DNA of 64,000 nucleotides from positions 1,562-65,561 of the forward strand of contig JAHYJM010000005.1 in NCBI GenBank assembly GCA_019428945.1, written 5' to 3'. The notes beneath the pieces are model-generated. The model was not told where the DNA came from. It saw only the letters and a list, made by a program, of their open reading frames with translations, and ran no database searches. The translations under genes and the position numbers were made by a program. Positions 1 through 64,000 of this stretch are shown in pieces. Every line of letters starts with the position of its first letter. Positions within the stretch are counted from its first letter, which is position 1. This DNA is from Bacillota bacterium. GTDB taxonomy: Bacteria > Bacillota > Dethiobacteria > DTU022.

Positions 1-80
1 CGGTGAAATCCGGTACGGGCAAAGGTTTTTACAGCCGCTTCTAAAATAACCTGGTACTTATCACCAGTTCTTTTGGCCAT
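1..80 (-). CDS. TetR-family transcriptional regulator, N-terminal HTH fragment (5' end of a gene running off the window)
   Basis: The minus-strand reading from ATG (rev-comp of 78-80) gives MAKRTGDKYQVILEAAVKTFARTGFH, a typical TetR HTH N-terminus. The RBS GGGGAGGG is the rev-comp of 84-92. Confidence 0.55.
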   Translation of the reverse strand, partial: MAKRTGDKYQVILEAAVKTFARTGFH

Positions 81-100
81 AATATCCCTCCCCTAAAAAT

Positions 101-116
101 GAATGAATACTCATTC
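101..116. promoter_or_regulatory. Palindrome GAATGA-N4-TCATTC, about 20 bp upstream of the TetR start; candidate TetR operator
   Basis: Read directly: GAATGAATACTCATTC has 6-bp perfect inverted arms. It lies between the divergent tetR and tig upstream regions. Confidence 0.3.
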
Positions 117-252
117 GCTATTTATTGTATATTATTTTGAGATAATAATCAAGATCTGTCGCAATTTTTAATTCTGTTATTTTTCTCCTTAATTCTCTTA
201 TCATTCCCTGTTGTCTAGCTTATTTTTATATGTTAATATATATTTGCTCGTT

Positions 253-282
253 AACGCCTCTCGAAAAGGCGTTTTTATTATT
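253..282 (+). terminator. Hairpin AACGCCT-CTCGAAA-AGGCGTT followed by TTTATTATT, immediately 5' of a TTGACA -35-like hexamer (283-288)
   Basis: 7-bp perfect stem plus T-rich tract on the plus strand. It probably insulates tig from upstream plus-strand transcription. Confidence 0.35.
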
Positions 283-384
283 GACACTGAGGCCGCGCAC
301 AGCGATCTGACTTAAAGGTATTTAAGAGGCATTTCAAGGCGATAAAGAGGCGATAAAGAATAGAAGTGTAAGGAGAGGAACGTA

Positions 385-1863
385 ATGTTGAAAAGCAAGG
401 AAAATATTGAGAATAGTAAGGTTAAGCTGGAGATCGAGGTAGCTGCTCCCGATGTCGACACTGCCCTGGCAAAAGCTTACAGAAAAGTTGTTAAAAAAGT
501 TAATCTGCCCGGATTCCGCAAAGGCAAGATTCCCCGCCGCATACTGGAATCGCGTTTTGGTCCGGAAATTTTACATGAGGAAGCGCTTGAGCTCCTTGTT
601 CCTTCCGCTTATGATAAAGCATTGGAAGAAGCTGATATAGATCCGATCAACCACCCTGATTTTGAACTTGTTCAGATTGAGGGAGGAAAGCCTTTAATCT
701 TTCACGCAGTTGTTGAAGTGCTTCCCCCGGTTGAAGTTGGCGAGTATAAAGGACTCAAGGCAGAGCAGGAAGAAGTCGAACTTGATGAAATGCAGATCGA
801 GCATCACTTATTCATGCTTAGAGAACAGAATGCGCGTCTGGTTCCAAGGGAAGAAGGCCCGGTAAAAGAGGGCGACATAGTAATGATAGACTTCAAAGGT
901 TATGTAGATGGTGAACCTTTTGAAGGTGGCGAAGCTGAAAACTATTCGCTTGAAATTGGTTCAAAATCATTTATTCCCGGTTTTGAAGAACAGTTAATTG
1001 GTGCTCACCCCGAAGAAGATATTGAAGTTAAGCTTAAGTTCCCAGATAATTACCGCAAAGAAGATGTCGCCGGAAAAGATGCAATCTTTAAGGTTAAAGT
1101 CAACCAGATTAAGGAGAAAGAGCTTCCTGAACTTGATGATGAATTTGTCAAAGAAGTAAGCGAGTTTGAAACCATTGAAGATATGAAGGCTGATTTAAGA
1201 GTTAAGATGCTGAAAAATGCAGAAGACCAGTCCTTATCAAAGCTGGAAGAAGAGCTGATCGAAAAAGTTGCATCCTCATCAGCGGTTGAAACTCCGAAAG
1301 TTCTTGTAGACAGACAGATTGACAGAATGCTTGGCGACCTTGAAAGTTACCTTCGGTATCAGGGCATGGGTTTGGACCAGTTCATAGAGATGTCAGGTAA
1401 AACCAGGGAAGAATTGCGCGAAGACAGAAGGGAAGAGGCAGAGCAGCGAGCCAAGGCCAACCTGGTTCTCGATGCCATTGCTAAAAAAGAAGGAATTACT
1501 GTTGAAGATAGCGAAATAGAGGCCAAAATAGCTGAAATTGCTGAAAGTTATAATGATGACCCTGAAAGGATCAGGGATATTCTTGAGAAGCAGGGCCGGA
1601 TTCCGGTCATGATGGAAGAGATTCGCATCCGCAAAGTGATTGACCTTCTTGTCGGGAACGCAGAAATTAAGAAAGTTAAGCCGAATAAACCTGAAAAGGA
1701 CAGTAAGCCAAAGAAAGCAAAGTCTGCCAAAGCGCCGGATTCGAAGGCGGAGCCGAAGGAAGCAAAAAAAGCAAAAACAACCGCTAAACCAAAAAAAACA
1801 GCGGCAGCAAAGACAGAAGATAAAGAAAAGAAACAGGAAAAAAAGGGAAATAAAGATAGTTAA
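385..1863 (+). CDS. tig: Trigger factor (ribosome-associated chaperone/PPIase) with a ~65-aa Lys/Ala-rich C-terminal extension
   Basis: N-terminus MLKSKENIENSKVKLEIEV...GFRKGKIPRRILESRFG is canonical trigger factor. The conserved order tig-clpP-clpX-lon follows. The tail reads KPKKAKSAKAPDSKAEPKEAKKAKTTAKPKK.... Confidence 0.95.
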   Translation: MLKSKENIENSKVKLEIEVAAPDVDTALAKAYRKVVKKVNLPGFRKGKIPRRILESRFGPEILHEEALELLVPSAYDKALEEADIDPINHPDFELVQIEGGKPLIFHAVVEVLPPVEVGEYKGLKAEQEEVELDEMQIEHHLFMLREQNARLVPREEGPVKEGDIVMIDFKGYVDGEPFEGGEAENYSLEIGSKSFIPGFEEQLIGAHPEEDIEVKLKFPDNYRKEDVAGKDAIFKVKVNQIKEKELPELDDEFVKEVSEFETIEDMKADLRVKMLKNAEDQSLSKLEEELIEKVASSSAVETPKVLVDRQIDRMLGDLESYLRYQGMGLDQFIEMSGKTREELREDRREEAEQRAKANLVLDAIAKKEGITVEDSEIEAKIAEIAESYNDDPERIRDILEKQGRIPVMMEEIRIRKVIDLLVGNAEIKKVKPNKPEKDSKPKKAKSAKAPDSKAEPKEAKKAKTTAKPKKTAAAKTEDKEKKQEKKGNKDS

Positions 1864-1928
1864 AATGTGATATAATATTATAAGTAAGAATGATTACTAA
1901 TAATTGATTTATGTGGGGAGGTTTCAAT

Positions 1929-2516
1929 ATGAGTTTACTGGTTCCAATGGTTGTTGAACAGACTAGCCGTGGTGAAAGGGCTTATGATATATATTCCCGC
2001 TTGCTAAAGGATAGAATTATCTTTCTAGGCAGTGCGATAGATGATAATGTGGCCAATCTGGTGGTGGCCCAGATGCTTTTTCTCGAATCTGAGGATCCGA
2101 AAAAAGATATAAATATATATATAAACTCTCCCGGCGGCTCGGTCTATGCCGGTATGGCTATCCTGGATACAATGCGCTATGTTAAGCCGTCGATTTCGAC
2201 TATATGTGTCGGTCTTGCTGCAAGTTTTGGCGCGGTTTTGCTTTCTGCCGGTGAAAAAGGTAAGCGTTTTGCCCTGCCCAATTCACGCATAATGCTGCAC
2301 CAGCCCATGGGCGGCGCCCAGGGTCAGGCAGTGGATATAGAAATACACGCACGCGAGATTCTAAAAACCCGTGAGTCACTGAACCAGATATTAGCAGATA
2401 ATACCGGCCAGCCGGTGGAAACTATCGCGCACGATACAGACCGCGACTTTTTCATGTCGGCAGATGATGCTAAAAACTATGGATTAATTGATGAGATCCT
2501 GGTTAACAGACCCTAA
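1929..2516 (+). CDS. clpP: ATP-dependent Clp protease proteolytic subunit
   Basis: [34 protein letters not shown] matches the ClpP N-terminus. I prefer the internal ATG at 1929 (RBS GGGGAGG upstream) over the ORF-track start at 1911. Confidence 0.95.
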
Positions 2517-2542
2517 TAGCGGAGTTGAGGTGAGTTCTCCAA

Positions 2543-3802
2543 ATGTTTAAATTTAATGAAGAAAAAGGACAGCTTAAATGTTCATTTTGCGGAAAGAGCC
2601 AGGAACAGGTGCGCAAGCTTGTGGCCGGCCCGGGTGTTTATATCTGCGATGAGTGCATTGAACTGTGCAATGAGATTATCGAAGAGGAAATAGGCGATGA
2701 GACCGAACTAGGTAAGGTTGAGCTGCCTAAGCCCCAGGATATCAAAGATGTGCTCGATCAGTATGTAATCGGCCAGGATGACGCCAAAAAGAGTCTTTCT
2801 GTGGCTGTTTACAATCATTACAAGCGTGTAAACGCCGGTCTGAAGGTGGAAGATGTTGAACTGCAGAAAAGCAACATCGTTCTGATTGGACCGACCGGGG
2901 TCGGGAAAACCCTGCTGGCGCAGACTCTTGCCCGTATCCTTAATGTACCTTTTGCTATAGCCGACGCTACCTCGCTGACCGAGGCGGGCTATGTTGGTGA
3001 AGATGTTGAAAATATCCTGCTTAAACTGATCCAGGCAGCTGACTATGACCTTGAAAAGGCTGAGAAAGGCATTGTCTATATTGACGAGATCGACAAGATT
3101 GCCCGTAAAACCGACAACCCCTCCATCACCCGTGATGTTTCCGGTGAGGGAGTTCAGCAGGCGCTGCTTAAAATTCTGGAAGGAACAGTAGCGAGCGTTC
3201 CACCCCAGGGTGGACGAAAACATCCGCACCAGGAATTTATGCAGATCGATACAACAGATATACTCTTTATTTGCGGTGGTGCTTTTGATGGCCTGGAAAA
3301 AATTGTGCAGAACCGTATTGGCAAAAAAGGTATCGGTTTCGGTGCAGAAGTAGTTTCCCGCGATGACGGTAACCTGGGAGCTATATTGAAGCAGATCCTG
3401 CCCCAGGACCTGCTGAAGTATGGCCTTATCCCTGAATTTGTTGGACGTATACCGGTTATTGCCACCTTGGATCCACTTGACAGTGAAGCGTTCGTGCGCA
3501 TTCTCAAAGAACCGCGCAACGCTTTGATTAAACAGTATCAGAAAATCTTTGAAATCGATGGCGTTGCCCTTGAATTCAAAGATAACTGTTTGCAGGCAAT
3601 TGCCGAGGAAGCGATGAAAAGAAATACGGGGGCCAGGGGCTTGAGGGCTATCCTGGAAGAAACTCTGCTCGATGTTATGTTTGACCTGCCTTCAAGAGAT
3701 GATATCGAAAGGTGTGTTATTACCCGGGAAGTTGTTATAAATAAAGAAGCGCCAATGCTTGCAACCAGGGATAAACGTAAAAAGAAAGAAGAGTCTGCTT
3801 AA
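2543..3802 (+). CDS. clpX: ATP-dependent Clp protease ATP-binding subunit ClpX
   Basis: Zinc-finger CSFCGK...CDEC, Walker A GPTGVGKT, and the LGF-like IGFG motif. Position is after clpP. Confidence 0.95.
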
Positions 3803-3927
3803 AGAACATGTAGGACTGTAACAGGTTTTAAGGATAAGCAAAACAAGGGAATAGAAAAGCGGGGAGCGAATATTTCTTGTAAAAGGGGCTTCTCGCTTTA
3901 TTTTTAAAAGAAAGGTGGTTTACAGTC

Positions 3928-6342
3928 ATGACCGTTAAGAAAGAACGATTACCGGTTCTTCCTCTGAGAGGGGTGCTGGTTTTTCCAAATATGGTATTAC
4001 ATCTTGATGTGGGACGCGAGCGTTCAATTTCCGCTCTTGAACGGGCAATGATGAAAGATAACCGGATTCTGCTTATAACACAGAAGGATGCCAAGGTTGA
4101 TGAGCCTGCCAGGGAGGATATTCACGATGTCGGTTCGGTTGCCCGTGTCAAACAGATGATCAAATTGCCCGGCGGAACTATCCGGGTTCTGGTTGAAGGG
4201 TTGAACCGGGCCAGAATCAGCGAGTTAATTACCGAAGAACTTTTTCTCGAAGCAGAAGTTGAAGTAATCGAAGACGACGCGAAAAAAACTCCGGAAATTG
4301 AAGCCCTGATGCGCAATGTTCTATACCAGTTTGAACAATATATTAAAATCAGCCGCAAGGTTCCGCCTGAAACTCTGACTACTGTTTCAGATATCGAGGA
4401 GCCGGGTCGTTTTACCGATATTATTGCTTCACACCTGAGCATGAAAATTCAACAGAAGCAGGAGCTTCTGGAAGCAATCGATCCCCGAAAGCGGCTTGAA
4501 GTTCTAAACGATATACTCAGCCGGGAAATGGAGATCCTTGAAATCGAGCGGAAAATCAATCTGCGTGTCAGGAAGCAGATGGAAAAGACACAGAAAGAAT
4601 ATTATCTGCGAGAGCAGATGAAGGCTATCCAAAAGGAGCTTGGCGAAAAAGATGAAAGAATGGCTGAAGCTGAAGAATACAGGGAAAAAATAGCTGAAGC
4701 AAAGCTTCCTGAGGAAGTTGAAGAGAAGGCGATCAAGGAAGTCGAACGACTTGAAAAAATGCCTCCGGCCGCTGCGGAAGGTACTGTGATAAGGACATAT
4801 CTTGACTGGCTTCTTGATCTGCCCTGGTCGGTGGATACAGAAGACAGGCTTGATCTTGATATGGCTGAACAGATCCTAGATGAAGATCATTATGGCCTGG
4901 AAAAAGTTAAAGAACGGATCATTGAATACCTTGCTGTAAGGCAGCTGGCCGAAAAGCTGAAAGGGCCGATTCTCTGCCTGATTGGGCCGCCCGGTGTGGG
5001 TAAGACTTCACTGGCCAAATCAGTGGCCAGGGCGCTTGAGCGTAACTTTGTCCGTATCTCTCTCGGAGGTGTACGTGACGAAGCTGAAATCCGTGGTCAC
5101 CGCCGAACTTATATTGGCGCTCTGCCCGGCCGGATTATTCAGGGCATGCGCCAGGCAAAATCTAAGAATCCTGTTTTTCTTATGGATGAAATAGATAAGA
5201 TGTCGACCGATTTCAGGGGGGACCCTTCATCTGCGCTTCTCGAGGTTTTAGACCCCGAACAGAACAGCGCTTTCAGTGACCACTATATTGAAGTTCCCTT
5301 TGATCTTTCACAGGTAATGTTTATAACCACTGGGAATACAACCTACAATATACCCCAGCCGCTGCTTGACAGGATGGAGTTAATTCATATTCCCGGTTAC
5401 ACCGAGGAAGATAAGGTTCAAATTGCCAGGCAGTATCTTATTCCGAAACAGCTAAAAGAGCACGGTTTAACTGAGAAAAACCTTGAAATATCCGAAGGCA
5501 CTGTAAGACGAATTATCCGTGAGTATACACGGGAAGCAGGTGTGCGTAACCTCGAACGCAATATTTCCGCTATTTGTCGTAAGGTGGCCCGTGAGGTCGT
5601 AAAAGATCGCGAAAAGCATATCAGGCTGACTAAAAGCAACCTGCAAAAATATCTCGGCGTTCCCCGTTACCGTTTTGGGGCAGCTGAAAAAGAAAACGAA
5701 GTGGGCGTTGCCACAGGTTTGGCCTGGACAGAAAGCGGCGGAGACATCCTCTCGATTGAAGTGAGCCTGATGAAAGGTAAGGGGAAAATGATTCTTACCG
5801 GGCAGCTTGGTGATGTAATGCAGGAATCAGCCAAGGCCGCAATGAGTTATATCCGTTCAAGGGCCGAATCGCTGGGGCTTGGAGAAAGCTTCTACGAAGA
5901 TATCGATATTCATATTCATGTTCCCGAAGGGGCGATACCAAAAGATGGGCCTTCTGCCGGTATTGCCATGGCTACTGCTCTTGCTTCTGCATTGACCAAA
6001 GTACCAATCAGGAAAGATGTAACCATGACCGGTGAAATTACCCTGCGTGGGCGCGTATTGCCCATAGGCGGGGTTAAGGAAAAAATGCTGGCAGCGCACC
6101 GTGCCGGAATAAAGAACATATTGCTTCCGGCTGAAAACCGTCGTGACTTAAGCGATATCCCGGCAAATGTGCGTCGAAAAGTTGAGGTAACACTGGTAGA
6201 ACATATGGATGAAGTTCTCGATATGGCCCTGGTAGAACCGGTTTGTCGGACGAAAAACGGCAGCAAGCGTAAAAAACTCAGGGAAGACAATCTTAACCTG
6301 CCGGCTGACAAAGAAAACCGTGATTCAGCCTTTCAACACTAA
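3928..6342 (+). CDS. lon: ATP-dependent protease Lon (LonA)
   Basis: 804 aa. N-terminal LON domain, AAA+ GPPGVGKTS, and the C-terminal protease motif [11 protein letters not shown] with catalytic Ser. Confidence 0.95.
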
Positions 6343-6402
6343 TAAAAGCAGCTTGCAGAATTACGGATACATAAATCAGGATCAATAAAAACTCGCAATC
6401 AG

Positions 6403-6440
6403 GGGGCAAGCATTAACAGCCTCTGCCCCCTTTTTATTTT
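6403..6440 (+). terminator. Rho-independent terminator after lon
   Basis: GGGGGC...GCCCCC stem followed by TTTTTATTTT. Confidence 0.7.
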
Positions 6441-6460
6441 AATCTAACGGAGTTAATAAA

Positions 6461-7042
6461 TTGAAAATTAACAAAGCTGAACTTAAAACCTCTGCCTACA
6501 GCGAAAACGATTTTCCTCCTTGGGATATGCCCGAGGTTTCCTTTATCGGGCGCTCAAATGTTGGCAAATCATCACTCTTGAACACCCTGATTGGCCGTAA
6601 AAATTTGGCCAGGATCAGCTCAACTCCCGGTAAAACCAGGGGACTCTACTTCTATGCCTTGAATGATAAACTATGCTTTGTTGATCTCCCCGGTTACGGT
6701 TATGCTAAAGTATCGAAAAAAGAACGTGAACGCTGGGCGCCAATTATTGAAGATTATCTTGCAACCAGAAGCAATCTACGCGGGTGTTTACACCTCATTG
6801 ATTGCCGTCACCAACCGACAGAAGATGACCGTTTAATGTCGGAATGGCTCCGGGCTCATACAATACCAACTATAACTGTGGCAACAAAATCAGACAAGAT
6901 GTCCCGGAGCGTTATGCTCAGGCAGCTGAAGGTTATCCGCACAGGTCTGGGACTATTTGATGAAGATCTGCTGCTGCCCTTTTCTTCCCGTACAGGAGCA
7001 GGTCGCGATGATTTGTGGAAAGCAATAATGAATGTAATTTAG
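6461..7042 (+). CDS. engB: Ribosome-biogenesis GTP-binding protein YsxC/EngB
   Basis: G1 motif GRSNVGKSSLLN, DLPGYGYAKVSK. The order lon-engB is conserved in Firmicutes. Start is TTG. Confidence 0.9.
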   Translation: MKINKAELKTSAYSENDFPPWDMPEVSFIGRSNVGKSSLLNTLIGRKNLARISSTPGKTRGLYFYALNDKLCFVDLPGYGYAKVSKKERERWAPIIEDYLATRSNLRGCLHLIDCRHQPTEDDRLMSEWLRAHTIPTITVATKSDKMSRSVMLRQLKVIRTGLGLFDEDLLLPFSSRTGAGRDDLWKAIMNVI

Positions 7043-7049
7043 TTAAAGG

Positions 7050-7835
7050 GTGATAAATTTGCCGTTTGCGGGAATTGATGTCGGTTCGCTCACAGCAGAA
7101 GTGGTGATTGTAGAACAGGGCAAAATTGTTAACTATACAATATGTCCCACAGGTTCCAACAGCAGAAAAGCGGCTGAAACTGCAATGAAAGAAGCGCTGC
7201 TGGGGGCAGATCTGAGCCTTTCGGATCTGCAGTACATCATTGCTACCGGTTACGGGCGTATAAATATTGATTTTGCCGATAAACGGGTTACTGAAATTAC
7301 CTGCCATGGGCGGGGCGCGCACTTTTGGAATCCCGATGTACGCACTATTATTGATATAGGCGGTCAGGACAGCAAAGTGATCAGGTTAAATACTGACGGC
7401 AGGGTTGTAGATTTTGCCATGAATGATAAGTGTGCCGCCGGCACAGGCCGTTTTTTGGAAGTGATGGCACAGGCTCTTGAAGTAGAACTGACCGGTCTGG
7501 CGGAACTGAGCGGAAAAGCGGAAAATACAGTTTCGATCAGCAGCATGTGTACTGTATTCGCTGAATCAGAAGTTGTATCCCTTATTGCCCGGGGGTTACC
7601 TCGGGAAGATATCGCCCGAGGGTTGCATCAGTCTATAGCAGATCGCACAGCCGGCCTTGTTAAAAGAGTTGGTCTTGAAGAACTTGTGATGATGACCGGT
7701 GGTGTGGCACGGAACAGTGCTGTTGTAAGCGCTCTTAATGACAAGCTGAAAACCGTAATCATCATTCCTCCCGAACCACAAATAGCAGGAGCGCTTGGCG
7801 CAGCTCTTCTGGCCGAAGAAGAAATAAAAACCTGA
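7050..7835 (+). CDS. BadF/BadG/BcrA/BcrD-family ATPase, HgdC-type CoA-substrate-specific enzyme activase (ATP-dependent [4Fe-4S] electron-transfer protein)
   Basis: Acetate/sugar-kinase-fold motifs GIDVGS and IIDIGGQDSK. The two conserved bridging-cluster cysteines are present (MNDKCAAGTGRFLE, SSMCTVFAESEV). Start is GTG at 7050 or TTG at 7059. Confidence 0.8.
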   Translation: MINLPFAGIDVGSLTAEVVIVEQGKIVNYTICPTGSNSRKAAETAMKEALLGADLSLSDLQYIIATGYGRINIDFADKRVTEITCHGRGAHFWNPDVRTIIDIGGQDSKVIRLNTDGRVVDFAMNDKCAAGTGRFLEVMAQALEVELTGLAELSGKAENTVSISSMCTVFAESEVVSLIARGLPREDIARGLHQSIADRTAGLVKRVGLEELVMMTGGVARNSAVVSALNDKLKTVIIIPPEPQIAGALGAALLAEEEIKT

Positions 7836-7859
7836 AATCACAATAATATATTATAATTA

Positions 7860-8411
7860 TTAATTTAATATATGCCCCAGGCCGTTATGCTGCAGGCTTT
7901 TTTTGATCTGAGTGCTTAATGCGGCTGCCAGCAGAACTTTTAGCAGGTCAAAAGGAATAAAAGGCAGCACACCTACAAGTAAAACCTGCTTGATGCTGTA
8001 TTGCATTAAGAGGGCAAGCTGCAGGGAGCCAAAGAGATATATGAAAAATATTGCCGGCAGCAAAGAAACAGCATTAAGAACATAAGAGTTCTTATAATAT
8101 TTTTTCATTAACAGACCGGTTATCAGGACTGCAGGTATAAATCCCCAGAGATAACCGCCGGTTGGGCCTGTAAGCATGTATATGCCACCTCTGGCCATCG
8201 AAAAAACAGGCGCTCCGGCTGCGCCAAGCAACAGGTAGGCAATTATTGTTAAAATACCTGCCCTGGGGCCCAGTAGGGCTCCGGCAATTAGCACGCCTAC
8301 CACCTGACCGGTGAAGGGTACCGGGCTGAAGGGCAGGGGTATTGCCACCTGTGCCAGAACAGCAATCAAGGCGGTAAATAAAGCAGAAGCGGTTAATTTT
8401 GCTATAGGCAT
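7860..8411 (-). CDS. bioY: Biotin transporter BioY (ECF-type S component)
   Basis: 183 aa polytopic membrane protein with a BioY-like sequence (GQVVGVLIAGALLGPRAG...PTGGYLWGF). It follows birA directly in the same operon. Confidence 0.85.
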   Translation of the reverse strand: MPIAKLTASALFTALIAVLAQVAIPLPFSPVPFTGQVVGVLIAGALLGPRAGILTIIAYLLLGAAGAPVFSMARGGIYMLTGPTGGYLWGFIPAVLITGLLMKKYYKNSYVLNAVSLLPAIFFIYLFGSLQLALLMQYSIKQVLLVGVLPFIPFDLLKVLLAAALSTQIKKSLQHNGLGHILN

Positions 8412-9367
8412 CAGGTTATCTCCCCGAAATTTAGATAATGTGTTTTTCCGGTATTGTCCTCTATAATCAAAGCTCCCTTTTCACTTAGGTTAACTGCTCT
8501 TCCGGTAAGCGATCCTCCAGGTCGGCTTATTGTAACCTGCTGACCAAGTGTTGAACTAAAATATTTCCACTTTTTATAAAAAGGGGAGAAACCATTGCTG
8601 AAAAAGAGTTTATAGTCATTTACCAGCGCTTTATAAATCTCCACCAGCATGTAAGTGCGATTATGGCGCTTACCGCTCTCGATAAACAGTGAGGTTGCCC
8701 TTTCTTTCAGCTCTGTGGGGAAAGTATCAGTGTTCTGACTGATATTAAGCCCGATTCCGACGATGATATATTCAATGCGATCAGGTTCGCCCTTTAACTC
8801 CGTTAGAACGCCTCCAAACTTCTTCGAGTTTATTAAGAGATCATTCGGCCACTTAACCTGCACCTGCAGGTTATGTATTTCACGGAAATAAGCGGCAATA
8901 GAAACGGCCGTAACAAGGGTTACCGGGGTGACCTCTTCAGGGGTTATATGTTCGGGGCGGAGAATAATTGAAAACCAGATCCCGCTTTTAGGCGGGGAGA
9001 ACCAATGACGTCCGAGACGCCCACGACCTTGCAGCTGCTCTTCAGCTGCAATGACACTATATCCTGGCGCACCGGATTCAGCCAGGATACGTGCTTCACG
9101 GTTTGTTGAATCAACTGAGTGTTTGCAAATTATTCTGTTTTCTATCAGCAGCCTGCTGTCCAAAAAATCTGGTTCAGTATCAAGTCTGTAACCGCGGTTG
9201 GTGACAGAACTGATTTCGTAACCTTCTTCTCGTAACCGTTCGATCTGCTTCCAGATTGCTGCCCGGCTGGTATCTGTGTTTTTACTTAGATCTGTTCCAG
9301 AAATAAACTGCCCTTTACAATCTTTCAGTTGTTTTAATATTTTTTCCCTGCTGTTGTTTTTATTCAC
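8411..9367 (-). CDS. birA: Bifunctional biotin-[acetyl-CoA-carboxylase] ligase / biotin operon repressor BirA
   Basis: N-terminal winged HTH (ISGTDLSKNTDTSRAAIWKQIERLREEG), catalytic GRGRLGRHW motif, and a C-terminal SH3-like domain. Confidence 0.9.
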   Translation of the reverse strand: MNKNNSREKILKQLKDCKGQFISGTDLSKNTDTSRAAIWKQIERLREEGYEISSVTNRGYRLDTEPDFLDSRLLIENRIICKHSVDSTNREARILAESGAPGYSVIAAEEQLQGRGRLGRHWFSPPKSGIWFSIILRPEHITPEEVTPVTLVTAVSIAAYFREIHNLQVQVKWPNDLLINSKKFGGVLTELKGEPDRIEYIIVGIGLNISQNTDTFPTELKERATSLFIESGKRHNRTYMLVEIYKALVNDYKLFFSNGFSPFYKKWKYFSSTLGQQVTISRPGGSLTGRAVNLSEKGALIIEDNTGKTHYLNFGEIT

Positions 9368-9418
9368 TACTACCCCCGGATGATAACTTTTGATAGAATA
9401 TAAGCGAGAAATCAGTGA

Positions 9419-9451
9419 TTGTCAACCCCGAACATTAATTATGGTTGACAA
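9419..9451. promoter_or_regulatory. BirA operator (bioO): TTGTCAACC-N15-GGTTGACAA inverted repeat upstream of birA-bioY
   Basis: 9-bp perfect inverted repeat read directly from the sequence. Spacing and half-site resemble the Firmicute BirA box TGTTAACC-N14/15-GGTTAACA. It is ~50 bp upstream of the birA start. Confidence 0.6.
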
Positions 9452-9542
9452 TTAAAGATGGCATCCGGCAAATCAAGTAAAAACTTTTATACTTCATTAA
9501 ACTAGTATTGATTGCCGGCAGATTTGATCCTCACGGAGCCTA

Positions 9543-9574
9543 CAAAAAAAAGACGCGGTTTGCATAACCGCGTC
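9543..9574 (-). terminator. Strong hairpin GACGCGGTT-TGCAT-AACCGCGTC with a U8 tract on the minus strand, upstream of the birA operator
   Basis: 9-bp perfect stem; an A8 run precedes it on the plus strand, which gives U8 after the stem on the minus strand. It would block minus-strand read-through into birA. Confidence 0.35.
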
Positions 9575-9698
9575 CAGCAAATATATATAAAAAGAGGGGG
9601 TCAACTCACATTTATTATAAAGGCTTAACATTACAGGAATATTACAATCAGGTTTTTTTTTCATTACATTAATAAAATTTTAATGAGGGAGTAATAAA

Positions 9699-11465
9699 AT
9701 GCGGCGTGCAGCCGATTTTGTGACAACTAAGCCGGTAATACTCGGAAGGGAAGCCAACGTTGAAAAAGTTCTTGATATTTTACTTAAGGCTGAAGATGGT
9801 TTAATTTGTCTGGGCAAAAACGGGATAATCAACCAGGTTATAACCTGTGAATCGGCTTTAGGTTCCATTAAAAACGCTTCAGGCAGTCGGAAACTGACTG
9901 CTGCCGATCTGGCGTTGAAGAAATTGGAAACTACCGGTACTGATACGTTTTGGCCCAATTTTATCGATAAACTTAATAACAACGGGATTGTGGCTGTTTT
10001 TGATTCGAACAAAACTATAATTGGAGTAATAACAATTAACAGTATTCTGAAAGAGCTGGCGGGTAAGACATTGGAGCTGGAACGAGAAATTGATGCAATT
10101 ATTAATTTTACATCTGACGAGATATTTGTAGCCGATGGTGACGGCAGGGTGTTGAGGGCTAATTCTGTATTTGAAGATAATTTTGGCGTCAAACTCGATT
10201 CCGTAATCGGCAAAAATGTTAATGAACTTGAAAAGAAAAAGATCTTCACACCATCTGTTACCAGGTTGGTTATCGATAAAAAGAGCACTCAAACAGTAAT
10301 TCAGTCCCGCCGCGATGGAAGGAAACTTTTAGCTACAGGTACCCCGGCTTTTAATGAAGACGGGTCAGTGTTCAGGGTTATTGTAAATACAAGAGATATT
10401 ACAAAGCTGAACAACTTAAAACAGCAGCTTGAAGAAGCGGAGTTGTTAAAAAACCGTTACCAGCAGGAACTGATTGAACTGCGGCAGGGTTACCTGCACA
10501 GTGGTGAAATTGTGGCTTCGAGTCCGGTCATGCTGGATCTCCTGAAAGTCGCCACTAAAATAGCTGCAGTTGATTCCACAGTGCTGCTTACAGGTGAATC
10601 AGGGGTGGGTAAGGGAATGATAGCCCGCTACATTCATAACACCAGCCCCCGCGCCGACAAACCTTTTACAGTCGTTAATTGTGGAGCGATTCCGGAAAAT
10701 CTTCTTGAAAGCGAGCTTTTCGGTTATGCCGGAGGCGCTTTTACAGGCGCCCGGCGTGAAGGAAAAATTGGTAAGCTGGAACTTGCTAACGAAGGGACCC
10801 TGTTTCTGGATGAAATAACCGAGCTTCCACTTAATCTGCAGGTTAAACTGCTGCATGTAATCCAGGAAGGAATAATCAGCCGTATTGGCGGAACCCGTGA
10901 GATAAAACTCAACCTGCGCTTTATTGCCGCTACAAACCGCGATATTGCCGGCCTGGTGGAGGAAGGCAAATTTCGTGAAGACCTCTATTTCAGGCTTGAT
11001 GTAATACCCTTAATAGTACCTCCTCTTCGGGAGAGACATGAAGATATTAAAGCCCTGGCCGGGCAGTTTTTAAGCAGACTTAACAGACGTTATCAGAAAG
11101 ATAAGTATTTCAACTCTGAAGTATATAGTTTCCTTGAGGAATATAACTGGCCGGGAAATGTTCGTGAACTGGAAAACCTGGTTGAAAGAATGATGATTGT
11201 AGTAGACAGCAGTGAGATAGGAGCAATCCATCTACCCCGGCGACTGACGGGAATTGAACAGGCGGAGATTCCCAAAAAACCGGCCATAAAGCTTGAGCCC
11301 TTAAAAGAGGCAAAAGAGAGTCTTGAACGTAGGCTGCTTATCGAAGCTCTTCGTGTTTGCAGGACAACATATGAAATTGCAGAGATTCTTAAAATAGACC
11401 AGTCAACGGTAGTACGCAAATTGAAGAAGTATAACCTGGTTACCGGGGGGCACGAAATAGATTAA
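9699..11465 (+). CDS. Sigma-54-dependent transcriptional activator (bEBP) with N-terminal CBS-like and PAS sensor domains (RocR/AcoR-like)
   Basis: AAA+ sigma-54 interaction domain with GESGVGKGMIARYIHNTSPR, the GAFTGA-like GGAFTGA motif, and a C-terminal Fis-type HTH (TYEIAEILKIDQSTVVRKLKK). Confidence 0.9.
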   Translation: MRRAADFVTTKPVILGREANVEKVLDILLKAEDGLICLGKNGIINQVITCESALGSIKNASGSRKLTAADLALKKLETTGTDTFWPNFIDKLNNNGIVAVFDSNKTIIGVITINSILKELAGKTLELEREIDAIINFTSDEIFVADGDGRVLRANSVFEDNFGVKLDSVIGKNVNELEKKKIFTPSVTRLVIDKKSTQTVIQSRRDGRKLLATGTPAFNEDGSVFRVIVNTRDITKLNNLKQQLEEAELLKNRYQQELIELRQGYLHSGEIVASSPVMLDLLKVATKIAAVDSTVLLTGESGVGKGMIARYIHNTSPRADKPFTVVNCGAIPENLLESELFGYAGGAFTGARREGKIGKLELANEGTLFLDEITELPLNLQVKLLHVIQEGIISRIGGTREIKLNLRFIAATNRDIAGLVEEGKFREDLYFRLDVIPLIVPPLRERHEDIKALAGQFLSRLNRRYQKDKYFNSEVYSFLEEYNWPGNVRELENLVERMMIVVDSSEIGAIHLPRRLTGIEQAEIPKKPAIKLEPLKEAKESLERRLLIEALRVCRTTYEIAEILKIDQSTVVRKLKKYNLVTGGHEID

Positions 11466-11493
11466 TGAAAAGCAACTGAAAATCCAACGGTTT

Positions 11494-11530
11494 GATGTGT
11501 AAATGCATTAAAATGATGTGTAAATGCATT
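11494..11530. promoter_or_regulatory. Two direct copies of GATGTGTAAATGCATTA, 20 bp centre-to-centre; candidate upstream activating sequences for the sigma-54 activator
   Basis: Exact 17-nt repeat at 11494-11510 and 11514-11530. Each contains the palindrome AATGCATT. They lie ~120-150 bp upstream of the -24/-12 element. Confidence 0.45.
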
Positions 11531-11646
11531 AGAGCTGGTGATATTTTTCTCAAATAAAAAAGTACATAAATCAATTATCCTGGGATAAGGCCTTAATTAG
11601 AGGCCTTATTCTTACTTTAAAGTTATTGGAGCCAGAAAAACAAATA

Positions 11647-11662
11647 TGGCACCAATATTGCA
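11647..11662 (+). promoter_or_regulatory. Sigma-54 (-24/-12) promoter TGGCAC-N5-TTGCA
   Basis: Exact consensus tggcaccaatattgca. It sits ~45 nt upstream of the aminotransferase ATG, with RBS GAAAGGGG in between. Confidence 0.75.
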
Positions 11663-11707
11663 CTATAATATGTTAAGAAACTCACAAGCAGAAAGGGGTT
11701 TAACTTT

Positions 11708-13051
11708 ATGAACCAGAAACCAGTTGGACCGGACTACGGGCCGGGACCGAACTCGCAGGAACTGATGAAATTGCGCGACGAAAATGTAGCCCGCGGCATA
11801 TCATACGTGATGCCGGTATTTGTCAAAGAAGCCAAAGGAGCGATTATTACCGATGTAGACGGCCGGGAATATATTGACTTTGTCAGCGGCATCGGGGTTT
11901 CGAACTTCGGCAACAACTACCCGGCCGTAGTCGAAGCGATTAAGAACCAGGCTGACCAGTATTTACACACCTGCTTCATGGTGACCATGTATGAACCTTA
12001 CGTAAAACTGGCCGAGAAACTGAATAAGATTACGCCCGGGGAATTTCAGAAGAAAACCGCCTTTTTCAACAGCGGGGCCGAAGCGGTTGAAAATGCCGTC
12101 AAGCTCTCGCGCCGCTACACGAAAAAGACAGCGATGATTTCGCTGGAGTGCGCCTTTCACGGCCGTACCCTGATGACAATGACCCTTACCTCGAAAGTAA
12201 AACCCTATAAATACGGCTTTGGACCCTTTGCCACCGACGTATACAAGATTCCGTCGGCCTACTGTTACCGCTGCCGCTTCGGGATGACCTACCCGGCCTG
12301 CGACCTGCACTGCGCCAGGTACTTAGAGCAGTTCTTTGCTGTTGAATGCGCCGCAGACAACGTTGCCGCCGTTATCGCCGAACCGGTCCAGGGCGAAGGC
12401 GGCTTTATCGTTCCCCCTAAAGACTACTTTAAAGTGCTCCATGAAATATGCCGGAAAAACGATGTGCTTCTAATCTTAGATGAAATCCAATCCGGCTTCT
12501 ACCGCACCGGAGGCGCCTTTGCCAGTGAGCACTACGGCATCGCCCCTGATTTGATCACCATGGCCAAATCGCTGGCCGGCGGAGTGCCGATCAGCGCGCT
12601 GACCGGCAGGGCCGAAGTGATGGATGCCGCAGGGCCCGGAGAAATCGGCGGTACCTATGGCGGTAACCCGATCGGCTGTGCCGCCGGACTGGCCGTGATG
12701 GAAGCGATCGAGAAAGACGATATTGCCGGCCAGGCGAAAAAGACAGCGGAACTTACAGCGACCCGGTTAGATGAAATGGCGGAGAAATATTCACTTATCG
12801 GCGAACATCGCGGTTTGGGCGCCATGCGGGCGATTGAGCTGGTAAAAGACAAAGCCAGCAAAGAGCCGGCAGCCGACGCGGCTAAGGCGATCGTCAAACG
12901 CTGCCATGAACGCGGCCTGATCATTATCACCGCCGGGATCTTTGGCAACGTGATCCGCTTCCTGATGCCCGTTAATATTACGGAGGAACAGCTAAACCGG
13001 GGCCTTGATATCCTGGAAGATGCTATTGCTGAAGAGCAGGGAGGAAAGTAA
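11708..13051 (+). CDS. Class-III PLP-dependent aminotransferase (GabT / omega-amino-acid:2-oxoglutarate aminotransferase family)
   Basis: 447 aa. Family-typical motifs: FNSGAEAVENAVKL, ILDEIQSGFYRTG, and the PLP lysine region DLITMAKSLAGG. Confidence 0.85.
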   Translation: MNQKPVGPDYGPGPNSQELMKLRDENVARGISYVMPVFVKEAKGAIITDVDGREYIDFVSGIGVSNFGNNYPAVVEAIKNQADQYLHTCFMVTMYEPYVKLAEKLNKITPGEFQKKTAFFNSGAEAVENAVKLSRRYTKKTAMISLECAFHGRTLMTMTLTSKVKPYKYGFGPFATDVYKIPSAYCYRCRFGMTYPACDLHCARYLEQFFAVECAADNVAAVIAEPVQGEGGFIVPPKDYFKVLHEICRKNDVLLILDEIQSGFYRTGGAFASEHYGIAPDLITMAKSLAGGVPISALTGRAEVMDAAGPGEIGGTYGGNPIGCAAGLAVMEAIEKDDIAGQAKKTAELTATRLDEMAEKYSLIGEHRGLGAMRAIELVKDKASKEPAADAAKAIVKRCHERGLIIITAGIFGNVIRFLMPVNITEEQLNRGLDILEDAIAEEQGGK

Positions 13052-13054
13052 AAT

Positions 13055-14851
13055 TTGTATGGAGTTTACGGCAAGCTTTTAATCGTTGATCTCAGTAAGA
13101 TGGACATCATCGAAAAAGAGCTTGAGCAAGAAGTATTTTATGAATTCCTGGGAGGCAGGGGCCTGGGCGCTTACCTGCTGGCAAAAATGCTGGCACCGGG
13201 TGAGGATCCGCTCTCTCCGAACAACGTTATTGTTTTTGCTACTGGACCTGCCACTGATTCAGGCCTGGCTCCTGCCTCCGGTTATGGTATTTTTACAAAA
13301 TCACCGGTAACCGGTCTTTTTACAGAAGCCTATGCGAAGGGATACTTGCCGTCGTTAATTAAGAGGACGGGTTATGATGCAATTGTTATAACCGGCGCGG
13401 CTTCGCATCCGAGTTTCATTACTATTTCTGAACTGGGTGTTAATTTCTATGATGCTGTAGAAACATGGGGAATGGATACAGATACAGCTGAAGGATCTAT
13501 TCTTAATGTTGTTGGTGCAACTGATTCAGAAGTGCTGGTAATCGGGCCTGCCGGGGAAAATATGATTGCTTCTGCCTGCTTAAAAAGTAATCGCCACAGA
13601 AGTTTCGGACGAGCTGGATTAGGGGCTGTTTTCGGATCGAAAAATTTAAAAGGCGTCGTTTTTAGGGGTGGCGCTAAAGCTGAGCTTTATGAAAGTGAAG
13701 CTTTTACTGGCTGGAATGATCAGTTCATTAGACGTTGTAATAATGAGGAAGAAGCGAAGGCGATAAAATTTTTTAGTATACCTTCGCTTGTAACCGTTGC
13801 CAATACAAGAGGCTTTTTTACTTCCGGTTATTGGGCTGAAGGACGGCTTGAGGGATGGGAAAAAATTGTTGAATCTTACCGCTCGGGTAAAGTGAGTGCA
13901 AAGGGTTTGAGTTGTCATAGTTGTTTATTAAGCTGCGACCAAGAAACCTTTATAAACTATGATCATTGCGGAAGAGGAGTTAAAGGACTGGATTACAACT
14001 ACTTAAGCGCGATTGGCGGCCTTTGCCGCATTACCAGCCTGGAAGATATAGTCAGCCTTGTAGACCTCTGCGAACAGCTCGGTATTGACCCTGTCAGCGC
14101 CGGGAATATAGCATCATTTGCTATTGAAGCCGGGTTAAGAGGCAAATTGGATAACCCGCCTCTTTATGGCAACTCTGATCGAATTGCCTTATTTTTGGAA
14201 TCCGTTGCATATAGGAAAGGTGAAGGAGTCATCTTTGCCGATGGTATCAGGGAAGCCGCCGCCATGTTGGATATGCCTGACCTTGCAGTGCATTTCAGAG
14301 GGCTTGAACCTGCCGGCTTTGATCCCAGGGTTATTAAAATAGTCGCCCTGTCGCATTTAGTATCGGGGTTCGGAGAATCAAATCCGGAGAGTTTCTATCT
14401 CTCCGGCCTCGGTTATGGCCTTTTTGATACAGAAAAGAGGAATAACCCTGCCCGTATTTTTGTTGAATACGAAGATAAAATGAATATTATTGACAGTCTT
14501 GTCTTCTGCCGAAACGCCCATAAGCTTATTCAATGGGAAAATTTAATAGCAGTTGTATTCCTTCTTACCGGAAAGCGTTACAGCGCAGCCGGCCTTCGCG
14601 CTGTTTCGGCCCGAAATCTTTCAACAATCAGGCTCTTCAATCTGAGCGAAGTCACTACGGGTATGGGAGACAGCCTGCCCTCCAGATTTATAGAAGAGCC
14701 GATAAATAATGAAAAAGATTTGGTAAAAGTTGAAGAATTGGAGCTGATGCTTAAAGATTATTATTTACTCAGAGGTTGGAATGAGAAAGGTATACCCCCT
14801 GCGGGGAACAATAATCAACAATTATTAAGGAGGACAATACAATGTCTGTAG
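13055..14851 (+). CDS. aor: Aldehyde:ferredoxin oxidoreductase, tungsten-dependent AOR family
   Basis: 598 aa. AOR N-terminus MYGVYGKLLIVDLS and the [4Fe-4S] ligand motif CHSCLLSC. Tungstate transporter genes are in the same window. Confidence 0.85.
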   Translation: MYGVYGKLLIVDLSKMDIIEKELEQEVFYEFLGGRGLGAYLLAKMLAPGEDPLSPNNVIVFATGPATDSGLAPASGYGIFTKSPVTGLFTEAYAKGYLPSLIKRTGYDAIVITGAASHPSFITISELGVNFYDAVETWGMDTDTAEGSILNVVGATDSEVLVIGPAGENMIASACLKSNRHRSFGRAGLGAVFGSKNLKGVVFRGGAKAELYESEAFTGWNDQFIRRCNNEEEAKAIKFFSIPSLVTVANTRGFFTSGYWAEGRLEGWEKIVESYRSGKVSAKGLSCHSCLLSCDQETFINYDHCGRGVKGLDYNYLSAIGGLCRITSLEDIVSLVDLCEQLGIDPVSAGNIASFAIEAGLRGKLDNPPLYGNSDRIALFLESVAYRKGEGVIFADGIREAAAMLDMPDLAVHFRGLEPAGFDPRVIKIVALSHLVSGFGESNPESFYLSGLGYGLFDTEKRNNPARIFVEYEDKMNIIDSLVFCRNAHKLIQWENLIAVVFLLTGKRYSAAGLRAVSARNLSTIRLFNLSEVTTGMGDSLPSRFIEEPINNEKDLVKVEELELMLKDYYLLRGWNEKGIPPAGNNNQQLLRRTIQCL

Positions 14852-16134
14852 AAGTACAAAAAAGCAAAAAAGAAGATAATACTCTAACTGCTACTTTAAA
14901 TATGATTAAACAGTCAATTGAGCTGTCAGAGCTTTCAAATGATGTTTATGAACATCTCAAAACACCGATGAGGTTTGTTGAAGTCGCTGTCCCGGTTGAA
15001 ATGGATGACGGCAGCACCAAGGTTTTTACCGGTTACCGTTCTCAGCACAATAATGTTTTCGGGCCTTATAAAGGCGGTATTCGTTATCACCCTGCTGTGA
15101 CCACCGACAGCATAAAAGCCCTGTCAATGTGGATGACGCTGAAATGTTCACTGGTTGGTGTTCCGTTTGGCGGTGGCAAAGGAGCTATTGTCTGCGATCC
15201 TCTTACAATGTCAATGAAAGAGAAAGAAAGAATGACTCGTAGTTATGTCCGGGTTCTCGGCTCAATCCTGGGACCGGAAACTGATATTCCTGCTCCCGAT
15301 GTTGCTACAGACGGACAGGTTATGGCCTGGATTGCAGATGAATACAGCAACATAATGAGAGTGCCTTCTTTTGGGGTTGTTACCGGTAAACCTTTGGCTG
15401 TGGGCGGTTGTGTAGGCCGGACAGAGGCAACAGGCAAAGGTGTTTTCTTCGTGACCAGGGAAGCGGCAGCAGCAACTGGTATGGATTTGGAGAAAGCCCG
15501 TGTAGCCGTACAGGGTTTTGGAAATGTAGGCAGTAATGCCGCAATTCTCTTTGCTGAAGCAGGCAGCCCTGTTGTAGCTGTCAGTGATGTTAGCGGTGGC
15601 GTATATAACCCGAAGGGACTGGATATTCTTGCCCTGGTCAATCATGTTGAGAGAACCGGTTTTGTAAAAGGATTTCCCGGTGGAGACGAAATAACAAATG
15701 CAGACCTTCTGACGATTGACTGCGATGTGCTTATTCCGGCAGCTCTTGAAAATCAGTTGAAAGGTGATAATGCTGATCAGGTCAAAGCGAAAATAATTAT
15801 TGAGGGAGCCAATGGCCCGACTACTCCCGAAGCCGATCATATCCTTAAGGATAATAATATATTACTTGTTCCTGATATTCTCGCCAACAGCGGAGGGGTT
15901 ACCGTATCTTACTTCGAGTGGGTCCAGAACAACTATGGTTTCCGCTGGGATTTAGGCACAGTTAACCGCCGACTGGAAGAGAAAATGACTGAAGCATTCA
16001 AGCTGGTTTACAGCTTCTATTGCGAAAAGTGCATCGGTTCCGATATGCGTACAGGTGCGTACAGGTATTCAATTCAACGCCTGGCTGAAGCAATGCAGTT
16101 CCGTGGCTGGATTCGCAACGGTACGCACAGTTAA
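14842..16134 (+). CDS. gdhA: Glutamate dehydrogenase (Glu/Leu/Phe/Val dehydrogenase family)
   Basis: Catalytic-lysine region KGGIRYHP...GVPFGGGKG and the Rossmann motif GFGNVGS. Confidence 0.9.
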   Translation: MSVEVQKSKKEDNTLTATLNMIKQSIELSELSNDVYEHLKTPMRFVEVAVPVEMDDGSTKVFTGYRSQHNNVFGPYKGGIRYHPAVTTDSIKALSMWMTLKCSLVGVPFGGGKGAIVCDPLTMSMKEKERMTRSYVRVLGSILGPETDIPAPDVATDGQVMAWIADEYSNIMRVPSFGVVTGKPLAVGGCVGRTEATGKGVFFVTREAAAATGMDLEKARVAVQGFGNVGSNAAILFAEAGSPVVAVSDVSGGVYNPKGLDILALVNHVERTGFVKGFPGGDEITNADLLTIDCDVLIPAALENQLKGDNADQVKAKIIIEGANGPTTPEADHILKDNNILLVPDILANSGGVTVSYFEWVQNNYGFRWDLGTVNRRLEEKMTEAFKLVYSFYCEKCIGSDMRTGAYRYSIQRLAEAMQFRGWIRNGTHS

Positions 16135-16147
16135 AAATAGTCCAGTT

Positions 16148-16182
16148 AAAGGGACAGGTGAGCGCCTGTCCCTTTAATTAGG
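16148..16182 (+). terminator. Rho-independent terminator after gdh
   Basis: AAAGGGACAGG-TGAGCG-CCTGTCCCTTT is an 11-bp perfect stem, followed by AATTAGGTTT. Confidence 0.7.
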
Positions 16183-16301
16183 TTTAATGTAGTAATAAAA
16201 ACGAATATTTGTTATAATTCTATATGAATTTCGGTATCTTTCTGTCACTTCCTGTAGGCTGAAGTTTAGAATCATAAATAGTGGTTTTCAAATCTCTTTA
16301 A

Positions 16302-16580
16302 ATGAGAGGAGAAGATATATTGTCGCGGGTTGTAAATACTGAAATAACTGCTGACCTTCTAATTAACCAGGATTGGTGTAAGGGGTGCGGCATCTGTATT
16401 GCTTTCTGTCCAAGGGAAGCTCTTTTTTTAGATGAAAAGGGAAAAGCAGAAAAAAATAATGAGAAGTGTACCTGTTGTGGAATTTGCGAAACATTTTGCC
16501 CTGATTTTGCACTGACTGTAGTAAAGAGGAGGCTTTCAGCAGATGGCGGAGACAAAGCCGGTTTTAATGCAAGGCAATGA
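16302..16580 (+). CDS. korD: 2-oxoacid:ferredoxin oxidoreductase delta subunit (2x[4Fe-4S] ferredoxin)
   Basis: Two CxxCxxCxxxCP motifs (CKGCGICIAFCP, CTCCGICETFCP). The true start is probably TTG near 16320, after the RBS GAGAGGAGAAG. The 3' end overlaps korA. Confidence 0.75.
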   Translation: MRGEDILSRVVNTEITADLLINQDWCKGCGICIAFCPREALFLDEKGKAEKNNEKCTCCGICETFCPDFALTVVKRRLSADGGDKAGFNARQ

Positions 16581-17670
16581 AGCCTGTGCTGAAGGTGCGA
16601 TCAGCGCCGGTGTAAGATTTTATGCCGGCTATCCGATAACACCATCAACAGAAATAGCCGAGCACATGGCAGCAAGATTGCCTGATCTCGGCGGTGTTTT
16701 TATCCAGATGGAAGATGAAATAGCCAGTATGGCTGCCGTGATTGGCGCCTCTATCGGTGGAATGCGAACCCTGACTGCAACAAGTGGTCCGGGATTTTCT
16801 TTGAAACAGGAGAATCTCGGCTATGCAATCATGGCTGAAATTCCCTGTGTTGTTGTTAATGTTCAGCGTATGGGACCAAGCACCGGAGTCCCGACAGCGC
16901 CGGCCCAGGGAGATGTTATGCAGGCCCGCTGGGGCACTCATGGTGATCACCCTATTATCGTTTTTTCACCGGCCTCTGTCTATGAAACTTTTTATCTTAC
17001 CATTGCTGCTGTCAACCTCAGCCAGAAGTTAAGGCAGCCGGTTATTATGCTGCTCGATGAAGTTATAGGGCATATGCGCGAAAAAGTGATGATTCCGGAG
17101 GCCGGTAAACTATTGGTGGAAAAATCTAGTGATAATATTCCTGCCGATTGGAAGCCTTATGACGAGAAGGGGTTGACTCCCCTGGTACCCTTTGGTTTTG
17201 GCCATTATTATCATGTAACCGGACTTTTCCATGACCAGTATGGTTTTCCCACAGGTGATCCGACCCAGGTTGAAAGAGCCCTGGACAGAATTCATGGTAA
17301 GCTGGAAAAGTATCGTGATGAAATAGTTCTAACCAACTACATCGGTCACAAGGAGCCCCGTGTTGTGATTATAACTTATGGTTGTACGGTCAGATCAGCC
17401 CGTGCTGTGGTTAAAAAAGCTTACTGGCAGAACCGTTTGCCGGTGGGACTGCTCAGTTTGCAGACAATTTGGCCTTTCCCCGGGAAAGAAGTTGCTGCTA
17501 TAGCAAAACAGGCAGATGTGATTATTGTGCCTGAAATGAACATGGGACAAATAGTCGGTGAAGTAGAAAGGTACGCCTGCGGTAATGCCGAGGTTGTGCC
17601 CCTTAACCGGTATGACGGAGAAATGATGTCTCCCGATCAAATATCCGAACTGTTAGGAAGGTGGCTGTAA
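16543..17670 (+). CDS. korA: 2-oxoacid (2-oxoglutarate/pyruvate-type):ferredoxin oxidoreductase alpha subunit
   Basis: N-terminus LMQGNEACAEGAISAGVRFYAGYPITPSTEI is typical of KorA/PorA. Confidence 0.85.
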   Translation: MAETKPVLMQGNEACAEGAISAGVRFYAGYPITPSTEIAEHMAARLPDLGGVFIQMEDEIASMAAVIGASIGGMRTLTATSGPGFSLKQENLGYAIMAEIPCVVVNVQRMGPSTGVPTAPAQGDVMQARWGTHGDHPIIVFSPASVYETFYLTIAAVNLSQKLRQPVIMLLDEVIGHMREKVMIPEAGKLLVEKSSDNIPADWKPYDEKGLTPLVPFGFGHYYHVTGLFHDQYGFPTGDPTQVERALDRIHGKLEKYRDEIVLTNYIGHKEPRVVIITYGCTVRSARAVVKKAYWQNRLPVGLLSLQTIWPFPGKEVAAIAKQADVIIVPEMNMGQIVGEVERYACGNAEVVPLNRYDGEMMSPDQISELLGRWL

Positions 17671-18476
17671 TGGAACAGCTGACCCAGGATTATTTACGCA
17701 CAAAAAAATTGCCTCATATCTGGTGTCCCGGTTGTGGAAACGGGATAGTTACTGCTGCGCTTGTAAGGGCTATTGAGCGTACCGGCTATGACCAGAGCGA
17801 GGTAGTGATTGTATCAGGAATTGGCTGTTCATCCAGGGCGGCCGGTTATTTAAATTTCAACACACTGCATACAACTCATGGCAGAGCGCTTGCATTTGCA
17901 ACCGGTTTGAAAATGGCCAGACCTGAACTGAAGCTCTTTGTTATCATGGGTGACGGAGACTGCAGTGCCATAGGCGGTAATCACTTTATTCATGCTGCAA
18001 GAAGGAATATCGATCTTAATGCAGTAATAATCAATAACCATATTTACGGGATGACAGGGGGACAGCATTCACCCTTAACCCCGACGGGTATGAAGGCAAC
18101 CACCGCTCCCGGCGGCACACTTGAGAGAGCCTTTGACCTGCTTGAACTGGCAAGGGGAGCCGGAGCTACTTTTGGAGCCCGTGGTAACGCTGCCCAGCCG
18201 CGACAGCTGGAACAGCTCATACTAAGGGCTGCCAATCATAAAGGATTTTCAGTTCTTGAAGCGCTTTCTCCCTGTCCGATTGCTTACGGCAGGCGCAATA
18301 AACTTGGCGGGGCAGTTGAGATGCTTCGTGAAATGAAAGACAGCGCTGTTTCGATGGAGAAAGCTTCAGGTATGGAGCCGGAAGAGCTGGAAGGTAAGAC
18401 CTTAAGCGGCGTCATATTCTCAACCGAAGCCCCGGAATTTTCGGAAGAATATTACCGGTCAATCGGCAAGGCGTAA
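17661..18476 (+). CDS. korB: 2-oxoacid:ferredoxin oxidoreductase beta subunit (TPP-binding)
   Basis: WCPGCGNG and the TPP motif GDGDCSAIGGNH. Confidence 0.85.
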   Translation: MAVMEQLTQDYLRTKKLPHIWCPGCGNGIVTAALVRAIERTGYDQSEVVIVSGIGCSSRAAGYLNFNTLHTTHGRALAFATGLKMARPELKLFVIMGDGDCSAIGGNHFIHAARRNIDLNAVIINNHIYGMTGGQHSPLTPTGMKATTAPGGTLERAFDLLELARGAGATFGARGNAAQPRQLEQLILRAANHKGFSVLEALSPCPIAYGRRNKLGGAVEMLREMKDSAVSMEKASGMEPEELEGKTLSGVIFSTEAPEFSEEYYRSIGKA

Positions 18477-18492
18477 AGCGGGAGGTAATTAT

Positions 18493-19071
18493 TTGAGTAA
18501 CAGGCAGGAAATTTTATTAACCGGAGCAGGCGGGCAGGGACTTATTCTCGCTTCAATCGTCCTGGCTGAAGCTGCGGTTAACGACAATAAAAATGTTGTA
18601 CAAACCCAGTCTTACGGCCCTGAAGCCCGTGGCGGGGCCAGTATGGCCGGGGTAATAATTGATGTTGATACAATCGAATATCCGAAGGTCACCAAACCTT
18701 CTGTGCTGCTCTGTATGAACCAGGCTTCATTTAACAAATATATTCCCAAGGTTGAACCGGGTTGTACTATCATCGTTGATTCAACATTTGTCAGCGGCCC
18801 TTACCGCGAAGATTATAAAATAAATGCTCTGCCTATTACGCAGGCCGCAAGAGAACAGCTGGGGCGCGAGGTTGTTGCCAACATGCTTGCTCTGGGCGCT
18901 ATTAATGCCGCCACAGGCCTGGTTGATCGGGAAATTTTCAGAGAAAGCATTTTTAAGTTAGCGCCCAAGGGAAGTGGTGAGCTCAATCAAAAGGCTTTTG
19001 ACCTGGGTTACCGACTCTATAATGAGGGTATGGGGCAGAATCTCGGAATATCTTCTCAAACCCCTCAATAA
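18493..19071 (+). CDS. korG: 2-oxoacid:ferredoxin oxidoreductase gamma subunit
   Basis: 192 aa. ILLTGAGGQGLILAS is the gamma-subunit N-terminus. Confidence 0.85.
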   Translation: MSNRQEILLTGAGGQGLILASIVLAEAAVNDNKNVVQTQSYGPEARGGASMAGVIIDVDTIEYPKVTKPSVLLCMNQASFNKYIPKVEPGCTIIVDSTFVSGPYREDYKINALPITQAAREQLGREVVANMLALGAINAATGLVDREIFRESIFKLAPKGSGELNQKAFDLGYRLYNEGMGQNLGISSQTPQ

Positions 19072-20326
19072 AAGGGTTATCCTGGTTGTTGTCGTTACCG
19101 TTATTGCTACTGAGCTTTTTATTGTAACTGATATAGGGCCTTTTCGATTTTCAATTGGCACTGTTGTTTTTGTCTACGCTATTCTCAGCCTCAACCACAT
19201 CTTGATCATCCCAACAGCTGTAATGGTTGCATTCTCAACTCTTCTTCTCAGGGTTGGGTTGGACTACTTCTTTTGGCTTCCCCGCGAATATTTTAATTTT
19301 ATGGTCGCTCACCAGTATTCTGGTGTAGTTTATTTTATGCTTCTCGCTTTAATTTTAAAGTTAGGCGGTATAAGAGAAGGCACAAGAAATATATCATTAA
19401 CCCTGGTGCTCTATCTTGGTGGAGCAGTAATTCTGTCTAACCTGGCTGAAGCGCTGGTAAGGGTTTCTTCGGTTGATATTTTTACTTTAGTAAATCTGAT
19501 TATTTTAATCCTTATGTCTTCTGTACAGGTATTTCTGGTCACCAGCCTGGTTAACATCAGCCAGTTTCAGAAAACCCTGGTCATGGATGAACAGCAGCGT
19601 GTCAGTTATGAAAAGATGCTGATCATCGCTTCCGAGCTTTATGATGAGCTATTTTATATGCAGAAATCAATGGAAAACATAGAAAATATTATGGCTAAAA
19701 GTTACAATTTACACAAGCGTTTAAAAGAACTCAAGCTTGCCGACAGGTCTTTTGAACATTCTGCTCTCGAAATTGCGGAAGAAGTGCATGAAGTAAAAAA
19801 AGATACAATCCGTATTCTGGCCGGTTTGGGTGAAGCGCTCAAAATCAGAAAAGAAAAACCGGTTATGAACCTCTCTGAGATACTTGACCTTGTCATTAAA
19901 ACCAACCGTAGTTACAGTCAGAGTCTCGATAAGAAAATTCAGTACAGTCTGAGGATCGAAGAAGATCTTGAAGTTGAGCAGATCTACCCACTGCTGGCAA
20001 TTCTTAACAACCTGGTTTCTAACGCGGTCGAAGCAATAACATCTGAGGGGTTAATTCACCTGGTGATCAGGTGCAGAAACTCTATCCTGAGAATATATGT
20101 TTGTGACAACGGCGAACCAATAAAGGATCGTGACAGAAACCTTATGTTCGAACCCGGTTACACCACCAAGTTTTCAGCCGAAGGAGTTCCATCGACAGGC
20201 ATAGGTCTTGCTTATGTCAAAGGCCTGGTGGAAAACTTCAGGGGCAGGGTTGTGTACAGGAAAATTAAAGAAGAAAAATGTTTTATTGTTATGATTCCAG
20301 CTGGAAGTATTTCCGGAGGCCAATAA
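18974..20326 (+). CDS. Multi-pass membrane sensor histidine kinase (GHKL ATPase; GlnK/LytS-like family)
   Basis: N-terminal hydrophobic helices. H-box region RSFEHSALEIAEEVHEVKKD. GHKL N-box and G-box (NNLVSNAVEAI, GIGLAYVKGLVE). The annotated start overlaps korG by ~100 nt and no clean in-frame start exists after the korG stop, so the start is uncertain. Confidence 0.7.
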   Translation: MVSSIKRLLTWVTDSIMRVWGRISEYLLKPLNKRVILVVVVTVIATELFIVTDIGPFRFSIGTVVFVYAILSLNHILIIPTAVMVAFSTLLLRVGLDYFFWLPREYFNFMVAHQYSGVVYFMLLALILKLGGIREGTRNISLTLVLYLGGAVILSNLAEALVRVSSVDIFTLVNLIILILMSSVQVFLVTSLVNISQFQKTLVMDEQQRVSYEKMLIIASELYDELFYMQKSMENIENIMAKSYNLHKRLKELKLADRSFEHSALEIAEEVHEVKKDTIRILAGLGEALKIRKEKPVMNLSEILDLVIKTNRSYSQSLDKKIQYSLRIEEDLEVEQIYPLLAILNNLVSNAVEAITSEGLIHLVIRCRNSILRIYVCDNGEPIKDRDRNLMFEPGYTTKFSAEGVPSTGIGLAYVKGLVENFRGRVVYRKIKEEKCFIVMIPAGSISGGQ

Positions 20327-20327
20327 G

Positions 20328-21254
20328 ATGAATGATTTTACTTTTTTCATAATTGACGATGACCTTGCCTGCCGTCGGATCCTGTCACAGATTATTGAAG
20401 ATGAAAGTCTTGGTGAAGTGATTGGCGAACTGCCTGATGGGCATGGTAATGTTGTCGGAACAATATTATACCATCAGCCCGAGGTGCTGCTTGTTGACCT
20501 CTTAATGCCGGGTAAAGATGGAATAGAGATTGTTGAACAGCTCAGAGATAGAAACTACCGGGGTAAAATTGTGATGATATCGCAGGTGGAAAAAAAGGAA
20601 ATGGTTGCCCAGGCATATGCTGCCGGTATCGAATTCTATATAAATAAGCCTGTTAACAGGGTTGAAGTTATTTCAGTAATCAAGAATATAACCGAACGTT
20701 TGAGAATGGAACGTTCATTTGAGCAAATGAGAGATTCACTCGAAGCCCTGGACCGAATCGGCAGTCTCAGAAGAGGTGCAGTATCCAGGGAAAGCAGGCA
20801 GCCCGATCAGGATATAATCAAAGAAAAAACACGTGAAATATTAGCTGATCTGGGATTGATTGGTGAACCGGGAAGCCATGATCTGATCCAGGTTGTCCTG
20901 TTTTTGAATACTGTTCCCGATGTGGAGAAATATCTTGGCGAATACAGGCGCCTTAAAGATCTTTACCAGGCAGTTCAGGAAAAATATTTACGTGAAGAAG
21001 AAAAACAGACTGATGTGCGCGCTATTGAGCAGCGGGTGCGTCGTGCGATCAGGCATGCTATGGATCATGTGGCTGCCCTGGGCATTGAAGATTATAATAA
21101 CCCTACCTTTGAACGCTACGGATCAAAGTTCTTCGATTTTAATGAGCTTCGCGTGAAAATGAAAGAGTTGGAGCAGGAGATGGAGGTACCGACAAAGACC
21201 CGGGTAAACATCAAACAGTTTATAAACGCTCTTTACTGGGAAATTAAAAAGTAA
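20328..21254 (+). CDS. Response regulator with receiver domain and GlnL/YcbB-type C-terminal output domain
   Basis: Receiver domain with DD...D...K signature (FIIDDD, LLVDLLMPGKDG, ISQVEKKEM). The ~180-aa non-HTH C-terminal domain resembles the YcbB family. The gene follows the kinase by 1 nt. Confidence 0.7.
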   Translation: MNDFTFFIIDDDLACRRILSQIIEDESLGEVIGELPDGHGNVVGTILYHQPEVLLVDLLMPGKDGIEIVEQLRDRNYRGKIVMISQVEKKEMVAQAYAAGIEFYINKPVNRVEVISVIKNITERLRMERSFEQMRDSLEALDRIGSLRRGAVSRESRQPDQDIIKEKTREILADLGLIGEPGSHDLIQVVLFLNTVPDVEKYLGEYRRLKDLYQAVQEKYLREEEKQTDVRAIEQRVRRAIRHAMDHVAALGIEDYNNPTFERYGSKFFDFNELRVKMKELEQEMEVPTKTRVNIKQFINALYWEIKK

Positions 21255-21280
21255 ATTTCCCCCGACTCAAAGCCGCGCCT

Positions 21281-21309
21281 TGACTTTCAACCTTACTAAT
21301 AATACTATT
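21281..21309 (+). promoter_or_regulatory. Candidate sigma-A promoter for valS (TTGACT-17-TACTAT)
   Basis: Hexamers read directly. No T-box motif was found in the 165-nt gap upstream of valS. Confidence 0.3.
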
Positions 21310-21419
21310 TAAAAAGTTGATTTGGTAAACCTTATGGATGACGAAGCGGTGATTTTATGCGAGTTTTTTTATTTGAATTTCTGTCTTCTGTCTCCTAACC
21401 TAACGAGGTGACTTAATAA

Positions 21420-24101
21420 ATGTCCGAAACAACATTGCCCCCTGTTTATGACCCGGCCGCCGTTGAAGAAAAACTGTACCAGTTCTGGTTAGATGGTGAG
21501 TATTTCAAAGCGGCCCGTGAGGCAGGACGACAGACTTTTACCATTGTTATCCCCCCGCCTAACGTTACCGGTTCTCTGCATATGGGTCATGCACTCAACA
21601 ATACTGTTCAGGATATTTTAATTCGCTGGAAACGGATGCAGGGATATGATACACTCTGGCTTCCCGGTTCTGATCATGCCGGAATAGCTACTCAGACTGT
21701 AGTTGAAAAACATCTGGCCGAAGAGGGTTTAGACAGCCGTCAAATGGGACGGGAAGCTTTCATTGAGAGAGTCTGGGAGTGGAAAGAGAAATATCATGCC
21801 CGGATAACGAAGCAGCTTTATCGTCTCGGTGTATCATGTGATTGGTCCCGTGAACGCTTTACAATGGATGAAGGCTGTTCAAAAGCGGTGCGTAAAGTAT
21901 TTGTCGATCTTTACCGGCGTGGATTAATATACCGGGGAGATTACATGATTAACTGGTGTCCCCGTTGTCATACAGCCCTCTCTGATATTGAAGTTGAGCA
22001 TGAGGACGAATCTTCATCTCTCACTCATATATGTTACCCCCTTGAAGATGGCAGCGGTTCAATATCTGTTGCCACTACCCGTCCTGAAACGATGTTGGGT
22101 GATACAGGTGTGGCAGTGCATCCGGATGATAAACGTTACCGTAAACTAGTTGGCAAATATGTGATACTGCCGCTTCTTGACCGGCCCATACCAATAGTAG
22201 CTGATGAATATGTCGACCCCGAATTCGGCAGCGGAGCCGTTAAGGTTACTCCCGGACACGATCCGAACGATTTTGCTATCGGACAGCGTCATAAACTTGA
22301 TTTGATCAAGATAATTGATGAAGATGCCAGAATGACTGAAGCAGCAGGCCCTTATGCCGGTCTGGATCGTTATGAATGCCGGGAGAAAGTAGTTGCCGAT
22401 CTGCAAAAGCTGGGCGCTGTAGAAAAAATTGAGGTTTATGACCATGCTGTTGGCCGCTGCCAGCGCTGCAGCACGGTGGTAGAACCTCTTATTTCGAGAC
22501 AGTGGTTTGTAAAAATGAAGCCTCTGGCTGAACCGGCACTGCAGGTCGTAAATGATGATCTGACCCGTTTTGTGCCCCCCCGCTTCACCCGCATTTACAA
22601 AAATTGGGTTGAGAATATACGGGACTGGTGTATTTCACGCCAGATATGGTGGGGACACCGCATACCCGCTTGGTACTGTGCCTGCGGTGAAGTTATTGTT
22701 GATTATGCTGAACCGAAAAACTGTCCCTCCTGCGGTGGCAGCTCGATTGAACAGGATCCGGATGTTCTTGATACCTGGTTCAGTTCAGCCCTCTGGCCCT
22801 TTTCTACCCTGGGCTGGCCTGATGAAACACCTGATCTTAAGCATTATTACCCCACTTCAGTGCTGGTTACTGCTTATGATATTATATATTTCTGGGTTGC
22901 CAGGATGATGTTCATGGGATTAGCTTTCATGGGGGAAGTACCATTTAATACAGTTTATATAACTGGTTTGGTGCGTGATGCTCAGGGTCGTAAAATGAGT
23001 AAATCGCTTGGTAACGGTATTGATCCCCTTGAAGTTATCGAAAACTATGGTGCAGACACATTGCGGTTTACGCTCATTACCGGTCAGGCGCCCGGTAATG
23101 ACCAGCGATTTCGTCAGGAAAGCGTTGAGGCAGGGCGCAATTTTGCAAACAAGGTATGGAATGCCTCGCGGTTTGTGTTAATGAATCTTTATGATGAAGG
23201 AAGCAGCGAGCCGGATTTTCCCCGTTTCGAGCCGGAAAGCCTTCCCACCGGGCTGAACCGGGCAGACCGTTGGATTTTGCATCGATATAATGAAACTGTG
23301 ATAAAAGCGACCGCCTTGCTTGAAAAGCACGAGCTTGGTGAAGCAGCGCGCCTTATATATGAATATTTGTGGAACGATTTTTGTGACTGGTATGTAGAAA
23401 TAAGCAAATATTATTTGTACCGCACAGATGGCAGCAGTGAAGCCGATCAAGATCGCCGCCGCACCCGTTCGATGCTCTCTTACCTTCTCGACGGTGTCAT
23501 GAAACTGCTTCACCCCTTTATGCCATTTATTTCTGAGGAAATTTGGCAGCAGCTACCCTATCGTGATGGAAAAACATTAGTAAGAGCAGACTGGCCGAAA
23601 GCGCTTGACTCACTTAATTTCCCGGTTGAAGCGACAGAAATATCACTTTTGCATGAGGTAGCCAGGGCGATCAGAAACCTGCGCAGCCAGGTTAAGCTGC
23701 CGCCGGGCAAAAAAGCGGCAGTTGTTGTCCGGGCTTCAGGAAATATAGCTAAATGCCTGCAGGAAGAAAGTCATCAGCTCAACAAGCTTGCTTTTGCTGA
23801 ACCGCTGACGGTTTCGCCTGAAGCAGCAAAGCCGGAACAGGCCCTGACAGCTATTATCGGCGATGAAATTGATGTTTACCTGCCCCTGGAAGGAGTAATT
23901 GATTTCGAAGCTGAAATAAATCGCCTGCAGAAGGAACTTGGGCAGTTAGAGGTTGAAATTAAAAAAACTGAAAGTAAGCTTGGCAGCCCCGGTTTTATCA
24001 ATAAAGCACCTGCAGAAGTTGTGGAGAAAGAAAAAGCCCGCCGGGATGAGCAGGAAACAAAGCTTGTAAAACTCCGGGAACGCCTGGAGGAGCTAAACTA
24101 A
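21420..24101 (+). CDS. valS: Valyl-tRNA synthetase
   Basis: 893 aa class-I aaRS. The HIGH motif appears as PNVTGSLHMGHA and the KMSKS motif is present. The C-terminal coiled-coil is present. Confidence 0.95.
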   Translation: MSETTLPPVYDPAAVEEKLYQFWLDGEYFKAAREAGRQTFTIVIPPPNVTGSLHMGHALNNTVQDILIRWKRMQGYDTLWLPGSDHAGIATQTVVEKHLAEEGLDSRQMGREAFIERVWEWKEKYHARITKQLYRLGVSCDWSRERFTMDEGCSKAVRKVFVDLYRRGLIYRGDYMINWCPRCHTALSDIEVEHEDESSSLTHICYPLEDGSGSISVATTRPETMLGDTGVAVHPDDKRYRKLVGKYVILPLLDRPIPIVADEYVDPEFGSGAVKVTPGHDPNDFAIGQRHKLDLIKIIDEDARMTEAAGPYAGLDRYECREKVVADLQKLGAVEKIEVYDHAVGRCQRCSTVVEPLISRQWFVKMKPLAEPALQVVNDDLTRFVPPRFTRIYKNWVENIRDWCISRQIWWGHRIPAWYCACGEVIVDYAEPKNCPSCGGSSIEQDPDVLDTWFSSALWPFSTLGWPDETPDLKHYYPTSVLVTAYDIIYFWVARMMFMGLAFMGEVPFNTVYITGLVRDAQGRKMSKSLGNGIDPLEVIENYGADTLRFTLITGQAPGNDQRFRQESVEAGRNFANKVWNASRFVLMNLYDEGSSEPDFPRFEPESLPTGLNRADRWILHRYNETVIKATALLEKHELGEAARLIYEYLWNDFCDWYVEISKYYLYRTDGSSEADQDRRRTRSMLSYLLDGVMKLLHPFMPFISEEIWQQLPYRDGKTLVRADWPKALDSLNFPVEATEISLLHEVARAIRNLRSQVKLPPGKKAAVVVRASGNIAKCLQEESHQLNKLAFAEPLTVSPEAAKPEQALTAIIGDEIDVYLPLEGVIDFEAEINRLQKELGQLEVEIKKTESKLGSPGFINKAPAEVVEKEKARRDEQETKLVKLRERLEELN

Positions 24102-24104
24102 ACG

Positions 24105-25460
24105 ATGAATACAGAAAAACGTTATGAAGAAGCTCTGAATTGGATTCACGGTCTCGGTCGTTTTGGAATTAAACCCGGTCTGGAAAGGATTACTGCGCTT
24201 CTTGAAATGCTTGGCAATCCGCATCATAACATTTCCTTTGTTCACATCGGAGGGACCAACGGAAAAGGTTCGACTGCTGCGATGCTGGCTTCTATTCTAA
24301 GAACAGCGGGCTTAAATATCGGCCTCTATACTTCGCCCTATCTTTTATCTTTCACAAACCGGATGGCTGTTAACGGCAGCGACATAAATCAGGGTGATCT
24401 CGCTGATCTTGTTGATGAGATTAAACCTTTAATTGATCAGATATTAAACGATCCTGAACTGGGGCAACCGACCGAATTTGAAGTTGTTACTGTTCTGGCG
24501 TTAACCTATTTTGCCCGGCAAAAAGTAGATCTGGTTGTGCTTGAAGTAGGGCTTGGTGGCAGATTGGATGCAACAAACGTTGTTATTCCAATTTTGAGTA
24601 TTATTACCAACATCAGCTTGGAGCATACGGAAATTCTTGGAGATACCATCACAAAAATTGCCGGTGAAAAAGCAGGTATCATCAAGCCTGGCAGGCCGCT
24701 CCTGACAGCCTCATCAGATGAAGAAGTTCTGAAACTATTTGAAGATCGCTGTCATGAACTTAGAGCGCCGCTTTACAGGGTTTATCCGCCAGTTGAGCAG
24801 GCTTCCTTTAAGTCTGAGCACCGCCCTGTGGCTATCTCGCAAGATATCACTCCGGAAGGTCAGTATTTTTCTTACAGAGGTTTTAAATGGGGCTTTGATC
24901 ATCTTTTTATTCGACTGCGCGGAAAATATCAGCTTGAAAATGCCTGTACTGCTCTTGCCGCAGCTGAAATAATATCCGGAAAGGGTTTTCCGATTGATGA
25001 AGAAGCTGTTCGAAAAGGGCTGGCTGAAACAGTCTGGCCGGGTCGCCTGGAACTAATGCAAAATGAGCCCCTCCTGATTATGGACGGGGCACATAACCCG
25101 GCAGCAATAGAAAAGCTGGCTGAAGCATTTCCGCTCTATTTTGATTATAGAAGACTTATACTGATTTTCGGTATGCTTGCCGATAAAGATATGGCTTCTA
25201 TGCTGAATACTATATTGCCTATTGCCGATATAGTTATTTTTACCCGCCCTTTGCTGCCGCGAGCTGCTGAACCGGAATCAGTTGCAGCTTATGCCATAGA
25301 AAAACTCGGTTACAGCAAAGAATGCTATATTGTCGGTCACTATGGCGAAGCACTGGAAAAAGCTCTGGGAATTGCCGCGCCCGGCGATGCTATCCTGGTT
25401 ACCGGGTCGCTTTATACAGTCAGCGATATACGTGCGTATTGGGTAGGGCATCGCAGATAA
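24105..25460 (+). CDS. folC: Folylpolyglutamate synthase / dihydrofolate synthase
   Basis: Mur-ligase-family P-loop HIGGTNGKGST. The order valS-folC is conserved. Confidence 0.9.
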   Translation: MNTEKRYEEALNWIHGLGRFGIKPGLERITALLEMLGNPHHNISFVHIGGTNGKGSTAAMLASILRTAGLNIGLYTSPYLLSFTNRMAVNGSDINQGDLADLVDEIKPLIDQILNDPELGQPTEFEVVTVLALTYFARQKVDLVVLEVGLGGRLDATNVVIPILSIITNISLEHTEILGDTITKIAGEKAGIIKPGRPLLTASSDEEVLKLFEDRCHELRAPLYRVYPPVEQASFKSEHRPVAISQDITPEGQYFSYRGFKWGFDHLFIRLRGKYQLENACTALAAAEIISGKGFPIDEEAVRKGLAETVWPGRLELMQNEPLLIMDGAHNPAAIEKLAEAFPLYFDYRRLILIFGMLADKDMASMLNTILPIADIVIFTRPLLPRAAEPESVAAYAIEKLGYSKECYIVGHYGEALEKALGIAAPGDAILVTGSLYTVSDIRAYWVGHRR

Positions 25461-25607
25461 TTCGGCAGATAATTGTTATTATTGCCAGTTTGTGAAAAGA
25501 ACCTTTTGATGCAGGAGTTTAAAGAGATATCACGAAATCATATGAGGTGTTTATTTTTCTCTGCCAAAAAGTTTCTTAAATATAACAGGAAAGGGTGAAC
25601 TAAGTTT

Positions 25608-26933
25608 ATGGGCAGCGCGGTCTTTAAAGGAGGCGTTCATCCGGACTATCATAAAGAGATAACAGCGACTATGGCTGTATCGAAGATGAAAGCCCCTTCT
25701 ACAGTAGTAATTCCTCTGCAACAGCATATTGGCGCACCCTGTGAACCTCTCGAAGGAATCGAAGAAGGTGTCCGAGTTAAAATGGGGCAAAAAATTGCCG
25801 ACAGTAGTGGTTTTGTTTCCGCTCCCATCCATGCAAGTGTATCGGGTACAATTAAAGCCATCGGCCCGTACAATCATCCCCTCGGACGTCCGGTTAATGC
25901 GATTACGATTGAGTCGGATGGACAGGAAGAGTGGGATGAGAAAGTTAAACCGGCAGGTAATCTGGAGAACCTTACCCCGGATGATCTACGCAAAATCATT
26001 CGTGAAGCCGGAATTGTCGGCTTGGGCGGAGCCACCTTCCCGGCTCATGTCAAGTTGTCGCCACCACCGGAGAAAAAAATTGATTATGTAGTTATCAACG
26101 GCGCTGAGTGTGAACCGTACCTGACAGCGGATCACCGGGTTATGCTTGAAAATCCTGAAGAAATAATCTTCGGTCTAAAAGTGATGATCAAAGCGTTGGG
26201 TGCCGAGAAAGGCGTGATCGGTATTGAAGACAATAAAGCCGATGCAATCAGGGTTATGGAGCAGGCAGTTGCCGGTGAAGATAACATAACAGTAGCCCAT
26301 TTGCATACCAAATACCCCCAGGGCGCTGAAAAAATGCTGATCCAGGTTACAACCGGGCGTATAGTACCTTCCGGCGGCCTTCCTCTTGATATAGGTGTTG
26401 TAAACCATAACGTGGGGACAGCCGTTGCCATAACAAGCACTATACGCGAAGGTAAGCCTTTAATTGAAAGAGTTGTTACAGTTACAGGTTCTGGAATCAA
26501 TAAACCGGCAAATCTTCTGGTAAAGGTGGGAACACTGGTTTCAGAAGTGCTTGATGTCTGCGGTGGTTTAAAGGAAGATACCAGAAAGCTGATCACTGGC
26601 GGCCCGATGATGGGTCTGGCCCAGCCAAATACTGATATTCCGGTGATTAAAGGTACCTCCGGAATTCTCGCCCTGACCGACCAGGATGTATATATTGCAG
26701 AAAGCAGTCCCTGTATCCGCTGTGCCAAATGTGTGGAGGCTTGTCCGGTTCAACTGCTGCCTACATCTATAGCGCAGGCAGCCGAGCATGACCTGTTTAA
26801 AAAAGCCGAAAAACTCCATGCCATGGATTGTTTTGAGTGTGGCTGCTGTTCATATGTTTGTCCTTCAAAAATACCTTTAACTCAGTTAATAAGAATTGCC
26901 AAAGCGGAAATAGCGAAAGCGAATAAAAAGTAG
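25608..26933 (+). CDS. rnfC: Rnf complex subunit C (NADH-binding, 2x[4Fe-4S])
   Basis: GGVHPDYHKE N-terminus and the C-terminal ferredoxin motifs CIRCAKCVEACP, CFECGCCSYVCP. Confidence 0.9.
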   Translation: MGSAVFKGGVHPDYHKEITATMAVSKMKAPSTVVIPLQQHIGAPCEPLEGIEEGVRVKMGQKIADSSGFVSAPIHASVSGTIKAIGPYNHPLGRPVNAITIESDGQEEWDEKVKPAGNLENLTPDDLRKIIREAGIVGLGGATFPAHVKLSPPPEKKIDYVVINGAECEPYLTADHRVMLENPEEIIFGLKVMIKALGAEKGVIGIEDNKADAIRVMEQAVAGEDNITVAHLHTKYPQGAEKMLIQVTTGRIVPSGGLPLDIGVVNHNVGTAVAITSTIREGKPLIERVVTVTGSGINKPANLLVKVGTLVSEVLDVCGGLKEDTRKLITGGPMMGLAQPNTDIPVIKGTSGILALTDQDVYIAESSPCIRCAKCVEACPVQLLPTSIAQAAEHDLFKKAEKLHAMDCFECGCCSYVCPSKIPLTQLIRIAKAEIAKANKK

Positions 26934-26964
26934 CCTGCTTTGCAAGGGAGGGAAGTGATAGATA

Positions 26965-27930
26965 ATGGATAACAAAATGGTAGTTTCATCTTCTCCGCAT
27001 ATCAGGAGCCTTGAATCAGTTCAAAGTGTTATGATTGATGTTCTGATAGCCTTGTTTCCCGCTGCCCTGATGGCAGTGCTCCTATTTGGATACAAGGCTT
27101 TGATAACCATGATTATATCTGTGGTAACAGCAATGCTTGTAGAAGCTCTTTGGTTACGGAAGCGTGATATATTTAGCGACGGCAGCGCCGCAGTCACAGG
27201 CCTTCTGTTCGCCATGGTTCTGCCGCCAGCACCGCCGTGGTGGCTGGTAGTTGTAGGTGTGGCCTCGGCGATTATAATCGGCAAACAGGTTTTCGGCGGT
27301 ATCGGTTACAATATCTTTAACCCTGCCCTGGTTGGCAGAGCGGTTGTTGTAATGTCCTGGGGTGGTTATCTGGTTGGGCGAGTATGGTCGCAGCCGCAGC
27401 CTTTTGCCTTAACGGCAGATATTTCTGCTATAACTACGGCGACTCCGCTCGGAGGGCAGGAAGAAGCTCTCGCGGTTAGCCTGACAAACCTCTTTATAGG
27501 CAATGTGGCCGGATGCCTCGGTGAAACATCAACCCTGGCGCTTCTGCTCGGCGCTGCATGGCTCTATTACAAGGGGCATATCGATCTGCGTATACCCGGG
27601 GGATTTATTGGTGTCGTATTCATAATGGGCGCTATCTTCGGTGGAGGTTTTTACGGTGGAGCTCTGACAACAGGTCTTTTCCATGTATTGGCGGGAGGCG
27701 TAATGCTTGGTGCGCTATTCATGGCTACCGACATGGTTACAACGCCAGTTACAGCCAAGGGCAAATTAATATTTGGTATTGGTTGCGGAATTATTACAAT
27801 GATGATCAGGTTGTGGGGCACCTTGCCTGAAGGTGTTACCTTTGCCATATTATTAATGAATGCTGTAACCCCGATTATCGATAACTTTACAGTGCCACAA
27901 CAGTTTGGGGGGGTGAAGAAGAGTGCGTAA
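26965..27930 (+). CDS. rnfD: Rnf complex subunit D (NqrB-like membrane subunit)
   Basis: SSPHIRS N-terminus, polytopic membrane protein, and the flavinylation-region motif TGATPLG-like. Confidence 0.9.
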   Translation: MDNKMVVSSSPHIRSLESVQSVMIDVLIALFPAALMAVLLFGYKALITMIISVVTAMLVEALWLRKRDIFSDGSAAVTGLLFAMVLPPAPPWWLVVVGVASAIIIGKQVFGGIGYNIFNPALVGRAVVVMSWGGYLVGRVWSQPQPFALTADISAITTATPLGGQEEALAVSLTNLFIGNVAGCLGETSTLALLLGAAWLYYKGHIDLRIPGGFIGVVFIMGAIFGGGFYGGALTTGLFHVLAGGVMLGALFMATDMVTTPVTAKGKLIFGIGCGIITMMIRLWGTLPEGVTFAILLMNAVTPIIDNFTVPQQFGGVKKSA

Positions 27931-29071
27931 TATTATAAAACTGTCTGTTACTCTTGCTGTAGTCGGTATTATATCTGCCGCTCTTCTGACCGGTGTGTAT
28001 AATGTTACCGCTCCGATCATTGCCGAACGGCAGGAAGCGGAATACAGGCAAGCCCTGGAACTTTATTTTCCCGGCTTCGCCAGCTATGACAGCGAAGAAA
28101 TTGGCGATGATTACTTTGATTTAATCTACGATGGTTCTGATGAACTGATTGGCATTATGGGCACGATTGAGCAGCAGGGTTATGATGGAACGATAACTTA
28201 TAACCTGGCCATGGACGATTCGGGTTCAATAATCGGAGTCAGGGTTGTATCCCACTCTGAAACTCCGGGTATCGGTGACGTAATCACCACTGAAGTTTTT
28301 CAGGAACAGTTTTTCGGTAAGAACTATGAAGATCCTATCGTAGCCGGCGATGATGTTAATGCAATTACCGGCGCTACAGTCAGCAGTTCTGCAATGATAA
28401 ATTCAATCAGGCGGGTTAGCGGAGTGGTTGCGGAGAACTTCCTGGGCGTTGAATCAGTTGCGATTGATATCTCTGAAGTACCGGATGGAACTTACCAGGG
28501 ATCAGCTCCCGGCCTTGGCGGCGAATTGACTGTTGAGGTTGAGGTTTCCGATGGAGTAATTGTCAGTATTGAGGTTATTGAACACAATGAAACGCCTACT
28601 TATTTTATTGAAGCATACCCCTTTATACCTGAACAGATTATTGCTGAACAGCATTTTGATATAGATACCCAAACAGGCGCTACCATCAGTTCTGAAGCAA
28701 TAATCGAGGCTGTTCAGAATGCCCTTCGTGAGGCTCTCGGCATCGAGGTCGGAGAAGAACCGGAAGAAGAGCCTGTTGATATAAATATCAGCGAAATCCC
28801 CGACGGAATCTACGTCGGCAGTGGTGAAGGTTTTTATGGTCCGATTACTGTTGAAGTCGAAGTTGCGGGTGGGCAGATAGTCAGTATAGTGATAACCGGG
28901 CAGGATGAAACTCCGGAATATTTCAGGGAGTCGAATCCGCTGATTCCGGAACGGATAATTGAGGAACAAAGTCTTGATATCGATACAAGCACCGGAGCAA
29001 CTTTTAGCGCCAAAGGTATTGTGCAGGCTGTTCTAAACGCTCTGGACAGTGAAAGTGGAGGTGAAGACTGA
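27923..29071 (+). CDS. rnfG: Rnf complex subunit G with three FMN-binding (FMN_bind) domains
   Basis: N-terminal membrane anchor plus an RnfG core ending in the flavinylation motif NAITGATVSS. Two additional ~100-aa repeats follow, each with T[QS]TGAT[IF]S. The protein is 382 aa against a typical ~200 aa. Confidence 0.85.
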   Translation: MRNIIKLSVTLAVVGIISAALLTGVYNVTAPIIAERQEAEYRQALELYFPGFASYDSEEIGDDYFDLIYDGSDELIGIMGTIEQQGYDGTITYNLAMDDSGSIIGVRVVSHSETPGIGDVITTEVFQEQFFGKNYEDPIVAGDDVNAITGATVSSSAMINSIRRVSGVVAENFLGVESVAIDISEVPDGTYQGSAPGLGGELTVEVEVSDGVIVSIEVIEHNETPTYFIEAYPFIPEQIIAEQHFDIDTQTGATISSEAIIEAVQNALREALGIEVGEEPEEEPVDINISEIPDGIYVGSGEGFYGPITVEVEVAGGQIVSIVITGQDETPEYFRESNPLIPERIIEEQSLDIDTSTGATFSAKGIVQAVLNALDSESGGED

Positions 29072-29702
29072 TATGAAAGCAACTAGTCCTTATATGCAGG
29101 ACCTCACCCGGGGTATAATTAAAGAGAATCCGGTCTTTATTGCCCTGCTGGGTATGTGCCCCACACTCGGGGTCACAGCATTTATTGTTAACGGTGTCGG
29201 TATGGGGCTTGCGGCAACAGCTGTATTAATTGCTTCTAACCTGGTAATTTCCCTGTTGCGCAACTTTATACCCCCACAGGTGCGCATACCCTGCTTTATC
29301 GTGATTATCGCCACTTTTGTTACTATAATTGAAATGGTCCTGCAGGCTTTTCAACCTGTATTGTACGAAGCACTTGGCGTGTTTGTACCGTTAATTGTCG
29401 TTAACTGTATCATTTTGGGCAGAGCTGAAGCATTTGCCAGCAAAAGGCCGGTAATACGATCTCTATTAGATGGCATTGGCATGGGGATCGGATTTACCCT
29501 TGCCCTTTTTATTTTAGCAGCAGTACGTGAAATACTCGGTCATGGAACTATTCTTGGCCCCGACCCGGATAGCGCCATCCATCTTTTTGGGGCAAATTTT
29601 GAACCGATGGCTCTTTTTGCTCAGCCTGCAGGTGCGTTCATTGCCCTGGGGCTACTTCTGGCCATTGTGAATTTGCTCTTTAAGCGCTTTAACATTAATT
29701 AG
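29049..29702 (+). CDS. rnfE: Rnf complex subunit E
   Basis: NqrD/RnfE-type sequence (ENPVFIALLGMCPTLGV). The real start is probably ATG 29073. Confidence 0.9.
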   Translation: MKVEVKTDMKATSPYMQDLTRGIIKENPVFIALLGMCPTLGVTAFIVNGVGMGLAATAVLIASNLVISLLRNFIPPQVRIPCFIVIIATFVTIIEMVLQAFQPVLYEALGVFVPLIVVNCIILGRAEAFASKRPVIRSLLDGIGMGIGFTLALFILAAVREILGHGTILGPDPDSAIHLFGANFEPMALFAQPAGAFIALGLLLAIVNLLFKRFNIN

Positions 29703-29746
29703 GTGAATCAGACTGATATGTCTGTTAGCCTGGGCAGGAGGATAAT

Positions 29747-30328
29747 ATGGAAAAGCTGCTTTCAATTATATTTATCTATATTTTTGTAGAAAACTTTGTT
29801 TTGCAGCGATTTTTCGGGATCTGTCCGTTTTTAGGTGTTTCCCGGAAAATGGAAACTGCAATCGGGATGAGCATGGCGGTTGTATTTGTCATGACTATTG
29901 CTACACTTGTGACCTGGTTGCTCTATAATTTTATTTTGGTTCCATTTAACCTGACTTACCTTCAGATAGTAACCTTTATCTTGGTTATAGCGTCGCTGGT
30001 TCAACTTGTAGAGATAGTGCTGCGGAAGATCAGCCCCACTCTTTACCAGGGTTTGGGGATCTTTTTACCGCTAATAACCACCAACTGTGCGGTAATGGCA
30101 GTTGCTCTCCTGGCAGTAAGGCAGGAGTTTTCCCTGTTAGAAGCGGTCGTGTTTGCCATCGCTGCATCTATAGGTTTCTCTTTGGCCCTTATTATTATGG
30201 CCGGAATCAGGGAACGACTCGAATTAGCCAAGATGCCCGATGTATTACAGGGATCTGCAGTGACGTTGGTTACTGCCGGTATATTGTCACTGGCATTTTT
30301 AGGGTTTAAGGGAATGTTGACTTTATAG
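29747..30328 (+). CDS. rnfA: Rnf complex subunit A
   Basis: NqrE/RnfA-type sequence, 193 aa, six transmembrane helices. Confidence 0.9.
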   Translation: MEKLLSIIFIYIFVENFVLQRFFGICPFLGVSRKMETAIGMSMAVVFVMTIATLVTWLLYNFILVPFNLTYLQIVTFILVIASLVQLVEIVLRKISPTLYQGLGIFLPLITTNCAVMAVALLAVRQEFSLLEAVVFAIAASIGFSLALIIMAGIRERLELAKMPDVLQGSAVTLVTAGILSLAFLGFKGMLTL

Positions 30329-30365
30329 AGACATTCTTTGATATAATTTACTATTCTTATGCGAG

Positions 30366-31232
30366 GTGAATTTAACCGTGCTAATAATATATGCAATAGC
30401 TGCATTAGGTGTAATCGGCCTCCTCTTTGGTCTTTTCCTCGGTGTGGCAGCCCGTTTTTTTGCAGTAGACACCGACCCGCGTGTTGAAGCCGTAAAAGAG
30501 GAATTACCGGGAGCTAACTGCGGCGCCTGTGGTTATGCCGGGTGTGCAAACTTTGCTGAAGCAGTAGTAAGCGGTGAAGCAAAAGTCAATGGCTGTATCC
30601 CGGGAGGAGATGAAACCTCTAAAGCAATTGCAGGCTTATTGGGACAGGAAGTCGGAAGTTCTGTTCAGCCGGTGGCTACTGTCTTTTGCATCGGGGACAG
30701 CTTCAAAACCAGTGATAAGTTTATTTATGACGGTGTAGCTGATTGTGAGGTGGCTGGTAACTTCCTTGGTGGATTTAAAACATGCAGTTATGGTTGCCTG
30801 GGATATGGCAACTGTGTGAAAGCCTGTCTATTTGATGCAATAAAAATGGGTGAGCACGGACTGCCTGTTGTTGATACAGAGAAATGTACCGGCTGCGGGT
30901 TATGCGCAAATGCCTGCCCGAGAACTATCATTAAGATGCTTCCCAGGGGCGATAGCGGCTATCTGGTTCTGTGCAACTCACATGATCGGGGTAAGTCAGT
31001 ATCCAAAGCCTGTGAAGTCGGCTGTATAGCCTGCAAGGCATGTGTGAAGGTTTGCCCGGAAGAGGCTATAGTGATGGAGGATAATCTGGCCGTGATAGAT
31101 CTGGAAAAATGCACCGACTGCGGCAAGTGCGCCGAAAAATGCCCTCCTGTGACGATATACAGGCGCAACGCCATTCCTACGGAGGCGCAGGCGCTTGCCT
31201 ATGCCGCGGAAAAATCAGCAGAGTCGGCCTAG
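30366..31232 (+). CDS. rnfB: Rnf complex subunit B (polyferredoxin)
   Basis: N-terminal anchor plus multiple Cys clusters (CTGCGLCANACP, CIACKACVKVCP, CTDCGKCAEKCP). Confidence 0.9.
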   Translation: MNLTVLIIYAIAALGVIGLLFGLFLGVAARFFAVDTDPRVEAVKEELPGANCGACGYAGCANFAEAVVSGEAKVNGCIPGGDETSKAIAGLLGQEVGSSVQPVATVFCIGDSFKTSDKFIYDGVADCEVAGNFLGGFKTCSYGCLGYGNCVKACLFDAIKMGEHGLPVVDTEKCTGCGLCANACPRTIIKMLPRGDSGYLVLCNSHDRGKSVSKACEVGCIACKACVKVCPEEAIVMEDNLAVIDLEKCTDCGKCAEKCPPVTIYRRNAIPTEAQALAYAAEKSAESA

Positions 31233-31351
31233 TTCGGATCTGTCTTTTACGGCAGGATTTAGTTTAGGCCTTTGCTGAAGCAATAACAACTGTTACAGGC
31301 AGGTTTTGAGCGATCATAAACCGAATTTGTAACATGCAGACAAGATAATGA

Positions 31352-31402
31352 CTGAAGCGGGATCAAGTTCAAAATGTGATCTATTCCCGCTTCAGCTTTA
31401 TT
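31352..31402 (+). terminator. Candidate intrinsic terminator/attenuator between rnfB and the antiporter module
   Basis: CTGAAGCGGGA / TCCCGCTTCAG is an 11-bp stem with a 22-nt loop, followed by CTTTATT. Confidence 0.4.
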
Positions 31403-31485
31403 GGGAGTCGTCTACAGTAATAATGGCATTAGGAAAGAATTATCTCTCAAATCTCCTGATTCTAACTACCGAGGTGGAGATAAAC

Positions 31486-31977
31486 ATGAACAGGCAGTGG
31501 TTAAACTACATTGGTATAACACTAATTCTATTGGTTTTCTGGATAGCTGTTAGTGGCTCCCTTAGTTGGCCGCAGCTTGTCGTTGGCCTGGCAACGGCTA
31601 TCTTTGTAACTTATTTTAATCGTAATTTACTGATCACTGCTGAAGAAAGACCGCCAATTCGGCTGCGAACTATAATCTGGTTATTTGGTTATCTTTTTCA
31701 GCTGCTTTGGGCGATTGTGATTGCTAATTTTCATGTGGCCTGGATAGTAATGCATCCTAAAATGCCGATTGAGCCAAACCTTGTCTCGCTGGAGGTTGAT
31801 ATCGATAGAGTATCGAGTCGTGTATTGCTTGCAAATTCCATTACCCTTACTCCCGGAACACTGACAGTACTTGCCGATGAAAAGAAATTTCTTGTTCATG
31901 CCCTGACAGTTTCAAGCGGAGAAGATCTTAAAGAATGGAGTTTAATTGACCGAATCAGGGAAATGGAGGAGGCCTGA
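31486..31977 (+). CDS. mrpE: Mrp/Mbh-type antiporter small subunit E (MnhE/MbhA-like)
   Basis: ATG 31486 with RBS GAGGTGGAG. The membrane N-terminus plus a soluble C-terminus is typical of MnhE. It is the first gene of a run in MbhA-H-like order. Confidence 0.7.
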   Translation: MNRQWLNYIGITLILLVFWIAVSGSLSWPQLVVGLATAIFVTYFNRNLLITAEERPPIRLRTIIWLFGYLFQLLWAIVIANFHVAWIVMHPKMPIEPNLVSLEVDIDRVSSRVLLANSITLTPGTLTVLADEKKFLVHALTVSSGEDLKEWSLIDRIREMEEA

Positions 31978-31979
31978 TC

Positions 31980-32261
31980 ATGAATATCTCTCAGATCCTT
32001 GATTTTTCGTACAACCTGGGCGCTATTCTGGTCATGCTGATGATCTTTCTTTCGCTGATCAGGGCGTTAAAAGGGCCGACTGCTCCTGACAGGGTTGCGG
32101 CAATCAATATCATCGGCACAAAAACTGTTGTTATTATTACCCTGATTGCCCGGATCTATGAACAGATTTACTTTTTGGATGTAGCTATGGTTTATGCCCT
32201 GATGAGCTTTATTACTACTGTAGGTGTGGCCAAATACCTTGAGAAGGGAGCTCTTGACTGA
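31980..32261 (+). CDS. mrpF: Mrp/Mbh-type antiporter subunit F (MnhF)
   Basis: 93 aa, three transmembrane helices, MnhF-like. Confidence 0.7.
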   Translation: MNISQILDFSYNLGAILVMLMIFLSLIRALKGPTAPDRVAAINIIGTKTVVIITLIARIYEQIYFLDVAMVYALMSFITTVGVAKYLEKGALD

Positions 32262-32592
32262 TATTAATCACCTGATAGAACCATTATTTGATTTAATATC
32301 ACTGATCAGCCTGATCGGGGGTCTCTTTTTTCTCTTTGTAGGAACGGTAGGGCTCCTGAGACTTCCTGATGTTTTTAACAGGCTGCATGCTACAACCAAA
32401 TGCGATACTTTAGGGGCAGGGTTGGTTCTTCTCTCTCTTGCTGTGCAGAGCACCCCTGCGACTGGTATAAGGCTTGCCCTGATTATTATTTTTATAATCG
32501 TTACTAACCCGACGGCAGCACATGTTATAGCGCGGGCAGCATATAAAACAGGTATTAAACCGCTTACCGGCAGGAGGTTATCTGATGACTGA
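32224..32592 (+). CDS. mrpG: Mrp/Mbh-type antiporter subunit G (MnhG)
   Basis: The MnhG-like sequence includes LRLPDVFNRLHATTKCDTLGAG. The start is probably TTG ~32254. Confidence 0.7.
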   Translation: MWPNTLRRELLTDINHLIEPLFDLISLISLIGGLFFLFVGTVGLLRLPDVFNRLHATTKCDTLGAGLVLLSLAVQSTPATGIRLALIIIFIIVTNPTAAHVIARAAYKTGIKPLTGRRLSDD

Positions 32593-32824
32593 TATTCTAA
32601 ATATACTCCTCCTTTTATTTTTGATCGTATGTGCCGTTGGTGTCGCTCATATTCGAGACCTGCTAAGCGCGGTAATCCTCTTTTCTGCTTTCGGTTTAAT
32701 AATGGCTATAATTTGGCAGCAGCTCGGCGCTCCCGACATTGCCATGGTTGAAGCTGCTCTCGGAACCGGTGTGGCAGCGCTTCTGCTTATTGCTGCGATA
32801 AGCAAAACTAAGCGCGCTGAATAA
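32585..32824 (+). CDS. Small membrane subunit, DUF4040/MbhD-like (MnhB N-terminal-half homologue)
   Basis: 79 aa, two to three transmembrane helices. Its position after G matches MbhD in Mbh/Mbx-type operons. Confidence 0.5.
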   Translation: MTDILNILLLLFLIVCAVGVAHIRDLLSAVILFSAFGLIMAIIWQQLGAPDIAMVEAALGTGVAALLLIAAISKTKRAE

Positions 32825-32847
32825 CTTTAAGCCGGGAGGTAACCTGA

Positions 32848-33192
32848 ATGTCCTACATCCTTATACTATTTTTAGTCATACTGGCTATATTTTTACGTTT
32901 TGTGATAGGGGTAGAGCTGAGAAGCATCCTGACCATATACCTTCTTGGTTTAATTGTGTACCTCTTTAGCTTTACTGTGGCAGAGATGCCTCCCTTTGGC
33001 AGACCTGATAATCCGGCTTTCAATGAAGTTCCTGCTCGCTATCTTGAAGCAGGCCCCTCCGAAACAGGGGCAATTAATATTATAAGCAGCGTAATTACAG
33101 ATTACAGGGCTTTTGACACCCTTGGTGAAGCGACTGTTCTTTTTGTGGCTATAGCTGCTGCCGTTGCAACTCTCAAATCGCACCGATATTAA
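32848..33192 (+). CDS. MnhB-domain small membrane subunit (MbhE-like)
   Basis: The ITDYRAFDTLGE motif is characteristic of MnhB-related domains. Confidence 0.6.
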   Translation: MSYILILFLVILAIFLRFVIGVELRSILTIYLLGLIVYLFSFTVAEMPPFGRPDNPAFNEVPARYLEAGPSETGAINIISSVITDYRAFDTLGEATVLFVAIAAAVATLKSHRY

Positions 33193-33201
33193 AAGGGGGA
33201 G

Positions 33202-33660
33202 ATGATGTTGGAAGATCAAATTGTCCGGATAACCAGCCGACTGGTAGCCCCTTTTATTCAGGTTTACGGTATATATGTTATTCTGCATGGACACCTCTCG
33301 CCCGGTGGTGGTTTTTCAGGCGGGGCAATTTTCGGAGCAAGCCTGGTTTTAATTGCGCTTTCATTTAATCTTGAAGCCGGGGTAAAACAGATATCACACC
33401 AGACAGCATCTGTTTTAGAGAGCGGCGGCGCTCTCGGTTTTACTGTAACCGGCCTGATTGCGATCGCGCTCGGGGGTAATTATCTTGCGAACCGTGCGGC
33501 CGGTTTTCCACTCGGTGAAGCAGGACAGTTTTTCAGTTCAGGAGCAATTATGGTTATAACTGTTTTTGTCGGGATTAAAGTTGCAAGTACCATTACAACT
33601 CTTTTTTACAATATTATTGAGAAGGAGACCCCTCATGGAAACAGTAAGCAGGCTGACTGA
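33202..33660 (+). CDS. MnhB/MrpB-like membrane subunit (MbhF-like)
   Basis: HGHLSPGGGFSGGAIFG is the MrpB-core signature. Confidence 0.6.
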   Translation: MMLEDQIVRITSRLVAPFIQVYGIYVILHGHLSPGGGFSGGAIFGASLVLIALSFNLEAGVKQISHQTASVLESGGALGFTVTGLIAIALGGNYLANRAAGFPLGEAGQFFSSGAIMVITVFVGIKVASTITTLFYNIIEKETPHGNSKQAD

Positions 33661-34003
33661 AAACTATTTTTATCTCGTGGCGATTATTTTATTCGTGATA
33701 GGTACCCACACTATGCTTACTCATTCCAACATGATCAAAAAAGTCATTGCTATGAATATCATGGATAGTTCAGTTTTCCTGCTCTTTGTTGCCATCGGTT
33801 ACACTCACGGCGCTCAAGCCCCTATCATCAGAGATGGTGCTGATATAGTCTATGCGAATCCGCTTCCCGGAGCGCTGATTGTTACCGGTATAGTTGTGGC
33901 TGTCAGTGTAACGGCTTATGCACTGAGCATCATTGTCAAAATCCAGAGAAGTTACGGAACCATTGATTGTGATGAAATTTGTGAGTTAAGGAGCGATGAT
34001 TAG
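33635..34003 (+). CDS. mrpC: Mrp/Mbh antiporter subunit C (NuoK-like)
   Basis: ATG 33635 with RBS GAGAAGGAGA. The NuoK/MnhC-like sequence includes MNIMDSSVFLLFVAIGY. Confidence 0.7.
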   Translation: METVSRLTENYFYLVAIILFVIGTHTMLTHSNMIKKVIAMNIMDSSVFLLFVAIGYTHGAQAPIIRDGADIVYANPLPGALIVTGIVVAVSVTAYALSIIVKIQRSYGTIDCDEICELRSDD

Positions 34004-35481
34004 TGGAGTCTGCCGGCCATCAACCGGTCTTAATTATAGTAACACTTCTAATAAGCGCTTTTCTTTCCCCGCTACTTTACCGGTGGAGGAAATTTCTGTC
34101 TGGAATGGTTCTGCTGGCAGCTTTGACAGGAGCTTTTGTTACTGCGCTTACACTTCTCGGTCAGGTAGCCCGCTCCGGCGAGCTCTCATACTACCTGGGC
34201 AACTGGCCTCCTCCCTGGGGGATTGAGCTGGTAATAGATCCACTGCGTGTATATATGCTTCTTGTTGTTACAGGAGTAAGTCTTTGGATTTTTGTTTATG
34301 CACTGCGTGATCTTGAGCATGAACTTCATCATGATGTGATAGGCTGGTATTATTCACTGTATGCTTTGCTTGTTGCTTCTATGTCAGCTATGACCCTGAC
34401 TAATGATTTATTTAACCTTTTTGTCCTGATGGAGATATGTGCAATTTCTGCCTGCGCCATTATTACTATTAAAGACAAGCGGGAATGTTTAGAGGCCGGT
34501 TTTAAATATTTGATCATGAGCGCCATGGGTACGGGCTGTTTTTTACTTGGGGTTGCAATGATTTATATGGTAACAGGCTATCTTAATTTCTCTTTTATTC
34601 AAACAGGACTGGCTGCTGCCCTGTCTGAATATCCTTTAAATATTTTTACAGCCGCAGCACTTTTTATAGTTGCTTTCGGCACTAAAGCAGCTCTCTTTCC
34701 TTTACATGTCTGGCTGCCCGATGCTCATGCTTCTGCTCCATCGCCTTCCAGCGCAATGCTGTCGGGATTGGTTATAAAAATTTATGCCTTTGCTCTTTTT
34801 ATGATATTTTACAGAGTATTCCCCCGCTCGTTGCTTGATGCCATTCCGCTGAATGAAATCATACTCTGGCTTGGCGCGATGGGAGTTATGTTTGGTTCCA
34901 TTTATGCTATGCTGCAGACTGATCTGAAAAAAATGCTTGCATACTCAAGCATTGGGCAGATTGCCTTCATTTTTATGGGCATTGGCCTCGATCAACCACT
35001 GGCTTTGACTGGAGGCCTTTACCATATTATGGTTCATGCTTTTACCAAGTCAATGCTGTTTATGTCAGCCGGTGCGATAATCTATTCTACAGGTGTTCGC
35101 CGCATCAGCGATCTGGCTGGAATTGGAAGAGTATTGCCCATTCCACTGCTGGCGTTTACCATAGGCAGCGCTTCGATGATTGGGCTGCCCGGAACAGGCG
35201 GATTAATAAGCAAATGGTACCTGGCCCTGGGGGCACTAGAAACGGGGCGAATCTTTTTTTTACTGGTTATTCTGGCCAGCAGCCTGCTTAATGCGATCTA
35301 TTACATGCCTATAGTGATCAATGCTTTTATGAGCGGAGATGAGTTTAAAGAAAAAGTAAAAACTGTACCTCCTTCGATGCAGGCCACCCTGGTTGTGGGT
35401 ATTTTGCTTGTAGTGATCAGCGGGATATTTTCCCGACAGATAATTGTTCTATTCGAACAGGCTTTAACATCTTTATATTAA
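34003..35481 (+). CDS. mrpD: Mrp/Mbh antiporter-like large subunit D (NuoN/NuoM family)
   Basis: 492 aa. Antiporter-module motifs are present (LFPLHVWLPDAHASAPSPSSAMLSG). Confidence 0.8.
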   Translation: MESAGHQPVLIIVTLLISAFLSPLLYRWRKFLSGMVLLAALTGAFVTALTLLGQVARSGELSYYLGNWPPPWGIELVIDPLRVYMLLVVTGVSLWIFVYALRDLEHELHHDVIGWYYSLYALLVASMSAMTLTNDLFNLFVLMEICAISACAIITIKDKRECLEAGFKYLIMSAMGTGCFLLGVAMIYMVTGYLNFSFIQTGLAAALSEYPLNIFTAAALFIVAFGTKAALFPLHVWLPDAHASAPSPSSAMLSGLVIKIYAFALFMIFYRVFPRSLLDAIPLNEIILWLGAMGVMFGSIYAMLQTDLKKMLAYSSIGQIAFIFMGIGLDQPLALTGGLYHIMVHAFTKSMLFMSAGAIIYSTGVRRISDLAGIGRVLPIPLLAFTIGSASMIGLPGTGGLISKWYLALGALETGRIFFLLVILASSLLNAIYYMPIVINAFMSGDEFKEKVKTVPPSMQATLVVGILLVVISGIFSRQIIVLFEQALTSLY

Positions 35482-35552
35482 GCAACTATAATATCCGTAT
35501 TTTAGTTGAAATATTCAGGTAATAACCATATAATAAGCTATAACGTGTTAAG

Positions 35553-37088
35553 TTGGGAGTGGTGGTATTGGATCAAGCATCAATCATCATAATCATGGTA
35601 GTAATTGTTGCATTGCCTGTTGTTATGACTCCGGTTCTTATGTATATCTGCCGCATTTCCGACCGATTGCGCAACGGCCTTGCCATTTTAACCGCGGCGG
35701 CAACTTTTATTCTCACCTTATTGCTATATCCCTTCATCCGGGACGGGGGAGTAGTTCAGCAGAGTTTGTTTGAAATTCTGCCTAACCTTGAAATATCAAT
35801 TCATCTCGATATTCTAAGCTTTAGCCTTGCAGCTTTGGCCTCATTCATATGGTTGCTTTGTACCATTTATTCTATTGACTATATGGCCAAGGAGCATGCC
35901 TGCAGCAGATATTATCCGGTCCTTATTTTTACTTTGGGTGCCTGCCAGGGAATATTCTTTGCCGGGGATCTTTTCAGTCTTTTTGTATTCTTTGAACTCA
36001 TGTCTATTATTGCCTATATCCTGATTATTCATGAGCAGACCGAGGAAGCCCTGAAAGCCGGGTATAAATACTTGGTGATGACTATTATCGGCGGTTTGGC
36101 GCTGTTCTTTGGAATTATTATTGTTTTTGAAATCGGCGGCACCGTTTCTCTCGGTGTGGGTGTTATAATCGGTGAACCTTCATTACTGGCCCTAATTGCT
36201 TTTATCTGTTTTCTGATTGGTTTTGGGATGAAGGCCGGAATGTTTCCCTTACATGTCTGGCTGCCTGATGCACACCCTGTTGCTCCCTCGCCGGCCAGCG
36301 CACTGCTTTCCGGAGTGATGCTTAAAACAGGCGCCTACGGTTTAATTCGGGTTGTATTTCATGTCTATTCTGTTGATCTTCTCAGAAGCAGTGGTTGGAA
36401 TAATATCCTGGCGATTCTTGCTGTTATAACCATACTGCTTGGTTCGGCCGTAGCCCTCACGCAGACTGATATAAAACGCCGTCTTGCATATTCCAGTATC
36501 AGCCAGCTCGGTTATGTTTTGCTTGGGCTGAGTATTTTAAACAACAATGCCCTTACAGGAGCAGTCTTTCATATTTTCAGCCACGCTTTTATGAAGAGCG
36601 CACTCTTCCTTGCAGCAGGGGCAATAATATGGAAAACAGGAATTCGCAACATTAATGATATGAAAGGCCTGGGCAGGTTAATGCCCGTTACCATGGGCAG
36701 TTTTTCGTTAGCCGCTCTGGCCATGATCGGTATTCCGCCTCTGAACGGGTTCCTTAGCAAGTGGACCCTTGCCCTTGGCGCTCTTGATGCAGGTATGCCT
36801 GGGTATGTTATGGTTCTTTTAATAAGCAGCCTGCTTAATGCTCTTTACTATCTGCCCATAATAATTCCGGCTTTCTTTGAATCACCTGAAGGCGAAGAGA
36901 TTAATGATCATGGGGATGAGGGAAGCCATGAAGTCTTGTTTAAAATCAAGGAAGCGACTCCGTTGATGCTTTCGGCAATAGTTATTCTTGCCCTCTGTAC
37001 AATATTCTTTGGATTAACGCCAAACAATATTATCTTTTCTTTATCGCGCCTCACGGCCCTGTTTTTACTGGGGGGAGGGTCCTTCTAA
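35553..37088 (+). CDS. Second antiporter-like large subunit (NuoM/MrpD family)
   Basis: 511 aa. Paralogous motifs are present (MFPLHVWLPDAHPVAPSPASALLSG). Confidence 0.8.
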   Translation: MGVVVLDQASIIIIMVVIVALPVVMTPVLMYICRISDRLRNGLAILTAAATFILTLLLYPFIRDGGVVQQSLFEILPNLEISIHLDILSFSLAALASFIWLLCTIYSIDYMAKEHACSRYYPVLIFTLGACQGIFFAGDLFSLFVFFELMSIIAYILIIHEQTEEALKAGYKYLVMTIIGGLALFFGIIIVFEIGGTVSLGVGVIIGEPSLLALIAFICFLIGFGMKAGMFPLHVWLPDAHPVAPSPASALLSGVMLKTGAYGLIRVVFHVYSVDLLRSSGWNNILAILAVITILLGSAVALTQTDIKRRLAYSSISQLGYVLLGLSILNNNALTGAVFHIFSHAFMKSALFLAAGAIIWKTGIRNINDMKGLGRLMPVTMGSFSLAALAMIGIPPLNGFLSKWTLALGALDAGMPGYVMVLLISSLLNALYYLPIIIPAFFESPEGEEINDHGDEGSHEVLFKIKEATPLMLSAIVILALCTIFFGLTPNNIIFSLSRLTALFLLGGGSF

Positions 37089-39368
37089 TTGTTTGCTGCC
37101 GCTCCGGAACTACTTTCCGACCTGAGCCGGGTATACTATTCTTCCCTGCCGCTATGGATTACACTGCTGCCGCTATTAACCGGTATCGGGCTCTATTTTG
37201 TTAAAAACAGCGCGGAGACTCTCCGTAAGGTTGTTTCTTTGCTGGCCTCGCTTGCTGTACTGGTCGGAGTGATGCTGTTATTGCCGATGGTATTGTCAGG
37301 GACAGTTAAGTATGATCTGATCGATTTTATGCAAATGGGTCTATTTTTTGAAGTTGACCTGGTTGGCTGGATTTTTGCTTTTCTGATAGCCTTTATCTGG
37401 TCTTTAGCCACGCTGTTTTCATTTGCCTATATGGATTTCGAGCACAATAGACGCCGCTATTACAGTGTATTGATTTTTACGCTCGGAGCTACCCTGGGCG
37501 TGGTTCTAGCCGGTGACTTTTTTACACTTTTCCTGTTCTTTGAAATGATGACTCTTTCATCCTTTATTCTGGTTATTCATGAACAGAATCGCGAGGCTAT
37601 GCAGGCAGGTATTCTGTACCTTTATCTCGGTATAGCCGGAGGCCTGGCGCTGCTTTTTGCCATCATGATGCTTTATTCAGCCACGGGAACTGTAAATATA
37701 GTGCCTGTGCTGGAAGACCTGGGCGCCAATCGAACCTTAATTTATATCATGTTTTTGATTGGCTTTGGAGTTAAAGCCGGACTTGTTCCGCTGCACATCT
37801 GGCTGCCTCAGGCTCATCCTGTTGCTCCTTCCCCGGCAAGCGCACTTCTTTCCGGTATAATGATCAAAGCCGGCGCTTACGGTATTTTTAGAGTATCTCT
37901 TATACTCTTTACCTCACCTGGCGAAATCGGTGCAGCAGATGCTTCATACCTTTTTAATGTAGGATCTGTATTGATGTGGATTGGTATCATCACCATGCTG
38001 TCCGGAGCGATAATGGCCCTTCTGCAGAGCAATATGAAAAGGATCCTGGCTTACAGCAGCGTCAGCCAGATCGGTTATATCGCAACCGGGCTTGGCGCTG
38101 CAGTCTTTATGGGCACTGAAGGCGCAATGGGATTTGCCGGTGCCATCTATCACATAATTAATCATGCTTTTTTCAAGGCAGGTCTCTTTATGATGGTTGG
38201 TACAATTTATCTCTATACGCATGAACTGGAATTGTCTAAGCTTGGTGGTATGTTTAAAAAAATGCCCCTGGTTGGTATCACATTTATTATTGCAGCCTTC
38301 GGTATTGCCGGTATTCCGGGCTTTAACGGATATCCCAGCAAAACTCTGATCCATGATGCTTTACTGATTGCCATTAAATTTAATGATCTTTTTAGCATTG
38401 AACTGGCTGAAAAAATATTTACGCTAACCAGCGCACTGACAATCTGCTACTTTATTAAGCTTTTCAGAGGGGTATTCTTAGGACCTGTTCCTGAAAAGCT
38501 CGATCGTGAATATAAACTGGCCCTGTCAATAAAGGCGGTATTAACCACATTTGCAGCGATCATTGTTGCTATTGGCTTATTCCCGAATTTTATTCTTGAA
38601 CGTTTTCTGGTACCTCCTGCCGAGTTTTTAAAATATGAAGGTTATGCCATGGATCATCTTTATCACTTCAATTTTTTTGAATGGCATCCTGTCGAAGCAA
38701 TGCTTGTTGTTATTATTCTGGCAGTGGTCATTTATTTGCCGGGAGCTTATCGAAACTGGTTTTCCTGGCAGCCGCCCCCCTGGCTCAGTATTTACGCTCT
38801 CCTTTACCGGCCCCTGACACATCGTCTCATGATTCTCACCTGTAAAGCCGGGCTAATTCTTGACTCGTCGGTTGATAATGCTTACAATCAATCAGGCAGT
38901 GCAGCACGGAATATGTGTGATTATGTGGGCAACATCGATCATGGTCTGGACAGTTTTTATCATAAGTGGGGGTTGATCGGCAGTAAGTTGGCGGAACGTT
39001 CCAGAGATATGGATCAGAAACTGGACGGTTTCTATCAAAGATCAGGTCAAGCAGCCAGGAAGCTTGCCGATAAATCAGCTGATATGGACTCAGCTCTAGA
39101 TAAAGCATATCAGAAAACCGGAAAAGCCGCTCAGAATTTAGCTAAACAGTCATCAGATCTTGATAAAGCGATAAATGTCGTATATGATCAGGCCGGTAAA
39201 AAAACCAGGGATGAAGTGGAAAAGCGGCTGGCAGGGAAACAAGAAAAACATGATAAAGCAGAGAGTGATAAATGGAGCACCAAGAATTTGAGTTTTGATA
39301 ATCTGCTTCTTGTCCTTGTTCTCGGTATAGTACTTTTTATTATCTTCTACTTCGGGAGATCATCATAA
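37089..39368 (+). CDS. mrpA: Antiporter-like large subunit (NuoL/MrpA family) with a ~190-aa C-terminal repeat extension and terminal transmembrane anchor
   Basis: 759 aa. The core is LVPLHIWLPQAHPVAPSPASALLSG. The tail holds 5 tandem ~25-aa repeats of the form [FAV]Y[QHD]xxGxxAxxLAxxSxDxDxxL, followed by the hydrophobic LLLVLVLGIVLFIIFYF. Confidence 0.8.
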   Translation: MFAAAPELLSDLSRVYYSSLPLWITLLPLLTGIGLYFVKNSAETLRKVVSLLASLAVLVGVMLLLPMVLSGTVKYDLIDFMQMGLFFEVDLVGWIFAFLIAFIWSLATLFSFAYMDFEHNRRRYYSVLIFTLGATLGVVLAGDFFTLFLFFEMMTLSSFILVIHEQNREAMQAGILYLYLGIAGGLALLFAIMMLYSATGTVNIVPVLEDLGANRTLIYIMFLIGFGVKAGLVPLHIWLPQAHPVAPSPASALLSGIMIKAGAYGIFRVSLILFTSPGEIGAADASYLFNVGSVLMWIGIITMLSGAIMALLQSNMKRILAYSSVSQIGYIATGLGAAVFMGTEGAMGFAGAIYHIINHAFFKAGLFMMVGTIYLYTHELELSKLGGMFKKMPLVGITFIIAAFGIAGIPGFNGYPSKTLIHDALLIAIKFNDLFSIELAEKIFTLTSALTICYFIKLFRGVFLGPVPEKLDREYKLALSIKAVLTTFAAIIVAIGLFPNFILERFLVPPAEFLKYEGYAMDHLYHFNFFEWHPVEAMLVVIILAVVIYLPGAYRNWFSWQPPPWLSIYALLYRPLTHRLMILTCKAGLILDSSVDNAYNQSGSAARNMCDYVGNIDHGLDSFYHKWGLIGSKLAERSRDMDQKLDGFYQRSGQAARKLADKSADMDSALDKAYQKTGKAAQNLAKQSSDLDKAINVVYDQAGKKTRDEVEKRLAGKQEKHDKAESDKWSTKNLSFDNLLLVLVLGIVLFIIFYFGRSS
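38876..39240 (+). repeat. Five diverged tandem 75-nt (25-codon) coding repeats in the mrpA-like C-terminal region
   Basis: At DNA level, GATATGGATCAGAAACTGGACGGTTTCTATCAAAGATCAGG resembles GATATGGACTCAGCTCTAGATAAAGCATATCAGAAAACCGG. At protein level, the matching repeats are FYQRSGQAARKLADKSADMD and AYQKTGKAAQNLAKQSSDLD. Confidence 0.6.
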
Positions 39369-39383
39369 AAGGAGCTGCAATTA

Positions 39384-40454
39384 TTGGAGCAGGGAGAAGA
39401 GAAAATCAGTCCTTCAAAAAGCATTTTAAAACGGATAATTACTGATCCAAAATATATATTTCTTCTATTTACTTTTATTATTGTGATAATAATTCTGGTT
39501 TATCGCAGCCCGGCTGCAGGGCAGATGGTCACTTATCAGCGGGTTATGATGGACACCGCAGTTGAACTGCGGTTTGAAACTGCTCCGGGAAGTGCGGCAG
39601 ATGCAATTGCAGAAAGTGTATTTACCGAAATTGAACGGCTTGAAAAGTTGTTTAGCCGGAGCCTGCCTGAGAGTGATGTGAGCAGAGTTAATTTTCAGGC
39701 CGGAGTAAGTTCAGTGCCAGTCAGTAGTGATGTTCTCCATGTTACAGAAAAGGCTTTACATTATGGAGAGATCAGCGGGGGGGCTTTTGATCCAACGATA
39801 GCGCCCCTGATTGATTTATGGGGCTTTTTTGGCCAGGATTACCGGCTGCCTGCGAAAGATGAGATAGAGGCTGTTCTGCCTCTTGTTGATTATCGTTTAC
39901 TGGCTGTTGACAGAAACAACTCTGAATTATTTTTACCTGATCGTGACATGGCTCTCGAACTCGGGGGTATCGCCAAAGGATATATTGTCGGCAGAAGTTT
40001 GGAGATCCTTAAAGAATCCGGCATTTCCAGCGCTTTCGTCAATGCCGGTGGTGACATAGGGTTGATCGGTTTACGCCCCGATGGCACGTCGTGGCGAATT
40101 GGTATTCGCCATCCCCGGGACGCTAATAAGGTGATCGCAGTTATTCCGGCAGAAGGCGGAGCAGTTGTTACATCCGGTGATTACGAGAGAACATTTGAGG
40201 TTTCAGGTGTCAACTACCATCATATCCTGGATCCTCAAAATGGTATGCCTGCTGTACTTTTAACAAGCGTTACTATTGTTGCAGACACTGCCATTGCTGC
40301 TGATGCTCTTTCTACGACAATTTTTGTACTCGGGCCGGATCAGGGACTGGCCTTAATTGAACAGCTGTCTGGTGTGGAAGGTGTCTTAATCACGCCCGAT
40401 CTCGAAATTATAGTTTCAAGCGGTCTGGTAGATATCATTGAACTGCATCCATAA
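39384..40454 (+). CDS. apbE: FAD:protein FMN transferase (ApbE family), membrane-anchored
   Basis: ApbE motifs AFDPTIAPLIDLWGF and GGIAKGY, with an N-terminal signal anchor. It is the flavinylation enzyme for RnfG/RnfD-type FMN_bind domains. Confidence 0.85.
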   Translation: MEQGEEKISPSKSILKRIITDPKYIFLLFTFIIVIIILVYRSPAAGQMVTYQRVMMDTAVELRFETAPGSAADAIAESVFTEIERLEKLFSRSLPESDVSRVNFQAGVSSVPVSSDVLHVTEKALHYGEISGGAFDPTIAPLIDLWGFFGQDYRLPAKDEIEAVLPLVDYRLLAVDRNNSELFLPDRDMALELGGIAKGYIVGRSLEILKESGISSAFVNAGGDIGLIGLRPDGTSWRIGIRHPRDANKVIAVIPAEGGAVVTSGDYERTFEVSGVNYHHILDPQNGMPAVLLTSVTIVADTAIAADALSTTIFVLGPDQGLALIEQLSGVEGVLITPDLEIIVSSGLVDIIELHP

Positions 40455-40492
40455 TTGATGCGGGAAGCTCATATACAACGGAAGGAATAAAT

Positions 40493-41056
40493 ATGTCCGA
40501 TACAAGGATAACTTTGCGCAGTCGCCTGAATTACCTGACATATCTGGCAGTGCTGATTACATTTGCCGTGGTTATTCACACTGTTGAGGCGGCGCTTCCC
40601 TTACCAATGCCGGTACCGGGCGTAAGGCTTGGCCTGGCTAATATTATTACATTGCTTACGCTGGTTTTATTTGGCCTGAAGAGCGGACTTCTGGTTTCTA
40701 TGACACGTTCAGTGCTTGGCAGTATATTTGTTGGCGGGCTTTTCGGTTTTGGCTTCTGGCTCAGTTTTAGCGCCGGTATCGTGAGCTGTCTGGCTATGGC
40801 CATGGTCCTGCAGCTTCAGAAGAGAGGCCTGGTCAGCCTTATTTCGGTCAGTGTAATCGGAGCAGCTACTCATAATATAACTCAGTTGGCTCTGGCAAGT
40901 GTGATTATTGCAAATGCAACACTATTTACCGGTTATTATCCTTTTCTGCTGCTCCTGTCTGTCCCTACCGGTCTTTTTACAGGCCTTGCTGCATATTACC
41001 TTGAGGGTGTGACCAGGAGAATGATTAAACAAAGCGGCACGGGGGTCTTTAAATGA
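40493..41056 (+). CDS. Gx-transporter / heptaprenyl-diphosphate-synthase-component-I-like (PF07456-type) polytopic membrane protein
   Basis: 187 aa with ~5 transmembrane helices, Gly-rich. It is immediately downstream of apbE, a recurrent neighbourhood for this family. Confidence 0.5.
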   Translation: MSDTRITLRSRLNYLTYLAVLITFAVVIHTVEAALPLPMPVPGVRLGLANIITLLTLVLFGLKSGLLVSMTRSVLGSIFVGGLFGFGFWLSFSAGIVSCLAMAMVLQLQKRGLVSLISVSVIGAATHNITQLALASVIIANATLFTGYYPFLLLLSVPTGLFTGLAAYYLEGVTRRMIKQSGTGVFK

Positions 41057-41655
41057 ACCTTATCCTGGCATCTGCTTCGCCGCGTCGTGCCGAGCTTTTA
41101 AAGCAGGCCGGTATTCCTTTCAGTGTGGAAATTCCGGGTATAGAAGAAGCAATCGAAAAAAGTGTATCTCCAAGAGGCCTTGTTCTTAAACATGCCTGCC
41201 GGAAAGCTCTTGCAGTTTCTGAACGTTGCAAAGAAGGCTATATACTCTCTGCAGACACAATTGTTGTTCTTGAAAGTGAAATTATGGGAAAGCCGGCTGA
41301 TGAAAAAGAGGCCAGTCAAATGCTTGGCCGTTTGAGTGGTGAAAAGCATGAGGTTTTTACCGGGTTGGCGCTCATGAATGCTTCGACAGGCATGCTTGAA
41401 ACCGGGGCAGAGGTAACGTCAGTATGGATGAAGCAACTTGATATCAGCCATATCGAGGCTTACATTGCGACAGGTGAAACTTTTGACAAGGCAGGAGCGT
41501 ATGGAATTCAAGGCAGGGCAGGTTTGTTCATTGAGAAGATTGAAGGCTGTTATACAAATGTTGTCGGATTACCCCTTGGTTTACTTTTTGATCTCATCTC
41601 GCGTATGGATGTTCCAATATGGCTGAGCCGAAAGGATGGCGATAATGCAAAATGA
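41053..41655 (+). CDS. maf: Maf-like nucleoside triphosphate pyrophosphatase
   Basis: LILASASPRRAELLKQAGIPF is the Maf N-terminus. Confidence 0.9.
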   Translation: MNLILASASPRRAELLKQAGIPFSVEIPGIEEAIEKSVSPRGLVLKHACRKALAVSERCKEGYILSADTIVVLESEIMGKPADEKEASQMLGRLSGEKHEVFTGLALMNASTGMLETGAEVTSVWMKQLDISHIEAYIATGETFDKAGAYGIQGRAGLFIEKIEGCYTNVVGLPLGLLFDLISRMDVPIWLSRKDGDNAK

Positions 41656-42334
41656 TTCAATAATGATCAGGGACCTTCCCCTGGAGGAAAGACCGAGAGA
41701 AAAACTAAAATCCCTGGGTGCAGGAGCGCTAACCAATGCTGAATTGTTAGCTATTTTGATCCGCACGGGCAATAAGAATGAATCGGCTGTTCAGCTTGCT
41801 ACAAGGATACTGGCCCGGGGCGGAAGTTTAAGAAACCTGCCGGATCTTTCCCTGGAGGATTTGCAGGAAAACAGGGGTATCGGTCCCGATAAAGCAGTGA
41901 CAATAAAAGCAGCGCTTGAGCTGGGCTGCCGTCTGGCCACAGCGCCGCGGGAAGCATCAGGTAGTATAACCAGTCCGAGGCAGGCTGCAGATTTATTTAT
42001 GGAAGATCTGCGCTATAAGAAAAAAGAGTATTTTAAAATTCTCCTTTTGAATACAAAAAATCATATTATCTCCAGGGAAGAAATATCAGTAGGAAGCCTC
42101 AGCGCCTCTATCGTTCATCCAAGAGAAATATTTAACATCCCCCTGCGTAAAAGTGCTTCTTCGGTAATCCTTTTTCACAACCACCCCAGTGGTGATCCTA
42201 CCCCAAGCCAGGAAGATCTTGAAGTTACCAGGCGACTGGTAGATGCCGGTAATATTCTTGGTATAGTAGTCCGTGATCATATTATCATAGGGGATGGCTG
42301 CTTCTTTAGTTTTCGGGAAAAAGGCTTGATATAG
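41636..42334 (+). CDS. radC: RadC-like JAB-domain protein (UPF0758)
   Basis: HhH region plus the JAMM motif HNHPSGDPTPSQED. Confidence 0.85.
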   Translation: MAIMQNDSIMIRDLPLEERPREKLKSLGAGALTNAELLAILIRTGNKNESAVQLATRILARGGSLRNLPDLSLEDLQENRGIGPDKAVTIKAALELGCRLATAPREASGSITSPRQAADLFMEDLRYKKKEYFKILLLNTKNHIISREEISVGSLSASIVHPREIFNIPLRKSASSVILFHNHPSGDPTPSQEDLEVTRRLVDAGNILGIVVRDHIIIGDGCFFSFREKGLI

Positions 42335-42412
42335 CTAACACTTATCAGCAGAGGAATTATATGGTATCATTCTTTTAGAATAGTGGAAAAATATATATGC
42401 AAAAAAATATAA

Positions 42413-44239
42413 TTGAGCCGAGCAGTTAAAAAAATGATTTTGCAGGGAGAAATAATGACTTTAATTAAAGACAGGCTTGAATCAGTTCTTAAAAAAGTGC
42501 AGAAACCTGCGCGTTATCTGGGCAATGAATGGAATGCCGTTCATAAAGAGCATCATAAGACAGCGGTTAAAATGGCCTTTGCTTTTCCTGACCTCTATGA
42601 AGTCGGCATGTCGAACCAGGGGCTGAAAATACTTTATGAAAGTGTCAATGCCCATAATAATTTACTCATGGAAAGAGTTTTTGCCCCGGCTGTTGATATG
42701 GAGGCAGAGATGCGGAAACAGAATCTACCTCTTTTTTCCTTAGAGAGTGCTACGCCGCTTGCAGAATTTGATCTAATCGGATTTTCTTTGCAGTATGAGT
42801 TAAGTTATACCAATGTATTAAATATGCTTGATCTGGCCGGCTTACCCCTCTTCAGCAGTGAACGAAACGATAATGACCCGCTTGTGATTGGCGGCGGACC
42901 ATGCAGCTTTAATCCGGAACCGCTCGCCCCGTTTTTTGATCTTTTTATCCTTGGAGAATCTGAAGAGGCTTTGCCCGCCCTGCTGCTTAATTTAGCCGCT
43001 TACAAAGAAAGCGGCAGAAATAGAAGAGATATGCTGAAGCGATTTTCAGCAATGGCCGGAGTTTATGTGCCGGATTTTTTTGATCCCCTTTATAATGAGA
43101 GCGGTGTATTGGAAAGAGTTAAAAAGAATGATTCAACTGTGCCTGCACGGGTGGTTAAGAATACGGTGTCAAATTTGGATGGAGCGCCATATCCGACTGC
43201 CCCGGTTGTTCCCTACATCCAGACAGTGCATGACCGCGCGGTTGTAGAACTGTTTAGGGGGTGTGCAAGAGGCTGCAGGTTTTGTCAGGCAGGCTATATT
43301 TTCAGACCTGTACGGCGTCGCAGTCCGGAAAAAATTATTTCTATTGCAAAAGATCTAACAGCTGCAACCGGCTATGATGAACTTTCACTCTCATCACTCA
43401 GCAGTAGTGACTACCCGCAGGTTGATGAACTGATCAAAGAGATAGATCAGGCTTTAAGGGGTGACAAAGTCAGGTGCAGTCTGCCGTCGCTGCGTCTTGA
43501 TTCATATTCTGTTGAGCTTGCCGATCGTCTGCACCAGGGCAGGCGTAGCAGCCTTACCTTTGCTCCGGAAGCAGCAACGGAACGCCTGCGTAAGGTGATT
43601 AAAAAAAATATTTCAGAAGATGATATCTATACCGCGCTGAGCGATGCCGTAGCTGCAGGATGGCAGGGTTTTAAACTGTATTTTATGATTGGCCTGCCAA
43701 CCGAGACCAATGAAGATGTAGAGGCTATTGTAACAATGTGCAGAGACATTCGTGATCGTTACCGCGGCAGAGTCAGGGGTACCCTGAAGCTCTCAGTAAG
43801 CGTTGCTACCTTTGTGCCGAAGGCAAATACTCCATTTCAATGGGAACCTCAGCTTTCATTTCAGGAAATAATTGAGCGACAACAAATTCTGATCGATGGT
43901 TTCAGAAAAATACAGGGGATTGACTTAAGCTGGCATGATGCAGAAACAAGTTTTCTTGAAGCTGTTTTTGCCCGGGGCGACCGCCGACTTGCTCTCCTTT
44001 TGGAAAAGGCCTGGCGTCTCGGATGCCGGCTTGATGGTTGGTCTGAACATTTTTCATTTGACTTATGGCAGCAGGCGTTTAAGGAAACAGGTATAAATGG
44101 TGAGGCATATGCTAATAGGCGTTTTTCTTATGACGACTGCCTCCCGTGGGATCATCTGGATTGCGGTACAGATAAAGAATATTTTATCAGGGAACATAAA
44201 CTTGCTTATTCCTGCCAGGATGACGGGGGGAGTAATTAA
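42413..44239 (+). CDS. B12-binding-domain radical SAM protein (TIGR03960-like, associated with RNase E/G)
   Basis: The radical-SAM cysteine triad reads CxxxCxxC (CARGCRFCQAGY). 608 aa. The conserved partner DUF2344 and RNase G follow it. Confidence 0.8.
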   Translation: MSRAVKKMILQGEIMTLIKDRLESVLKKVQKPARYLGNEWNAVHKEHHKTAVKMAFAFPDLYEVGMSNQGLKILYESVNAHNNLLMERVFAPAVDMEAEMRKQNLPLFSLESATPLAEFDLIGFSLQYELSYTNVLNMLDLAGLPLFSSERNDNDPLVIGGGPCSFNPEPLAPFFDLFILGESEEALPALLLNLAAYKESGRNRRDMLKRFSAMAGVYVPDFFDPLYNESGVLERVKKNDSTVPARVVKNTVSNLDGAPYPTAPVVPYIQTVHDRAVVELFRGCARGCRFCQAGYIFRPVRRRSPEKIISIAKDLTAATGYDELSLSSLSSSDYPQVDELIKEIDQALRGDKVRCSLPSLRLDSYSVELADRLHQGRRSSLTFAPEAATERLRKVIKKNISEDDIYTALSDAVAAGWQGFKLYFMIGLPTETNEDVEAIVTMCRDIRDRYRGRVRGTLKLSVSVATFVPKANTPFQWEPQLSFQEIIERQQILIDGFRKIQGIDLSWHDAETSFLEAVFARGDRRLALLLEKAWRLGCRLDGWSEHFSFDLWQQAFKETGINGEAYANRRFSYDDCLPWDHLDCGTDKEYFIREHKLAYSCQDDGGSN

Positions 44240-44964
44240 TGGTTCGAATTGGGTTTCTTTTTTCACGCACCGGCCATTTGGCTTATCTCTCGCATCTTGA
44301 TATGTTAAGGCTTTTTATCCGCGCCTTGCGTAGGGCTGATTTGAACCTTGCTTTTAGCCAGGGATTTAACCCGCACCCTCGACTTACCCTGGCCCTGCCT
44401 CTGCCGCTTGGCGTCACAGCCTCAAATGAACCGGGAGAAGTATATTTTGACGGCGTGGTAACATCTGAAACATTTAAATCAGAAATTGAGAAACAGCTGC
44501 CGGAAGGCCTGCAGATAATAAAAGCAGTGCCAATTGAGCCTGATGCCCCCGCGCTTGCTGCTCTTGTTGAAGCTGCCATGTACCGGGCAGAACTAAGGAG
44601 TTTTTCTGACCTGAGTTTAGAAAACCGGGATCCGGGCAAACTGATCCAAAATTCTTTAGAAATGCTTTTACAAAAAGAAGAAATTTTAGCTTCCCGAACA
44701 GGTAAAAAGAAAAAAATCAGTTACCTCAATGTCCGCCCCTACATCATTGAGGCAGAGTCAGAGCTTACCCCCGGCGGGCTGGCAGTATTGAAGCTGCTCT
44801 TAAAGGCAGGAAGCCGTGGTGGAGTTTCACCGGTATTTCTGTTGGATCAACTAGCGCTTGAAAGTGGCTTCCCGTCATTAAGGGCTGTTTGCTGGAATTT
44901 ACACCGTGAATCAATTTACTATCAAGACGGTGATACTCTGCAGCCTTTGTCTGAAAGGATGTGA
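44239..44964 (+). CDS. Radical-SAM-linked protein, DUF2344/TIGR03936 family
   Basis: 241 aa. Its position between the TIGR03960-type rSAM and rng is conserved in Clostridia. Confidence 0.65.
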   Translation: MVRIGFLFSRTGHLAYLSHLDMLRLFIRALRRADLNLAFSQGFNPHPRLTLALPLPLGVTASNEPGEVYFDGVVTSETFKSEIEKQLPEGLQIIKAVPIEPDAPALAALVEAAMYRAELRSFSDLSLENRDPGKLIQNSLEMLLQKEEILASRTGKKKKISYLNVRPYIIEAESELTPGGLAVLKLLLKAGSRGGVSPVFLLDQLALESGFPSLRAVCWNLHRESIYYQDGDTLQPLSERM

Positions 44965-44973
44965 GCGATTATT

Positions 44974-46656
44974 ATGGATAAAAAGATTATAGTCAATTGT
45001 GATAACAGGGCTACAAGGGTAGCCATGCTGGAGAAGGGAAAACTGGTTGAATTAGATATAGAAAGGCCTTTACAGTACAGGGTAGTTGGCAATCTCTACA
45101 AGGGTACTGTCGCAAATGTACTGCCGGGAATGCAGGCTGCCTTTGTCGATATAGGACTTGAGAAAAATGCATTTCTCTATGTAGATGATGTGTCCTCAGA
45201 TTGGGATGATGAAACTCCGCCACCGGCGCGCGGTACAATTGATAAGCTTTTACAGGTAGGCGAAGAGATTATGGTTCAGGTGATTAAGGAGCCATATGGT
45301 AGCAAAGGGGCCAGGGTAACAGGGCAGATTACTATTCCGGGGCGTTACCTGGTTTTAGTTCCCGGCGCTGATTATATTGGAGTTTCGAGAAGAATTGAAA
45401 GTCAGGCCGAACGTGAAAGGCTGCGGCGTGAAGTTGAGAATTTAAAACCGGAGCAGCTTGGTTTGATCGTGCGAACCGTTGCAGAAGGTGTAGACAGTGA
45501 AGTAATGGCCCAGGATCTACAGTTCCTGGTTCAGTTGTGGAACCGTATCCTGACCCGTTTTCAGCAGAAAGCAGCGCCGGCCATTCTCTACCAGGACTTA
45601 TCTCTTACCTGTCGCATCGCCCGGGATCTTTTCGTGGAAGAATTCAGCAGTTTCCTGATAGATAATGAGCATGAGTATGATAAAGTCAGGGAGATAGTTG
45701 ATTATATATCACCTCATCTGAAAAATAAGGTTAAGCTGTACCAGGAAGATGAACCAATTTTTGAGCGTTATGGGGTTGAAAAAGAGATAGAAAAGGCCCT
45801 TGCCCGCCAGGTATGGTTGAAAAGCGGCGGTTACCTGGTTTTTGATGAGACAGAAGCGCTTACTGTAGTTGATGTCAATACAGGTCGTTATATCGGCCGC
45901 AGGAATCTGGCAGATACAATACTTAAAACAAATCTCGAGGCAGCTGATGAAATTGCCCGGCAGGTCCGGCTGCGGGATATTGGTGGAATTATTATTATCG
46001 ATTTCATAGATATGAGTATTGAAGATCACAGGCGAAAGGTTATCGATAAGCTGAACTATGCGATTAAAAGTGATCGTACAAAAACCTATGTGCTCGGCCT
46101 GACAAACCTCGGCCTGGTTGAAATGACCCGTAAAAAGGTGCGACAGGATCTCTCCGAGTATCTACAGCAGCCCTGTCCTTACTGCGGCGGTTCAGGGCGC
46201 GTTTTAACCCCACTGGTTATCAGTACCCGTATTGAAAGCCAGCTTAAGCAGGAACTCAAGGATGAGAGGAGCAGGGCAGTCCTTGTTGAAATGCACCACG
46301 AGGTTGCGGCAATTATCATCGGCAGTGGCGGTGGTAACCTGAAAAAACTTGAGGATGAATTAGGCCGGCATATTTTTATCAGGGGTACAGAAGATATTCA
46401 TATTGAGCAGTACAGAATAGTTGCCCGGGGAAGCCATAAAGAGATTCAGTCCCTGGCTCTTCCTGTTAAAGCTGGAGATACCCTTGATTTGACTATAGAA
46501 GAACCGCATTCGTCGAACCCCAGCCATGGGATTGCCCGTATAAAGGGTTTTGTAATTAATGTAGAAGGAGCGGGCGATAAAGTAGGTGAATCGGTTAAAG
46601 TAGAAATTAAGGATGTAAATCGTACTTTTGCCCGGGCAATCCTTAAAAGCAAATAA
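44974..46656 (+). CDS. rng: Ribonuclease G/E family endoribonuclease
   Basis: S1 domain N-terminus (VGNLYKGTVANVLPGMQAAFVDIG), the DNase-I-like catalytic region, and a zinc-link CPYCGGSG. Confidence 0.9.
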   Translation: MDKKIIVNCDNRATRVAMLEKGKLVELDIERPLQYRVVGNLYKGTVANVLPGMQAAFVDIGLEKNAFLYVDDVSSDWDDETPPPARGTIDKLLQVGEEIMVQVIKEPYGSKGARVTGQITIPGRYLVLVPGADYIGVSRRIESQAERERLRREVENLKPEQLGLIVRTVAEGVDSEVMAQDLQFLVQLWNRILTRFQQKAAPAILYQDLSLTCRIARDLFVEEFSSFLIDNEHEYDKVREIVDYISPHLKNKVKLYQEDEPIFERYGVEKEIEKALARQVWLKSGGYLVFDETEALTVVDVNTGRYIGRRNLADTILKTNLEAADEIARQVRLRDIGGIIIIDFIDMSIEDHRRKVIDKLNYAIKSDRTKTYVLGLTNLGLVEMTRKKVRQDLSEYLQQPCPYCGGSGRVLTPLVISTRIESQLKQELKDERSRAVLVEMHHEVAAIIIGSGGGNLKKLEDELGRHIFIRGTEDIHIEQYRIVARGSHKEIQSLALPVKAGDTLDLTIEEPHSSNPSHGIARIKGFVINVEGAGDKVGESVKVEIKDVNRTFARAILKSK

Positions 46657-46681
46657 AAAAGGGCGGAGTCTTTGCCCCGCC
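46655..46681 (-). terminator. Intrinsic terminator for tupABC (hairpin plus U6 on the minus strand; bidirectional with the rng 3' end)
   Basis: GGCGG...CCGCC stem with an A6 run on the plus strand, which gives U6 after the stem on the minus strand. Confidence 0.5.
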
Positions 46682-46793
46682 AAATGGTGGAATAAATCAT
46701 ACAGTTAAACAAAATAGAAGTTGAACGGAGCAGCAATCCGGTCAGCTTTTATTTTTAGGGTATTTAAGGTTTTAAAGAGTGCATCTTCACCGG

Positions 46794-47579
46794 TCAATAG
46801 ACCATTTTCCCTTCTACAAAAAGCCGGGTACTTTCATTGTCAGGTTTCGAGAAAATTTTTTCTGTAGGGCCCATTTCAACTATTTTACCCTGGTTTATGA
46901 ATATAACCTGGTCGGCTATACGCTTTGCCTGAAAGACGTTGTGGGTGACCATGATGACGGTGATTGCTTTATCACGGGCCATTTTGATGATCATCTCTTC
47001 AATTAATTCTATATTGCCCGGATCAAGGTTGGCTGTTGGCTCATCAAGAAGCAGTATTTCCGGCTCGAAAGCAACCGCCCTGGCGATAGCTACTCTTTGG
47101 GCTTCACCCCCGGAAAGTGTTTCTGCCCGCCGGCTGGCCAGTTCAGTCATTCCAATCTGATCGAGAAGGGAGTTTACCCTGATTTCAATTTCCTTTTTAT
47201 TGAAACCGCGGGCTTTGAGACCGTAAGCTATGTTATTCCAGACGGTATCCTTAAATAAAAGGGTTTTTTGAAAGACAAGAGCCATATTGCGCTGTAGGGT
47301 TAGCTTTCCCAGCCCATTTTTTGGTGCAGGCTCGCCATTATATAGGATTTCCCCACTGCTTTGATCCGTTAGCATGTTTATAATTCTTAGCAGGGTGCTT
47401 TTACCGGCGCCGCTGGGTCCGATAACTCCATATATGCAGCCTTTGGTAAGAATGAGCTCATTAATATAAAGTACTTCTTCATCATATATCTTTCTGACTG
47501 CTTTCATTTCAAGCAGAATATTTTCACAGTTAATTTTTTTTGCCTCCTTTCTGGATTGTATAAAGGACTGAATTGACAA
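46794..47579 (-). CDS. tupC: Tungstate/molybdate-type ABC transporter ATP-binding protein (TupC-like)
   Basis: Walker A GPSGAGKST, ABC signature LSGGEAQRV, Walker B LLLDEP. It is in an operon with TupA/TupB-like genes. Confidence 0.8.
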   Translation of the reverse strand: MSIQSFIQSRKEAKKINCENILLEMKAVRKIYDEEVLYINELILTKGCIYGVIGPSGAGKSTLLRIINMLTDQSSGEILYNGEPAPKNGLGKLTLQRNMALVFQKTLLFKDTVWNNIAYGLKARGFNKKEIEIRVNSLLDQIGMTELASRRAETLSGGEAQRVAIARAVAFEPEILLLDEPTANLDPGNIELIEEMIIKMARDKAITVIMVTHNVFQAKRIADQVIFINQGKIVEMGPTEKIFSKPDNESTRLFVEGKMVY

Positions 47580-48228
47580 TAAAGGAAATCATCAGCAGAA
47601 TAATTCCCAATCCGATTGCCAGTTCAAAATTGCCTTTTCTTGTTTCGAGGACTATAGCGGTTGTCATAACTCTGGTGTGGCCTTCAATATTGCCGCCGAC
47701 GATCATAACCGCGCCAACCTCTGCCACTACCCTGCTAAAACCGGTGATTACTGCTCCCAGGATAGCATAGCGTGATTCTTTAACGACTGTCCATGCCGCC
47801 AGCGCAGAACCTGCACCAAGAGATCTGGCCGTTTCTTCAATTTCTCCTCCTTTGGCCCTGATCCCGACCATAGTCAGACCGATCACAATTGGTGAGGCAA
47901 GAAATACCTGGGCGATGATCATTGCTGATGGAGTATAAAGCAGACCAAGCACTCCAAGCGGTCCCTGCCTTGAGAGAATTAAGAAGATGATTAAACCGGC
48001 CACAACCGGAGGCATGCCCATAAATGTAAAGATGATTTTATTGAAAAAGCCGGTCTTTTTTTCTTCCTTTAAACCAAGTAAAGTACCAATGGGCACTCCG
48101 ATTAGAGTAGCTAATAAAATAGCAGTAATCGATACACGCAGTGATAACAGAACAATTGTCAGCAGATCCGGGTCAAATGATATGATCAGGCGAAGCGCTT
48201 CCAATAAACCTTCATATAGTCGGGACAA
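47530..48228 (-). CDS. tupB: Tungstate ABC transporter permease (TupB-like)
   Basis: 232-aa permease with 5-6 transmembrane helices. It lies between tupA and tupC. Confidence 0.8.
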   Translation of the reverse strand: MSRLYEGLLEALRLIISFDPDLLTIVLLSLRVSITAILLATLIGVPIGTLLGLKEEKKTGFFNKIIFTFMGMPPVVAGLIIFLILSRQGPLGVLGLLYTPSAMIIAQVFLASPIVIGLTMVGIRAKGGEIEETARSLGAGSALAAWTVVKESRYAILGAVITGFSRVVAEVGAVMIVGGNIEGHTRVMTTAIVLETRKGNFELAIGLGIILLMISFIVNSVLYTIQKGGKKN

Positions 48229-48445
48229 TAACTTACCTCCATTAAAAAAAATAGGCGCGCTCCTGAAGCATGATCTAAACTGTTTATAATACAGGCAGGT
48301 CAGAGGAGCGCACCCAGCTCGTATGGCTTATTTAAATTTGTCTCCCTGTAAAGGATTTATTTCTTATTATTTTTATGACGTGAAAGCTTTTTATAAAAAT
48401 CTGTAACAGATAAAGTCTTTTATAAAAAACTCACTTGCTCATTAA

Positions 48446-48474
48446 CCGGCGCTCCTGCATCGCAGGAGCGCCGG
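48446..48474. other. Perfect 13-bp palindromic hairpin (CCGGCGCTCCTGC-ATC-GCAGGAGCGCCGG) immediately 3' of tupA, inside the 250-nt tupA-tupB gap
   Basis: Read directly. A second imperfect hairpin sharing the GCGCTCCTG/CAGGAGCGC arms lies at ~48244-48300. Confidence 0.5.
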
Positions 48475-48480
48475 ACCTTT

Positions 48481-49380
48481 TTATTCCAATCCGTAACCTG
48501 GGAAGAAGAGTGTCTCGCCGTTAACCTGGTAAGAATTGATCAGGTTTTGCCCTTCTTCCGACATGAGGAATTCTACGTACATCATGGCATATTCGTACTT
48601 AATGCCCTCATGTAATTCAGGATTGACAGCCATGACGCCATACTGGTTAAAAAGAACCGGATCGCCTTCCAGCGCTATAACCAGGTCAATACTGTCTTTC
48701 ATTGAAACATAAGTGCCGCGGTCGGTAAGAGTATATCCGAGACGTTCATTGGCATGGTTAATTGTATCGCCCATACCCTGGCCGATTGACTCATACCAGC
48801 TTTCGCCTGCCGGATCAATACCGGCTGCTTCCCAGAGACGCAGTTCCATCCGGTGCGTTCCAGAATCATCGCCCCGTGATACAAAGATAGCGCCGCTGTC
48901 GGCAATTAAAGACATCGCTTCTGCTGCAGTTGTTACACCACCCACGCCAGCTGGATCCTCAGCAGGGCCAACAAAGATAAAGTCATTATACATGACATCA
49001 TAACGGTCTACAAAATAACCATCCTCTACGCCCTGCAGTTCTGATCCCCGATCGTGAACAAGCAAAACGTCAGCATCTCCACTGCGGCCGGTTTCCAACG
49101 CGGCCCCGGTGCCCTGGGAAACCACCCTGACTTCGAGGCCAGTTTGTTCTGTAAAAATTGGGTTAAGAAAATCGAGCAGGCCTGAATCATAGGTGCTAGT
49201 TGTGGTAGCCAGGATAATAAAGTCATCAATTAGCTCAACTTCTTCTTCCGGTGTGGTTTCTTCTTCAACCGGTTCTTCAACCGGGGCTCCTTCTTCTGCG
49301 CATCCGGCAAAGAATAAAAGTGCTGCCATAAGCATTAAACCAAATAAAAGCTTAAACTGAATTGAACTACGGTTAAACAT
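48481..49380 (-). CDS. tupA: Tungstate-binding periplasmic lipoprotein TupA
   Basis: Lipoprotein signal LLFFAGC and the TTTS oxyanion-binding motif (ILATTTSTYDSGLLDFL). Confidence 0.8.
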   Translation of the reverse strand: MFNRSSIQFKLLFGLMLMAALLFFAGCAEEGAPVEEPVEEETTPEEEVELIDDFIILATTTSTYDSGLLDFLNPIFTEQTGLEVRVVSQGTGAALETGRSGDADVLLVHDRGSELQGVEDGYFVDRYDVMYNDFIFVGPAEDPAGVGGVTTAAEAMSLIADSGAIFVSRGDDSGTHRMELRLWEAAGIDPAGESWYESIGQGMGDTINHANERLGYTLTDRGTYVSMKDSIDLVIALEGDPVLFNQYGVMAVNPELHEGIKYEYAMMYVEFLMSEEGQNLINSYQVNGETLFFPGYGLE

Positions 49381-49440
49381 TAAAAGTCCACTCTCCTCTT
49401 GGTAGTATATTAATTAATACTATGCTTTAATCCGCTGGAA

Positions 49441-49570
49441 AGATGGTCGTGGCATACAACCACGAGAGCCTTCTTTCCGCAACGGGAGGCACAGCTGTTT
49501 CCGGCCGTACCCCAGCCTGCTATTCATGACGCTGCAAGATCGCTTTAGAATGAACAGGTCGAAGGTAAAA
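49441..49570 (-). ncRNA. Structured 5'-leader element E1 directly abutting the tupA RBS; candidate Moco/Tuco-class riboswitch (translation-control type)
   Basis: Shares the conserved blocks CCTTCTTTCCGCAACGGGAGGC, GTTTCC and GATCGAAGG with E2 and E3. It is followed on the minus strand by AAGAGGAGAG (RBS) and the tupA ATG. Confidence 0.45.
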
Positions 49571-49621
49571 CTTTTAGAAATGCTTTATTCCTTAACACTT
49601 CACCCCCCTTGTTTGGTCAAC

Positions 49622-49795
49622 AAAAAAAATCGCAGTTTCCCATGGGTAAGTGCGATTTTAATAACTTTCCTTGATCCTTCTTTCCGCAATGGGAGGCCCG
49701 GCCGTTTCCAGCTAAACCCTGTCGTCCACCTTTCGTAGCAACATGTAGTGCTTTAGATACAGTGGATCGAAGGTTATTATTTAATTGTTAGCAAG
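49622..49795 (-). ncRNA. Structured element E2 with intrinsic-terminator expression platform; candidate Moco/Tuco-class riboswitch (transcription-termination type), in tandem upstream of E1/tupA
   Basis: ~85% identical to E3 over ~150 nt. The minus-strand hairpin ATCGCA..TGCGAT (49629-49656) is followed by U8. Confidence 0.45.
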
Positions 49796-49890
49796 CACAC
49801 TATATCAGGATATTTAAACCATGTCAACTTTGGCAGGTGATCAAAACCGGGCTGGTTTTGCCAGGTTGTTATAAAAAAATATCCTGATTT

Positions 49891-50766
49891 TTAGGCTTTA
49901 CCTACCTTTCCCTTATCCTCTATGGCAGCAGGAACATCTTCACGGTAGATGGTGGAACCGACTTCTCCTCCATCAAGTGCACTGCTAATACTTCCCGGTA
50001 CAAGCCCGTTGATAATCCGGATCTCTTTCAAGTTTTTGGCTGAAAGCAGGTATTCAAGTACGGCTCTTTCAATTACCAGGTCTTCCAAATCTCTTTCGAT
50101 TAAATCTTTTGCGCTGATTCTGGGAATCAACTCCGCATTTGAGTCAATTTTAGGATTATCCGTATAGAGCCCATCGACATCTTTGACATAGATACATTGC
50201 TTTGCGCCGATGACTTCTGCGAGCAAAAATGCTCCCACATCTGTGCGGTTCTGAGGCAATCGTCCTTCAGTCGGGAGCGGCTCCCAGTATCCGTAGGGAG
50301 GCATGCCGTGAACAACAGGAATGCATCCCTGGGCAAAATAGGCACCCAGCTTGGGTATGTCATCGTGGCCGATTTTAATTCCCCCGTAAGGGCTAAGCAG
50401 GGTGGAAAGGATTAACGCATTCTGTTCAGATACGCTCTGACCCAACTTTGCTATTATACCTGTGGGCATTCCCAGCTCCATGGCTATAGCGTAAACGTGG
50501 CGGGAACGAGTGCCTCCGCCAGTAGAGATTATCATTTTATGCTTTTTTGCGTTACTGACGATCTCTTCTATAATTGGTATTACTGCTTTAGCTCCGATGT
50601 CGGTAATACTTTGACCGCCGACTTTCAATACGCTGACATCGGGGAATACCTTGAAAGGTTCACCATATTCAAGACTTTTTAAAAAAGACTTACCAACCAG
50701 TGATTCACCCATCAGCTTGCTTTTCAGGTGAAGCCTTTTACTGTCTTTTTCCCGAATTAAAGCCAT
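49891..50766 (-). CDS. Amino-acid-kinase (AAK) superfamily protein (UMP-kinase / isopentenyl-phosphate-kinase / Mo-storage-protein-like fold)
   Basis: The N-terminal nucleotide-binding motif VLKVGGQSITD and MIISTGGGTRSRH. 291 aa. Last gene of the element-controlled operon. Confidence 0.7.
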   Translation of the reverse strand: MALIREKDSKRLHLKSKLMGESLVGKSFLKSLEYGEPFKVFPDVSVLKVGGQSITDIGAKAVIPIIEEIVSNAKKHKMIISTGGGTRSRHVYAIAMELGMPTGIIAKLGQSVSEQNALILSTLLSPYGGIKIGHDDIPKLGAYFAQGCIPVVHGMPPYGYWEPLPTEGRLPQNRTDVGAFLLAEVIGAKQCIYVKDVDGLYTDNPKIDSNAELIPRISAKDLIERDLEDLVIERAVLEYLLSAKNLKEIRIINGLVPGSISSALDGGEVGSTIYREDVPAAIEDKGKVGKA

Positions 50767-50818
50767 ACTTAGTCATTATCCTTCCAGGTTAATAAATTTA
50801 GGTTGCACAATGAACACA

Positions 50819-51043
50819 TTAATCATCATCTTCATCATCTAGATCGTCATTATGTTTGCCGGCTTCAAGGTAAACCACTTCTGCGCCTACAGCATCGGCT
50901 ATCTGCTCAACTTCCATCTTCCGAATATGCTTAATTTTGAACTTTACGTCAACGTCAGTTACTGCTACTATGGCGAAACGCGGTTTTTTCTCGCCATCTT
51001 TAACCTTTCGGCGTTCGCGAATAAAAATTTTCCCGCTACCCAT
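50819..51043 (-). CDS. Small protein (74 aa) with a poly-acidic C-terminal tail (DDLDDEDDD), function unknown
   Basis: ORF with RBS GGAGG, sitting between two co-oriented genes. Confidence 0.5.
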   Translation of the reverse strand: MGSGKIFIRERRKVKDGEKKPRFAIVAVTDVDVKFKIKHIRKMEVEQIADAVGAEVVYLEAGKHNDDLDDEDDD

Positions 51044-51129
51044 CTCATCACCTCCTAAATAGCATTATTAAGAATAGATTTAACTTATTATAATATATTA
51101 AATTCTTTATGTCACAATTATATCTATTT

Positions 51130-51885
51130 TTAATGATGCCGGCGAAGGTATTCCATGGGACAGGTTTGCCAGGAAGCCTGCTTATTGATATCATGATTCG
51201 GAACAACCAATAAAACTTTACGGTTGTTGATTAAAACGCCCTTCACTTTTTCCCCTAGTTTAATAACTGTATCATCTGAAAGTATCATGCCGGATAAATC
51301 CTCAACTGAGTCTATGGCAGTAGAATTTAGAAGAACCTTAACTGAAGTTGTTTCACCCGGTTTACCCAGTTCATACTTTCCCCTAAAACGCCCATCGCTG
51401 CCGCTTAATCGTAAACCTACCCCGGCCAGAGCTCCAATTACTCCATGGCCGGTTCCGCCATGTTCTGATAATCGTATATTTAGTGATGCAGCGAGATCAT
51501 AGGCGCTCGACTTGCTTAGGACTTCAACCTTAGCTCTACGGCCAAATCCAACTAAAGCCTCTTTTTGTTGATCGGAGAGAATATCAGCATTTGCCAGACA
51601 AAATCCCGGATCAGATCCGTTAGCTCTATATTGAACGAGAAGTTTGGGAAATAACTTTAAGAGCATTTCGGACCTTTTGGTATCCACTTCTGTCGTCACT
51701 GACATGGCGCTGTTATGAGAAGTATAAGGGATGGAAGGGTGAACGAAAAGCTGATGCCTCACCACTCCTGAAAAAGCGATCCCACTGTTAGCCTCAATTT
51801 CACTGACAATCTTTGTCAGCAGGCGCCCTGTTCCCATTTCTGTTGTATGGTTGTCCGTGTCATCTATGCCAATGATAACTTTCAT
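51130..51885 (-). CDS. Conserved hypothetical protein with N-terminal IGIDDTD motif (possibly TiaS-type kinase-domain-like), first gene after element E3
   Basis: 251 aa, no transmembrane segments. MKVIIGIDDTDNHTTEMGTGRL. The TiaS resemblance is recalled and low-confidence. Confidence 0.6.
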   Translation of the reverse strand: MKVIIGIDDTDNHTTEMGTGRLLTKIVSEIEANSGIAFSGVVRHQLFVHPSIPYTSHNSAMSVTTEVDTKRSEMLLKLFPKLLVQYRANGSDPGFCLANADILSDQQKEALVGFGRRAKVEVLSKSSAYDLAASLNIRLSEHGGTGHGVIGALAGVGLRLSGSDGRFRGKYELGKPGETTSVKVLLNSTAIDSVEDLSGMILSDDTVIKLGEKVKGVLINNRKVLLVVPNHDINKQASWQTCPMEYLRRHH

Positions 51886-52039
51886 TGTTTTATTCCACCA
51901 TCACTATCAGTTTTAAGCAAAAAATAGAGCTGATTTTTTTGCCGGCAAACTTTCCAACTACTTTGCAGTCAGAAAAACCATTGTTTTTTAAGTATTCCCT
52001 GCTAAACAAAATATTTCCTCCAGGGCATAATTAAAGACT

Positions 52040-52200
52040 AAAAAATCGCATCTTCCCGGTGAGAAATGCGATCAATTTATACTTGTGGTGATCCTTCTTT
52101 CCGCAACGGGAGGCGCGGCCGTTTCCAGCCGAACCCTGTCGTCCACCTTTCATAGCAGTATCAAGTGCCTTAGAAACAGTAGATCGAAGGTGATACATAT
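52040..52200 (-). ncRNA. Structured element E3 (aptamer-like region plus hairpin/U6 terminator) upstream of the 51885 operon; candidate Moco/Tuco-class riboswitch
   Basis: Conserved core GTGGTGATCCTTCTTTCCGCAACGGGAGGCGCGGCCGTTTCCAGCC...GATCGAAGG. The terminator ATCGCA..TGCGAT (52045-52072) is followed by U6 on the minus strand. Confidence 0.45.
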
Positions 52201-52299
52201 TTGATTGTTAACTACACTATGCATTTTATAACAAATATCTTAATTGGTCAAGAAAATTGATCAATATTACTTTGTTTTGGGTAGTTTTTTTGGGTTTGT

Positions 52300-52328
52300 T
52301 TGACAAAGCATTACCAGCGTGTTAAAAT
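52300..52328 (+). promoter_or_regulatory. Sigma-A promoter for rplU (TTGACA-17-TAAAAT), with an ~88-nt leader downstream (possible L21 leader)
   Basis: Hexamers read directly. It is divergent from element E3. Confidence 0.5.
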
Positions 52329-52422
52329 CTCGATTAGACTTATAACCGCACGAAGAAGGTCCAAAATGCCCCGCAAAGCATTGGGCTACCAGCTTCGGCG
52401 AGTCCTTACGGGGGGTTTGTTT

Positions 52423-52734
52423 ATGTACGCAATTATTGAAACGGGCGGTAAGCAGTACCGCGCTGAAGAAGGCAAAATTGTTCGCGTGGAAAAGCTGCCG
52501 GCTGAAAAAGGTGAAGCAGTAAAGTTTGAAAAAGTTTTAATGTGTGTCAATGAAGAAGAAACACAGGTAGGAAAGCCTTATCTCGAAGGCTGCAAGGTTG
52601 ACGGGAAGGTTGTTGGAGTAGGCCGCGGGCGAAAGATTATTGTCTTCAAGTTTAAACCGAAGAAGAATTACCGCCGTAAACAAGGCCATCGCCAGCCTTA
52701 TACCGATGTTCTAATCAACAGTATCAGTATTTAA
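52423..52734 (+). CDS. rplU: 50S ribosomal protein L21
   Basis: [21 protein letters not shown] 52423 with RBS GGGGGG; the ORF-track start at 52300 is too far upstream. Confidence 0.9.
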
Positions 52735-52783
52735 ATAAAATATTATTAAAATCATATGACAATCGGAAAGAGAGGTGTCATAA

Positions 52784-53056
52784 ATGGCTCATAAAAAAGG
52801 TGTAGGCAGTTCACGCAACGGTCGCGACAGCAACGCAAAAAGGCTTGGCGTCAAACGTTATGGCGGACAGATGGTTAAAGCCGGCAGTATCCTCATCCGG
52901 CAGAGGGGAACCAGGTTCCACCCCGGAATTAATGTGGGAAAAGGCAGTGACGATACGCTTTTTGCAACGGTTGATGGGCGAGTGACATTTGAATATAATG
53001 GTCGTGCCAAGAAACAGGTTAGTGTTTATCCTGAAGAAAGTGCAGCAGCTAACTAG
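52784..53056 (+). CDS. rpmA: 50S ribosomal protein L27 (no N-terminal propeptide)
   Basis: [29 protein letters not shown]. No prp/ysxB gene lies between rplU and rpmA. Confidence 0.95.
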
Positions 53057-53131
53057 ATCGGCATGGTCCGGGTTTATACCCGGACCTTTCTTTATATCCC
53101 AGTAACCAGCTTTGCAGGTGATCTCAGGCTA

Positions 53132-54412
53132 ATGTTTGTAGATGAAATGGAGCTATCTGTTCGCGGAGGCCGCGGCGGCGACGGTGTGGTTTCGTTCCGC
53201 CGGGAAAAGTATGTTCCCAAGGGCGGCCCCGATGGTGGAGATGGCGGAGACGGCGGAAGTGTATACCTGTGGGCTGATCCCTCCAAACACAGTTTTCTGG
53301 ACCTGCGTTACAAACGAATATTAAAAGCCTCCGACGGAAGCCCGGGACGAAGTAAAAACCAGCATGGCGCTTCAGGGGAGGATCTTTTGGTGCCTGTTCC
53401 CCTGGGCACTATTGTTCGTGATAAAAATAATAAAGTTCTTGCCGACTTGGTTATTGCAGGTCAGCGGGCACTCGTTGCTCCAGGAGGAAAGGGCGGAAAA
53501 GGAAACGCCCGTTTCGCCAGTTCAAGGCGGCGTGCGCCACGTCTGGCTGAGAAGGGGTTACCTGGTTTTGAACGCGAGATCTTTCTCGAGCTCAAACTGA
53601 TGGCTCAGGTAGGCTTGGTAGGATTTCCTAATGCCGGTAAATCGACATTGTTAAGCAGAATAACCGAAGCAAAACCGAAAATTGCTTCTTATCCCTTTAC
53701 TACCCTTACTCCAAATCTTGGTGTTGTTAAAGTTGGAGATGAGGGTAGTTTTGTTGTAGCTGATTTGCCCGGTTTAATTGAAGGCGCAAGCGAAGGAGCC
53801 GGCCTGGGTCACCGTTTTCTACGTCATGTGGAAAGAAACCTTCTTTTACTGTTTCTTATAGACCTGTCCCCTGATGCGCATCCCAAACCTGTAGAAGCTT
53901 ACAGCTTGCTTAAAGGTGAACTTACTGCATTTAGCCCTGGATTAACCGACTACCCCGGAGTTATTGTTGGAAACAAACTTGATGTTGAAGGTAGCGCAGA
54001 TCGTTTTGAAGAGCTGCGTAACTCTGTCGGTGATGCAAAAATAGATGAATTAGCCTTTTTTGCCATTTCAGCAGCTACCGGCCAGGGTGTAAGCAAACTT
54101 CTGAAATATTTATTCACCCGGGTCAATGAATTATCTGAAGGAAAAACCGTGATTGATGAGGAAGAAATAATTAGGGCGTCTGAGAGCGAGCAGCTGCCAC
54201 TGGCTATAGATAAAGTTGAAGATGTTTTTGTGGTAAAAGGCACGGCGATAGAGAAAGCGGCAGCCAGAACTGACTTTGATAACGATGAAGCTTTGTTGCG
54301 TTTTCAGAATTATACCCGTCGGAGCGGCGTTGACAAAGAACTGCGCAGGATGGGTATAAAAGAAGGAGATACGGTGCGCATCGGGGATGAAGAATTTACA
54401 TACTATGAGTAA
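53132..54412 (+). CDS. obg: GTPase Obg/CgtA
   Basis: Gly-rich Obg fold (GGRGGDGVVSFRREKYVPKGGPDGGDGGDGG), G domain (GFPNAGKST), and the C-terminal OCT/TGS domain. Confidence 0.9.
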   Translation: MFVDEMELSVRGGRGGDGVVSFRREKYVPKGGPDGGDGGDGGSVYLWADPSKHSFLDLRYKRILKASDGSPGRSKNQHGASGEDLLVPVPLGTIVRDKNNKVLADLVIAGQRALVAPGGKGGKGNARFASSRRRAPRLAEKGLPGFEREIFLELKLMAQVGLVGFPNAGKSTLLSRITEAKPKIASYPFTTLTPNLGVVKVGDEGSFVVADLPGLIEGASEGAGLGHRFLRHVERNLLLLFLIDLSPDAHPKPVEAYSLLKGELTAFSPGLTDYPGVIVGNKLDVEGSADRFEELRNSVGDAKIDELAFFAISAATGQGVSKLLKYLFTRVNELSEGKTVIDEEEIIRASESEQLPLAIDKVEDVFVVKGTAIEKAAARTDFDNDEALLRFQNYTRRSGVDKELRRMGIKEGDTVRIGDEEFTYYE

Positions 54413-54433
54413 TATTTAAGGAGAGCTGTTAGC

Positions 54434-55081
54434 TTGTTTTTCGAAACAACCAGGAATAAGGCAGGTAAACTCAAAATAGGGCTGATGGGTGGTACTTTTG
54501 ATCCGATTCATGTGGGTCACCTTGTTACTGCAGAGGAAGCAAGACAGCAGTTTGATCTTGATTATGTTATTTTTGTTCCGACAGGTGTTCCTCCCCATAA
54601 AGATAATGAAATGATTTCACTGCCTGAACATCGTTTCCTGATGACTTCGCTGGCTGTAATGTCGAACCCTGCTTTTTTCGTATCGCGAATTGAAATCGAA
54701 CAAAAAGAGCCTACCTTTACTATCGACACGGTCAGGCATTTTGGATCCTGGAAAAACCCGGAACCCGAAATTTTCTTTATTACAGGCGCGGACGCCATAT
54801 TAGAGATCTTTACCTGGAAAGATTATGAAGAGCTACTGAGATTAAGTACATTTATTGCAGTCTCAAGGCCGGGATATTCACTTGACCGCTTCCACGAAAC
54901 CCTTGACCGTACCTGCCCTGACATGCAGCAAAAGGTGCACCTGCTGGAAATACCGGCCTTGGCGGTCTCTTCAACATTTATCAGGGAGCGGGTAGCGTTG
55001 GGCAAAACTATAAAATATTTAACTCCCGAGCCTGTTGAACAGTATATTAAGAAGCATGGGTTATACAGGGTGAGCAGCTAG
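54434..55081 (+). CDS. nadD: Nicotinate-nucleotide adenylyltransferase
   Basis: GLMGGTFDPIHVGHL (HxGH motif). TTG start. Confidence 0.9.
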   Translation: MFFETTRNKAGKLKIGLMGGTFDPIHVGHLVTAEEARQQFDLDYVIFVPTGVPPHKDNEMISLPEHRFLMTSLAVMSNPAFFVSRIEIEQKEPTFTIDTVRHFGSWKNPEPEIFFITGADAILEIFTWKDYEELLRLSTFIAVSRPGYSLDRFHETLDRTCPDMQQKVHLLEIPALAVSSTFIRERVALGKTIKYLTPEPVEQYIKKHGLYRVSS

Positions 55082-55140
55082 CAGCGCAGGTAGTACAGAC
55101 CTAGTTATAGGTTATAATATAAGCGGAGGTGTCTTATTAG

Positions 55141-55392
55141 ATGGCAAAAACTTTGTATGTGGGGAATATTCCCTGGAGCACCAAAGAAACCGATCTGGAG
55201 CAGTTTTTTTCACAGTATGGTGAAGTACTTGAATGTCGAATTATCACTGAGCGTGCCACCGGGCGTTCCCGTGGATATGGCTTTGTGGAAGTAAACGATG
55301 ATTGTATCGATGATATGCTGGAAAAAACTAATGGCGCTGAACTTGAAGGCCGGAAGCTGGTCGTTAACGAAGCTAAACCGCGCGAACAGTAA
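55141..55392 (+). CDS. RRM-type RNA-binding protein (83 aa)
   Basis: RNP2 (LYVGNI) and RNP1 (RGYGFVEV). Confidence 0.8.
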   Translation: MAKTLYVGNIPWSTKETDLEQFFSQYGEVLECRIITERATGRSRGYGFVEVNDDCIDDMLEKTNGAELEGRKLVVNEAKPREQ

Positions 55393-55464
55393 CTATACCG
55401 GTAAGAAGTTGCCGAAGAAGGTCTATAGAAATTATTATTAAGTATTATTACAAAAAAATTATGA

Positions 55465-56058
55465 TTGAAGGTCCGTGGCCGGCTGATGAAACCAGAAGAG
55501 AGCCAAAAATTAATGCAAAAGATCCTCGATGGAAGGCTCTACCGGCATTGTCTTGGAGTGGCTGAGGCGGCTGAAACCCTGGCCTGCCGCTTCGGAGCAG
55601 ACCCAGGCAGGGCTTATGTTGCCGGGATGGTTCATGATTATGGCAAACGTTACAGCTTTCAGGAATTAATTAATAAAGCGGCGGAACTTAAGCTTTCCCT
55701 GGACAGGGTTACAATACGTGAGTGTAAGCTGCTTCATGCTCCTGTGGGAGCCGCTCTAGTTGAGTTGGAACTGGGAATCACCGATCCCGGGATAATAAAG
55801 GCAGTTGCCAGCCATACCACCGGACGGCCGGGGATGACTCTTCTGGAAAAAATTATTTACCTGGCTGACTATATAGAAGCCGGCCGCAGGTATGAAGGCG
55901 TTGAAAAGATTAGAGGAGCAGCAATTAATGATCTTGACGGGGCCCTGCTCATAGCAGTTAATCATGCTTTGAATTCTGTTATAGCCAGGGGATTATTACT
56001 GCACCCGTGTTCTGTCGCTTTTCGTAACAGCCTGCTGGTTGACATCTCCGGCAGGTAA
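55465..56058 (+). CDS. yqeK: HD-domain protein YqeK (bis(5'-nucleosyl)-tetraphosphatase family)
   Basis: HD motif (YRHCLGV...HDYGKRYS). Conserved position after nadD. Confidence 0.85.
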   Translation: MKVRGRLMKPEESQKLMQKILDGRLYRHCLGVAEAAETLACRFGADPGRAYVAGMVHDYGKRYSFQELINKAAELKLSLDRVTIRECKLLHAPVGAALVELELGITDPGIIKAVASHTTGRPGMTLLEKIIYLADYIEAGRRYEGVEKIRGAAINDLDGALLIAVNHALNSVIARGLLLHPCSVAFRNSLLVDISGR

Positions 56059-56085
56059 AGATCAAATCTTTGGAGGTGATGTTAT

Positions 56086-56457
56086 TTGGCACAGGTAACG
56101 GCCGGTGACTCCCGGGAACTGGCCCTCTATGCCGCTGAACTGGCATCGGAAAAGAAAGGACATGAACCATACCTTTTGGAGGTTGGTCAGGTCTCGATTG
56201 TAGCTGATTATTTTTTACTGGTGACCGGAACTACAGCAGTACAGGTGAGATCTATCTGCGATCACCTGACTGAAAAGCTTAAGAAAGAAGGGCTCCAGGC
56301 ACTGCGAATTGAAGGTTACAGTGAAGCCTGGTGGGTAGTGTTAGACTATGGAGCCCTGGTAATACATGTTTTTCAACCAGAGGCAAGGACATTTTATGAC
56401 CTTGAGCGGTTGTGGTGTGAAGCGCCGCAGGTAATGCTTGAGCCGGTTAATGATTAA
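56086..56457 (+). CDS. rsfS: Ribosomal silencing factor RsfS (Iojap family)
   Basis: 123 aa, DYFLLVTGTT...WVVLDYGALVIHVF. Confidence 0.9.
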   Translation: MAQVTAGDSRELALYAAELASEKKGHEPYLLEVGQVSIVADYFLLVTGTTAVQVRSICDHLTEKLKKEGLQALRIEGYSEAWWVVLDYGALVIHVFQPEARTFYDLERLWCEAPQVMLEPVND

Positions 56458-56474
56458 ACATATATAACTTCAGA

Positions 56475-57371
56475 GTGTTTTTACCTCAGGTGATTATAAT
56501 GAATAGTGAAGATCATTTACGCAAAATTATTCTTGATGCTGCTGTTGAAGGAACCGATCCTGCAGGAGGCAGTTATCTGTATCTGACTTTGCAGAGCACA
56601 GGGTTGATAGCTTCTGAAAACAATCTTAGCAATCGTGTGGTGGAATTAGCCGCCCTTAAAGCAGATATCATTCCTGATCGTTATCAGCGCAGTATCGGCA
56701 CTGTTGGAACAAAGGGTCAGATTAAGCTGCTCGAAGCTAAAGTCGGTGTGATAGGTGCCGGCGGTCTGGGTGGTTTTGCGCTTGAACTTTTATCCCGAAT
56801 GGGCGTAGGTCGGCTTGTAGTTGTTGATGGAGACAACTTCGCTGACAGCAACCTTAACCGTCAACTTTTTGGGCTTGAAACGAATCTGGGTAAATCCAAG
56901 GTGCGGGCCGCGGCTGAACGCATAATTGAAGTCAACAGTTCTGTCGAATTGGAAACACACCACTGCCTGGGCACAAGTTCGAACCTGCCTGAAATATTCA
57001 GGGGATGCGATCTTGTTCTTGATTGTCTTGACAACCTTCCATCGCGTTTTGACCTGGAGAAAGTATGCGGAGAGCTTGAAATCACGATGATTCACGGAGC
57101 AATTGCAGGATTTCTGGGCCAAATAGCCGTGATCAGACCGGATCAGCCTTTACTTTCGGCAATATATGGCAATATAGCTGAAAGTGGCGCAAAGAAGGGT
57201 GTAGAGACACAACTTGGCAACCCTGCAGCTACACCTGCAATGCTAGCTTCATGGCAGGCGAGCGAAGCGGTTAAATACCTGGCAGGGTTGGAAGGAGTTC
57301 TGGCTTCCAATAAATTGTTAATTATTGACATGCAAGCCGGAGAATCATACCAGGTTGAGGTAAGCCCCTGA
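56475..57371 (+). CDS. ThiF/MoeB/HesA-family E1-like adenylyltransferase with ~85-aa N-terminal extension
   Basis: Rossmann motif VGVIGAGGLGGFALELLSRMGVGRLVVVDGD. Confidence 0.75.
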   Translation: MFLPQVIIMNSEDHLRKIILDAAVEGTDPAGGSYLYLTLQSTGLIASENNLSNRVVELAALKADIIPDRYQRSIGTVGTKGQIKLLEAKVGVIGAGGLGGFALELLSRMGVGRLVVVDGDNFADSNLNRQLFGLETNLGKSKVRAAAERIIEVNSSVELETHHCLGTSSNLPEIFRGCDLVLDCLDNLPSRFDLEKVCGELEITMIHGAIAGFLGQIAVIRPDQPLLSAIYGNIAESGAKKGVETQLGNPAATPAMLASWQASEAVKYLAGLEGVLASNKLLIIDMQAGESYQVEVSP

Positions 57372-57387
57372 AAAAGATATAATGCTA

Positions 57388-57416
57388 TTGACAAGGTGCA
57401 TTGCCGTGCATATAAT
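57388..57416 (+). promoter_or_regulatory. Consensus sigma-A promoter TTGACA-17-TATAAT driving the leuS leader
   Basis: Perfect hexamers and spacing, read directly. Confidence 0.65.
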
Positions 57417-57422
57417 GTTATG

Positions 57423-57782
57423 TGTACTCGAGGTGCCATATAGATTTTGATGAAGGGAAGCAGTAAGCAGGAATGTTTTCTCAGAGAGCCGGCGCCTGGT
57501 GAAAACCGGCAGGCGGAACTGCTGAACTCGTCCCGGAGAAGCAGCGGTAAATTTTTAAAACGCTGCCGTAAACCGGCGTTAACGGTAGAAAGAGGGCAGC
57601 ATATCATGGGGCTGTGGCGCAGGGGGAGCGCGCTTCCTTGGCATGGAAGAGGCCGCGGGTTCAATTCCCGCCAGCTCCACCACATTTTGTCTGACCAATA
57701 AGGGTGGTACCGCGGGTATGAATCCGTCCCTTGACAGGGCGGATTTTTTATTTGGTGAAACATATGGAGACGGAGGTTTAAT
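57423..57782 (+). promoter_or_regulatory. T-box riboswitch leader of leuS (Leu, CUC specifier), interrupted by a tRNA gene
   Basis: The 5' part reads GAUGAAGGGAAGCAGUA (Stem-I base GA motif), ...GAACUCG (specifier-loop candidate) and AGAGAG/GGUGAAAA (distal elements). The 3' part carries the T-box sequence AATAAGGGTGGTACCGCGG (57697-57715) and the terminator ATCCGTCCCT/AGGGCGGAT+T6 (57722-57749). The RBS GGAGACGGAGG precedes the ATG. Confidence 0.65.
57608..57683 (+). tRNA. tRNA-Ala (anticodon GGC)
   Basis: Cloverleaf folded by hand. 7-bp acceptor with a G3:U70 wobble, discriminator A73, D-stem GCGC/GCGC, anticodon stem CTTCC/GGAAG, loop UUGGCAU (GGC), T-stem GCGGG/CCCGC with TTCAATT loop, and an encoded CCA. 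Confidence 0.85.
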
Positions 57783-60263
57783 ATGGTGACGAACTATAAT
57801 CCTGCCGAAATCGAAGAAAAATGGCAGCAGAAATGGGCTGAGGATGATTCCTTCCGCTCGGAAATCGACCATGATAAAACCAAGTATTATGTCCTGGAGA
57901 TGTTCCCCTATCCATCAGGGAAACTGCACATGGGCCATATGCGCGTCTATTCAATTGGTGATGTACTGGCTCGTTTTTTACGTATGCGCGGCTTCAATGT
58001 TATTCATCCAATGGGTTGGGATGCTTTTGGTCTTCCTGCAGAAAATGCAGCAATAGATCACCGGGTTAACCCGGCAATCTGGACTGAACAGAATATAGAA
58101 CATATGAAAAAACAGCAGAACCGGCTGGGAGTCAGCTATGACTGGAGTCGTGAGGTTAATACCTCTGCTCCTGATTATTATCGTTGGTCCCAGTGGTTAT
58201 TTCTTTTAATGTATAAACGCGGGCTGGCTTATAAGAAACAGGCCAGTGTTAACTGGTGTGAAACCTGTGAAACTGTGCTGGCAAATGAACAAGTGGAAAA
58301 GGGTCTTTGCTGGCGCTGTTCATCAGTAGTTGAAACACGTGATCTCGAACAATGGTTTTTACGTATAACTGAATATGCCGAACGTTTGCTTTATGATCTG
58401 GATAAGCTGGAAGATTGGCCTGAAAGGGTCAAAACTATGCAGCACAACTGGATCGGTCGCAGCGAAGGTGCTGAAATAGCATTTAAGGTGAAGGAAATAC
58501 CGGAAGAAGAGGTACGCACATTTACTACCCGGCCTGACACTCTCTTCGGGGTTACATCTATGGTTCTTGCTCCGGAACACCCGCTGGTTAAAAAATTAGT
58601 TGAGGGTACCGAAAGAGAGAAAGATGTAATGGACTTTGTCGCCAGGGTCAGAAAAGAGAGCGAAATTGAACGCACCGCAGATGAGGCGCCAAAAATCGGA
58701 CTATTTACCGGGCGCCATGTTGTTAATCCGATCAATGGTGAAGAAATCCCTGTCCTGGTTGGCAATTATGTCCTGATGGGCTATGGAACAGGTGCAGTAA
58801 TGGGTGTACCCGCTCATGATCAGCGGGATTTCGAATTCGCCAAAAAACATAAACTGCCGATAAGGATAGTTATCCAGCCTGAAGGCGAAGAACTTGATGA
58901 ACACACTATTACAGAAGCTTATACCGGTGAAGGTGTAATGGTGAACTCCGGCAGTTTTAACGGCCTTAATAATACAGAAGGCATGAAGAAAGTGACTGAG
59001 TACCTTAAAGAGAAAGGGCTCGGTGATTTCAGGGTTACTTTCCGGTTGCGGGATTGGCTGATTTCAAGGCAGCGATACTGGGGCGCTCCGATACCGATTG
59101 TCTATTGTGATAAGTGTGGAACAGTACCTGTTCCTGAAACTGATCTGCCCGTTAAACTGCCTCATGATGTGGAGCTATCAGGGAACAGGGTTCCGGGTCT
59201 TGCCCATTATGAAGAGTTTGTTAAGGCTACCTGTCCGGTTTGTGGCGAACCGGCGCGTCGTGAAACTGATACAATGGATACTTTTATATGCTCATCCTGG
59301 TACTTTTTCAGGTATGCCAGCCCACATTCACAAATTGCGCCATTTGAGAAGGATGATGTTGATTATTGGATGCCGGTTGATCAGTATATCGGGGGGATTG
59401 AACATGCAGTGCTCCATCTTCTTTATGCCCGGTTTTTCACCAAGGTTTTGTTTGATGCAGGAATGACCAGGGCAGAAGAACCTTTCAGCCGCCTGTTGGC
59501 CCAGGGAATGGTCTACAAGGATGGCGCTAAAATGTCCAAATCAAAGGGTAATGTGGTAACACCTGATGAAATTGTTGAAAGGTACGGCGCCGACACCGGA
59601 CGTCTCTTTATATTGTTTGCGGCTCCTCCCGAAAAAGATCTTGACTGGAATGACCAGGGGGTAGAAGGTTCGCATCGTTTTCTTCGCCGGGTCTGGCGTC
59701 TTGTAGTGGAATGCCGCGAGCAGTTTGCCACCGGAAAGGGCAATGCAGATCATGGTGAAAAGGAAGCTGAGCTTGAAAGAGTTTTGCATGCGACAATCAG
59801 GAAAGTTACGCACGACATTGAGAAGAGATTTAACTTTAACACAGCGATCAGCGCTATCATGGAGCTGGTCAATGCCATCTATAATTACCGTCTCAGCGTT
59901 GAAGAGGTTAAACAAAACAATAGTCTGTTAAAAGAGACGCTCGTAAAAACAATATTACTGCTGGCGCCTTTTGCACCTCACCTTGCTGAAGGGGCATGGA
60001 ATCTGCTTGGATACAAAGAGAGTGTGCACAAACAGAGCTGGCCCGAGTTCGATACAGTTAAACTGGTAGTTGATGAAGTTGAAATTGTTGTCCAGATTAA
60101 CGGTAAAGTACGCGGCAGAATGGTTGTCCCAGTCGACTTTAATGAAGATGACCTTGCCGAAGCTGCCCGTGAAAATGAGCGTATCAGTGAGCTCATCGAA
60201 GGCAGAGAGGTAGTTAAAATCATAGCAGTTAAAGGACGACTGGTTAACATAGTAGTCCGTTAG
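57783..60263 (+). CDS. leuS: Leucyl-tRNA synthetase
   Basis: 826 aa. The HIGH motif appears as HMGH and the KMSKS motif is present. The CP1 editing domain is present. Confidence 0.95.
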   Translation: MVTNYNPAEIEEKWQQKWAEDDSFRSEIDHDKTKYYVLEMFPYPSGKLHMGHMRVYSIGDVLARFLRMRGFNVIHPMGWDAFGLPAENAAIDHRVNPAIWTEQNIEHMKKQQNRLGVSYDWSREVNTSAPDYYRWSQWLFLLMYKRGLAYKKQASVNWCETCETVLANEQVEKGLCWRCSSVVETRDLEQWFLRITEYAERLLYDLDKLEDWPERVKTMQHNWIGRSEGAEIAFKVKEIPEEEVRTFTTRPDTLFGVTSMVLAPEHPLVKKLVEGTEREKDVMDFVARVRKESEIERTADEAPKIGLFTGRHVVNPINGEEIPVLVGNYVLMGYGTGAVMGVPAHDQRDFEFAKKHKLPIRIVIQPEGEELDEHTITEAYTGEGVMVNSGSFNGLNNTEGMKKVTEYLKEKGLGDFRVTFRLRDWLISRQRYWGAPIPIVYCDKCGTVPVPETDLPVKLPHDVELSGNRVPGLAHYEEFVKATCPVCGEPARRETDTMDTFICSSWYFFRYASPHSQIAPFEKDDVDYWMPVDQYIGGIEHAVLHLLYARFFTKVLFDAGMTRAEEPFSRLLAQGMVYKDGAKMSKSKGNVVTPDEIVERYGADTGRLFILFAAPPEKDLDWNDQGVEGSHRFLRRVWRLVVECREQFATGKGNADHGEKEAELERVLHATIRKVTHDIEKRFNFNTAISAIMELVNAIYNYRLSVEEVKQNNSLLKETLVKTILLLAPFAPHLAEGAWNLLGYKESVHKQSWPEFDTVKLVVDEVEIVVQINGKVRGRMVVPVDFNEDDLAEAARENERISELIEGREVVKIIAVKGRLVNIVVR

Positions 60264-60277
60264 CCGGAGGCGTATAT

Positions 60278-61621
60278 TTGACTTATATAAAAGAAGGGCA
60301 GATTTTACAGCCTTTTCTGGTTGAAGCGGTTCGCGAACATAATGCTCTGCCTTTAACCGGCCGCTGTAATCTGTCCTGTATTTTTTGCAGTCACCGGCAT
60401 AACCCGCCCGATATCAAAGCTTTCAGTTTTGCTCCTCTTTCCGAAGGGTTGTGGTCCGATCTTGCACAATACCTCGATCCCGGACGCAAAATAATTATTG
60501 GTGAATCTGCTACTCGTTTGCGTGAGGGAGAACCATTTACACATCCGCAGATCTACCGGATCCTTGAAAGGCTGCGCCTGCTCTACCCTGAAACTGCAAT
60601 TCAGATTACTACCAATGCTGCTCTTATTAATGAAAATGCGCTGAAAATATTGGCCACCCTGAAACCCCTCGAAATGGTTATATCTTTAAACAGCGCCACT
60701 GCCGCCGGGCGCAATCTGCTGATGAATGATTTCCGGCCTGAAAATGCGCTTCGGGTTTTATCGATGATGAACAATTACAACATACCTTTCCACGGCAGTC
60801 TGGTCGCGCTTCCGCACCTGGTCGGATTTGACGATCTCAGAAAGACTATTGTATTTCTTGACCAGGCCGGGGCCTTGACTGTCAGATTACTCTTGCCCGG
60901 GTACACTGCTTTTAGCGACCTTGCAGTTGTTCCTCCGCCGGGAACATCTGAGATCCTCTACAGTTTTGTTTCTGAAATAAAAAGTGAGTTAAAAGGCGTA
61001 TTACTTGCCGAACCGCCTCTTATAGAGAACCTTGATTCTGTTGTTGAGGGAGTAAATGTTAACAGCCCGGCATTTAGTGCCGGTATAATGGCAGGCGATA
61101 TAGTTACAGAAATCAACGGTATTGAAACTTTGAGCAGGGTCGGAACTTTTAACACTTTATACAGCAGTTATAATCCGGTATTAACCGTAAAGCGCGGCAG
61201 TGATTTTATTAAAGTCTCAAGCAGTAAGAAGGGGTCAGAATCTTTCGGCCTGATCATGAATTACGATCTTGATCCCGATCAAATTAAACGTGTGAAAGAG
61301 AGCTTGAATCTAAGCGCGAGTGCGCTTATGCTTCTCTCGAAACCTGCTTTAAAGCGCTGGGAGGTAGCTGCTGACAAATTTGATATCAAGAATTTAACCT
61401 TTCAAGCCGTCGATTCACTTTACTTCGGTGGTTCGATAAACTGTGCCGGTCTGCTAACAGTCAGAGATTTTCAGCAGGCTTATAATAATGCTAACAATCC
61501 TCTTTCATTTGACAATATTTTAGTGCCCGCTGTTGCATTTGACAGCAACGGCCAAGACCTCAGCGGAAGCAGCTACCTTAACCTTAAAACCGGAAGTATT
61601 CCGGTTACCCTTGTAACCTGA
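60278..61621 (+). CDS. Radical SAM protein with C-terminal PDZ domain (DUF512-type)
   Basis: CNLSCIFC (CX3CX2C) and the PDZ region GIMAGDIVTEINGIE. Confidence 0.7.
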   Translation: MTYIKEGQILQPFLVEAVREHNALPLTGRCNLSCIFCSHRHNPPDIKAFSFAPLSEGLWSDLAQYLDPGRKIIIGESATRLREGEPFTHPQIYRILERLRLLYPETAIQITTNAALINENALKILATLKPLEMVISLNSATAAGRNLLMNDFRPENALRVLSMMNNYNIPFHGSLVALPHLVGFDDLRKTIVFLDQAGALTVRLLLPGYTAFSDLAVVPPPGTSEILYSFVSEIKSELKGVLLAEPPLIENLDSVVEGVNVNSPAFSAGIMAGDIVTEINGIETLSRVGTFNTLYSSYNPVLTVKRGSDFIKVSSSKKGSESFGLIMNYDLDPDQIKRVKESLNLSASALMLLSKPALKRWEVAADKFDIKNLTFQAVDSLYFGGSINCAGLLTVRDFQQAYNNANNPLSFDNILVPAVAFDSNGQDLSGSSYLNLKTGSIPVTLVT

Positions 61622-61645
61622 ATCACCTAATAATTACCGGATCCC

Positions 61646-61674
61646 TTGACAGCTATATATTCAAATTATATAAT
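61646..61674 (+). promoter_or_regulatory. Consensus sigma-A promoter TTGACA-17-TATAAT upstream of the Asp23-family gene
   Basis: Read directly. A ~130-nt leader follows. Confidence 0.5.
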
Positions 61675-61803
61675 ATAGTAGACAGTTCTAAATAATTCGT
61701 ACACATCAGCATAAAAAACAACATATTTAGGCAACTTATTGTCAGGTTTACATGCAGCCGGTTTAAATTTTCCGGCTTTTATAATCTATAAGGAGGAAAT
61801 AAA

Positions 61804-62271
61804 ATGGTCAAACAGGAAAAAGATATGCTTGAAAAAGAACAAACTACCGGTGTTGGAGAAGCTGTTTTAAAACCGGATCCGACAAAAGAAGGAGACAGTA
61901 TTAAAATCTCCTCAGAGGTAATTGCAATTATTGCCGGAATAGTATCCAGCGACATCCCTGGTATAGCCGGTATGAGTGGAGGCCTCGTCGGCGGCATTGC
62001 AGAAAAATTAGGGCGCCGTGACCTGACCAAGGGCATTAAAGTTATTGTTGACGGTGATAAAGTTAAGATTGACATGAACGTAATAGCCGAGTATGGTGTT
62101 TCCATTGTTGAAGCGACCGATAAACTGAAAAATGCTATTCGCGGTAATGTGGAAAAAACAACCGGTTTGAAAGTTAAGGCAATCAACATTAACGTTCTGG
62201 GCATTAATGTTCCGGAAGAGGAAGAGCCTGAAGAAGAAAAGGAAGAGAAAAAAGATAAAGAAAGCAAATAA
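61804..62271 (+). CDS. Asp23/Gls24-family alkaline-shock protein with acidic C-terminal tail
   Basis: EVIAIIAGIVSSDIPGIAGMSGGLVGGIAEKLG is a DUF322/Asp23 signature. Confidence 0.85.
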   Translation: MVKQEKDMLEKEQTTGVGEAVLKPDPTKEGDSIKISSEVIAIIAGIVSSDIPGIAGMSGGLVGGIAEKLGRRDLTKGIKVIVDGDKVKIDMNVIAEYGVSIVEATDKLKNAIRGNVEKTTGLKVKAININVLGINVPEEEEPEEEKEEKKDKESK

Positions 62272-62309
62272 GAACAAGTTAGCATAAATTGAGAATTATT
62301 GGTTTAGAA

Positions 62310-62340
62310 AAGCGTCCGCAAATGGGCGCTTTTTTCTTTT
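62310..62340 (+). terminator. Rho-independent terminator after the Asp23 gene
   Basis: AGCGTCC...GGGCGCT stem followed by TTTTTTCTTTT. Confidence 0.65.
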
Positions 62341-62443
62341 CAGGTAGAATTTACAGAGGGAAAAGTGATTGTTAAATAGAATAAAAAGACTGTTCAAGCT
62401 TAATATATAGTTAAAAGATATATATCTTTAGGAGGTTGTTTAT

Positions 62444-63040
62444 ATGCTTGATTGGATCAGGGAGAAAGGCGGCATAAACGAAAAAGTAATTATCGGTCTC
62501 CTGGTTTTACTCTTGATTAGCGGCGGAATCTGGAGAGGGGCACAACAGAACCTGAACAGCTCTTCCCTAACCCAGGTCGGTGCCGGCGATATAACTGAGC
62601 ATGCTGAGCCTGAGCCTGAATTGATCACTGTTCACCTGGTTGGCGCTGTTATGAACCCGGGTGTTTATCATCTGCAAGAAGGAGCCAGGGTTTATGAATT
62701 GCTTGAACTAGCGGGGGGATTCAATGATGATGCCGAACAAGAAACATTAAACCAGGCCCGGCCGCTTATTGACGGGGAGCAGATCTATATTTTAAAGGCC
62801 GGTGAACTGCCCGGGCAAGAAATGGGTTCTTTTGGCAGCAATTCCAAAAAAGTAAATATAAATAAGGCAGGGGCAGCTGAGCTGGCGACCCTGCCGGGTA
62901 TAGGTGAAGTTCGGGCTAACCAGATCATTGCTCACCGTGAAAAGCACGGGTATTTTACTCAGATTCGAGAATTGATGGATGTGAGCGGTATCGGCGAAAA
63001 AACTTTTGAAAACCTGGAAGAACTAATTACGATATATTAA
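62444..63040 (+). CDS. comEA: Competence protein ComEA (DNA receptor, tandem HhH)
   Basis: N-terminal anchor, SLBB region, and the C-terminal HhH motif INKAGAAELATLPGIGEVRANQII. Confidence 0.85.
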   Translation: MLDWIREKGGINEKVIIGLLVLLLISGGIWRGAQQNLNSSSLTQVGAGDITEHAEPEPELITVHLVGAVMNPGVYHLQEGARVYELLELAGGFNDDAEQETLNQARPLIDGEQIYILKAGELPGQEMGSFGSNSKKVNINKAGAAELATLPGIGEVRANQIIAHREKHGYFTQIRELMDVSGIGEKTFENLEELITIY

Positions 63041-63044
63041 ATTG

Positions 63045-64000
63045 TCATTGCCAGGCTTTCAGGTATTCTTCCTGTGCGCAGGTAAGTTTATCAATAGTTA
63101 TTCCCATTGCTTCAAGCTTAATCGCAGCAATATTTTGATCAAACTGTTCGGGAAGCTTTATAACTGATTTCGGCAGATTTTTGCCTTCACGAAGCAAATA
63201 AAGCATTGCTTCGAATTGCAGAGCGAATGAAAGATCCATAATTTCTGCCGGATGACCGTCACCTGCAGCAAGGTTGACCAGGCGTCCTTCGCCGAGCAGG
63301 TAAACTCTTCTGCCATTATTTAATTTATATTCATCAATATTCTGGCGCGGCTGACCCATGTTTTTCCCAAGGGTTGCCAGTGCATTTTTGTCTATCTCCA
63401 CATCAAAGTGGCCGGCGTTACTCAATATTGCGCCATCTTTTAGAAGTTCAACATGTTCTGCGGCGATAATTCCACGGCAACCTGTAGTAGTCACAAATAT
63501 ATCACCGATTTTAGCTGCTTCGAGCATGGGCATAACCCTGAAGCCTTCTACTGCTGCTTCCAGGGCATGAACAGGATCGACTTCTGTAATAATTACATTT
63601 GCGCCAAGCCCGGCAGCACGCATCGCCACACCGCGTCCGCACCAGCCAAAGCCGGAAATAACAACATTCTTTCCTGATATTAGCAGGTTGGTTGTGCGCA
63701 TAATACCATCCCATACTGACTGTCCGGTGCCGTAACGGTTGTCAAAAAGGTATTTGCACATGGAGTCGTTAACGGCAATTACCGGAAAAGTAAGTTTACC
63801 TTCCGCTGCCATTGCTCTCAGGCGAATCAGGCCTGTAGTTGTTTCCTCAGCACCTCCGATCACCTGGTCAATTAAGTCGGGACGATCACGGTGAAGCATC
63901 GTGATTAAATCTCCGCCATCATCAATGATCAAATTCGGGCCACTATCGATTGTACTGCGAATATGGCTGTTATATTCTTCGGTGGTAGCGCCATGCCATC
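63045..64000 (-). CDS. ahcY: Adenosylhomocysteinase (C-terminal ~300 aa; the 5' end lies beyond the window)
   Basis: The NAD-binding motif GFGWCGRG is present, with the flanking sequence [31 protein letters not shown] and the C-terminal [10 protein letters not shown]. The ORF is still open at the window edge. Confidence 0.9.

Follow-up and report, generated by a model that had tools for sequence, protein, structure and literature searches.

Three features of the Moco RNA motif (Rfam RF01055) frame what follows: the riboswitch class, the link between loss of P3 and tungsten, and tandem arrangement were all published in 2008 (PMC2408646). In the literature, the tungsten-associated subclass is marked by a missing P3 (PMC2408646; PMC11725836). 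The ligand assignment for P3-less RNAs is a genomic correlation that 17 of 19 organisms fit, with exceptions (PMC2408646), and the Tuco specificity proposed for these RNAs derives from this published correlation. For the E. coli moaA riboswitch, the evidence is genetic (PMC2408646); lability of the cofactor puts standard assays out of reach. Data from E. limosum tie P3-less riboswitches to tungsten limitation (PMC11725836). Tandem Moco RNAs are known in Syntrophomonas wolfei and Geobacter metallireducens (PMC2408646).

On the protein side, the molybdenum storage protein (MoSto) is a cage for polyoxometalate clusters, whose formation depends on ATP; it also binds tungsten, and its loading needs ATP. 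A 2019 paper described it as without known homologues. The tungstate storage gene tub of E. limosum is reported to belong to the Rex regulon and not to lie behind a Tuco riboswitch (PMC11725836). How cells choose tungsten over molybdenum, store it and insert it is poorly understood. Here we describe a bacterial locus in which three P3-less riboswitches precede the tungstate transporter genes tupABC and three further genes, orfA, orfB and orfC. All features lie on the minus strand of the window, the whole 64,000-nucleotide stretch of DNA that was analysed.

Three P3-less RF01055 aptamers and the tup genes

RF01055 matches the window at E3 (52078..52201; 65.5 bits, E = 1.6e-13), at E2 (49661..49784; 61.2 bits, E = 3e-12) and, in tandem after E2, at E1 (49454..49576; 55.9 bits, E = 1e-10), in each case well above the gathering score of 36. 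Each copy spans the full model (positions 1-135) with the P3 positions deleted; at the P3 site, just 2-5 nt join P2 and the long helix. E1-E3 are confirmed as P3-less Moco/Tuco riboswitch aptamers. Over aptamer and platform together, E3 is 86% identical to E2 and 82% to E1, and E2 is 75-77% identical to E1. The 22-nt block CCTTCTTTCCGCAAYGGGAGGC is found at three sites and nowhere else (52093-52114, 49676-49697 and 49469-49490), against an expectation of 0 from 100 shuffles. The conserved 3' core of the aptamer, GCCUCCCRUUGCGGAAAGAAGG, is found in all three copies, and GGAAAC (GTTTCC on the plus strand) forms the GAAA tetraloop that caps the long helix. A first-pass annotation of this DNA had placed three such copies on the minus strand, where they indeed lie, and had suggested the RF01055 search that all three now pass; of the blocks it took to be common to them, CCTTCTTTCCGCAAYGGGAGGC and GTTTCC are shared throughout, but GATCGAAGG is confined to E2 and E3, E1 carrying GGTCGAAGG instead.

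Covariation was assessed with a covariance model (CM) built from eight consistent sequences, onto which the Rfam structure was transferred by hand, followed by CM realignment. In the resulting alignment of 60 relatives, which is fitted to the model, 86.9% were paired, compared with 69.3% when shuffled and 36-48% when slid; in this same model-fitted alignment, 28 of the 33 aptamer pairs changed on both sides. The approach replaced an RNAalifold analysis of 16 aptamers aligned by MAFFT alone, in which just two helices emerged, the 3' strand of P1 having been misaligned by MAFFT between Bacillota and Desulfuromonadota sequences. All 60 aptamers found around the orfA/orfB/orfC gene set are P3-less. 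No P3-containing RF01055 element was found in the 24 loci scanned with Rfam, nor any P3-containing Moco riboswitch in 13 Rfam-scanned orfA loci that the P3-less model had left unmatched (L012, L013 and 11 more).

The genes behind E2 and E1 encode a tungstate-binding protein (tupA, 48481..49380), a permease (tupB, 47530..48228; ABC_perm1 at 241.9 bits, above its cut-off) and an ABC ATPase recognized by profile matches (tupC, 46794..47579). A terminator scan places a terminator-like hairpin and T-run after tupC (46662..46681). Among NCBIfam models, the tupA product matches TupA best, with 214 bits where the equivalog cut-off is 400; the tupB product likewise falls below the equivalog cut-off of the TupB model, with 168 bits. 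Diagnostic of TupA are a TTTS motif and a conserved Arg (R118 in D. alaskensis TupA); the tupA product carries ATTTSTYDSG and FVSRGDDSGT, and permease and ATPase genes adjoin it. tupA supplies a tungsten-specific downstream gene of the kind associated with the Tuco subclass. The suggestion made at first pass, of a Tuco-type variant of the Moco motif, gains support from the RF01055 scores, the missing P3 and the TTTS/VSRGDxSGT signatures of the downstream tupA.

It is unlikely that these genuine RF01055 aptamers instead recognize Moco, both metal forms, or a pterin intermediate that is metal-free or shared, the loss of P3 being a structural variant that does not determine tungsten specificity. 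Such a ligand would accord with a P3-less specificity that is correlative and has exceptions, with the MOT1-family and ModA-like (SBP_bac_11) genes that adjoin orfABC in relatives, and with a storage protein known primarily for molybdenum. However, the uniform absence of P3 around the gene set (60 of 60 aptamers, with P3-containing RF01055 in 0 of 24 Rfam-scanned loci) argues against this reading, as do a regulated transporter bearing the TTTS and Arg signatures of TupA rather than those of ModA and the link between P3-less riboswitches and tungsten limitation in E. limosum (PMC11725836).

Expression platforms and predicted switching

The E3 and E2 leaders each appear to have their own sigma-70-like promoter. 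A TTGACC-17-TAAAAT site (52223..52251) lies 22 nt upstream of the start of the E3 aptamer, and a promoter scan returned TTGACA-17-TATAGT with a TG extension (49799..49827) for the E2-E1-tupABC leader. A separate promoter for E1 was considered and rejected, with no promoter-like site between the E2 terminator and E1. By eye, a TTGACC in this interval is accompanied by a weak -10 element.

Folding reveals intrinsic terminators behind E3 (52039..52072; AUCGCAUUUCUC...GGGAAGAUGCGAU followed by U6) and behind E2 (49621..49656; AUCGCACUUACC...GGGAAACUGCGAU followed by U8); a simple scan misses both because their loops exceed its 8-nt limit. In E3, the 5' arm and loop of the terminator can pair with the 3' core of the aptamer (52114-52093) as an antiterminator, and this fold has a computed energy of -51.3 kcal/mol compared with -50.8 kcal/mol for aptamer plus terminator. 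In E2, an alternative antiterminator is formed with the aptamer core at 49697-49676; it is seen only in a truncated, co-transcriptional-style fold, and at full length the terminator persists in the minimum-free-energy structure whether or not the aptamer is constrained. When the whole leaders (337 and 418 nt) were folded to minimum free energy, the long-range pairings obtained were of questionable meaning, and local and truncated folds were used in their place. The E1 platform (49391..49453) has no terminator; it contains a hairpin followed by the segment CCAUCUUUCC (49446-49437), for which there are two alternative partners, GGAAAGAAGG of the aptamer and the Shine-Dalgarno (SD) sequence GGAGAG of tupA (49396-49391). 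The probability that this SD is unpaired is 0.20-0.42 in the free RNA and 0.00-0.01 with the E1 aptamer enforced. Even without ligand, part of the SD is folded against the 5' strand of P1, so that only a modest dynamic range is predicted, and one that varies with sequence context.

The ATCGCA...TGCGAT hairpins and U tracts that had been noticed in E2 and E3 are therefore real, and the reading of these elements as cis-regulatory leaders is borne out by the terminators and promoters that E2 and E3 possess. By contrast, E1 had been said to abut the tupA ribosome-binding site directly, but about 58 nt, containing a hairpin and a CUUUCC segment, separate the end of the aptamer (49454) from the SD.

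We infer that E1-E3 most probably respond to the tungsten form of the pyranopterin cofactor as OFF switches and gate two transcription units. In E3 and E2, the terminator competes with an antiterminator built on the conserved 3' core of the aptamer, and both are therefore read as OFF switches. The first unit would run from its promoter through the E3 aptamer, the terminator, a remnant of a gene termed orfK, orfA and orfB to orfC, and the second from its promoter through the E2 aptamer, the terminator, the E1 aptamer and the SD sequestor to tupABC. With the cofactor scarce, the 3' core of each aptamer would be free for downstream pairing. In E3 and E2, the core would take up the terminator's 5' arm and loop, and the resulting antiterminator would permit read-through; in E1 it would pair with CCAUCUUUCC in an antisequestor that leaves the tupA SD partly open. 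Cofactor binding would lock P1 and the core, so that the E3 and E2 terminators fold and, in E1, the released CUUUCC pairs with the SD. The tup operon would thus be gated twice in series, by the E2 terminator at transcription and by the E1 sequestor at translation. Under this model, scarcity of the tungsten cofactor would induce high-affinity tungstate uptake and, at the same time, a MoSto-type, presumably ATP-driven, oxyanion-cluster cage (orfC) together with orfB and the putatively ATP-using, TCKD-like orfA, whose products would capture and process the incoming metal.

Genes behind E3

Between E3 and orfA lies a 39-aa open reading frame with a GGAGG ribosome-binding site (51890..52009). In relatives, a Bud32/RIO/APH-like gene of 241-248 aa, orfK, stands downstream of a P3-less riboswitch, and comparison with these genes indicates that E3 is joined to orfA through the N-terminal remnant, some 24 codons long, of a deleted kinase-like orfK. 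In three close relatives (L001, L086 and L088) the riboswitch precedes orfK, and orfABC has none of its own; the link between E3 and orfABC is therefore lineage-specific, although many other genomes place orfA under riboswitch control. The orfA product (51130..51885; 251 aa), formerly listed as a 'GIDDTD' protein, has by fold and sequence comparison the fold of the TiaS TCKD kinase domain, with an IDDTD motif, and an unmatched C-terminal domain of about 80 aa. It aligns only to TiaS residues 1 to about 160 and scores 39 bits against a 600-bit cut-off in NCBIfam and 21.9 against 27 in Pfam; orfA is not TiaS. Its family is large and unannotated, with more than 2000 'hypothetical' proteins, and in 31 of the 80 species genomes sampled it is encoded behind a P3-less riboswitch. 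In 12 other species orfA starts less than 400 nt after such a riboswitch, and in 19 more it ends a riboswitch-headed operon; a riboswitch is lacking at 35 of the 66 orfA loci with enough upstream sequence.

The orfB product (50819..51043; 74 aa) has a basic N-terminus and an acidic tail and is the conserved partner of the MosB-like gene, orfC being consistently accompanied by an orfB-type protein of 66-110 aa. It has no Pfam or NCBIfam match, and its AlphaFold model, of moderate confidence (pLDDT 74), gave no significant fold match in the PDB. A candidate internal promoter before orfB (GTGACA-17-TATAAT, 51087..51115), proposed solely from 11 of 12 consensus matches, may allow orfB and orfC to bypass E3 control in part.

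Control of orfABC by E3 might be an accident of deletion, E3 having led orfK and orfBC being expressed mainly from an internal promoter, in which case the genes need not respond to tungsten. We regard this as improbable, even though the 39-aa frame after E3 is an apparent orfK remnant. Also in favour of an accident are the three relatives in which orfABC has no riboswitch of its own, the candidate promoter before orfB and the orfB-orfC pair of the S. wolfei type, which is likewise riboswitch-free. Against this, the closest relative (L087, 71% orfA identity) has orfK, orfA, orfB and orfC contiguous on one strand, so that co-transcription behind the orfK leader is probably older than the deletion. 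Moreover, the interval between E3 and orfA holds no promoter-like site, the 12 direct and 19 operon-end cases above place orfA behind a P3-less riboswitch in other species, and orfC and orfB also fall within riboswitch-headed operons in two further loci (L017 and L040).

The 291-aa product of orfC (49891..50766) has an amino-acid-kinase fold and, from its sequence matches, is a homologue of the MoSto subunit MosB (2ogx_B: E = 2e-68, 234 bits), with weaker similarity to MosA (E = 1e-45, 160 bits); it shares 44% identity with A. vinelandii MosB over 260 gap-free residues. Metal handling is predicted. That orfC is instead an ordinary enzyme of the nucleotide- or amino-acid-kinase family, with orfA and orfB unrelated to metal and no tungsten store in the operon, we consider less likely still. 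Pfam returns AA_kinase alone, and NCBI names members of the family 'uridine kinase' or 'UMP kinase', but the best UMP kinase match (E = 5e-10, 42.6 bits) is far below that to MosB, and the NCBIfam kinase models all fall well short of their cut-offs. Across two phyla, orfC also recurs beside tupA, MOT1-type, ModA-like and riboswitch-controlled genes. On the side of the alternative, MoSto is built from two paralogous subunits as an (alpha-beta)3 heterohexamer, whereas tblastn found no second orfC match in the 64-kb window; a related locus (L084) does have two orfC paralogues. UMP kinases are homohexamers, and a homomeric orfC cage is therefore plausible. The genes behind E3 had been regarded as outside the classical Moco regulon, and they are indeed undescribed there; with its amino-acid-kinase-fold protein now a MoSto homologue and thus Mo/W-related, the E3 operon is a sensible, though undescribed, regulon member and not an anomaly. 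Finally, the idea that E1-E3 are a generic repeat or sRNA family has nothing in its favour beyond three similar copies and is already refuted by the Rfam scores, the covariation, the leaders with promoters and platforms, and the Mo/W gene association across genomes.

The RNAs themselves are ordinary and their detection is routine annotation, as Rfam finds all copies; the greater interest lies in the cargo genes, which are undescribed members of the regulon, and the value of the riboswitch is that of a functional label. It marks the families of orfA ('hypothetical'), orfB ('hypothetical') and orfC ('uridine kinase') as probably tungsten-related. In relatives, the gene set further includes a Cys-rich protein of about 70 aa (SCYNCRYRRWT...CCK), a Bud32-like small kinase and FecCD-type or ECF-type importers. 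We tentatively propose, as a possibility short of an even chance, that orfA, orfB and orfC constitute a pathway for tungsten capture, storage or trafficking in anaerobes that is induced through P3-less riboswitches by cofactor starvation. A storage protein under an OFF switch is in itself counter-intuitive, stores usually being made when metal is plentiful. If the proposal is true, MoSto-type storage would for the first time be known outside Azotobacter-like aerobes, and the more than 2000 'hypothetical' proteins of one family would gain a function. Contrary to the 2019 description, MoSto has thousands of homologues in anaerobes, located beside tungstate uptake genes, and the three genes are concrete candidates for the steps by which tungsten is selected, stored and inserted. 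A literature search pairing the molybdenum storage protein with a riboswitch gave no match. Homologues are present in cultivable relatives, among them Syntrophomonas, Pelotomaculum, Geobacter and Youngiibacter.

Comparison with known systems

At the RNA level, E1-E3 do not differ from RF01055 as represented by the E. coli moaA leader, the P3-less 'Tuco' subclass (Regulski et al. 2008) and the Tuco riboswitches of E. limosum (Shao et al. 2024). They share the full aptamer architecture, with P1, a P2 containing the tetraloop-receptor-like CUAAR/YAUGA internal loop, the GAAA-capped long helix, the short CC/GG helix and the CCUCCC...GGAAAG core. With the P3-less Tuco subclass they have in common the loss of P3, the control of tupABC and the use of terminator and RBS-sequestor platforms. 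The Moco/Tuco riboswitch literature searched does not list orfA, orfB or the MoSto-like orfC as part of the regulon.

Tandem riboswitches offer a second comparison. Welz and Breaker reportedly described tandem TPP riboswitches in 2007. Like other tandem riboswitches, E2-E1 consists of two complete aptamers of the same class in one leader, each with its own platform, and the arrangement also occurs upstream of tup genes in two related loci (L018 and L045). E2-E1 differs in that control is predicted to be split between levels, E2 acting on termination and E1 on translation initiation.

Among proteins, orfA compares with the TCKD domain of TiaS, the archaeal tRNA(Ile2) agmatidine synthetase (3amt), and with the stand-alone P. 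furiosus protein 3u02. TiaS has about 420 aa, whereas orfA, with 251 aa, lacks the ferredoxin-like, OB and zinc-ribbon tRNA-binding domains; it is bacterial, lies within Mo/W gene clusters and has the additional C-terminal domain. With A. vinelandii MoSto (MosA/MosB; 2ogx, 4f6t and 6gu5), orfC shares the amino-acid-kinase fold. MoSto is an alpha/beta pair, whereas the window has a single orfC gene together with orfB, for which the MoSto literature searched holds no counterpart, and the host of orfC, unlike Azotobacter, belongs to the anaerobic Bacillota and carries genes for tungstate uptake. The TOBE-domain tungstate storage protein Tub of E. limosum resembles orfC as a proposed cytoplasmic tungsten store in anaerobic Bacillota, but the two have unrelated folds: Tub is a TOBE hexamer that holds 8 tungstates, and orfC is predicted to form a cage of the amino-acid-kinase fold.

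Three P3-less riboswitches

When the entire window was searched with Rfam 15 at gathering thresholds, three full-length minus-strand matches emerged, all of them to RF01055 ('Molybdenum/Tungsten riboswitch aptamer (Moco RNA motif)'): E3 (52201-52078; 65.5 bits, E = 1.6e-13), E2 (49784-49661; 61.2 bits, E = 3e-12) and E1 (49576-49454; 55.9 bits, E = 1e-10). The first-pass annotation had proposed three related minus-strand elements and tentatively this class; the matches, all within 49300-52400, bear out both, with each copy exceeding the gathering score of 36. The 22-nt block it had described occurs exactly three times, against zero expected by chance, but GATCGAAGG, thought common to all copies, is present in E2 and E3 and replaced by GGTCGAAGG in E1. 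Over the aptamer and the expression platform 3' of it, E3 and E2 share 86% identity, and E1 shares 75-82% with those two.

The P3 hairpin positions of the model are deleted in each of the Rfam alignments, and the linker from P2 to the long GAAA-capped helix is only 2-5 nt. Moco RNAs without P3 make up 58 of 176, and this type correlates almost perfectly with genes for the tungsten cofactor, Tuco (Regulski et al. 2008, PMC2408646); five Eubacterium limosum 'Tuco riboswitches', one before tupABC, were named by the P3-less criterion (Shao et al. 2024, PMC11725836). A covariance model was built from eight P3-less sequences, onto which the Rfam structure had been mapped by hand; searched against the window and 80 loci from related genomes, it yielded 60 matches. 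In the alignment of these matches, which was fitted to the model so that pairing figures lean towards the structure, standard pairs occupy 86.9% of cells versus 69.3% in shuffles, and both-sided changes occur at 28 of 33 pairs. Sliding the partners by 1-3 columns lowers standard pairs to 36-48%, which argues against an artefact of model fitting. Judged by Rfam scores, P3 deletion and pairing statistics, E1-E3 carry every sequence-level hallmark of RF01055 and of its P3-less subclass, and their membership in the family is virtually certain.

Promoter-like sites precede E3 (52251-52223, minus strand; TTGACC-17-TAAAAT) and E2 (49827-49799, minus strand; TTGACA-17-TATAGT), and the promoter scan found none between E2 and E1. 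E3 has two nearly isoenergetic folds: an antiterminator (-51.3 kcal/mol), formed between the conserved 3' core of the aptamer and the downstream hairpin's 5' arm and loop, and an alternative (-50.8 kcal/mol) comprising the aptamer plus an AUCGCA...UGCGAU hairpin and U6, the terminator already read from the sequence by eye. The full-length E2 fold keeps its terminator in both cases; truncated before the terminator 3' arm, the transcript folds into an antiterminator equivalent to that of E3. The two paralogues differ here in a compensatory way that supports the helix: CCCG (E3) versus CCCAU (E2) in the aptamer is mirrored by CGGG versus AUGGG in the loop of the terminator. Because the antiterminator uses up the aptamer core, a bound ligand should tip the balance towards termination, and E3 and E2 are thus predicted to be OFF switches, a mode of action that we consider likely for these riboswitches.

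The E1 platform contains no terminator. E1 had been placed directly against the tupA ribosome-binding site, but a gap of ~58 nt separates aptamer and site. The aptamer GGAAAGAAGG is able to pair with CCAUCUUUCC (49446-49437); with the aptamer enforced, CUUUCC pairs with the Shine-Dalgarno sequence GGAGAG (49396-49391), and the mean unpaired probability of the latter falls from 0.20-0.42 to 0.00-0.01 in three sequence contexts. This is the sequestor/antisequestor arrangement known from the tupABC leader of E. limosum (PMC11725836). In silico the ligand-free state opens only in part, which makes the E1 platform the least secure element of the model. Together, E2 and E1 are a true tandem, two complete switches within one leader, with E2 predicted to act at transcription and E1 at translation. 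Tandem P3-less copies also lie upstream of tup genes in two related loci (L018 and L045), and tandem Moco RNAs were noted in Syntrophomonas wolfei and Geobacter metallireducens (Regulski et al. 2008, PMC2408646).

Downstream of E1 follow tupA, tupB, tupC and a terminator. The tupA product is a PBP_like_2 protein with TupA as best NCBIfam match, and its TTTS and VSRGDDSGT motifs are those by which tungstate-binding TupA is defined (PMC5517513). This context and the published correlation make Tuco, rather than the molybdenum cofactor (Moco) or both, the fairly likely ligand. Right after the tupA stop, in the 250-nt tupA-tupB spacer, lies a 13-bp GC-rich hairpin (48446-48474) with a T-run on the plus strand and none on the coding (minus) strand; it is likely either an mRNA-stabilising or processing hairpin favouring excess binding protein, or a convergent plus-strand terminator.

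Elsewhere in the window, a T-box leader (RF00230, 111.8 bits; 57441-57734, plus strand) lies 5' of leuS (57783-60263). Its specifier region, ...GAACUCG..., plausibly contains the Leu codon CUC, and a 98-nt insertion holds a complete tRNA-Ala(GGC) gene with encoded CCA end (57608-57682), called by both Rfam and ARAGORN. A non-cognate tRNA nested in a T-box leader is an unusual arrangement.

The genes behind E3

The 291-aa product of orfC, the last gene behind E3, matches MosB with E = 2e-68, MosA with 1e-45 and the best UMP kinase with 5e-10, and shares 44% identity with Azotobacter vinelandii MosB over 260 ungapped positions. By sequence, it is a clear homologue of the A. vinelandii molybdenum storage protein (MoSto). 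The first-pass annotation had described it as an AAK-fold protein in a gene set outside the classical Moco regulon; as a MoSto homologue, it is not unrelated to Mo/W. MoSto holds >100 Mo atoms in the form of polyoxometalate clusters, accumulates W as well, requires ATP hydrolysis for loading, and was stated in 2019 to have no known homologues (PMC6448029). Contrary to that statement, 2682 database relatives of orfC reach E <= 1e-10, many of them from Syntrophomonadaceae, Desulfotomaculaceae and Pelotomaculum. NCBI calls them 'uridine kinase' or 'uridine monophosphate kinase' and JGI 'molybdenum storage protein'; as the MoSto-subunit match is far stronger than any UMP kinase match, the kinase names are very likely misannotations. 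Chances are about even that orfC encodes a W/Mo cluster store.

For orfB (74 aa), neither Pfam nor NCBIfam gave a family assignment, and its predicted model, of moderate confidence, had no match among solved folds. The family is real: at E <= 1e-3 it comprises 171 cluster representatives, every one a small protein, and it adjoins a MosB-like gene in Bacillota and Geobacter-type genomes. A promoter-like site ahead of orfB (11/12 consensus matches) may permit some riboswitch-independent expression of orfB and orfC. The 251-aa TiaS-TCKD-like protein OrfA is plausibly an ATP-using enzyme of W handling.

The window stems from a Bacillota MAG and is syntenic with the metagenomic relative L088 (radical-SAM - DUF2344 - RNase G - tupCBA - ... 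- rplU - rpmA - obg - nadD). orfABC lacks its own riboswitch in L088 and in two further loci (L001 and L086); the riboswitch there lies 3' of orfC and 5' of orfK, a Bud32/RIO/APH-like gene of 241-248 aa. The closest relative, L087, has the order orfK - orfA - orfB - orfC. Between the E3 terminator and orfA, the window holds a 39-aa ORF (MFSREYLKNNGFSDCKVVGKFAGKK...; 51890-52009, minus strand; GGAGG RBS), whose first ~24 codons match the orfK N-terminus; this ORF is what remains of a deleted orfK, and the orfK leader now abuts orfA. E3 and its terminator are closer to the tupA-type riboswitches of relatives (77-83%) than to their orfK-type ones, and E3 is by this likeness probably a duplicate of the E2 lineage. 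Given its place directly behind a P3-less riboswitch in L001, L086 and L088, the orfK kinase-fold family is a candidate for another undescribed regulon member. Neighbours of orfABC in relatives include DUF364 'putative heavy-metal chelation', ModA-like SBP_bac_11 and MFS_MOT1 molybdate-transporter-family proteins (L088 8129-8878; L087 2823-3104; L083 6061-7224), which fit the metal oxyanion theme.

orfA loci across genomes

We compared 80 loci from different species with orfA as anchor, for which at least 592 matches exist. In 48 of them, orfA closes an operon of FecCD permease, ABC ATPase and Peripla_BP_2 genes, at whose head a small Oxidored_molyb-domain protein is often encoded; a Cys-rich ~70-aa protein follows orfA in 43, orfB and/or orfC are present in 13 and tupA in 14. 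A same-strand P3-less riboswitch lies <400 nt upstream of orfA at 12 loci and heads the orfA operon, 3-6 kb upstream, at 19 further ones. No such riboswitch is present at 35 loci whose upstream sequence extends to 4.3 kb or more, and the other 14 have too little upstream sequence to be judged. Rfam scans of 13 riboswitch-less loci (L012, L013 and 11 others) found no RF01055, so these are not P3-containing variants.

Pelotomaculum propionicicum and a Desulfotomaculaceae MAG show the order FecCD - ABC - PBP2 - orfA - orfB - orfC - MOT1-family transporter, and Geobacter-type loci typically tupA - tupA - tupC - orfC - orfB - riboswitch - orfA - Cys-rich protein - riboswitch - ECF transporter. By these recurring orders, the gene set is tied to Mo/W oxyanion genes and P3-less riboswitches in two phyla. 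The FecCD-type orfA operons are probably the 'Fe ABC-type' operons found behind Tuco riboswitches in E. limosum (Shao et al., PMC11725836), and the molybdopterin-binding-domain protein suggests that their substrate may be other than iron.

Several side observations concern these loci. A riboswitch-headed Oxidored_molyb-domain protein - FecCD permease - ABC ATPase - Peripla_BP_2 - orfA order is seen at L015 2191-6744 and 47 other loci. The Cys-rich protein directly 3' of orfA (L015 6762-6977; L034 6745-6957) reads ...DDEDE...SCYNCRYRRWT..SF.CCK, has no Pfam match and has no counterpart in the window. Seven Geobacter-type loci (L022, L023, L029, L033, L045, L068 and L072) have a further P3-less riboswitch 3' of orfA and the Cys-rich gene, at ~6950-7180, with only ABC-ATPase-like matches seen downstream; L034 7439-10203, where this riboswitch was not detected, encodes an ECF-type transporter whose two ATPases are fused, along with a T component resembling CbiQ and a candidate S component of 193 aa. 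In the Petroclostridium locus (L015 7142-9929), 3' of orfA and the Cys-rich gene and adjacent to the Tuco-regulated operon, an SrpI-like type 2A encapsulin shell protein with a cNMP-binding domain stands beside a class-V aminotransferase/cysteine desulfurase, a known pairing.

Proposed circuit and known systems

In the best-supported reading, the three P3-less riboswitches are cofactor-repressed OFF switches that control two neighbouring units and gate tup twice. For a store, this mode of control is odd at first sight, but fits a scavenging logic: cofactor shortage would induce uptake together with a high-capacity sink, and the sink would keep free tungstate low and hoard it. Within the searchable literature, a scope that leaves out RegPrecise, where some of the genes may figure as hypothetical regulon members, we found neither a MoSto homologue, small partner and TCKD-like family in this regulon nor the recurrence of their association with it. 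The RNA finding is within reach of automatic annotation, and the riboswitch family, its P3-less form, the tup link and the tandem arrangement are all already published.

Follow-up and report, generated by a model that had tools for sequence, protein, structure and literature searches.

The window, by which we mean the whole 64,000-nucleotide stretch of contig JAHYJM010000005.1 that was analysed, carries on its minus strand a predicted tungstate ABC transporter operon, tupABC (46794-49380). It comprises tupA (49380-48481, with its ATG at 49380) and tupB (48228-47530), whose products hit the TupA and TupB models of NCBIfam with scores under the equivalog cut-offs, and tupC (47579-46794), whose product is of the ABC ATPase family. 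Further upstream on the same strand lies a cassette of three genes: p251 (51885-51130), with weak similarity to TiaS kinase-domain and methanogenesis-marker-11 proteins, p74 (51043-50819), and a gene for a 291-aa MosB-like homolog of the molybdenum storage protein, a member of the amino-acid-kinase family (50766-49891; PDB 2ogx_B, E = 2e-68). A search of the whole window by Rfam cmscan at gathering thresholds returned three matches to RF01055, the Moco/Tuco aptamer, for which the curated gathering cut-off is 36 bits. All three are on the minus strand. E3 (52201-52078, 65.5 bits) controls the p251-p74-mosB-like cassette and has its own promoter (52251-52223, minus strand) and terminator (52073-52040, minus strand), and E2 (49784-49661, 61.2 bits, E = 3e-12) and E1 (49576-49454, 55.9 bits, E = 1e-10) lie one after the other ahead of tupA. 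A permissive scan of 49300-50000 found no element besides E2 and E1.

The two RF01055 aptamers in series on the minus strand are real and far beyond chance. Analysis of 15 homologs with RNAalifold recovered the P1/P2/P4/P5 fold, and 15 of its 30 pairs show compensatory changes; on the minus strand, P1 is formed by 49773-49769 with 49680-49676 in E2 and by 49565-49561 with 49473-49469 in E1. The invariant columns of the alignment (CGA, CUA, GGAAAC, GCCUCCC and GGAAAG) are retained in both aptamers, the P2/P4 junction of E1 being the exception. The gap between E2 and E1 measures 84 nt, and the sole ORF start in it belongs to a non-conserved GUG mini-ORF of 17 codons. The minus-strand order given in the preliminary description, namely the stop of the amino-acid-kinase gene, E2, a hairpin with U8, E1, a ribosome-binding site and tupA, matches the Rfam hits and their coordinates. 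In alignments to the RF01055 model, the P3 positions are deleted in E1, E2 and E3. RF01055 variants without P3 are those linked to tungsten-cofactor (Tuco/Wco) metabolism (Regulski et al. 2008, PMC2408646). Judged by the missing P3 and by the position of tupABC downstream of the tandem, all three aptamers are assigned to this P3-less Tuco/Wco subtype. To our knowledge, direct cofactor binding has been shown for no Tuco/Wco member, the reason being the instability of the cofactor.

To place the tandem among its relatives, two TupA-based sets of 80 loci each, one of GTDB species representatives and the other of metagenomes, were supplemented with further loci obtained through exact-protein look-ups of the closest homologs, and all were scanned with a 15-aptamer covariance model, with Rfam as a cross-check. 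The lineage of the window is uncultured and is annotated as Syntrophomonadaceae, Dethiobacteria or Bacillota. An exact-sequence look-up of the window TupA gave no match. A homolog search with it gave the clusters P0001 (100% identical) and P0002 (99%), the latter leading to a near-identical contig, L161. The neighbourhood is conserved: obg-rpmA-rplU are followed by the divergent tupABC operon with its riboswitch and then by a convergent RNase G gene. The E3 cassette was missing from the 80 genome-collection tupA loci searched by tblastn, and among the loci with genes examined it recurs only in L161. A single P3-less aptamer with a terminator before tupA is the commonest arrangement. Tight tandems without an intervening gene occur in two lineages only, the window with L161, and L019 (TupA 79%), and the metagenome loci contained no further ones. 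The leader of L019 is 80% identical to that of the window and has the same order of promoter, aptamer, terminator, aptamer, Shine-Dalgarno (SD) sequence and tupA, except for 42 nt of the window (49621-49580).

A sigma-70 promoter of the tupABC leader is predicted at 49827-49799 on the minus strand (TTGACA-17-TATAGT, 11/12 matches), with the -35 box at 49827-49822 and a TG-extended -10 box at 49804-49799; it ends 25 nt from P1 of E2. Its position is conserved. Among 28 homologous aptamers compared, drawn from the window and related loci, all 21 first-position aptamers are preceded by a promoter that scores at least 10/12, has a 17-nt spacer and ends 23-33 nt upstream of P1; second-position aptamers reach promoter scores of only 7-9/12. 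Consensus scoring found no promoter between E2 and tupA, the best candidate (8/12) having a -10 box without the obligatory A2, so that tupA transcripts would have to start upstream of E2 and cross both elements. The consensus thus predicts co-transcription of E2 and E1 from the promoter at 49827-49799. In L019, moreover, the gene upstream of the tandem is a divergent glyQ, and the tandem is for this reason unambiguously a 5' leader.

E2 is followed on the minus strand by a terminator-like hairpin, AAAAUCGCA...UGCGAUUUU (49659-49626), and a U8 tract (49629-49622); relatives have homologous terminators of the form AUCGCA...UGCGAU-U(n). The hairpin was recognised by folding and homology, having escaped the terminator scanner owing to the internal mismatches of the hairpin and the scanner's loop rules. 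The scan revealed no other intrinsic terminator on the minus strand between the stop of the mosB-like gene (49891) and E2, so that transcripts running on from the upstream operon would encounter the E2 hairpin before any other. The suggestion that this terminator also serves the upstream operon is therefore in keeping with the sequence, although E2 is not merely the 3' end of that operon: its own promoter at a position conserved in 21/21 cases, the lack of a promoter between E2 and tupA, and the L019 leader behind a divergent glyQ all make E2 part of the tupA leader, as had also been proposed.

The platform of E1 is of a different kind, with no U-tract after the aptamer. There is complementarity between the conserved 3' half of the aptamer, CCGUUGCGGAAAGAAGG (49485-49469), and CCAUCUUUCCAGCGG (49446-49432); the unconstrained minimum-free-energy fold contains a 21-bp anti-aptamer hairpin (49485-49432, minus strand) in which CCGUU..GGAAAGAAGG pairs with CCAUCUUUCC..AGCGG, the two strands enclosing an inner hairpin (49465-49447, minus strand). 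This hairpin would also act as an anti-sequestor, as the anti-SD strand CCAUCUUUCC (49446-49437, minus strand) can pair either with GGAAAGAAGG of the aptamer or with the SD of tupA, GAGGAGAG (49398-49391, minus strand; 49398-49388 with the adjoining UGG). When the E1 aptamer was enforced, at a cost of 4-8 kcal/mol, CCA-U-CUUUCC paired with GGAGAG-UGG (49396-49388), that is, CCAUCUUUCC with GGAGAGUGG, and the mean probability of the SD being unpaired fell from 0.2-0.42 in the free fold to 0.0-0.01, in the window as in L019. Even in the unconstrained fold, part of the SD remains paired. Other constraints act on both CUUUCC and the SD.

Seven loci with an E1-type platform directly upstream of tupA served as the comparison set for these pairings. 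In the seven leaders, the anti-aptamer helices have 87% of cells paired, compared with 40-51% in slid controls, and the sequestor helix has 87%, compared with 38-75%; over all analyses of the anti-aptamer helices, the ranges are 87-90% and 38-51%. Covariation is confined to 2-3 compensatory pairs in the inner hairpin; the sequestor helix shows none in these leaders, and shuffle controls were not significant. A translational mode of E1, which we infer from folding and sequence conservation, fits these data but is not proven by them. The RF01055 matches and the folding agree with the preliminary description in that two complete aptamers of the same class, with different platforms downstream, precede a single tupABC operon.

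With the aptamers, the promoter, the terminator-like hairpin and the alternative pairings all present and conserved in relatives, we favour, at a probability of roughly 0.6, a two-stage OFF control of tungstate uptake that acts first on transcription and then on translation, a "bi-mechanism" tandem. Transcription would start at the promoter at 49827-49799, and the E2 terminator would stop a fraction of the transcripts, a larger one, by homology, when the cofactor is bound. E1 would act on the transcripts that read through E2. Without ligand, CCGUUGCGGAAAGAAGG would pair with CCAUCUUUCCAGCGG in the 21-bp hairpin and leave the SD comparatively accessible; with ligand, P1 of E1 would form, and the freed CCAUCUUUCC would pair with GGAGAGUGG and block the translation of tupA. 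The identity of the ligand, the response of the tandem to it, the direction of switching and a steeper dose-response are parts of this scheme that we infer. The two-stage gate of the preliminary description is supported in part, in its tandem architecture with different platforms, and is weakened, among other things, by an almost absent antiterminator in E2 and lesions in the junction of E1, from which the main rival explanations, with one of the two units decaying, take their support.

The antiterminator of relatives pairs the aptamer 3' strand GGAAAGAAGGAUC with the terminator 5' arm GAUCGCAUUUUCC. In local folds it amounts to -11.4 to -13.3 kcal/mol in L019_A, L095_A, L011 and L026, to -8.7 kcal/mol in L001 and to -5.8 kcal/mol in E3. 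The best antiterminator of E2 reaches -1.7 kcal/mol, compared with -11 to -13 kcal/mol in its orthologs, and uses a second GGAAAG outside the aptamer. When the RNA was folded as it stands before the 3' arm is made, 0/14 bases of the E2 terminator 5' arm were paired upstream, compared with 9-11/13 in E3 and L019_A. Of seven terminators, that of E2 is the weakest, at -9.5 kcal/mol and with two internal mismatches, the others ranging from -12.8 to -20 kcal/mol. The near absence of an antiterminator makes it doubtful that E2 depends on ligand: such dependence is suggested by homology and is not supported by thermodynamic folding. The weak antiterminator and the weakest terminator together raise the possibility that E2 may be a leaky constitutive attenuator. 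The most serious rival to two-stage control starts from this point. In it, only E1 would respond to ligand, and E2 would have decayed to a weak, largely constitutive attenuator that also provides the first terminator for read-through from E3-p251-p74-mosB-like, a role suited to the lack of any other terminator-like site between that cassette and E2 on the minus strand. We consider this unlikely, though worth keeping in mind, as the E2 aptamer is intact at 61.2 bits with all invariant positions and has a strong promoter of its own, its ortholog L019_A (L019 4108-4233) keeps a strong antiterminator, and kinetic switching frequently escapes thermodynamic folding.

The second rival concerns E1, which carries lesions. 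Its score is the lowest of the three, and its P2/P4 junction is the shortest among 32 aligned aptamers (GGC-UG-GGG compared with GAC-GNNA-GGG in the others); the six other E1-type aptamers have 2 nt more there. The window has G at 49513 (minus strand), at the near-invariant A of AGGG. In L161, an independent assembly, this is the sole difference over 531 nt of the leader, with A in L161. L019_B, which stands second in the other tight tandem, is likewise degenerate, being the most degenerate member of all (43.3 bits, CUA -> CAA). The lesions of E1 and L019_B are compatible with relaxed selection on a redundant second unit, and equally with tuning or an assembly error. If E1 were decaying or inactive, having become redundant after the loss of an intervening gene, mop, regulation would be left to E2 (and E3), and the structure near the SD would set a fixed level of translation. 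This explanation is less probable again than a decayed E2, since E1 scores 20 bits over the cut-off and keeps its other invariant core nucleotides, its switching helices are intact and conserved, and distant homologs tolerate 3-nt P2/P4 junctions without the near-invariant A.

The phylogeny of the aptamers bears on the relationship of the two units. In a neighbour-joining tree of 35 aptamers, E2 and E3 are mutual closest relatives (87% identity) among the first-position terminator-type aptamers, and a separate clade, basal to the others, unites E1 with L019_B and L095_B. The platform type of E1 recurs in the tupA-proximal aptamers of L162, L168, L169 and L171. E1-type aptamers also differ consistently from the other lineage, with CUG/CAG at the base of P2 compared with CCA/UGG, and with GGAAACAG compared with GGAAACGG. 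Since the tree places them in separate lineages, E2 and E1 are old paralogs with unlike platforms rather than the products of a recent local duplication. The same separation into a basal clade with consistent sequence differences could be taken to mean that E1-type and upstream aptamers differ in ligand (the tungsten cofactor as against a precursor or the molybdenum cofactor) or in set-point, so that a gate on tungsten uptake with two inputs or two thresholds, and not a redundant tandem for one ligand, was assembled from modules with one riboswitch per gene. Such a gate is improbable: both lineages lack P3, share all invariant core positions and regulate tungstate-uptake genes, and no specificity determinants are known. 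A cooperative pair acting through a single platform, like tandem glycine aptamers, was considered in view of the common class and the mere 84 nt between E2 and E1, and was rejected as next to impossible, because a hairpin with U8 lies between the aptamers, each has its own platform, and in relatives a whole gene separates the two units.

That gene suggests how the tight tandem came about. In many of the nearest relatives, several riboswitch-gene modules follow one another. In L162 (TupA 90%) and L169 (82%), a first aptamer (A1) precedes p249, a gene of unknown function, a second (A2) precedes mop, which encodes a 68-aa TOBE protein, and a third (A3) precedes tupABC. The order aptamer, mop, aptamer, tupA is found in L164 (98%), L166 (91%), L168 (86%), L171, L003, L009, L016, L086 and L087, and in L095 the first aptamer is followed by p244 and mop before the second aptamer and tupA. 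A weak candidate for a p244/p249-like N-terminal remnant lies after the E3 terminator in the window (52009-51935; 40% over 25 aa, E = 0.004 for a search of the window alone). Across relatives with 79-98% TupA identity, mop sits between A2 and A3. In a three-way alignment, the window and L019 both lack mop, and the end points of the gap differ between them. In L002 and L167, mop is fused to tupA (mop::tupA) behind one aptamer, which indicates that the mop-tupA interval is prone to deletions. Because close relatives carry mop between the terminator-type and the tupA-proximal riboswitches, the tight tandem most likely arose by deletion of this small molybdate/tungstate-binding gene from between two riboswitch modules. 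The tandem looks like a by-product of this deletion and not like a purpose-built digital gate.

The 42-nt spacer of the window and L161 (49621-49580, minus strand), which is absent from L019 and whose place is taken by mop in L162, may well be a remnant of the deleted gene, as suggested by its position and by the short motifs GGGGGGUGA, which is SD-like, and AAGGAAUAA. It contains TTGACCAAAC, a G6 run within the SD-like AAGGGGGGUGA, the GUG (49598) that opens the 17-codon mini-ORF, and AAGGAAUAA. Its AAGGGGGGUGA-GUG can be compared with the ribosome-binding sites of mop in relatives, GGGGAGGUGAAA..AUG, and its AAGGAAUAA with the end of mop in L162, AAAGAAUAA. These similarities are weak and short only. 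TTGACCAAAC also resembles the -35 region of upstream-type promoters, and tblastn of mop detected no mop remnant in the window.

Every element of the tandem two-stage reading has a published precedent, and the arrangement is not new. Tandem Moco RNAs were described in Syntrophomonas wolfei and Geobacter metallireducens, and a more digital response was proposed for them (Regulski et al. 2008, PMC2408646). In S. wolfei, a triple P3-less array stands on an operon that includes transport genes, in which each of the first two copies is followed by a terminator and the third is not (PMC2408646). These arrays share with the window the P3-less class, a related Bacillota lineage and serial copies on a molybdate/tungstate transport operon, and the array of S. 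wolfei also resembles it in having terminators behind its upstream copies while its last copy lacks one. By the published description of S. wolfei, the differences are that the window has a doublet and not a triplet, that its downstream unit has a predicted SD-sequestering platform, and that its tandem would have originated by loss of an intervening gene. A survey by Sherlock et al. (2022, PMC9481103) counted 13 doublets and 2 triplets among Moco tandems, listed Wco tandems likewise as multi-platform tandems for the same ligand, and defined the "bi-mechanism" tandem, in which a terminator is followed by control of the ribosome-binding site. The tandem of the window would conform to it in having independent units for the same ligand with their own platforms, and in placing termination before ribosome access, as in SAM-II/SAM-V and some SAM-II doublets. 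It differs from that survey (PMC9481103) in that the Moco/Wco tandems are filed there as pseudo-cooperative, the Wco tandems precede genes unrelated to cofactor synthesis and not tupABC, and a Wco pair that mixes terminator and RBS control receives no separate mention.

For the downstream unit, a counterpart is the Tuco riboswitch on tupABC of Eubacterium limosum, which works with an RBS-sequestor and anti-sequestor; terminator-type Tuco riboswitches are described in that species too (PMC11725836). It is P3-less, and its RBS-sequestor and its anti-sequestor overlapping an aptamer helix are the design proposed here for E1; unlike E1, it is single, not tandem, and belongs to another lineage, the likeness being drawn from the published description (PMC11725836). 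The tandem TPP riboswitch of Bacillus anthracis (Welz and Breaker 2007, cited in PMC2408646 and PMC9481103) also consists of two serial OFF switches for the same ligand and is the model for a steeper, 'digital' response, but both of its units are of the terminator type and it is of another RNA class.

What is new here is a member of such tandems in a different lineage, with a conserved E1-type platform and with evidence that the tandem arose from modular arrays by loss of mop. Knowledge of the riboswitch class itself is unchanged by the tandem. The window would provide a natural mixed tandem, with a transcriptional unit followed by a translational one, of the tungsten-cofactor riboswitch class and on a tungstate transporter. 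Its relatives form an evolutionary series that runs from three riboswitch-gene modules, through two modules with mop between them, to the tight tandem, and that also includes mop::tupA fusions served by a single riboswitch. The series shows that tandems can come about when the gene between two riboswitches is lost, and that decay may follow, cautioning that not every tandem riboswitch is an adaptation for a digital response.

The gene upstream of E2, the terminator-bearing first aptamer of the tandem ahead of tupABC, had been placed in the amino-acid-kinase family in the preliminary description; its product (window 49891-50766, minus strand) is homologous over its full length to the beta subunit of the molybdenum storage protein from Azotobacter (PDB 2ogx_B, E = 2e-68), with E = 1e-45 against the alpha subunit. 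This MosB-like gene is single, the host lineage is of anaerobe type, and the control element is the tungsten-cofactor riboswitch E3. The protein may serve to store tungsten. p251 and p74 (50819-51885, minus strand) and the MosB-like gene are predicted to be under the control of E3, which has its own promoter and terminator (unit 52040-52251, minus strand). p251 weakly resembles the kinase domain of TiaS and also methanogenesis marker 11; no family match was found for p74, the C-terminus of which is acidic. None of the p251, p74 and MosB-like proteins was found by tblastn in the 80 tupA loci of the genome collection, and among the loci with genes examined the p251-p74-mosB cassette was seen again only in the near-identical locus L161.

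The E3 terminator is immediately followed by a short ORF with a TTG start (51935-52009, minus strand; MFSREYLKNNGFSDCKVVGKFAGKK...), which resembles the N-terminus of p244/p249 (40% across 25 aa; E = 0.004 for a search of just the window). The p244/p249 gene follows the first riboswitch in three relatives (L095, L162 and L169), and the ORF may be what is left of a gene that the p251-p74-mosB cassette displaced.

The 42-nt spacer (49621-49580) between the E2 terminator and the second aptamer, E1, contains a G6 run (49603-49608, minus strand) whose sequence complements the invariant CCUCCC found in both aptamers; in the unconstrained fold this run is paired with the CCUCCC of E2. It also builds a Shine-Dalgarno-like motif upstream of the GUG start of a 17-codon mini-ORF (49545-49598, minus strand) that extends into P1/P2 of E1. 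The spacer is absent from L019, a relative with an orthologous tandem leader. Between the window and L161, an independent MAG contig (GCA_033549225.1), the sole mismatch in 531 nt of leader is at 49513, a junction position of the E1 aptamer at which A is nearly invariant; on the minus strand it is G in the window and A in L161.

Among the relatives, mop, encoding a small TOBE protein, is fused to tupA in two independent events, one joining the mop C-terminal part to the TupA signal peptide (L002, 5935-6012) and the other the mop N-terminus MKLSARN to TupA (L167, about 600-640). One riboswitch is left at each of these loci, and deletions therefore recur in the mop-tupA interval. In L171, inserted IS66 transposase genes separate the first riboswitch from the mop module. 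The tupABC operon of several relatives extends to a further gene, of the MFS_MOT1 family (molybdate transporter type 1; L162, 6740-7834; L169, 5395-6525; L171, 5405-6559), which the window lacks.

On the plus strand, leuS (leucyl-tRNA synthetase; 57783-60263) is preceded by a T-box leader (57441-57734; RF00230, 111.8 bits) whose specifier codon is read as CUC (Leu) from the specifier loop GAA-CUC-G. In this leader a 98-nt insertion separates the antiterminator from the stem III region; it is a complete tRNA-Ala(GGC) gene (57608-57682, plus strand; RF00005, 66.9 bits; ARAGORN) with the G3:U70 identity pair. A T-box leader harbouring a non-cognate tRNA gene is unusual; in the relative L001 a tRNA (333-404) is likewise nested within a T-box (278-571).

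Near tupA, two relatives carry the mtbB and mttB motifs for pyrrolysine insertion (PYLIS; L002, 960-1059 and 2527-2626; L003, 1530-1629), which points to pyrrolysine-containing methylamine methyltransferases in the lineage.

Follow-up and report, generated by a model that had tools for sequence, protein, structure and literature searches.

A beta-type homolog of the molybdenum/tungsten storage protein in a candidate tungsten acquisition and sequestration locus of a Bacillota bacterium

The closest described systems

The molybdenum storage protein (MoSto) of Azotobacter vinelandii stores tungsten as well as molybdenum, and its loading requires ATP (PMC6448029, PMC8154434). The ligands of its metal clusters include Glu129, His140 and His156 of the alpha subunit (PMC8154434), and in 2019 the protein was called unique in both function and sequence, without known homologs (PMC6448029). 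A search of the open-access literature for tungsten storage proteins found only Tub (PMC11980592), and searches on MoSto-like proteins, on tungsten storage and on TiaS in connection with tungsten returned no description of the system reported here. On the side of gene regulation, the accessible text of the study that defined the Moco/Tuco riboswitches describes their gene control as that of an OFF switch, and it reports that elements of the RF01055 type without P3 correlate with the use of Tuco, a correlation that is not a proof of ligand binding even for the type example (PMC2408646).

We describe a locus from a Bacillota bacterium in which a MoSto-like gene, a gene for a 74-aa protein (referred to as mini) and a gene related to the TiaS-type kinase domain (TCKD) are found together beside tupABC. 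The window referred to below is the whole stretch of DNA that was analyzed, 64 kb in length.

Layout of the locus and the adjoining tupABC genes

The three genes are located on the minus strand at 51885..51130 (251 aa), 51043..50819 (74 aa) and 50766..49891 (291 aa), and an ORF check of the window recovered all of the reading frames and motifs (VLKVGGQSITD, STGGGTRSRH and IGIDDTDNHTTEMGTG) that a preliminary description of this DNA had listed. In the 5' to 3' direction of the minus strand, a promoter-like site is followed by a P3-less RF01055 riboswitch, a terminator, and then the genes for the 251-aa, 74-aa and 291-aa proteins. The promoter-like site (TTGACC-17-TAAAAT, sigma-70-like; 52223..52251, minus strand), which is a pattern match only at 10/12 in a consensus scan, precedes the riboswitch by about 20 nt. 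Intergenic gaps of 86 nt (between the 251-aa and 74-aa genes) and 52 nt (between the 74-aa and 291-aa genes) separate the members of the trio, and a terminator scan of these gaps found none that was convincing. The operon of three genes that had been proposed therefore holds as a minus-strand array devoid of convincing internal terminators; it has to be qualified by a possible internal promoter before the 74-aa gene (GTGACA-17-TATAAT; 51087..51115, minus strand), again a pattern match only, at 11/12 in the consensus scan. Since this promoter-like site is a strong one, the 74-aa and 291-aa genes may also be transcribed separately, a possibility that fits the finding that in other genomes, such as that of S. 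wolfei, the mini and MoSto-like genes form a pair of their own.

The co-localization with tupABC was likewise borne out, as these genes (49380..46794) directly adjoin the trio on its downstream side and are led by two further P3-less RF01055 riboswitches and by a sigma-70-like, TG-extended promoter (TTGACA-17-TATAGT; 49799..49827, minus strand; 11/12 in the consensus scan). The tupA-like gene (48481..49380, minus strand) encodes a putative tungstate-binding lipoprotein (PF12849, E 3e-42) with a lipobox and a TTTST motif; its sole NCBIfam match is TupA (NF041772; E 2e-63), whose cut-off of 400 bits is not reached at 214 bits, and no ModA match was obtained in NCBIfam at E <0.1. The tupB-like permease (47530..48228, minus strand) scores 242 bits with NF038017, which is over the cut-off of that model, and 168 bits with TupB (NF041773), which is below the cut-off of 320. 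The tupC-like ABC ATPase (46794..47579, minus strand) is recognized by PF00005 (E 8e-31) and by WtpC and PstB-like NCBIfam models.

Riboswitches and their expression platforms

The element preceding the trio (52078..52201, minus strand) matches RF01055 with 65.5 bits (E 1.6e-13) and scores 105.6 bits with model R1. It is followed by an intrinsic terminator (52040..52073, minus strand), consisting of a hairpin with a minimum free energy of -15.8 kcal/mol (z -3.3 versus shuffled sequences) and a U6 tract; the hairpin would serve as the expression platform. The two elements before tupA form a tandem, the first at 49661..49784 (61.2 bits) and the second at 49454..49576 (55.9 bits), both on the minus strand. 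All three matches exceed the gathering score of 36 and span model positions 1-135 with the P3 positions deleted, the proposed Tuco type. The 'Tuco-like leader' that had been seen before the trio is hence recognized by the family model, with a promoter-like site ahead of it and a hairpin with its U6 tract behind it.

The first tandem element is followed by a hairpin and a U8 tract at about 49659..49620. Past the second one, the minimum free energy fold pairs CCAUCUUUCC with the Shine-Dalgarno region of tupA, GGAGAGUGG, in a weak structure (z -1.1), and this predicted masking suggests translational control at the third riboswitch. The terminator-type platforms of the other two represent, as predicted from their sequences, an OFF-switch architecture, and repression of the genes that follow is the expected outcome. 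Conservation of the trio-leading riboswitch among the closest relatives was considered and rejected; the element is not conserved in L002 and L086, which are these relatives, and is rare across the MoSto-anchored loci as a whole.

The 291-aa protein, an apparently single-subunit relative of MosB

The amino-acid-kinase fold that had been read from the 291-aa protein (49891..50766, minus strand) is matched by PF00696 (E 1e-26), and the assignment can be narrowed to a MosB-like protein. Its best relatives in the PDB are A. vinelandii MosB (E 2e-68) and MosA (E 1e-45), both colinear with it along the whole chain. The alignment with MosB is free of gaps over 260 residues and shows 44% identity; identity to the MosA of Azospirillum, which was taken from a plasmid record and served as the reference for MosA motifs in place of A. 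vinelandii MosA, amounts to 35%. The beta motifs KxGG, TGGGTRSRH, GMPPY, RTD and VKDxDGLY are kept both in the 291-aa protein and in related sequences; Azospirillum MosA departs from several of them (AFPPY, RAD, VED). Met149 of MosB aligns with the Met of GMPPY; this residue is reportedly the gate that Bruenle et al. proposed for MosB in 2019, together with a 'molybdate kinase' mechanism. At the positions aligned with alpha-Glu129, alpha-His140 and alpha-His156, the 291-aa protein possesses Gly, Tyr and Gly. Because these cluster ligands of the alpha subunit are absent, the deposition of polyoxometalates cannot simply be transferred to the present protein; MosB likewise lacks them. In addition, two His residues (H134 and H153) are conserved specifically in the family of MoSto-like proteins. 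Judged by its sequence, the 291-aa protein is a beta-type homolog of the A. vinelandii storage protein, apparently in a single-subunit form. A second MoSto subunit nearby was looked for and rejected, as no second MoSto-like gene was found at the scope of the locus, either in the 64-kb window or in any of the 80 MoSto-anchored loci.

Homologs of the 291-aa protein are widespread among syntrophs, Geobacteraceae and other anaerobes, and 2682 cluster representatives were collected at E <=1e-20; S. wolfei, Phosphitispora and Petroclostridium are among the carriers. JGI labels close homologs as 'molybdenum storage protein'; the NCBI labels are 'uridine kinase' or 'uridine monophosphate kinase'. The latter names, and the fold as such, would suit an ordinary small-molecule kinase, such as a UMP kinase or some other enzyme of the amino-acid-kinase type, misplaced beside the tup genes. 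However, a bona fide PyrH is rejected by the scores of both PyrH models, which stay far under their cut-offs (TIGR02076, 63.1 bits versus 158; TIGR02075, 30.7 bits versus 243.9). Structures of UMP kinase and isopentenyl-phosphate kinase are matched with E 5e-10 and worse, so that MosB ranks 58 orders of magnitude ahead of any UMP kinase structure, and the linkage of the gene to tungsten genes is conserved. MosB and MosA, and not an unrelated kinase, thus lead the matches, and we consider an ordinary small-molecule kinase to be extremely improbable.

The 74-aa mini protein

The mini gene (50819..51043, minus strand), which has a GGAGG ribosome-binding site, is the constant partner of the MoSto-like gene and lies directly upstream of it in 74 of the 80 MoSto-anchored loci, S. 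wolfei included. A word-index search gave only 15 relatives of the encoded protein, and an exhaustive profile search was needed to reveal the family, which comprises 171 representatives at 50% identity and carries an invariant N-terminal motif (GKIFxRERRKVxxGEKKPR). The preliminary description had presented an acidic mini-protein; the reading frame exists, but the acidic tail is not conserved across the family and was rejected as a family feature. Sequence searches of Pfam, NCBIfam and the PDB found no relatives outside this family, and a Foldseek search of the PDB with an AF2 model of moderate quality (pLDDT 74) gave nothing better than E 0.5.

The 251-aa protein, a TiaS-type kinase domain

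The 251-aa protein (51130..51885, minus strand) shows similarity to three family models, PF22641 (E 1.8e-4), TIGR03280 (E 3e-12) and NF040849 (E 2.9e-10), with scores that are all under the respective cut-offs. Its AF2 model (mean pLDDT 91.9) consists of a kinase domain (approximately residues 1-165) and a small, beta-rich C-terminal domain. Foldseek relates this model to the TiaS structures 3AMT, 5XOB and 3U02 with probability 1.0 over about 160 residues (rmsd 3.3-3.5 Å). In a phmmer alignment, D8, D9 and D11 fall on the DDTD motif of TiaS, and T19 falls on Thr18 of the same enzyme. All 120 ungapped members of the family share these four residues without exception, and across the full set of 122 members there is hardly any variation in the DDTD motif, T19, R43/Q45, YT(S)HNS, SDPGxC and HGG. 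The guess that this protein might be of the TiaS-TCKD type is consequently backed by family matches, alignment and fold comparison alike; as modeled, it is a TiaS-type kinase fold without the tRNA-binding domains.

To our knowledge, the only characterized TCKD enzyme is TiaS, which acts on tRNA; bacteria rely on TilS for the equivalent tRNA modification. The precedent of TiaS raises the question of whether the 251-aa protein could modify RNA, be it a tRNA or a leader RNA, with its position in molybdenum/tungsten operons reflecting co-regulation only. A Cys-rich 71-aa protein that follows many TCKD genes, and is absent from the window, could on a speculative reading be a zinc ribbon like that of the C-terminal domain of TiaS. 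Yet the 251-aa protein is devoid of the ferredoxin-like, OB and zinc-ribbon domains of TiaS, its match to NF040849 covers no more than model positions 1-154 of 422 and reaches 39.3 bits where 600 would be required, and the context of the family is almost exclusively that of molybdenum/tungsten uptake and cofactor genes. We therefore view an RNA-modifying activity as very improbable.

Genomic linkage in relatives

The TCKD family is a member of the molybdenum/tungsten regulon and is nearly always encoded in uptake or cofactor operons for these metals. Its operon neighbors comprise tup genes, moaA/C/E, moeA, ThiS/ThiF-like genes, MOSC and a FecCD-type importer, and of the 66 TCKD loci with enough upstream sequence, 30 have a P3-less riboswitch ahead of the gene on its own strand. 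The full trio, with the TCKD gene adjoining the mini and MoSto-like genes, is found in 44 of the 80 MoSto-anchored metagenome loci, in which TupA-TupA-TupB-ABC(TOBE)-TCKD-mini-MoSto is a frequent gene order. A conserved linkage to molybdenum/tungsten genes, on which the initial proposal of a storage or cofactor-handling module depended, is therefore found, both for the trio and for the TCKD family with its many P3-less riboswitches; together with the MosB and MosA homology (E 2e-68 and 1e-45), it supports that proposal.

Most members of the TCKD family have no MoSto gene nearby, so that the function of the TCKD protein should be independent of MoSto. In one alternative explanation, two modules merely happen to be joined: the mini and MoSto-like proteins would form one unit, and the TCKD protein would serve Tup- or FecCD-type uptake and process imported tungsten or molybdenum, never acting on MoSto. 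In line with this, the mini and MoSto-like genes stand by themselves in S. wolfei, Geobacter-type loci provide the TCKD gene with its own riboswitch, and 49 of the 122 TCKD genes directly follow FecCD-ABC-Peripla_BP_2 genes, many of them being followed in turn by the Cys-rich protein missing here; for the substrate of this importer, NCBIfam gave only generic siderophore- and B12-type matches. The promoter-like site between the TCKD and mini genes of the window would also suit two separate modules. The frequent adjacency in the MoSto-anchored loci, however, as well as one deep TCKD clade that is exclusively MoSto-linked (38 of 38 sampled) and the emergence of the linkage in at least three TCKD lineages, speak for a functional coupling, and we rate two merely joined modules as rather unlikely.

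Proposed function of the trio

Taken together, homology and context make it reasonably probable that this locus serves to acquire and sequester tungsten and that it is controlled by the tungsten cofactor, an ample supply of which would repress the genes while a shortage would allow their expression. Under such a shortage, tungstate would enter through TupABC, and a homo-oligomeric MoSto-like cage lacking an alpha subunit would, as proposed for MosB, phosphorylate the oxyanion at the expense of ATP and push it into its cavity. Scarce tungsten would thereby be trapped within the cell. The 74-aa basic protein might be a stoichiometric subunit that closes or lines the cage and stands in for the Azotobacter alpha subunit as a source of basic and His ligands. 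The TCKD-like enzyme, finally, would spend ATP on the oxyanion itself, or on a stored or imported tungsten species, which would then be activated or mobilized for insertion into molybdopterin.

It should be noted that a depot switched on at low cofactor levels would follow an unusual logic, and that a role in scavenging or delivery fits at least as well. The choice of tungsten over molybdenum is likewise tentative, given TupA and TupB scores under the NCBIfam cut-offs and a link between P3-less elements and Tuco that is correlative. The beta-like MoSto could be a tungstate kinase or pump directed toward cofactor synthesis, with mini as an adaptor, the TCKD protein as a second ATP-dependent activation step, and little or no polynuclear cluster. 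The missing alpha-type cluster ligands agree with such a delivery machine, as does the predicted de-repression of the trio at low cofactor alongside the importer; furthermore, Geobacter-type loci place the mini and MoSto-like genes after MoaE and Tup genes (MoaE-TupA-TupA-ABC-MoSto-mini-TCKD-small71 in Geobacteraceae MAGs), and in one locus (L040) the pair directly follows a 409-aa ORF that looks MoeA-like by eye, without a family search. Against it, the sole characterized member of the family forms a cage, the gate and nucleotide motifs of the beta subunit are fully conserved, and the conserved H134 and H153 could ligate clusters. On balance, we hold a pure delivery machine to be unlikely, and retain the acquisition and sequestration unit as the preferred explanation.

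A broader and decidedly speculative proposal, which we put forward with low confidence, is that the trio represents a hitherto unrecognized ATP-driven tungsten machine of anaerobes. It would combine a homomeric, beta-only MoSto pump or cage and the 74-aa basic subunit with an enzyme of the TiaS kinase fold that, as the first such member from bacteria, does not act on tRNA. This enzyme would activate or mobilize the metal and also serve FecCD-type tungsten/molybdenum uptake, and it would then be a missing general step between tungsten uptake and cofactor insertion. In either form, the trio suggests that tungsten is hoarded or mobilized in a manner not described so far. If this holds true, it would offer a tractable entry to the question of how anaerobes that depend on tungsten store this scarce metal and set it free, to what replaces the alpha subunit, and to the role of the TiaS-type kinase domain beyond tRNA modification. 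Candidate functions would also become available for three large families, now listed under 'uridine kinase' in one case and under 'hypothetical protein' in the other two.

Comparison with known systems

The regulatory features of the locus, P3-less aptamers, tandem arrangements and terminators, correspond to those reported for S. wolfei and Geobacter in the Moco/Tuco regulon (RF01055; Regulski et al. 2008, PMC2408646). The accessible text of that study refers only to 'other genes of unknown function' and does not name the MoSto-like, mini and TCKD-like genes that are present here. The best NCBIfam match of the 251-aa protein, methanogenesis marker protein 11 (TIGR03280), is itself uncharacterized; the similarity is confined to its C-terminal, TCKD-like half (46.3 bits against a cut-off of 255.8; model positions 134-282 only), and its N-terminal half has no counterpart in the 251-aa protein. 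The archaeal tRNA(Ile2) agmatidine synthetase TiaS shares the TCKD fold, DDTD, Thr18 and GxGxIGALAxVG with the 251-aa protein, but it is an enzyme of about 420 aa with additional tRNA-binding domains, whereas the family described here is bacterial, occurs in a molybdenum/tungsten context and has its own invariant YT(S)HNS, SDPGxC and HGG motifs.

Tub from Eubacterium limosum (PMC11980592) is a cytoplasmic tungsten store that feeds tungsten enzymes in an anaerobic Firmicute, a role like the one proposed here. However, it is a TOBE hexamer that binds eight mononuclear tungstates without ATP, whereas the present system has an unrelated, MoSto-like fold, is predicted to bind ATP, and includes extra partners. 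A. vinelandii MoSto (MosA/MosB; 2OGX, 4F6T, 6GU5) has the amino-acid-kinase fold, the nucleotide-site motifs of the beta subunit, the Met of GMPPY and the link to molybdenum/tungsten in common with the 291-aa protein. It is a hetero-hexamer derived from adjacent mosA and mosB genes with cluster ligands in its alpha subunit; here, a single MoSto-like gene is present per locus and those ligands are absent. Proteobacterial MoSto systems do not comprise mini, as is evident on Azospirillum plasmids where mosB and mosA are adjacent and no mini gene is present, while the 74-aa protein is a constant partner in the loci studied here. MoSto is known from aerobic diazotrophs; the present system occurs in strict anaerobes, beside tup genes and Tuco-type riboswitches. 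A beta-only version of MoSto that is widespread in anaerobes and tied to tungstate uptake contrasts with the view, held in 2019, of a protein without homologs (PMC6448029).

Locus Organization and Riboswitch Leaders

The preliminary description placed three genes behind a leader resembling those of the tungsten cofactor (Tuco) class, and both the leader and the three ORFs, on the minus strand and with the motifs and coordinates quoted for them, are present in the window. The genes encode proteins of 251 aa (51885..51130), 74 aa (51043..50819) and 291 aa (50766..49891). Their leader contains an RF01055 Moco/Tuco aptamer (52201..52078, minus strand; 65.5 bits against a gathering score of 36; E 1.6e-13), preceded by a promoter-like site found by pattern matching (TTGACC-17-TAAAAT) and followed by a hairpin with a U6 tract (−15.8 kcal/mol, z −3.3). 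A second promoter-like site lies directly downstream of the 291-aa gene; it is followed by two tandem RF01055 aptamers (61.2 and 55.9 bits) and then by tupA-, tupB- and tupC-like genes. The first aptamer of the pair possesses a hairpin with a U8 tract, and the segment after the second is predicted to pair with the Shine-Dalgarno region of tupA. None of the three window aptamers contains the P3 positions of the model; this P3-less class is correlated with tungsten-cofactor use, and Tuco sensing has been proposed for it (Regulski et al. 2008, PMC2408646).

Several other features of the window deserve mention. A strong sigma-70-like site (GTGACA-17-TATAAT, 11/12; 51087-51115, minus strand) between the 251-aa and 74-aa genes suggests separate transcription of the latter together with the 291-aa gene, and the 150 nt from the riboswitch terminator to the 251-aa start are taken up by a 39-aa ORF (51890-52009, minus strand; TTG start, GGAGG site) that may be due to chance. 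A T-box leader (57441-57734, plus strand; Rfam 111.8 bits) upstream of a LeuS-like synthetase gene carries, within a 98-nt insertion that is located between the stem III region and the antiterminator, a complete tRNA-Ala(GGC) with CCA (57608-57682), an unusual embedding of a tRNA gene. A sigma-54 activator homologue encoded at 10089-11438 (plus strand) is 36% identical to a MimR_N/GAF/Sigma54 activator that is found among Mo-cofactor genes in Petroclostridium and Geobacter-type loci.

The MoSto-like Protein and Its Mini-Protein Partner

Pfam assigns the 291-aa protein to the generic AA_kinase family only, and NCBIfam models for PyrH, IPK and aspartate kinase all score far below their cut-offs. 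Its closest solved structures are the beta (MosB; E 2e-68) and alpha (MosA; E 1e-45) subunits of the Azotobacter vinelandii Mo/W storage protein MoSto, while the best UMP kinase structure reaches only E 5e-10; the comparison with PyrH suggested in the preliminary description comes out on the MoSto side. Identity to MosB is 44% over 260 residues without a gap, against 35% to Azospirillum MosA. The motifs KxGG, TGGGTRSRH, RTD, VKDxDGLY and GMPPY are kept, and Azospirillum MosA departs from these beta-type motifs at several positions. The Met of GMPPY aligns with MosB Met-beta149; Bruenle et al. in 2019 reportedly proposed that this residue gates the entry of molybdate once a "molybdate kinase" reaction has taken place at the ATP site of the beta subunit. 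The A. vinelandii cluster ligands alpha Glu129, His140 and His156 (PMC8154434) are absent, the aligned residues being Gly, Tyr and Gly; the single-subunit family has conserved His residues of its own (H134, H153).

MoSto has been stated to be without known homologues (PMC6448029). Close homologues of the 291-aa protein are labelled "molybdenum storage protein" at JGI and "uridine kinase" at NCBI; since the JGI label is already in place, the bare homology is not new. The beta-only architecture, the mini-protein and 251-aa partners and the tungsten/riboswitch linkage were not found in the open-access papers searched, in which the only tungsten store retrieved was Tub (PMC11980592), an unrelated protein of the TOBE type.

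A metagenome scan anchored on the 291-aa protein yielded 80 loci (57-86% identity), none of which contains a second MoSto-like gene. A homologue of the 74-aa gene lies immediately upstream of the MoSto-like gene in 74 of them. Two loci have no room upstream for it. Four more (including L111, L148 and L162) were not credited with an adjacent mini gene by the automatic test, but three of these have a mini-like match further upstream; the match is wholly missing only at L099. The pair stands alone in S. wolfei, and the order is MoSto-mini in Geobacteraceae. On Azospirillum plasmids, mosB and mosA are adjacent, without a mini gene. At 50% identity the mini family has 171 representatives, which almost without exception stand alone and are 50-130 aa long. 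It is invariant in an N-terminal motif, GKIFxRERRKVxxGEKKPR, and one His; the acidic tail to which attention had been drawn in the 74-aa protein is not conserved. No relatives of the family were detectable by sequence (Pfam, NCBIfam, PDB) or by fold.

The TCKD-like Protein and Its Genomic Contexts

The suggested comparison of the 251-aa protein with TCKD, the kinase domain of the archaeal tRNA agmatidine synthetase TiaS, proved fruitful. Sequence models gave weak but consistent matches, all below cut-offs, to this domain and to methanogenesis marker 11, in the latter case to its C-terminal half. An AF2 model computed from a 26-sequence alignment (pLDDT 91.9) gave high-confidence Foldseek matches to TiaS structures only (probability 1.0; rmsd 3.3-3.5 Å over about 160 residues). 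The TiaS DDTD motif is matched by residues D8, D9, T10 and D11, and Thr18, the residue that is autophosphorylated in TiaS, by T19. DDTD, T19, R43, Q45, Y54-T-(S)-H-N-S, S91-D-P-G-x-C and H142-G-G are essentially invariant in 122 members from two deep clades. The tRNA-binding domains of TiaS are missing. The protein thus consists of a kinase domain of the TiaS type and a small additional domain at its C-terminus, and is not a TiaS.

The TCKD family comprises 2169 proteins (E 1e-3 or better), and two arrangements dominate among 80 TCKD-anchored genome loci. Most commonly, the gene is the last or next-to-last of a FecCD-permease/ABC-ATPase/Peripla_BP_2 operon, often with a gene for a small secreted Oxidored_molyb-domain protein upstream and one for a Cys-rich 71-aa protein (motif SCYNCRYRRW) downstream. 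The other arrangement is the Geobacteraceae cluster MoaE-TupA-TupA-ABC(TOBE)-MoSto-mini-TCKD-small71. Further neighbours include moaA, moaC, MOSC, moeA and ThiS/ThiF-like genes. In Petroclostridium (L082 6194-9976) and many of the loci L004-L081, a P3-less riboswitch precedes an importer operon ending in the TCKD-like gene and encoding a 156-aa secreted Oxidored_molyb-domain protein and the FecCD-type (type II) importer; this importer may provide a third route of W/Mo uptake or salvage a cofactor or chelate. The approximately 71-aa protein (C-x~20-SCYNCRYRRW-x4-F-x-C) is encoded after the TCKD-like gene at L082 10765-10980 and at about 40 other loci (e.g., L018 8767, L036 8762); it has no family match and is absent from the window. 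Further downstream in Petroclostridium (L082 11145-13932) are genes for an SrpI-like protein (family 2 encapsulin-type) that includes a cNMP-binding domain, and for a cysteine desulfurase.

Linkage to Tungsten Genes and Riboswitches

The trio TCKD-mini-MoSto occurs in 44/80 MoSto-anchored loci, often directly behind TupA-TupA-TupB-ABC(TOBE), which answers the question of co-occurrence raised in the preliminary description. In a clustering of TCKD proteins, one deep clade is exclusively MoSto-linked (38/38), and two more MoSto-linked lineages, the window subclade and the Geobacter type, are nested among FecCD-linked ones. Association with MoSto thus arose, or was retained, repeatedly, and this points to a functional coupling.

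A covariance model built from 13 P3-less aptamers detected 72 riboswitches in 1.17 Mb of TCKD-anchored loci. Of the 66 loci that extend far enough upstream, 30 carry one: in 12 it precedes the TCKD gene by less than 400 nt, and in 18 it stands at the operon head. The trio itself is not generally under riboswitch control. Few MoSto-anchored loci have a riboswitch upstream; in the closest relatives (L002, L086), the trio is divergent from tupABC and the riboswitch is on the tup side only. In Syntrophomonas, triple tandem P3-less riboswitches (L071 11927-12430 and L098 5032-5535, both minus strand) precede tupA-tupB-ABC operons that are divergent from a mini+MoSto pair, in agreement with the description of S. 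wolfei by Regulski et al. (PMC2408646).

Proposed Function and Comparison with Characterized MoSto

The homologies, motifs, gene linkage, aptamers and platforms are direct observations, and we have high confidence that the trio is a MoSto-family, W/Mo-handling module; the MosB/MosA similarity and the conserved linkage to Mo/W genes support the storage or cofactor-handling role put forward initially. We hold the specific mechanism outlined here to be moderately probable; the parts that the two partner proteins play in it are inferred. The MoSto-like protein, probably a homo-hexamer by analogy to its UMP-kinase relatives, would use ATP to drive tungstate into a cavity of the protein; in A. vinelandii, MoSto takes up both W and Mo for storage, and its loading is ATP-dependent (PMC6448029, PMC8154434). 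The mini-protein may be a stoichiometric partner replacing some role of the alpha subunit, for instance by closing the cage or supplying basic and His ligands. The TCKD enzyme may activate or mobilize the oxyanion, or a bound W species, at the expense of ATP. TCKD genes are linked to two unrelated importer types and to MoSto, and the family-specific invariant residues (Ser, Thr, His, Arg, Cys) are of the oxyanion-binding kind, which suits a role between uptake and insertion.

OFF-switch behaviour has been demonstrated for the E. coli element (PMC2408646); judged from this element and from the terminators, the window leaders would likewise be OFF switches, and low cofactor would then turn on importer and trio together. 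A surplus depot accords less well with such logic than scavenging or hoarding, or delivery, would. The main rival to storage is a delivery machine.

The 291-aa protein is homologous to MoSto-beta and would work like it, but it lacks two features that define characterized MoSto, namely paired alpha and beta genes and the cluster ligands of the alpha subunit, and its family possesses in the mini-protein a partner without counterpart there.
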